From an uncultured virus (IMG/VR IMGVR_UViG_3300018494_000116) (Duplodnaviria; Heunggongvirae; Uroviricota; Caudoviricetes), in the IMG/VR virus record IMGVR_UViG_3300018494_000116, positions 58,728-78,727 of that record: 20,000 nucleotides of DNA. One strand, 5' to 3'. Below, one piece after another: positions 1 to 20,000 of this stretch (position 1 is its first letter; each line of letters opens with the position of its first letter). Made by a program: the position numbers and the translations under genes. The notes below the pieces were generated by a model that was not told the DNA's origin, did no database searches, and was given only the letters and a program-made list of their open reading frames with translations.

Positions 1-103
1 GATTAAGAGAATCATAAACGATCTGTAATGCTTCCCTAGTTTCGGTCTTTGTGGCCGCAACCGCTGTTTTAAGTTCTGTTCTGGTTATATCTTTACCCCA
101 CAT
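1..103 (-). CDS. Partial small phage protein (runs off the left edge; start uncertain)
   Basis: Open minus frame (M)WGKDITRTELKTAVAATKTETREALQIVYDSLN directly after the 93..326 gene; not in the ORF track; the start context looks damaged. Confidence 0.45.
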   Translation of the reverse strand, partial: MWGKDITRTELKTAVAATKTETREALQIVYDSLN

Positions 104-326
104 CTCCAAGGGCGGTCTGATAATCTGCTTCGGCAGCTTCGTCTTCGGTGCCACCTACGGGAATATCAGTTTCCTCGTAAGCAAACTGCGCATCCTCGAC
201 ATCAACCGCTTCATCATAGATTTCGTCTGTGCCAACCTTTCGGATTTGCACGCCCTTGTCGGAAAATCTCTTGATGAGTCTTACCGTTCCGTCTTTTTTT
301 GATTTATATGGAATTTCTATAATCAT
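93..326 (-). CDS. Small acidic phage protein, tail-fibre associated
   Basis: 77 aa ORF with GGAGG RBS; YDEAVDVE...YEETDIP type sequence typically follows tail-fibre genes. Confidence 0.7.
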   Translation of the reverse strand: MIIEIPYKSKKDGTVRLIKRFSDKGVQIRKVGTDEIYDEAVDVEDAQFAYEETDIPVGGTEDEAAEADYQTALGDVG

Positions 327-341
327 ATTACCCTCCGCAAA

Positions 342-806
342 TTATTGATATATTTCAATTTCATATTCGCAAGTAGTATCCCAACTGGTTGCACTATTAA
401 AACGATACGCAGTAATAAAACTTTCGGTCATTCTAAACTGTCCGTTGTTTGGAGTTCCTTCAATACCCACCATAGCATAGGTAACATTACCACTTGTATA
501 ATATGCTTTAACCGCACCAAGCTTTACATCCCAATCCAAACAGCATTCGTGAATTTTTCTCGATGATGTTATTGTTGGTGATATAGCCTTTATGGACACT
601 TTTTTTGCAATTCCGCCTAAAGGATTTTCAATTATAAAAGATATTGACGAGTCTGTTGTTGCGGTAAACTTGGCGTAATTGTTCGCTCCACCTGTTTCAA
701 TACTTGCAATCTCGCTCGGCATCTCGTCAAGTGTCATTTTGGCGGTCTTGCCCGTCTTTGCTCTTATTGCGCTTCCGATTGCATCAAGTTTTTCAATAAG
801 TGCCAT
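342..806 (-). CDS. Tail fibre/receptor-binding-related protein
   Basis: N-terminus LDAIGSAIRAKTGKTAKMTLDEMPSEIASI resembles the attachment segment of Firmicutes phage fibre proteins; start placed at ATG 806 (track uses 812). Confidence 0.6.
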   Translation of the reverse strand: MALIEKLDAIGSAIRAKTGKTAKMTLDEMPSEIASIETGGANNYAKFTATTDSSISFIIENPLGGIAKKVSIKAISPTITSSRKIHECCLDWDVKLGAVKAYYTSGNVTYAMVGIEGTPNNGQFRMTESFITAYRFNSATSWDTTCEYEIEIYQ

Positions 807-1542
807 TTTCAATTACCCCCAATGCTTTGTTGATAAGAGTAGACACATCTTCTTCGGTCAATATATCCTCTGTTCTTGCGATACTGTCGGGGATATACTT
901 TTCGTCGAGAGTCTTGATGGTTCCTACTAAGCCAGTAAGACAGGAAAGGCTAATTGGGTAGCTATCTACTTCACTATCTACATCGGTGACATATTGGAAC
1001 CAAGTACCTGCCGACATTGGTGGCTCTCCAAAAAGCGGGGCGTCGCTGTTTAATGTCACAACCATTCCGCCACTTATTTCGTGATCTGCCAACACTATAA
1101 TGACTGTAAGGTCGCCTAAAGTCTGGCTTTCGATAACTGCATTTGCATCGTATGTACTGCCGTTATTCCAAAAAGTAATGGTTGCTTGTGCCAAATCTTC
1201 CTCTGTCAAGAAACGATCAGACATCTTAACAAAGCAATAACCATCCCCATAATCAATATATTCACGACCAGTCAAATCACCATCAAAAGTGAGAACACCT
1301 TCGGTAACTTCCTCACCAAACGGCTTATCAGTAAGGTCGTTCCAAGAAGTTGCGCTACCACTATTAATTTCTGGCTTATTTCTTATATAATCGGGCTGAC
1401 TGGGATCTGTTTGTTCCCAGTCGGGTTGAACATTAATTTCTGGCAAATCATTAACATTTGTCTTGCCATCTCCCATTCTTAATCTGGGATATTTATATTT
1501 TTCATCGGGTTTTCTTACTACCAACTCTCTATCAAGTGGCAC
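793..1542 (-). CDS. Tail fibre-like protein with HylP (phage hyaluronidase) N-terminal-like motif; 5' end frameshifted
   Basis: RLRMGDGKTNVNDLP and QPDWEQTDPSQPDYIRNKP motifs typical of fibre proteins; the expected N-terminus lies in other frames up to 1621. Confidence 0.65.
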   Translation of the reverse strand: MPLDRELVVRKPDEKYKYPRLRMGDGKTNVNDLPEINVQPDWEQTDPSQPDYIRNKPEINSGSATSWNDLTDKPFGEEVTEGVLTFDGDLTGREYIDYGDGYCFVKMSDRFLTEEDLAQATITFWNNGSTYDANAVIESQTLGDLTVIIVLADHEISGGMVVTLNSDAPLFGEPPMSAGTWFQYVTDVDSEVDSYPISLSCLTGLVGTIKTLDEKYIPDSIARTEDILTEEDVSTLINKALGVIENGTY

Positions 1543-1662
1543 AAACCCTGTTGCTTTTTTAAATTTTCTTCTATGTCTCCCTTAATTTGGACACGAATTT
1601 GTTCAAAAGTTTTTGTTTCATTGGTTTCTCCGACAAATTGTCATTTCAAATTTTTTAGAGAA

Positions 1663-1689
1663 AGGCAAGTCATCATTTCGGACTTGCCT
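1663..1689 (-). terminator. Likely intrinsic terminator
   Basis: AGGCAAGTC/GACTTGCCT 9-bp stem just past the 1700 stop, followed by a short pyrimidine tail on minus. Confidence 0.55.
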
Positions 1690-1699
1690 ATTATAATTA

Positions 1700-2641
1700 T
1701 TAGTTATAATCTTTTGCTACTGCGTATTCAAAAAAGCCACCCAGCCCGTTAATTATATCTGATAGTGAATACAATTTATTATCATGATAGTTGTAGAATA
1801 ATAAATCTCCGTTGCCATTTATTGCAAAAGCAGTTCTTCTGTTATATTCATTTATGCCATTACCCACTTCAAACAAATAGTCACCGCCAACTCCATCATT
1901 ATATCTACCGAATGCTGCCGTACAGTCTTCTATAAGTTGTAATCCTATACCATGTGCAAATGATCCTTTACCTGAGACTTTGGTATCAAGACCACCTGCG
2001 TATACATACCAGTTATTAGCTATGCAATTCTTGCCACCTGCTTCTGAAGCATATCCCCAAGCTTTAGTTCCGATACCATGTGTAAACGATCCTCTACCAT
2101 AGGCGCCAGTTTTTTCACCTGCGGCCAAGGCTGAGGAATACTCCGCATTATAATCCAGCTTCTTACTTAAAGACTCGTTATCATTCTTGCCTTGAGTTAG
2201 TCTCCAATTAGCATAATTATTCGTTGCACTGTCATATTCAGCCTGAGTAAGACCAACCTGACATGCAGCACCTATAGCAAAACCAGCTCTCATAAATGCT
2301 TTGGTTTCTTTGCCAAAAGCTGCCGACCAATCTCCATTAACAATTACGCCTCCACCTGCAGCAAAAGATTGTTTTCCCTTTGCTTCAGTTTGAGGTTCGT
2401 CAGCAACGGCTTCGCCAGCCTTGTCAAAACGTTGACCACCAAATGCAACTGCACCCTCTCCAGAAGCAATGGCGCCTAAGGTTGTTGTACCATTTGACAT
2501 CGTAAAGCCCATCTGCTGAATAGAGCCTGCAGCTTTTCCAACTTCAAGACCTATTTGACACTCTATGATGCCCTCTTCCATTTTGATTAAGTGTTCTGCT
2601 TTTAACACTTGTCCACCTATAAAATTTTGTTTTGTATACAT
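1700..2641 (-). CDS. Tail fibre/adhesin with trimeric-autotransporter (YadA head)-like Gly/Ala repeats
   Basis: Repeats like A-x-G-x-x-S-F-A-x-G and C-terminal LFEVGNG...RRTAF; start moved to ATG 2641 behind GGAGG (track uses 2662). Confidence 0.7.
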   Translation of the reverse strand: MYTKQNFIGGQVLKAEHLIKMEEGIIECQIGLEVGKAAGSIQQMGFTMSNGTTTLGAIASGEGAVAFGGQRFDKAGEAVADEPQTEAKGKQSFAAGGGVIVNGDWSAAFGKETKAFMRAGFAIGAACQVGLTQAEYDSATNNYANWRLTQGKNDNESLSKKLDYNAEYSSALAAGEKTGAYGRGSFTHGIGTKAWGYASEAGGKNCIANNWYVYAGGLDTKVSGKGSFAHGIGLQLIEDCTAAFGRYNDGVGGDYLFEVGNGINEYNRRTAFAINGNGDLLFYNYHDNKLYSLSDIINGLGGFFEYAVAKDYN

Positions 2642-2654
2642 TGTCAACCTCCAA

Positions 2655-2891
2655 TTATACAATTGTATTGTTTAATTCTGTTTCATTTATATTTACTGTG
2701 CCGCAATCTAAAATAATCTCAGTATCCTGTTCAATATTTAAATCTTCCATCAATCCAGACTTTGCTACTTTTGCAAGTTCTTGCATTTTAAGTTCAATTA
2801 ATTTATTAATACTTGCAATAGAAACAGCAGAACCATCGGAACATAAACGCACAGGTGATTTTTGTCTTGATGCAACTTTAAGCTTTATCAT
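2655..2891 (-). CDS. Hypothetical protein
   Basis: 78 aa ORF overlapping the upstream gene; IILDCG motif near the C-terminus. Confidence 0.6.
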   Translation of the reverse strand: MIKLKVASRQKSPVRLCSDGSAVSIASINKLIELKMQELAKVAKSGLMEDLNIEQDTEIILDCGTVNINETELNNTIV

Positions 2892-3225
2892 TATGCATCA
2901 CCTCTTTGTTTAAACAGGAGCGTATATACCAATAATCTATTTCAGTTGAGTCAATTGTACCATCTATAAATTCCATTCTTGCTTGAACTGGAATTTGATT
3001 TGTCCAATTTTGTGTTTCTTGCTGTGTCAACCATACGGAAAACACATTGTTTGCCGCATTAAACTCAATCTTTGGATCTTGCGGCCAATATTTAATTACT
3101 TGATGTTTACCTTTTACATCAAATGTAAATTCTACACAGACAAAGTTAGACGCATCCAAAATTGTATCTTCTTCGTCATAAAAGCAAAAATCTACATATC
3201 CTTCGGTGTTTTGTCCAAGTATCAT
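2878..3225 (-). CDS. Putative baseplate (BppU N-terminal-like) protein
   Basis: 115 aa, GAGGT RBS, own promoter; VWLTQQET...VQAR pattern resembles BppU-like domains. Confidence 0.5.
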   Translation of the reverse strand: MILGQNTEGYVDFCFYDEEDTILDASNFVCVEFTFDVKGKHQVIKYWPQDPKIEFNAANNVFSVWLTQQETQNWTNQIPVQARMEFIDGTIDSTEIDYWYIRSCLNKEVMHNDKA

Positions 3226-3265
3226 ATTGACACCTCTTCATTATTGTTTTCTTCTTCTCTATTTT

Positions 3266-3294
3266 ATTATATCACAGTTTCTATATTTTGTCAA
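3266..3294 (-). promoter_or_regulatory. sigma70/sigmaA promoter
   Basis: TTGACA-17 nt-TATAAT with extended -10 TG. Confidence 0.85.
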
Positions 3295-3301
3295 ATTTAA
3301 A

Positions 3302-3322
3302 AGGGCGGTCTCAAACCGCCCT
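3302..3322 (-). terminator. Intrinsic terminator
   Basis: AGGGCGGT/ACCGCCCT stem plus T-rich tail right after the 3326 stop. Confidence 0.75.
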
Positions 3323-3325
3323 ATC

Positions 3326-3790
3326 TTATAACCACGACCAGTAATTTGCTGCAGCTTTATTTCCCAATTCTGTTGCTTGTCCTTCAAACCAAATGGAGTC
3401 ATAAGGCGGTAATACTTTTCGTGTTTTTGGATAAAACCGCTTCATATAAATTATTCTCCACCAGTAGCGTATAATACTAGGTATCCAAATTACAAATATA
3501 TACAAAGGGCCCCACCACATATTTTGTATGCCATGTCCATATTCATGCGCGCAAATACTTTCATTAAGTCGGCCTCGCATAAAAAACATACCAAGCTCTA
3601 ATCCACCAAAATTCCATGGTATGACAATACAAATAGAATTACGATATTTATAAAAAGTGCAACAATGTCTATGTTTAAAGATCCAATAAACGCTATCAAC
3701 TACTAAGACACATAAACATACAAGAGCCCCGATAATATTTAATGCTATGCCCCAAGTCCATTGTATGACATAATACATCCACTTTTTCAT
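3326..3790 (-). CDS. Membrane protein with HExxH motif (putative zinc metallopeptidase)
   Basis: Hydrophobic segments, HEYGH and a downstream WFEGQA glutamate. Confidence 0.65.
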   Translation of the reverse strand: MKKWMYYVIQWTWGIALNIIGALVCLCVLVVDSVYWIFKHRHCCTFYKYRNSICIVIPWNFGGLELGMFFMRGRLNESICAHEYGHGIQNMWWGPLYIFVIWIPSIIRYWWRIIYMKRFYPKTRKVLPPYDSIWFEGQATELGNKAAANYWSWL

Positions 3791-3793
3791 ATC

Positions 3794-4285
3794 TTATTCT
3801 CCTGTTGAGCCAAAACCACCATTGCGAATCTGATTACTTGCTTCGCCACAACGATAATAAGGTAAAACAATTCCTTGCACAAAACGATCTCCGTCGCCCA
3901 AAAAGAACTCTTTTTCAGCGGATACAGAAGCCATAATATGACCTTCGTTGTTAGACAAACAATAGTCTGCATCAATGATACCAATTGTATTGCGCAGTCT
4001 TAATCCAAACTTTACGCCAAGCCCACTACGAGGAGCAATAATAAGTACCTTGTCTAGATCTCCTTCTTCTGTTACCCATCTTATACCTGTTGGTATCAAT
4101 ATTGGTGTAGAAGACACATATATCGGAATTGGACAATAAAAATCATGTCCAGCCGCATATTGAGAGCTTGCTTTAGGAAGTTGTATATTATTATAAAAAT
4201 TTATAATTTCTTTTTCTGTAAAAGTATCAGTGTTGTTATCAAACCATTCTTTCCAATTGTCATAACTAATTTTTTCAAAATGCAT
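3794..4285 (-). CDS. dut: Trimeric dUTPase
   Basis: Motifs AGHD, PRSG, GIIDADY, QG, RNGGFGSTG. Confidence 0.95.
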   Translation of the reverse strand: MHFEKISYDNWKEWFDNNTDTFTEKEIINFYNNIQLPKASSQYAAGHDFYCPIPIYVSSTPILIPTGIRWVTEEGDLDKVLIIAPRSGLGVKFGLRLRNTIGIIDADYCLSNNEGHIMASVSAEKEFFLGDGDRFVQGIVLPYYRCGEASNQIRNGGFGSTGE

Positions 4286-4838
4286 GAATGTTTTCCCTTT
4301 CTTTTATTAAAATTGTTTTTAACTGTTCAAATGCTATTTCAAAATGTGTATTGTGTACACAATAATCATAAGAGCGCCAGTGTTCATATTCTGAAAATTG
4401 CACATCTTCTGCTTCGCATTTGTTTATAAATTGTTTTATAGTATTGGGATCGCGTAATAAGGCTCTCTTCTCTCTGTCTAAAGTGGGCGCGCTAATATAA
4501 ATAGTTACGAAGCGTACCTCATCCTTCATATTCTTTTTTAAATTTTCAAAACCAAGAGGGTCGATTATATATATATCTTTATTTTTTATCTCATCTTTTG
4601 TTGTCCAATAATAGTTTGCGCCTATTTGGGTTTGTGCTGCAATACTCATAGTATTTTCAGCCGCAATCAATTCATCCATAGCAGAGAAGTAATAATTTAT
4701 ACCTTCTTTTTCTCCATAGCGAGGTTGTCTAGTTGTATGACTAACAACTTTTTGTAACCCCAATTGTTCACAAACTGCATTAGTCAGCGTATCTTTTCCC
4801 GTGGCACTTCTGCCTATTATACAAAATAATGTATTCAT
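4275..4838 (-). CDS. gmk: Guanylate kinase
   Basis: P-loop GRSATGKDT and SHTTRQPRYGEKEGINYYF. Confidence 0.92.
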   Translation of the reverse strand: MNTLFCIIGRSATGKDTLTNAVCEQLGLQKVVSHTTRQPRYGEKEGINYYFSAMDELIAAENTMSIAAQTQIGANYYWTTKDEIKNKDIYIIDPLGFENLKKNMKDEVRFVTIYISAPTLDREKRALLRDPNTIKQFINKCEAEDVQFSEYEHWRSYDYCVHNTHFEIAFEQLKTILIKERENIHAF

Positions 4839-4856
4839 TATCCACCTAAAAGTAAA

Positions 4857-4875
4857 GCGCCCATTTATAGGGCGC
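4857..4875 (-). terminator. Likely intrinsic terminator
   Basis: GCGCCC/GGGCGC stem followed by TTTACTTTT. Confidence 0.65.
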
Positions 4876-4879
4876 CGTA

Positions 4880-5293
4880 TTAATCTTCGACATTATCAAA
4901 GCCGATAACACCATTTCTTCTACATTCTTCTTCGTACGAGCGCACATAATCCATACAATCTTCTATATAAGAGTTGCCGCCTTTTGAGGTATATTTGTCA
5001 TATGCATGATGAATATGTTCCAAATAATCTGAACTAGCTATATAGCCATTTTGTAACTTATTCACACAATTTATAATATCTGTACGAAGTCTATCCATCT
5101 CATTCTCATCAACTTGTTTATTCAATAGCTCAAGCTTTTTGAGAATATTGTCAAGAATAGCGTTCTTTTCATCTTGCTCTTTTTTTGCTTCTTTTTCTGC
5201 TTTGGTACGTTTAACATCATAATATTTTACAATACCCCAAACTGTACCAATAAGAGTTGCAGTAGCACCAACTAAGCCTATGATAAGTTCCAT
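4880..5293 (-). CDS. Phage membrane protein, possibly holin-like
   Basis: N-terminal TM helix, coiled coil and YDKYTSKGGNSY motif. Confidence 0.55.
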   Translation of the reverse strand: MELIIGLVGATATLIGTVWGIVKYYDVKRTKAEKEAKKEQDEKNAILDNILKKLELLNKQVDENEMDRLRTDIINCVNKLQNGYIASSDYLEHIHHAYDKYTSKGGNSYIEDCMDYVRSYEEECRRNGVIGFDNVED

Positions 5294-5329
5294 TCATTAC
5301 CTCGTAAGACTCCCCTTTCTTACATTTAT

Positions 5330-5358
5330 ATTATACCACACTTTGGCTGAGGAGTCAA
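5330..5358 (-). promoter_or_regulatory. sigma70/sigmaA promoter
   Basis: TTGACT-17-TATAAT with TG. Confidence 0.8.
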
Positions 5359-5364
5359 ATTTAG

Positions 5365-5640
5365 TTATATAATAAACGAAAATGAGGACATAAAACTTGG
5401 AATTTTAGCAAGTAATTTTTTAAACAAATTAGTTACTTCTTCATCTGTCATAATATCATTAACTTCTTCAAGCTTTTTAAAAACAATATCAAATTCATCA
5501 CAAGCAGTAGTAAAGTGAGTTTCAATCTCATTCATTATTTTCATTTTCTTGTTATGTTCTACTCTATGTGCCTTTTCAGCCTTTTTCAATTCTTCCTCAG
5601 AATCAAATAATTTTTTAAGTTCTTCACTGTAAAATTTCAT
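5365..5640 (-). CDS. Hypothetical helical protein
   Basis: 91 aa ORF with AAGGAG RBS. Confidence 0.75.
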   Translation of the reverse strand: MKFYSEELKKLFDSEEELKKAEKAHRVEHNKKMKIMNEIETHFTTACDEFDIVFKKLEEVNDIMTDEEVTNLFKKLLAKIPSFMSSFSFII

Positions 5641-5666
5641 TTCATTTCTCCTTTTAAAAATACTTA

Positions 5667-5688
5667 AAGGGGAGATACCGCTCCCCTT
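5667..5688 (-). terminator. Hairpin (terminator or leader attenuator)
   Basis: AAGGGGAG/CTCCCCTT stem between promoter 5748-5776 and the 5640 start; weak U tail. Confidence 0.4.
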
Positions 5689-5747
5689 ACCCCATTACGA
5701 AAGTAAAGACGGGTCTCTTTGGTCTTTTTAATTTACTTTCTGAAATT

Positions 5748-5776
5748 ATTATAACATAAATTGGGGCTTTTGTCAA
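5748..5776 (-). promoter_or_regulatory. sigma70/sigmaA promoter
   Basis: TTGACA-17-TATAAT with TG. Confidence 0.85.
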
Positions 5777-5778
5777 TT

Positions 5779-6237
5779 TTACTTCCATTTAGCTGGATCG
5801 CCGATAACTTTATAGCACCCAATAATAAATTGTTTATATTCTTCTGATGTTATTCCTAATAAGGTATAATCAAGTTCTTGTAATTTAGGCGCAAGCTCTC
5901 GATGTGCTTGAGCAACACGGTTTTGCGGCGCATGCTTATATATTGAATAAATTTGTTCGCGCGGAATAAGAAGAAATTTTAAAATAGTAATGTAATAATA
6001 ATCATTACTAGACCATTTTTGCTCTAAAGGCTTCAGCCGCAATAATTTGTCCAAAACAAGCAATCTTTGTTTCTGTTCCACGGAAAGAAATTTAAGAGTA
6101 GGTTCGATACTTTCTTTTTGTTTTCTTATCCTTGCTATTGTATCTTCTCCACAACCCATTACAATTGCGATATGTCGGTTGTGATAGCCGCGATTACAAA
6201 GTTCTACGATTGCGTTTTTATTATATATTGCTGTCAC
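5779..6237 (-). CDS. Hypothetical protein with N-terminal HTH-like segment
   Basis: GTG start overlapping the thyX end; GYHNRHIAIVMGCGEDTIARI is HTH-like. Confidence 0.6.
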   Translation of the reverse strand: MTAIYNKNAIVELCNRGYHNRHIAIVMGCGEDTIARIRKQKESIEPTLKFLSVEQKQRLLVLDKLLRLKPLEQKWSSNDYYYITILKFLLIPREQIYSIYKHAPQNRVAQAHRELAPKLQELDYTLLGITSEEYKQFIIGCYKVIGDPAKWK

Positions 6238-6871
6238 AAGAAATATTTATATCTTCTACAAATATACCAAAACCATTGGCTATCATAAGTTCATACATTT
6301 TGGTTGCGATAATACGTATATCACCATGGGCATATTTGCTAGAACGCAATTTAATAAAATGACGTAACTCACGCATATTCATTGTAACAATTATTTTAGT
6401 TGCTAAACAATTAGGCAATACACATCTTGCAACATCAGGGCTAAAACCAGCTTCCAACATTTTTAAATATTCCCGTTCTGCAGAACGAGTGGCTCTATCA
6501 ATGGCATGAACTGCTGTTTCATAGCCTCGATCTTGAAACCACCATGGTTTGATGAAGGTCAATCCACTACCAAATTTGCTTTTATTATATGCACAATAGC
6601 GAGTAGACTCCTGTGAATAAGAGGCTAATCTATGTCTAACAAGTTCATGCGAAACTCCGCGATCACAAATAATTTCAAAAGTTAAACTTCCGTGTTCTAT
6701 GACTGATTCATGTCCGCGCTTAATGCATCCGCGAACAAGTTTTTCTGCTGTGCCTTCTGCAATTTTATCTTCGCTACGATAACAGGTTCTAGTAGCTAGT
6801 TCAATGCGGGCAAGTATGTCTGCGGCAGGCTCAGTAGTTAATAGTTTAACACTAGAGTCAATCCATTGCAT
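6221..6871 (-). CDS. thyX: FAD-dependent thymidylate synthase
   Basis: GHESVIEH and the ThyX signature RHRLASYSQESTRY. Confidence 0.97.
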   Translation of the reverse strand: MQWIDSSVKLLTTEPAADILARIELATRTCYRSEDKIAEGTAEKLVRGCIKRGHESVIEHGSLTFEIICDRGVSHELVRHRLASYSQESTRYCAYNKSKFGSGLTFIKPWWFQDRGYETAVHAIDRATRSAEREYLKMLEAGFSPDVARCVLPNCLATKIIVTMNMRELRHFIKLRSSKYAHGDIRIIATKMYELMIANGFGIFVEDINISCDSNI

Positions 6872-6872
6872 A

Positions 6873-7094
6873 TTAACCCTCCGCTATGTATTCCTCGGCA
6901 TACTTGTAGGTTATTTCTGAAAGGTACCAGTCTGCTACCTCAACCCCTTTGCTTTTCTTAGCCTTTCTTACATATCCACTTTTCTTAATTTCAAAGCCTT
7001 CTTCTTTTGCTCTCTTGCGCTCTGCGTCAATAAACTCTACTGCTTCGCGTTCAGTATCATGTTTAACTTTAATTGTTTCTTGAATTTTTTCCAT
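6873..7094 (-). CDS. Hypothetical protein
   Basis: Start moved to MEKIQ (ATG 7094, AAAGGAG RBS); the track's 7202 start overlaps folD. Confidence 0.75.
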   Translation of the reverse strand: MEKIQETIKVKHDTEREAVEFIDAERKRAKEEGFEIKKSGYVRKAKKSKGVEVADWYLSEITYKYAEEYIAEG

Positions 7095-7108
7095 TGTTTT
7101 TTCTCCTT

Positions 7109-7957
7109 TTATATAGTTACACTTCTTTGTGCATGAAATGTATTCATCATAAGCATTGCGACTGTCATTGGTCCGACACCACCTGGCACAGGAGTAATCC
7201 AACTTGCAACCTCTTTGACTTCATCAAAGTCTACGTCTCCAACCAACTTGCCTTCTGCTGTTCTGTTTATGCCCCCATCAATTACAACAGCACCAGGCTT
7301 CACCATATCTACCGTAATCAGTCCCGGCTTGCCGACAGCGACTATGAGGATGTCTGCCTGTCTGGTCATCTCTGTGAGGTTCCTCGTGCGGGAATGACAA
7401 ATGGTTACCGTAGCATTGTTATTGAGTGCGAGAAGTGCAACGGGTTTGCCCACGATTTCACTTCTACCTACTACAACAACGTGCTTGCCGGTGAGGTGTA
7501 TGCCGTTTTCGTGGAGTAGCCACATAATACCCTTCGCTGTACAGGGTTCGTGCCATGCTCTGTCTTCATGTAGCAAGCCCATATTCTCACTGGTTAGACC
7601 ATCTACGTCTTTTTCGGGCGGTATTCTATCTATCAAAGAGCCGTCATCCCATCCCTCTGGAAGCGGTAATTGGACCATAATACCGTCTATCTCGGGATTC
7701 TCGGCATCCATTTCTATGCTTTTTATCACTTGGTACCAGTTACTGGGTTTCAGTTCGGCAGGACATTCACGAACAATCGCGTGGATACCTACCCTCTCCG
7801 CAGCATGCACCTTATTTCGTACATACACAGCAGAAGCCGGGTCATCGCCAATGCGATAAATGACCAGCGTGGGCGGGTCATTATCGTGGAGGTTTTTATT
7901 TATTAGTTCAAGTGCTTGCTCGGAGCAAGTCTTTCCGTCAAGAATTCTTGCCGCCAT
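7109..7957 (-). CDS. folD: Bifunctional methylene-THF dehydrogenase/cyclohydrolase
   Basis: YVRNK, VQLPLP, KDVDG, PCTAKG, GRSEIVGKP, TPVPGGVGPMT; start MAARILDGK at 7957 after AGGAG (track uses 8005). Confidence 0.97.
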   Translation of the reverse strand: MAARILDGKTCSEQALELINKNLHDNDPPTLVIYRIGDDPASAVYVRNKVHAAERVGIHAIVRECPAELKPSNWYQVIKSIEMDAENPEIDGIMVQLPLPEGWDDGSLIDRIPPEKDVDGLTSENMGLLHEDRAWHEPCTAKGIMWLLHENGIHLTGKHVVVVGRSEIVGKPVALLALNNNATVTICHSRTRNLTEMTRQADILIVAVGKPGLITVDMVKPGAVVIDGGINRTAEGKLVGDVDFDEVKEVASWITPVPGGVGPMTVAMLMMNTFHAQRSVTI

Positions 7958-8111
7958 TCTTATACTCCTGTAGAATTTCATCGCGGTATTTGTTTGGTAC
8001 GACATCTTCTTTTACACAAAAAGAGTTGTTGCACCCAAAACGCAAATTACCGAAACTATCTTTGCCGCAATAATTAGATTTTGTACAATTTATACATTCT
8101 GTTTTAATCAT
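7938..8111 (-). CDS. Small Cys-rich hypothetical protein
   Basis: MIKTECINCTK... 57 aa; ATGA overlap with the upstream gene and GGGAG RBS. Confidence 0.6.
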   Translation of the reverse strand: MIKTECINCTKSNYCGKDSFGNLRFGCNNSFCVKEDVVPNKYRDEILQEYKNGGKNS

Positions 8112-8317
8112 AAATAAACTCCCTTCACATATTCTTCTGCTGTAACTGCTTGAAAATTTGCGAAAATTGCCCATAATATACCTGTTACTCCTGCTACAAA
8201 CGCTCCATATTGTATACATGCGCATAAAAATGCAATAGCACAAATCATTGAAAAGCCAGCGCTAAAACATAAACAAAAGGCAATAAAAAGCCTTATTAGT
8301 TTTTCATATAACTTCAT
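8108..8317 (-). CDS. Small membrane protein
   Basis: 69 aa, two hydrophobic stretches, AAAGGAG RBS, own promoter. Confidence 0.75.
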   Translation of the reverse strand: MKLYEKLIRLFIAFCLCFSAGFSMICAIAFLCACIQYGAFVAGVTGILWAIFANFQAVTAEEYVKGVYL

Positions 8318-8338
8318 CTGCTTCTCCTTTCTAATATT

Positions 8339-8367
8339 ATTATACCATAAAATTTAAAAAAAATCAA
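8339..8367 (-). promoter_or_regulatory. sigma70/sigmaA promoter
   Basis: TTGATT-17-TATAAT with TG. Confidence 0.8.
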
Positions 8368-8385
8368 ATTTTTTCAAAAAGAAAA

Positions 8386-8403
8386 TCCCGAATAAATTCG
8401 GGA
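8386..8403 (-). terminator. Intrinsic terminator closing the RNA-array transcript
   Basis: TCCCGAAT/ATTCGGGA stem followed by TTTTCTTTTT on minus. Confidence 0.75.
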
Positions 8404-8408
8404 CTAAT

Positions 8409-8531
8409 TTAGGAATATTTCTTCAATTCTCTTTCGAGCTTCTTGCGTATCGGCCAATTGTCTTTACCATTGGTAGCCAATCTTGCAAGACGATTTTCAA
8501 TAATGAGCTTACGAAGTTCTTTGGTATACAT
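8409..8531 (-). CDS. Small basic protein (40 aa), below the ORF-track cutoff
   Basis: MYTKELRKLIIENRLARLATNGKDNWPIRKKLERELKKYS; AGGAG 8 nt upstream; terminator directly downstream. Confidence 0.75.
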   Translation of the reverse strand: MYTKELRKLIIENRLARLATNGKDNWPIRKKLERELKKYS

Positions 8532-8558
8532 AATAGCATCTCCTGACTTATTTAATAC

Positions 8559-8632
8559 TGGTACAGAATGTCGGTGCCGCCCCGCTACTCAAGTTCCCAA
8601 AACTCGTATGTTACTGTTACATCACATTCTGT
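8559..8632 (-). tRNA. tRNA-Pro(TGG), atypical 8/4 or 9/3 acceptor branch
   Basis: ACAGAATG/CATTCTGT acceptor, D arm ATGT/ACAT, AC stem CGAGT/ACTTG with loop TT-TGG-GA, T-loop GGCGGCA, A-CCA end. Confidence 0.75.
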
Positions 8633-8649
8633 ATATTTATTTACGGTTT

Positions 8650-8752
8650 CACTATATAACTATCACAGGCTGTCCGGCGGGAATCGAACCCACATCACCG
8701 TAAGTGTCTTCCAGAATTACCACTTCGGGCAAATCCTGCCTATTATATAATG
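8650..8752 (-). ncRNA. tRNA-like element lacking a full anticodon arm and CCA
   Basis: Canonical T arm GTGGG-TTCGATT-CCCGC, acceptor-like TTGCCCG/CGGACAG, extended by AGGC/GCCT and CATTATATAA/TTATATAGTG. Confidence 0.5.
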
Positions 8753-10875
8753 CCACAACCTCTTCACGCATTGGGTTGCTTCACTGCGGTTATCGCCACC
8801 TATTACACTTTGGGACGCCACCTAACATTCCCTCCCAAATATCATATCACTAGCATATGATAGAACCGCCTTTTGTCTAAGACGCGCTTTTCGTGTTTAT
8901 TTTACAACCCGTGGATTGGTTGGCTCGTCCTGCGAGCGCACCTCTAAAGGCGAAGTAAAACATTTTGCCACACTCGAAGTGTAGCCCCTATTTCTGCGTA
9001 GGGACCGCCGCGACGCCCAGTTAAAGCGTCTATCACGAGTTCAACTCGTGTAAGGTGGGACCAGGGCACGTATGCCAGCCCCTATCACTATCTAAGCATC
9101 CACAACACGTTCTTGCTTCCACCGTAGGCAGTTCACTACCTTCCCACTTATCCCTCAGTCCAATCCGTGCCCGGCAACAGCCGTCGAGGGGACCTACTAC
9201 TTTTCGATAGTTTGTTTAACAATATGTTACGAGTGCCGTCGCACCCATTACAATATTCGGAAACGCCCAGAGGTTCTTCCTTGAGCGAAACCTCAACTCT
9301 TCCCACACTTGAACAACTCAACATTGTTCTGTATTACACGCTCGTTCTCACGATGAATAACACAAGGATGGGTGAGCAATGACCTTTGGCATCCGCCCGT
9401 GAAGAAAGACGGTCAACTCCTCAAATTTCTTGCGACGAGCTATCTACACTCCGTTGTCCTACGTTTCCTAAATCCTCGGCTCCTCTTCGTTGTGCACTTG
9501 AGATATGCGTTTACTTAGCCCATATCTGCGTATCCGATTTGCAATTTTGCCAGCGGTATTTCAGCCTACTTTTACCTTGTACCACTCGCGTGGCCTTGAG
9601 GTTCAACCGCGGTCGTATAGGCACGGCCTTTGGACTCACTCGAAATGGTGCATTGTATTTCAACTGCCTGCTATTTTCGAGGTTTGGTGATAACATTTTT
9701 ATCCCGCTTTTATCCACCTTCTTGCGGTACCCAACTCTACGATATCGGGGTTTTACCGACAATAGCGGCCGGCTCGCTGGATCGTAGATTTTCAATAGCA
9801 CAGTAGAGGTAAATGCTTAACGATGCTGTGGATGCTCTGTCGGGGCGATCTGTTCCACCGACTCCCAAGTTTTTCGCAAACAATCAACACAACGTCATTT
9901 CACCGTCGTCCCGTCCGTCCACTACCTTAATTGTTTGCTATATTTGGCTGGCTGGGTCGTCTCATTTATCCTACCACCTGTATTCCCCGAGTAGGCACCA
10001 AATATTTACGGCGATATTTTCCCTATCCTCGCCTGTGGCCGTTTCAGTCCACGGACATTGTTTGTACAGTTTTCTGTTCTGTAGTATAGGCGTATGCTCC
10101 AGAGGGTTTGCAACCTCATCTCTATTTCTAGCGTTCTCTTTGTCACTACAGAGCTATCTTAATCTTACCTGATACCTATACAATTTTTTTGATTCATTGG
10201 CTGTTTATCACATTCCATTTACCACTGCTTCTGCTTCACCATTCCCTTTTACGTCGAGTCTTAATACTCAGTGTAGGCGGCGCTTCGTGGCACCAAATAT
10301 TTAACTCGTTGGCTGTTCTTCTAACTCCATTTACTACAGCTCTCGGCACAACCCCGCCCCAACAGTTCTCACGATTAACAAACGAATTACAGAACCTGCA
10401 AGCACCCCGATTCACGTAAAATAACTTCTCAGCATAAGCTCCACTACTTTACGGCTAACGGCTTAAGGGATCTTCGTAGCACCAACGTGCAGTTCGATAT
10501 TTCTACCGAATCTTTCCGTAGCTTATATCGTCAAGCGAAACGGCAGGTTGCCAGCCTCTGCATTTGGCATCCCATTATCGTATGGGAGACGACACCTGCC
10601 GCGTTAGACAACACAATCTTATTTGCTAACTCAAATGTGTGTTAGTACCTTTTGGTGCATACTGGTACTATTGGCAACAGTGCAAAAGTTGCAGAGGTTT
10701 TCTGCCTTTTGGTTCGGGTATTCATTATGGACAGGTACATAGACCCCATAGAGTTTTGGGGAACATCCCACTTGGTCTATGATTTATGCTGCGTATACCT
10801 ACTAGTCCGCCAACACTGGGCAAGTTGTGATACAACGGCTCAGACCTCGTAGATTGCCAATCTACCTCGTCAGCC
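8735..10875 (-). ncRNA. Large non-coding structured RNA tract (one giant RNA or an array of small RNAs)
   Basis: About 2.1 kb with no credible ORF, GC-richer than neighbouring genes, many closed stems, lying between tRNA-Gly and tRNA-Pro in one promoter-terminator unit. Confidence 0.65.
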
Positions 10876-10950
10876 TGGAGCAAGTAATGGGAATTGAACC
10901 CACATCTAATCCTTGGCAAGGACTCATAATAACCATTATACTATACCTGC
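10876..10950 (-). tRNA. tRNA-Gly(GCC)
   Basis: Cloverleaf; AC stem AGTCC/GGATT, loop TT-GCC-AA; U73-CCA. Confidence 0.95.
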
Positions 10951-11021
10951 AAATAATAGTTCCCATCTCTCTGTCTATAGTATGCCCATATAGACATCTC
11001 AGGGTCATCTGGATGGGAACT

Positions 11022-11095
11022 TGGAGGGAAGCAGTAGAATTGAACTACTAAGAGCAGAGCCACAATCTGCCGTTTTACCGTTAAACTAGCAACCC
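11022..11095 (-). tRNA. tRNA-His(GTG), atypical
   Basis: AC GCAGA-TT-GTG-GC-TCTGC; two U.U pairs in the acceptor; no G-1/C73. Confidence 0.85.
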
Positions 11096-11195
11096 ATTAA
11101 ACAAAAGAACAAAGATTGAGCGCGCGTTTCCTCTTTTAAGTCTGACTAACATCAGCGCGATAAAAATTCCAGACTTCTTTGTTCTTTCTATAAAT

Positions 11196-11224
11196 ATTAT
11201 AGCATAAATTTTGTTAAAAATCAA
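11196..11224 (-). promoter_or_regulatory. sigma70/sigmaA promoter for the His-Gly-ncRNA-Pro unit
   Basis: TTGATT-17-TATAAT with TG. Confidence 0.8.
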
Positions 11225-11232
11225 ATTTTAAT

Positions 11233-11856
11233 TTAGTCTTTTTCTGCGAAAAGCCAAGAATAATAATTGGCTTTTGTTAACCAAGATATTCCAAAAAAGC
11301 TTAACGCAATAAATTCAAGCACCCAAGTTAAACCATGTATTTGAAAAATCGCGACCGGAATAATTAGCGCAAATGCTACTAACATACCAATACCGCAGAT
11401 GCGAAAAACTAAATTACGCTTTTTCTTTTTATCGGTCATAATTTCGCCACTTTTGGTGAACAAAAATAATGAATTATATGCCAACAATGCAAAAAATCCC
11501 GCAGCTGTTATATTGTGAATTATACCACTTAATATTACAGGCAAATGGAAAGTACCAACAAAAGCCATTGGTACTGGCGTTGTCATGCAAGGAAAAAGAC
11601 AAATACACAATCCCAAAATACCCGCTATAGTGCATATTATATCATCTTGCTTGTCATAACCACGATAACTAAATAATAAAATGCTTGCGGAACCCAAAAT
11701 AATCATAAAAGGCGTAATACAAGTATCAAAATAATAAGTTGCAGAAATTGAGTCTGGAAAACCAAAACCAAAACTTAAAGATAATATAAGTACAATTAGC
11801 GATAATGAAATAGCTAACCATCCAATGATTAAGCGTAAACGCGTAGTGTTTATCAT
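11233..11856 (-). CDS. Multi-pass membrane protein (DUF998/Frag1-like)
   Basis: About 6 hydrophobic segments, SISATYY and HNITA motifs; start moved to MINTT (11856) because the track's 11901 start lies inside a promoter. Confidence 0.75.
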   Translation of the reverse strand: MINTTRLRLIIGWLAISLSLIVLILSLSFGFGFPDSISATYYFDTCITPFMIILGSASILLFSYRGYDKQDDIICTIAGILGLCICLFPCMTTPVPMAFVGTFHLPVILSGIIHNITAAGFFALLAYNSLFLFTKSGEIMTDKKKKRNLVFRICGIGMLVAFALIIPVAIFQIHGLTWVLEFIALSFFGISWLTKANYYSWLFAEKD

Positions 11857-11889
11857 AATATACCGTCCTTTTACTTCTTCTCCGAGTAT

Positions 11890-11918
11890 ATTATAACACA
11901 ACTTGGACTAATTGTCAA
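11890..11918 (-). promoter_or_regulatory. sigma70/sigmaA promoter
   Basis: TTGACA-17-TATAAT with TG, overlapping the upstream gene end. Confidence 0.8.
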
Positions 11919-12672
11919 CTTCCAATACTACGCAATTCATAATTCCGCTGTATGCAACGCATCCGTCAATAGCGAGAATACCTTCACGATCATAGGGTTC
12001 GAAGTTTGCACTCTGTCCCCATTCCGTATATGTTTCGCAATCCTCTTGTGCCCAGCCCCAGCTACAGTTCCAATGTCCACAAACAATGGTTTTTCCGGAT
12101 TCGCGGCATGCTTTATTGCGCCACAATTCCATACCATTCCACCATCTTGCTTCTCTCCATTCGCTATTAGAGGCTTCGCGCCAATTATGCAAATGAGAAA
12201 AACAAGGTATCCAACCATGTACAAACACGCAGTCACCAATTTCCACATAATCTACTATTTCTGGCAACAGTTGCTTATAAAATGGAGTGTGAGTAAAATA
12301 CTCTATTGCACGATATGGATCACGCTTAACTTGTGAGAGTGTCATTCCTGTAAGCTGCAACAGAGTAGAAACAGTACCATTGCTTGCGTGATGCGTCCAC
12401 TCTATATGGTCGCAAATCTGCGGCAAATCTCTTATCATTTCAAGCATTAAATCTTCGTGGTTGCCGCAAATATATATCAAACGATTTTGTTCTTGCATAG
12501 ACACAAGAAAATCTTGTAATTGTTTTGCTTCCTTGCCGCGGTCAAAAGCATCGCCGCAAATGATAAGGTGATGAGAAGGATTGTTTATTTCAAATCCTTG
12601 CTGCTTGAGTGCTTTCATAAGTAAGGAGTAAAAGCCATGAACATCACTTACTACAAAATATTTAGTTGTCAT
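11908..12672 (-). CDS. Calcineurin-like metallophosphoesterase (Ser/Thr phosphatase-like)
   Basis: DVHG, GDAFDRG, GNHE, VHG and GHW motifs; AGGAGG RBS. Confidence 0.92.
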   Translation of the reverse strand: MTTKYFVVSDVHGFYSLLMKALKQQGFEINNPSHHLIICGDAFDRGKEAKQLQDFLVSMQEQNRLIYICGNHEDLMLEMIRDLPQICDHIEWTHHASNGTVSTLLQLTGMTLSQVKRDPYRAIEYFTHTPFYKQLLPEIVDYVEIGDCVFVHGWIPCFSHLHNWREASNSEWREARWWNGMELWRNKACRESGKTIVCGHWNCSWGWAQEDCETYTEWGQSANFEPYDREGILAIDGCVAYSGIMNCVVLEVDN

Positions 12673-12698
12673 AGTTTACCTCCTGTTATATTGACATA

Positions 12699-12774
12699 TG
12701 GTGCAGGTAGTGGGATTCGAACCCTACATTACCTCGATTAAAAGTCGAGTGCATTACCAGTCTGCTACACCTGC
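12699..12774 (-). tRNA. tRNA-Lys(TTT)
   Basis: AC CTCGA-CT-TTT-AA-TCGAG; A73-CCA. Confidence 0.93.
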
Positions 12775-12782
12775 AAATTAAT

Positions 12783-12859
12783 TGGTGGGACCCCTGGGAT
12801 TTGAACCCAGATAAGCTTGGTTATGAGCCAAGTGCACGAACCATTTGTACTAAAGTCCC
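12783..12859 (-). tRNA. tRNA with CAT anticodon, probably Ile2 (lysidine)
   Basis: AC CTTGG-CT-CAT-AA-CCAAG; paired G1-C72; Ile2 is inferred because initiator-like and elongator-like CAT tRNAs occur elsewhere in the window. Confidence 0.85.
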
Positions 12860-12922
12860 ATATTTTCTGGTTATTGTTTTATTATCAACTACTTATCGGG
12901 TCCTCTTACCCTAGCCAACTTA

Positions 12923-13672
12923 TTAAGTGCTTAAAAACGTACGATTATATAAATCTTTTATTTCTTTTGAATGCGTGGGTAAACCATATGCTTTACACCA
13001 TTTGCGTATTGCATTATCTGTTAAATTATATTTACGCCCCACAGCAGCGAAAGAAGAGGTCGCTACTTCTTCTAACAACTGTTCCGCACTCGGTCTTTCA
13101 ACTGTACGAATAGACTTGGCATAACATTTGGAACACATTCCAGTAACACCATCTTTGCTAATTGGTGTATTGCATACAGTGCAAAATCTTTGATTTCTCT
13201 TATGTTGTCTAAGTGGATACTGCACTCCATCTTGTTTCCATAACTTTCCTGCATTAAAATCACCAACAAAGCCCACAGAACAACCATTTTTATTAGCAAT
13301 GTCTTGATATGTCATATCAGTATTTTGCAAATCATTTGTAATGCTTGCTAATATATCTGCATTAAACTTACAGAAATGTTTTTCAGAACCACCTGGTCCA
13401 CAATTATAGCCGCTATTGTAACTATCATAAAAAGCAATCCAATAAATTTCTCGATCATTTAATTGCTCAACATCACACTCTTCAAGGATTTCATAAGTAA
13501 AATTTTCTATACCATACTTACGAAAAGCTTGATGTATTACGCTATTGTATTCTTCTGATGTTGGTGAACAATAACGAACTTTATGATCTTTGTGTCTGCG
13601 CACTAAGTCAACAGCTTGTCCTATATAACAGCTACCGTTTATTAAATTGGTGTATTTATAAATTCCTGTCAT
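12923..13672 (-). CDS. GIY-YIG homing endonuclease with C-terminal Zn-ribbon and HTH
   Basis: GIYKYTN...YIGQA, REIYWI, GYN; CTVC..CSKC; start set at MTGIY (track uses 13684). Confidence 0.9.
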   Translation of the reverse strand: MTGIYKYTNLINGSCYIGQAVDLVRRHKDHKVRYCSPTSEEYNSVIHQAFRKYGIENFTYEILEECDVEQLNDREIYWIAFYDSYNSGYNCGPGGSEKHFCKFNADILASITNDLQNTDMTYQDIANKNGCSVGFVGDFNAGKLWKQDGVQYPLRQHKRNQRFCTVCNTPISKDGVTGMCSKCYAKSIRTVERPSAEQLLEEVATSSFAAVGRKYNLTDNAIRKWCKAYGLPTHSKEIKDLYNRTFLST

Positions 13673-13692
13673 ATTGTCCCTCATATCATTTT

Positions 13693-13768
13693 TGGTGCCT
13701 GCGGAAGCGATCGAATCTTCCTCTCTGGTGCTTCAAACCAGCGCTCTAACCATCTAAGCTACACAGGC
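13693..13768 (-). tRNA. tRNA-Phe(GAA)
   Basis: AC CTGGT-TT-GAA-GC-ACCAG; A53.G61 mismatch in the T stem. Confidence 0.92.
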
Positions 13769-13776
13769 ATATAATT

Positions 13777-13864
13777 TGGTGGGAGAGATGGGTGCCGACC
13801 CCATTGTACTCGATACGAGTGCCGGTTTTACAGACCAGTGCAGTTGCCGATTTGCTACTCTCCC
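13777..13864 (-). tRNA. tRNA-Tyr(GTA)
   Basis: AC CTGGT-CT-GTA-AA-ACCGG; long variable arm; T-loop GTCGGCA. Confidence 0.92.
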
Positions 13865-13879
13865 ATATTGCGTGGCGGA

Positions 13880-14104
13880 CTAATCCACAATAATAAAGTC
13901 CTCAATTAAGTGATAAATGTTTTCTTCACATTCACACCATAGGTCATCCCATTCCATAGTATAAATGGCGCCCAGTAAACTTTTTCCGCTTACACATAGG
14001 GCGCCACTTGTTAGGAATACAGGTACAGAAACAGAACTAACACGATTTACAAAGTTTGCAATTTCTGTTTGAGTATCTAGGCGCACTTTTGCTCTAAATT
14101 TCAT
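13880..14104 (-). CDS. HPr-like (PTS phosphocarrier fold) protein
   Basis: 74 aa from MKFRAK; FV...VSGKSLLG matches the HPr Ser46 region; no His15 equivalent. Confidence 0.7.
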   Translation of the reverse strand: MKFRAKVRLDTQTEIANFVNRVSSVSVPVFLTSGALCVSGKSLLGAIYTMEWDDLWCECEENIYHLIEDFIIVD

Positions 14105-14137
14105 TCCGTAACCTTTCATTTTCTCCCTACTTTTTTC

Positions 14138-14217
14138 TGGTTTTTCTTTGCTACCAGTAAACACAAAATACGCATTTCTGCGGCGTTGGTTTTTCTTTGC
14201 TACCAACAAACAAAAAA
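14138..14217. repeat. Direct repeat, 19-bp exact core, 49-bp period
   Basis: TGGTTTTTCTTTGCTACCA at 14138-14156 and 14187-14205, with similar A-rich extensions. Confidence 0.9.
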
Positions 14218-14856
14218 TTATTTCCAAATAAATTTATAAGCAGTTTTTCTTTTGCCAGAAAGACAACGACCAATATTACATACAATAGAAGATATATTTG
14301 CAGTAATATTATACTCATCTTTTAAATAACGAGCTGCCTCGCTTAAAGACATAAAAGTATTGATATAATCATTATTTAATGAATATTGATGTACTACTTT
14401 ACCTGTAGTCATCGGCGTGACTAAAGAAGAGGGAATCATATCTATGTTCCGTTGCCGTAGTATATAATGCACAGTAGTTTTGTTAATATTCATTTGCCTA
14501 GCTACTTCGTTTTGGTTCTTATATATTTCATATAAAGCGCAAACTTTATCATAATCAATATACGGCTTTCCGTCCCCACCCAATGTAGCATTATAACCAT
14601 TTTTAAAAGATTGATAATATTCAATCCAATATCGTTCTCTTTCTTCTACAATTGTGTCGTCACATTCTTCGACGATACTAATTGCAAAATTATCAAATCC
14701 ATACTTATTCATTGCTCTGTATAACGGTTGATGACTTTTTTCTGGTTTTTGATAATCTTTTCGATGTTCTCTCCAACGAACTTCTATGGTTCTTAGTGTT
14801 TTACCGATATAACATTTTTGATTAATTTGATTGGTAATTTTATAAATGTATGCCAT
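14218..14856 (-). CDS. GIY-YIG homing endonuclease with HTH and NUMOD1-like C-terminus
   Basis: YIYKITN...YIGKT, ERERYWI, GYNATLGGDG; C-terminal FMSLSEAAR...KRKTAYKFIWK. Confidence 0.92.
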   Translation of the reverse strand: MAYIYKITNQINQKCYIGKTLRTIEVRWREHRKDYQKPEKSHQPLYRAMNKYGFDNFAISIVEECDDTIVEERERYWIEYYQSFKNGYNATLGGDGKPYIDYDKVCALYEIYKNQNEVARQMNINKTTVHYILRQRNIDMIPSSLVTPMTTGKVVHQYSLNNDYINTFMSLSEAARYLKDEYNITANISSIVCNIGRCLSGKRKTAYKFIWK

Positions 14857-14882
14857 ACTTAAACAACTCCATTATTATATTT

Positions 14883-14971
14883 TGGCGGTGAACCAGGGAT
14901 TCGAACCCTGAATGGCTTTCACACCAACGGCAGTTTTCAAGACTGCTGCCTTACCATTAGGCTAATTCACC
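14883..14971 (-). tRNA. tRNA-Ser(TGA)
   Basis: AC GCAGT-CT-TGA-AA-ACTGC; long variable arm; G73. Confidence 0.95.
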
Positions 14972-15133
14972 ATACTTAGTATAGGAAGTACCACAGTCTT
15001 CTCTGTATCCTTTACGGGGAAGCATTAGACCTGCAGGAATTATCCCATCTTGCCCCGACCTATACTGGTCTGCTTTTGTTTACCCTATGTTTCTTTGGGT
15101 AAGCAGTTCACGGGTAACAAACGAAACTCCCGC

Positions 15134-15208
15134 TGGCGGGAGATAAGGGAATTGAACCCCTGTAGTGCGGTTAACAGCCGCATGCAACAACCACTTTGCG
15201 AATCTCCC
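15134..15208 (-). tRNA. tRNA-Asn(GTT)
   Basis: AC TGCGG-CT-GTT-AA-CCGCA; G73-CCA. Confidence 0.93.
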
Positions 15209-15302
15209 ACAAGTAGTGTTTTTGGTAGGTCACACTACAAACCCTCTTGTTCCGTTTATTTATACACGAGTTCGGAGCCAGTATGGCGGATTGTTCGTGT
15301 TT

Positions 15303-15379
15303 TGGTGGAGAATATGGGCGACGATCCCATCACCTTCCGCTTGCAGGGCGGATGCTCTCCCAACATGAGCTAATTCCCC
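15303..15379 (-). tRNA. tRNA-Ala(TGC)
   Basis: G3.U70 present; AC TCCGC-CC-TGC-AA-GCGGA (C33); T-loop ATCGTCG. Confidence 0.92.
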
Positions 15380-15382
15380 AAA

Positions 15383-15456
15383 TGGCAGGAGGTGAGAATT
15401 CTGACATCCCATTGGTGGTTTTGGAGACCACTAGCCTTCCTTTGACTGACCCTCCT
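15383..15456 (-). tRNA. tRNA-Trp(CCA)
   Basis: AC GTGGT-CT-CCA-AA-ACCAC; G73; T-loop GTCAGAA. Confidence 0.85.
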
Positions 15457-15457
15457 A

Positions 15458-15533
15458 TGGTATCTGTTATAGGACTCGGACCTATGACCTCCGATTTGTA
15501 AGAACGGCGCTCTCCCAGCTGAGCTAAACAGAT
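15458..15533 (-). tRNA. tRNA-Val(TAC)
   Basis: Anticodon loop CT-TAC-AA; acceptor ATCTGTT/AACAGAT. Confidence 0.93.
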
Positions 15534-15534
15534 A

Positions 15535-16266
15535 TATGTAATAGTTGTGGTGCCACCCTTAAGACTCTACAGAGCCTCGACTCAACTATTAAAAGCCGCC
15601 GCAATCTATTGTTTCGTCGACTGCCACCGCACGAGGATGCAAACATATAAAATGAAAGCCTGCGTGATTTACCAAGCCCAATTTTAAACCAATTCCTCTC
15701 TTGCTTGGCTCAAGTAGGATGGCGAATAAGACTTTTGGCATCGTCCTTATTCTAACGACTGTACAAGTTGACTGGCTAGGTCTTTACCGCGGCGAGGCTC
15801 TTCTAACGCCTCTGTGCGTATCTGGGACTTGAACTCCATAGCAATTTCATTACACTAAATTGCCCAAAAGCGATGATTTCAATTTTCGACTCAAATCACC
15901 AACAACGCCACCTTTCGCCGCCAAGCCAAGCGTGGAATGTTCTTGAGTTGCGGTTGGTCAGCTAACCTTACGGGGACGCGAGCTCCCGAGGAAGTCAATT
16001 TATAGGACAAACCTTCCCAACTAAAACCCCGTTTGTTATCGCAGTACGGTAACACGTCCGTTCGCCGCTAAGCGGGTGGAAACCAAACCCAAACGATATT
16101 TAATTCACAGTTACTTTGAACCACGGGTGAGCGATCGTTCAATCTCGTACCCACAAGTCACTCAATTCCATATCGTGAAAAGAGAAGCCGCACCCTTTCG
16201 GCGAGGTGATAGCCAACTGATTCGGTCAGTCAAACCAACATAGTATAGCGGCCCTATGTCAGGGTC
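15535..16266 (-). ncRNA. About 730-nt structured non-coding tract between tRNA-Asp and tRNA-Val
   Basis: No ORF in the track on either strand; nested stems, a pseudoknot and a T-loop-like hairpin. Confidence 0.6.
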
Positions 16267-16341
16267 TGGCGATCATGAGGCATTCCGACAGCCCGACCTC
16301 CTCGGTGACAGCGAGGTGCTCTACCCCTGAGCTACATGACC
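16267..16341 (-). tRNA. tRNA-Asp(GTC)
   Basis: AC CCTCG-CT-GTC-AC-CGAGG; G73; T-loop GTCGGAA. Confidence 0.92.
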
Positions 16342-16550
16342 AGAAAAGGATGCGACTTATACGGAGTCGCCAACCGCCAACTATCGTATGAACACGGTAT
16401 AAGTTTCAAGCCGACATACTGGGCTAGCACTGTAATCCACAGTGCTGTGGGGACAGTTCGCGTTTCATATTAAGGGCTGTTAATCTACTCTGCCAATATA
16501 ACCTTGCCCGCAAGAGAAACAAAGTTTTTCCTTTGCTTTCTTACAATAAT

Positions 16551-16579
16551 ATTATATCATGAATTGCGCTAAAAATCAA
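16551..16579 (-). promoter_or_regulatory. sigma70/sigmaA promoter
   Basis: TTGATT-17-TATAAT with TG. Confidence 0.8.
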
Positions 16580-16604
16580 ATTTTTGTCACGGCGCATTTT
16601 GCGT

Positions 16605-16690
16605 TGGAGGTCGAGGTGAGATTCGAACTCACGCCAATTAAGGTACGCGGTGTTGCAGACCGGAGTCTTAAGCCACTTGACTACTCGACC
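16605..16690 (-). tRNA. tRNA-Cys(GCA) with long variable region
   Basis: Loop CT-GCA-AC; U73; 14-nt variable region. Confidence 0.9.
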
Positions 16691-16893
16691 ATTCTTTGTT
16701 CAAATTCTTGATTAAGTTTATCTTTGCCAATTTTTTCAATATAATCGTTAAGATGTTGCGCAGAAAAACCACAACAGATGAAACAAGTTGTAGGATTTAT
16801 GCAACCTCCCATACAACTGCCGCAGCATCGTACTTTAGTTTCATTGGTAATAAATTTGTCTACTAAAAACTCAATCCACTCTCTGTGTTCCAT
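16681..16893 (-). CDS. Small Cys-rich hypothetical protein
   Basis: 70 aa, GAAGG RBS, CCGSCMGGC...CFICC; the stop overlaps the tRNA-Cys 5' end. Confidence 0.65.
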   Translation of the reverse strand: MEHREWIEFLVDKFITNETKVRCCGSCMGGCINPTTCFICCGFSAQHLNDYIEKIGKDKLNQEFEQRMVE

Positions 16894-16914
16894 AAAATTA
16901 CCTTCTTTTGTTTT

Positions 16915-16988
16915 TGGTGCTCGCCATGGGACTCGAACCCATACCTTACTGATTAAGAGTCAGCATACTACCATTATACGAAGCGAAC
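16915..16988 (-). tRNA. tRNA-Lys(CTT)
   Basis: AC GCTGA-CT-CTT-AA-TCAGT. Confidence 0.92.
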
Positions 16989-17112
16989 ATACTGCAAGGG
17001 TGCCGTGAATCGGACTGGTAGTGTTTTACCCCTTGCTACCGACAAGTCTACCATACTTGGCGGCTCTCCCAGTTTTTATATGGACCACGATGGAGCGCGA
17101 ACCATAACGCTT

Positions 17113-17189
17113 TGGTGCCACCGGTGGGATTCGAACCCACAACATTCAGTTTCTAAGACTGACGGCTCTTCCAGTTGGCCTACGGGGGC
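17113..17189 (-). tRNA. tRNA-Leu(TAG) with short variable loop
   Basis: AC TCAGT-CT-TAG-AA-ACTGA; 5-nt variable loop; A73. Confidence 0.9.
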
Positions 17190-17191
17190 AT

Positions 17192-17277
17192 TGGAGCTCT
17201 AGGTCCGATTCGAACGGACGGGGACTTTCGTCTCTCGCTTACAAGGCGAGTGCAATCGGCCACTATGCGACTAGAGC
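17192..17277 (-). tRNA. tRNA-Thr(TGT) with long variable arm
   Basis: AC CTCGC-CT-TGT-AA-GCGAG; variable hairpin GAC-GAAA-GTC. Confidence 0.92.
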
Positions 17278-17362
17278 ATATGATAGCTTTAAATCAGCTA
17301 ACTACTTATTTGCGTCTTTATTTATTGCCCAGGTGGCGCTAATTTGTTACTCATCTCTGGCG

Positions 17363-17438
17363 TGGTACTGGTGGGTGGATTCGAACCACCGACGACTCGC
17401 GTATCAGACGAGGCTTCTAACCACTGAATTACACCAGT
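17363..17438 (-). tRNA. tRNA-Ile(GAT)
   Basis: AC CTCGT-CT-GAT-AC-GCGAG. Confidence 0.93.
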
Positions 17439-17446
17439 ATATTATT

Positions 17447-17521
17447 TGGCACCCGAAGAAGGAGTCGGACCCTCATAGGCGGATTAGAAATCCGCTGCAC
17501 TATCCGTTATGCTATTCGGGC
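17447..17521 (-). tRNA. tRNA-Arg(TCT)
   Basis: AC GCGGA-TT-TCT-AA-TCCGC. Confidence 0.93.
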
Positions 17522-17523
17522 AT

Positions 17524-17598
17524 TGGCACATGGTACAGGAGTTGAACCCATATCTGATAGTTCGTAGCCATCTGTTCTTTCCGTTAAACTAACCATGT
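17524..17598 (-). tRNA. tRNA-Arg(ACG)
   Basis: AC GATGG-CT-ACG-AA-CTATC. Confidence 0.93.
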
Positions 17599-17618
17599 AA
17601 AAATAAAAGAGCAGAAAC

Positions 17619-17909
17619 TTAGTCTCTGCTCGTAAAACACATAGTGAAACTGCGTCGCGGATCGTCTGCCGCGACAGGTACATAGCAATCATACTGCTCA
17701 CACCACTCAAATGTCATTTTTGGATGTGCGTATTGGTCTATGCCCTCTGGTATTTCTGCTATTGCTACTGTATTACGAGCTGTGTCATTCGGTAGACACT
17801 TTGTAATTGTATCATAGGCTTTGGAGAGCGTATCAAAATAACCTACTGTTTTTCTATTAGTAAGCGCAAAAGTATTAATATTCCAATTGTAGCGTATAAT
17901 GAAATACAT
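17619..17909 (-). CDS. Hypothetical phage protein
   Basis: 96 aa with GGAGG RBS. Confidence 0.75.
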   Translation of the reverse strand: MYFIIRYNWNINTFALTNRKTVGYFDTLSKAYDTITKCLPNDTARNTVAIAEIPEGIDQYAHPKMTFEWCEQYDCYVPVAADDPRRSFTMCFTSRD

Positions 17910-18049
17910 AGATTATTTCCTCCGTTAAAATTTTTGGTTGGGCGCCTCTGGCGTTTTTGGTCGTTTTGTCCCCAATATCAAAAATTTGACATTACCTCGT
18001 TTGCTCGAGTACGGCAGAACTGCCTTTAAACTGCCGGGGGCCCGTTGTA

Positions 18050-18140
18050 TGGCGGAAGATACAGGACTCGAACCTGTACTACAGGATGACTGTAGGAGGG
18101 ATTAGCAATCCCTTGAGATACCAAATTACTCCAATCCTCC
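18050..18140 (-). tRNA. tRNA-Ser(GCT)
   Basis: AC AGGGA-TT-GCT-AA-TCCCT; long variable arm; G73. Confidence 0.94.
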
Positions 18141-19059
18141 ATATAAGCTGCTTTTGTTATCGCAGTGCATTGCTATTCTTCTGCGTGGTTGATTCGCCGC
18201 CTACCATATACGGGTTCTTTAACGACGGATATGTTCCTTCCGTCCGTCCGCAACTCTTGCGTCCAAGAAGTCGCGTTTGTTACATTCGCGACTGTAACTA
18301 TTTCACACTATCTCCGCAACATCCTACATCCTCATGCCTAGCACATTGCCAGACAGGTGGAGTTGAACCACCCGGAGCCCAGTGAATCGTGTGAAATTTT
18401 TATGCTACCTGTTTCAGTAGGTCGGTAGTTACCATCCCCTCAATCCTCGGGTTGGAGCAGGAGATACGCTCCCGCCACGGTGTTTTTGCGGACTATCCGA
18501 CCGACAAAGGTTTGATGCTACTCGACGTGGTTAACATCTATATCCGCCCAATGAATCAATAATCTTTATAGTGCCAGAGTTCCAATGCACTCCTCGTTGC
18601 TCACGGATACGAGACCCCGGCTTTTTAGATGGCTGCTCCATACATAGTCTACATACGCCGAACTAGTTGGCTCCACGGTGTTTCTCGCCTCCGCCGACGT
18701 CGCTTCATTATTGGTGCAAGCACTAACCACCTTGCGGATGTACTGGTACGGCCCACCGCTGCCGTAAATTTTACATCACCAACCTGATGCCCGTTAACGC
18801 CAGAAGAGGCGGAAGGTTTTTGACCACTTTATCCCTACAAAGCCCTGACAAACAATCTAAGTGTCTAACGAGGTCAACCGAAGGGTTTTCTGCACCCTTA
18901 GCGAGTTTATATACCGTATTCTTCGGTGGGATAAGCATTATCAGACTTTTATCTTATCGCCATAAAGCTCTGACTTTCCCTCTTGGGTAGAGGTACTCTC
19001 TCCCGCACGATTTTCAACCGCTATCTACTTCTCATGCTCGTGTCACCCAATCTGCGCTT
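18141..19059 (-). ncRNA. About 920-nt structured non-coding tract between tRNA-Gly(TCC) and tRNA-Ser(GCT)
   Basis: No minus-strand ORF; internal repeats, a pseudoknot and a permuted tRNA-like module. Confidence 0.6.
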
Positions 19060-19133
19060 TGGAGCGGATAACCGGTGCTGGCCCGGTGCCCACGGTTTGG
19101 AAGACCGTTATACTACTGTTATACGATACCCGC
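19060..19133 (-). tRNA. tRNA-Gly(TCC)
   Basis: AC ACGGT-CT-TCC-AA-ACCGT; U73; T-loop GCCAGCA. Confidence 0.88.
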
Positions 19134-19159
19134 ATTTAACTTTTTTCTTTTGTATAATT

Positions 19160-19188
19160 ATTATAACGCAAATTAGACAAAAAATCAA
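19160..19188 (-). promoter_or_regulatory. sigma70/sigmaA promoter
   Basis: TTGATT-17-TATAAT. Confidence 0.75.
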
Positions 19189-19374
19189 ATTTTCTTATAA
19201 CCGTATTTTGCTAGTCAGGCTTGCGGACCCAAGTCAACGCCACGATAAATACGGAAACCGTGTCTTACAACCGATGGTAAGAACATCACAGTAACTTCAC
19301 TTACTGTCGTGCCAATGTTTTTCACTAAAACAAAGAAACAGTAGGACTATTAACTACCCTCATCCTATGGGTAA

Positions 19375-19450
<76 letters not shown>

Positions 19451-19522
19451 AGAAAAGTGGGGTAGATTAGCGGCTACCCCTCCGCTAGAAAGAAAGGAGG
19501 AAACCAATAATGTAACGCGTCG

Positions 19523-19594
19523 TGGTGGCAAAAATAGGTGTCGATCCTAATTGACTTCGTGTATGAGACGATGTTCCTTGCCGAAGGTTTTGCC
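19523..19594 (-). tRNA. tRNA-Met(CAT), elongator-like, atypical
   Basis: Perfect acceptor GGCAAAA/TTTTGCC plus A-CCA; TCGT-CT-CAT-AC-ACGA; T-loop ATCGACA; shortened D arm and C8. Confidence 0.75.
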
Positions 19595-19996
19595 ATATAA
19601 GGCACAGACATACGATTCTGTGCCTTGTGCGCACATTGTAGTGATTCGCGGCCTTGCTAGGTTTCTACACACCTCTGTTTCAGGTTCCACTTGTAAGGGA
19701 CATAGCCTCATCACAAGTTACGCAAACATTATGGCTCTTTTGTATTGCGTTCCCCAGCTTGGGTTTTGTACGAGTTGTCCTTCTCGTGGCTGCTGCCGCG
19801 CCCTTTGCCATTCCCGAGAGCGCCTTGATATTACCTCGGTCGCATTAGAGGGTTTAATGTAAACCCACAAATTGCACATTGCTTTTCCTTATGGTTCCAT
19901 TTGCTCTACCAAGAGACAAGTTGATAATAACGCTTCCACTTGCCAGCCTACGCCAATTTGGGATAAATTGGTAACCCCTTATCGTTGCCTATCGTT
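19595..19996 (-). ncRNA. About 400-nt structured non-coding tract
   Basis: No minus-strand ORF; hairpins such as AAGGCACAGA/TCTGTGCCTT and CCAATTT/AAATTGG; repeated CAARTGGAA. Confidence 0.45.
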
Positions 19997-20000
19997 TGGC

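Follow-up and report, generated by a model that had tools for sequence, protein, structure and literature searches.

The window analysed here, a 20,000-nt stretch of an uncultured phage genome, contains a tract of about 2.2 kb (8650–10875, minus strand) that is free of ORFs. With a probability of roughly one half, this tract is the gene for a minus-strand non-coding RNA that is uncatalogued, modular, co-transcribed with tRNAs and placed in the niche of ROOL. The first-pass annotation had offered a new giant non-coding RNA as one of two readings. This proposal is favoured by the lack of coding, the position on the tRNA strand, the absence of any Rfam family and the existence of relatives that conserve hairpins; as far as a single molecule is meant, it is weakened by the missing long-range helix signal, by relatives without some of the modules and by an ordinary folding energy.

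The Tract and Its Proposed Operon

Upstream of the tract is a sigma-70-like promoter (11224–11196, minus strand; TTGATT, 17-nt spacer, TATAAT and an extended -10 TG; 10 of 12 matches), of which near-identical copies were found by blast at 8339–8367, 16551–16579 and 19160–19188. It precedes tRNA-His(GTG) (11022–11095), a 71-nt spacer (10951–11021) in which a 9-bp hairpin, GUUCCCAUC / GAUGGGAAC, can be read from the sequence, and tRNA-Gly(GCC) (10876–10950), which has an encoded CCA. Both tRNA genes are on the minus strand and were called by ARAGORN and Rfam. The first base of the tract, 10875, is the next base after this CCA (zero spacer). Downstream of the tract and in the same unit lies a basic 40-aa ORF (8409–8531, minus strand), which starts with ATG behind an AGGAGA ribosome-binding site and has no family match, and then a terminator-like hairpin followed by a T-run (8405–8384, minus strand). 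The bracketing promoter and terminator, the two leading tRNA genes and the 40-aa gene reported by the first-pass annotation were all located. There are 21 tRNA genes on the strand of the tract (19 by ARAGORN; 16270–16341 and 19063–19133 by Rfam only), and GIY-YIG endonuclease genes are present in this tRNA array.

Transcription would proceed from the promoter at 11224–11196 through tRNA-His and tRNA-Gly, at least as far as the cloverleaf-like domain near 8650, and the first terminator-like site that the proposed transcript would meet is that at 8405–8384. The best promoter-like sites inside the tract match at 9 of 12 positions, none of them convincing, and the search for internal terminators gave a hairpin (8985–8967) without a proper T-run. 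The 5′ end of the RNA may be set by maturation of tRNA-Gly, the CCA of which directly abuts base 10875.

The tract (A 30%, G 28%, U 23%, C 20%) has a GC content of 0.44–0.52, compared to 0.29–0.34 in the immediate flanks, in keeping with an earlier claim that it exceeds that of phage-gene DNA, yet some coding windows (7201–7800) also reach 0.48–0.49. Both GC and purine content are elevated, as in tRNAs, and the cumulative GC skew makes no turn at the tract. The minus strand has fewer ATG triplets than expected (31 versus 45.6; z −3.0). Within 8660–10875 the two longest plus-strand ORFs have 133 and 119 aa and the longest minus-strand ORF has 96 aa, and no long frame exists under code 11, nor when TAG, TGA or TAA is read through. 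Only one ORF of at least 15 aa is led by a Shine–Dalgarno sequence (a 34-aa GTG ORF), and the small ORFs have no Pfam or PHROG family match. No frame of the tract combines a start signal with the family match or conservation that a protein-coding gene should show, and the earlier description of about 2.1 kb without a credible ORF holds. It had also not been matched by eye to a known RNA family, and a scan with the 4227 models of Rfam 15, including GOLLD, ROOL, OLE, raiA and ribozymes, gave no family match at E ≤ 10 or at gathering scores, with the covariance models also run on 1.2-kb pieces of the tract.

Folding and Domain Organisation

The body of the tract is a string of about 20–30 local hairpin domains, and 28 helices have a mean pair probability of at least 0.7. 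The five helices named by the first-pass annotation are all present in the sequence, three of them among these 28. Its description of the tract as densely structured stands for a part only. Against shuffled controls, better folding (z ≤ −2) was confined to 4 of 21 windows of 200 nt (mean z −0.64), compared to none of 8 coding control windows (mean z −0.12). When the tract was folded as 981-nt halves, the 3′ half gave z −3.48 and the 5′ half z −0.20. The other 17 windows are ordinary, and long-range helices of at least 8 bp are at chance (178 versus 171 ± 13 in shuffles). The leader–tail duplex energy equals the shuffled mean, and no long terminal helix between the two ends was detected; candidates for a 5′–3′ closing helix or acceptor stem were not unique and were rejected.

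Read in the minus-strand direction, the tract begins with a 5′ segment (10818–10875) that is kept in relatives, the contigs of which join it straight to 10591 or 10588. It is followed by a variable domain (10592–10817) holding the CAUAGAC/GUCUAUG helix; contigs from all four runs leave 10608–10799 uncovered, and such zones, like 8400–8591 in the RNA runs, are not evidence of absence. A closed domain (10541–10601; mean p 0.95), formed by CGGCAGG/CCUGCCG around a CCCAU/AUGGG hairpin, is covered by relatives. Next come the AUAAGCU/AGCUUAU domain (10434–10526), with a GAAA-capped hairpin at 10493–10510, and two copies of a 42-nt repeat (10188–10341; 76% identical, 112 nt apart), within which the contig of one relative jumps back by 142. 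A domain closed by AUAUUUGG/CCAAAUAU occupies 9940–10008; its 5′ motif, UAAAUAUUUGGUGCC, is repeated at 10289–10303 and also occurs in one relative's contig. The sequence UUGGUGCYACGAAG is found at 10472–10485 and 10283–10296, and the shorter UUGGUGCY motif three times in the tract.

Further along are a hairpin domain (9876–9938) with an 11-bp closing helix recognised by eye (outer pairs p 0.53–0.69) and a 145-nt block of self-contained hairpins (9729–9873). This block is missing in the RNA-run contig of one relative, where 9710 is joined to 9874 with 18 letters between. The most conserved core (9546–9728) includes a GCGA-tetraloop hairpin (9582–9593). Both RNA runs yield contigs in which about 23–29 other letters take the place of a second variable domain (9083–9285), and two 8-bp hairpins lie at 8967–8985 (p 0.93) and 8840–8862 (p 0.88). 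All of these elements are on the minus strand. A tandem unit of about 535 nt, hinted at by the lengths of contig joints, was rejected, as the k-mer offsets have their maxima near 295, 725 and 1020 and self-blast gave four short repeats; a CsrA-type sponge was likewise rejected, GGA being absent from the enriched words of the tract.

The 3′ Cloverleaf-Like Domain

At its 3′ end the tract carries a cloverleaf-like domain (8650–8752, minus strand), in which an 11-bp A/U helix (8742–8752 with 8650–8660) encloses three hairpins. The last of these is a tRNA-type T-arm, GUGGG-UUCGAUU-CCCGC (8677–8693), with a 5-bp stem and a UUCGAUU-type loop; it shares 94% identity over 18 nt with that of the neighbouring tRNA-Gly. 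The domain had been taken for a tRNA-Pro at 8660–8735. This assignment fails: no tRNA was called there by ARAGORN at default, by ARAGORN with introns or by the Rfam tRNA model at E ≤ 10. Lowering the ARAGORN threshold to 80% yields at 8660–8740 only an implausible 93-nt call in which the variable arm is made from the real T-arm. Apart from the T-arm, the features of a tRNA (cloverleaf recognition, a 7-bp acceptor stem, an anticodon arm) were not found at 8660–8740; beside the T-arm there is no 7-bp acceptor stem, and the best 5′ partners pair at 6 of 7 positions and are not unique. The supposed tRNA-Pro is a misreading of this cloverleaf-like domain and its tRNA-type T-arm.

The domain shares with the tRNA-like domains of tmRNA and viruses the T-arm loop consensus and four helices in cloverleaf order. 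Its 17-nt T-arm matches positions 347–363 of the tmRNA model (13.1 bits, E 0.007–0.018). It lacks an encoded CCA and a tag reading frame, and is recognised as neither tRNA nor tmRNA. A tmRNA (RF00023) was not found at ARAGORN or Rfam defaults, and the permuted tmRNA called at the 80% threshold lies elsewhere (10372–11115), overlapping both tRNA genes. A tRNA split by a giant intron was also sought, and ARAGORN with introns gave nothing at its default threshold. The likeness to relatives ends at 8642–8647, near the edge of the 3′ domain, and the domain, with its long A/U helix, three hairpins and T-arm, may mark or protect the 3′ end of the RNA.

Relatives and Structure-Preserving Variation

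Contigs of relatives were recovered from four of four runs, belonging to four studies: two DNA runs and one RNA run from bovine gut, and another gut RNA run. Short cores are kept at up to 98–99% identity while the flanks diverge beyond 80%. The core at 9546–9728 shows 1–2 differences per approximately 100 nt in contigs of three runs (for 9604–9710, differences at 1 of 91, 2 of 99 and 2 of 107 places). Between contigs, whole sub-domains are missing, replaced or duplicated, counting only joints with at least 30 letters on both sides. Some cores are nearly invariant and whole domains are present, absent or duplicated; therefore, this copy appears to be an expanded member of a family, the other members of which are probably much shorter.

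Among the substitutions listed (40 of 168), four hairpins are kept by the changes in relatives and include four two-sided compensatory pairs, each covarying hairpin resting on one to four contigs. The hairpin at 8840–8862 of one relative differs by compensatory changes on both sides of three pairs and by one wobble change, and the hairpin at 8967–8985 has two one-sided changes that keep pairing (U.G to U-A; C-G to U.G). In the 9876–9938 hairpin of one relative, pairing is kept in four of five substitutions (U.G to C-G, C-G to U.G twice, A-U to G.U). The hairpin at 9582–9593, which was spotted by eye while viewing variants (the thermodynamic model favours another pairing for 9583), shows a compensatory C-G to U-A change in two runs and an inserted C/G pair, and its loop changes from GCGA to GCAA in all four runs. 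Where the listed substitutions have a predicted partner with p ≥ 0.75, the pair is kept in 9 of 10; with p ≥ 0.3, it is broken in 10 of 23, mostly at long-range or low-probability pairs. At six positions (8856, 8984, 9591, 9909, 9933 and 9937), wobble-type changes are compatible with pairing in the minus-strand RNA only.

Contigs of RNA run X22 cover 8592–10607 and none of 10608–11183, where the tRNAs lie; the tRNA bins are represented in both DNA runs. This pattern is a weak hint that the X22 contigs derive from RNA, the RNA-library contigs being assemblies of relatives that carry no strand, end or level and may include DNA carry-over.

Full-length divergent homologues were not recovered from the phage, viral, metagenome or genome collections searched. 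A distant-mode blastn against 50,697 GenBank phage records matched only tRNA-Gly, and single-query searches of IMG/VR, with the DNA polymerase or proteins encoded nearby, found only 100%-identical copies. Against 16 portal-family records the best BLAST match had E 0.02 over 17 nt, nhmmer against six whole portal-family phage genomes gave no match at E < 10, and small-space blastn against ORF-free gaps of the related genomes G001, G003 and G004 found nothing. Exact-word scanning of viral contigs with two cores returned identical copies only; 18-mer scans gave 71 loci in metagenome contigs, all chance matches of 18–24 nt, and 6 in genome contigs, all chance; and a gapped motif found one extra locus in viral contigs, a chance match to coding sequence.

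Alternative Explanations

The tract could instead be polycistronic and consist of independent small RNA modules in a row, cut apart by host nucleases, each acting alone and shuffled between phages; the first-pass annotation had offered a similar array of small RNAs as its other option. The blocks missing, replaced or duplicated in relatives, the internal repeats (the 42-nt repeat and the three UUGGUGCY motifs) and the support for local hairpins only, long-range helices not being in excess, agree with it. The punctuation expected of such an array was not found: the tract holds no internal tRNA-like element, ribozyme or known small-RNA family at E ≤ 10, and no convincing promoter or terminator. 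Conserved cores with variable inserts are also a mode of variation of large single RNAs such as ROOL and GOLLD. The reading is tentative and rather unlikely.

At the other extreme, the tract may give one processed RNA of about 2.2 kb that replaces ROOL in this branch of a ROOL-bearing lineage and that, like ROOL and GOLLD, works as an RNA-only assembly or scaffold, tied here to the tRNA supply of the phage. By inserting and duplicating domains, it would have grown from a compact ancestor of about 0.6 kb. This specific proposal is unlikely. If it is one molecule of about 2.2 kb, it exceeds the length of GOLLD more than 2.5 times and so would be the largest ornate phage RNA known, and the size range of structured RNAs of bacteria and phages would extend well beyond GOLLD.

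It is quite improbable that the tract is functionless spacer or mobile DNA decayed after homing-endonuclease traffic, with a few selected hairpins or a role at the DNA level (recombination, replication). The GIY-YIG genes of the tRNA array, the ordinary folding energy of most windows, a block-wise presence and absence that resembles recombination mosaicism and the lack of likeness in the six portal-family genomes would suit it. Nearly invariant cores amid strongly diverged flanks argue against it, as do compensatory changes, wobble-only changes that make sense just in a minus-strand RNA, the tRNA-like rise in GC and purines, the depletion of ATG and a GC skew that does not turn at the tract.

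It is very improbable that the tract is a ROOL RNA made unrecognisable to the Rfam model by divergence and by expansion through insertions. Of 10 related phage genomes from the same portal family, 7 have full-length ROOL in a similar place, at 190–222 bits (cut-off for RF03087, 99.1 bits), and a compact relative of the tract would have about the size of ROOL, its length of about 0.6 kb being an estimate from joints across contigs and not an observed molecule. Against this, the RF03087 model gives no match at E ≤ 10, full or partial, either in 1.2-kb pieces of the tract or anywhere in the complete genome; an nhmmer profile built from the seven lineage ROOLs finds nothing in the tract; blastn-short detects only chance words of 10–13 nt in common with them; and a long terminal helix between the tract ends is lacking.

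That the tract encodes a protein, on either strand or in a changed genetic code, is hardly credible: the ORF that suggests itself, by virtue of its 'homologues' in a protein collection (five proteins, E 9e-60 to 5e-11), is that of 133 aa on the plus strand (9386–9787), but these proteins share only about 9545–9706, a stretch conserved as nucleotides too, and differ completely outside it (lengths 134–225 aa), the ORF has a TTG start, no ribosome-binding site and no Pfam or PHROG match, stop-codon read-through opens no long frame, and the remainder of the phage is densely coding in code 11. Spurious 'proteins' from the antisense strand of the tract RNA are present in public protein collections.

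Comparison with ROOL and GOLLD

Both ROOL and GOLLD are phage RNAs that are abundant and form cages, the ROOL cage being homo-octameric, and to our knowledge the function of neither is yet known. The complete 109-kb genome of this phage (G017) carries neither. GOLLD (RF02032, cut-off 150 bits) was found in none of five genomes including G017, and its model has no match in the tract. Same-strand tRNA genes lie within 1.5 kb of ROOL in six of the seven relatives that have it, and both G001 and the present phage have a large RNA inside the tRNA array with the same nucleotide-metabolism genes adjoining. A full-text literature search, which was not exhaustive, found no published description of an RNA such as that of the tract.

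One paper (PMC12286853) describes ROOL as often near tRNA islands, gives the cow-rumen ROOL env-120 as 659 nt, states that tRNAs are sometimes covalently linked to GOLLD, and mentions a variable linker. The tract resembles ROOL as a large phage RNA in or beside a tRNA island and on the tRNA strand, abutting tRNA-Gly in the array of 21 tRNA genes, and in that its relatives are of ruminant or animal gut origin. It differs in length (about 2.2 kb versus about 0.6 kb), in having no covariance-model, profile or sequence likeness, and in the lack of a terminal helix joining the ends. It resembles GOLLD, as described in PMC12286853, in being a large RNA of phages that lies close to tRNA islands and has both a conserved and a variable part, and differs from it by more than twice the length and by the absence of a model match.

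If the tract is the gene for a modular non-coding RNA transcribed together with tRNAs, this RNA may correspond in function to the ROOL/GOLLD class, acting as an abundant, phage-made structural RNA and not as a regulator of neighbouring genes, a reading suggested by position alone (tRNA island, tRNA strand). The presence of ROOL in most of the lineage, and of an unrelated, larger RNA in one branch, would then amount to a natural swap experiment, and the features common to ROOL and the tract RNA should point to function.

Phage and tRNA Region

The window takes up the final 20 kb of an IMG/VR virus record 78.7 kb long, and the complete 109-kb genome G017, which has terminal repeats, contains a region identical to it. 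Code 11 gives a dense reading of the phage, which carries genes for portal, tape-measure protein, DnaE-type polymerase, topoisomerase II, NrdD, ThyX, FolD and dUTPase. By portal, its nearest cultured phages are Enterococcus phages, at just 22% identity. ARAGORN found 19 tRNA genes in the window and Rfam alone another two (16270–16341 and 19063–19133), all on the minus strand, and interleaved with tRNA genes are two GIY-YIG homing-endonuclease-like genes (12923–13684 and 14218–14856), one with NUMOD1. Successive blocks of the region are each headed by one of four near-identical promoter-like sites (8339–8367, 11196–11224, 16551–16579 and 19160–19188), consisting of TTGATT, a 17-nt spacer and TATAAT, with an upstream TG in three of the four. 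Other ORF-free tracts lie in the same array (15534–16269, 18141–19062 and 19451–20000; GC 0.44–0.51), and Rfam at E ≤ 5 gave no family in them. Between tRNA-His and tRNA-Gly, a 71-nt spacer (10951–11021) folds into a long hairpin whose outer stem has 9 bp and whose inner stem has 7 bp.

Unit Boundaries and Coding Status

The ORF-free minus-strand tract (8650–10875) starts at the base immediately after the CCA of tRNA-Gly. The surrounding unit is present as the first-pass annotation described it: a promoter-like site (11224–11196), tRNA-His, tRNA-Gly, a 40-aa ORF with an AGGAGA site, and a terminator-like site (8405–8384). Its view that 10875–8660 lacks a credible ORF was also borne out, as frame scan, stop read-through and Pfam/PHROG searches all yielded no candidate. 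On the plus strand the longest frames in 8660–10875 reach 133 and 119 aa, on the minus strand 96 aa; reading through TAG, TGA or TAA opened no long frame, small ORFs had no match at E ≤ 0.1 in Pfam (11 ORFs) or PHROG (12 ORFs), and the only SD-led ORF of at least 15 aa is a 34-aa GTG frame. The tract is rich in purines and poor in ATG (31 observed vs. 45.6 expected, z −3.0).

Five database proteins matching the 133-aa ORF (P0121–P0125, 134–225 aa) are antisense-strand translations of relatives, and their common part is the conserved core and nothing else; public protein collections list such antisense products of the RNA's relatives as 'proteins'. The end of P0125 looks like an antisense-translated tRNA gene; in that relative, a tRNA would then lie some 300 nt away from the conserved core.

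Known Families and the 3′ Domain

A scan of Rfam 15 (4227 models), as proposed in the first-pass annotation, matched no family to the tract. At gathering score it returned the two tRNAs (His and Gly) and nothing else, and at E ≤ 10, for the whole tract and two 1.2-kb pieces, noise except for a 17-nt match to the tmRNA T-arm. There is no likeness to the ROOLs (RF03087) of related phages either, and the tract is a member of no catalogued family.

The tract ends in a 3′ domain made of three hairpins inside an 11-bp A/U helix (8742–8752 with 8650–8660), a helix present in both MFE and centroid structures. The final hairpin is a T-arm that matches the one in tRNA-Gly at 94% identity over 18 nt; the search for a 5′ acceptor-stem partner gave no unique candidate. 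The tRNA-Pro previously placed at 8660–8740 is not present: neither ARAGORN (default, introns) nor the Rfam tRNA model detected anything there. A tRNA call there from ARAGORN at the 80% threshold was implausible. Within the tract are a 42-nt repeat (copies 76% identical), three copies of UUGGUGCY and at least three GNRA-capped hairpins.

Folding and Structure-Preserving Substitutions

All five helices named earlier are present in the sequence, but the dense structure claimed with them holds only in part. Minus-strand 200-nt windows (n = 21) had a mean z of −0.64, with z ≤ −2 in four (starts 8860, 8960, 9160 and 10460), compared with a mean of −0.12 and 0/8 such windows in coding controls; 981-nt segments gave z −0.20 (5′) and −3.48 (3′). 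Most of the tract folds no better than shuffled sequence, an outcome that the first-pass annotation had named as counting against its reading. Long-range helices (≥8 bp, span >300 nt) numbered 178, against 171 ± 13 in shuffles.

Substitutions in relatives (39 within the tract, among 40 listed of 168) were scored against thermodynamic pair probabilities. A partner was predicted (p ≥ 0.3) for 23 of the 39, with a standard pair kept in 13 and not in 10; at p ≥ 0.75 the pair was kept in 9/10. Most of the pairs that break are long-range predictions, so the substitutions support local hairpins but not a global fold. In hairpin 8840–8862 of one relative, 7/16 stem positions are changed and 8/8 pairs retained, through three two-sided changes (U-A to C-G, A-U to G-C, U-A to C-G) and one further pair turned G.U. 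Hairpin 8967–8985 shows U.G to U-A and C-G to U.G, and the helix closing 9876–9938 retains pairing in 4/5 changes. The hairpin CCAC-GCGA-GUGG (9582–9593), recognised by eye and partly after the variants were seen, shows C-G to U-A (two runs), A-U to G.U, a C and a G inserted opposite one another, and a loop change that retains a GNRA loop in 4/4 runs. Six changes form wobble pairs on the minus-strand RNA only, where the plus strand would have A.C mismatches. On the tRNA strand, the tract carries hairpins that selection maintains at the RNA level.

Relatives in Sequencing Runs

No divergent full-length homologue was retrieved from GenBank phages, IMG/VR, JGI metagenomes or GTDB genomes. In the run index, seven faecal DNA runs, possibly its source, contain the whole stretch. 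Small shares of it occur in runs from bovine gut and gut, of which five are RNA libraries. Four runs, two of RNA and two of DNA, each from a different study, were compared at ≥80% likeness; the relatives' contigs give no strand, ends or level. They cover 8592–10607 and from 10800 on piecewise, in an overall pattern of cores plus inserts. Blocks 9729–9873, 10010–10541 and 10592–10817 are skipped. Core 9604–9710 differs at 2/107, 1/91 and 2/99 places in three runs, a 910-nt contig from an RNA run matches at 9546–9641 only, and blocks such as 9083–9285 are replaced by about 23–29 other letters in both RNA runs. Likeness stops at 8642–8647 in three runs. RNA run X22 covers the tract and leaves 10608–11183 (tRNA genes) uncovered, while tRNA bins are covered in both DNA runs, a weak hint that the X22 contigs derive from RNA. 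The tract is non-coding, modular and conserved in its cores.

ROOL and GOLLD in the Phage Lineage

A portal alignment search of IMG/VR gave 30 loci, and ten large uncultured relatives (portal identity 35–53%) were examined. Seven of the ten carry a full-length ROOL (190–222 bits; L189–L195, the G001 copy being L195 1501–2060, G001:93608–94167), with same-strand tRNA genes within 1.5 kb in 6/7. By the Rfam model ROOL is absent from relatives G003, G005 and G012 and from G017, and GOLLD (RF02032) is absent in 5/5 genomes tested. Gene order in G001 is ThyX, HTH, tRNA array, ROOL, 1.15 kb ORF-free, p137, dUTPase, p154; in the window it is tRNA array, tract, p40, p69, FolD, p109, ThyX, HTH, p137, GK, dUTPase, p154. 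The ORF-free 1.15 kb directly downstream of ROOL (G001:92462–93607; L074 12462–13607) has a counterpart in G004. Between the two genomes it shows 7–14 differences per 100 nt and ROOL 0–10, mostly 2–6. Rfam gives no family for this downstream stretch, and it does not resemble the tract.

In G003, which lacks ROOL, the minus strand at 23400–24500 holds a unit of this kind, made up of a TTGATT...TGCTATAAT promoter, tRNA-Gly(TCC), about 500 nt ORF-free and a small ORF preceded by a ribosome-binding site; its sequence does not resemble the tract. The whole genomes of G005, G006 and G009 show many low-GC ORF-free gaps of 0.6–3.5 kb under code 11, and stop-codon recoding seems possible in them; in G006, one tRNA where the tRNA range begins (~60247) is called tRNA-SeC by ARAGORN.

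The tract would be co-transcribed with the tRNAs, its ends forming through tRNA processing plus the 3′ domain, and it may be a single molecule or several. ROOL and GOLLD are described as phage RNAs 'often near tRNA islands', both forming cages of unknown function, with ROOL env-120 (659 nt) of cow rumen origin and many GOLLDs exceeding 800 nt (PMC12286853). By analogy, the role of the tract in this phage would correspond to that of ROOL.
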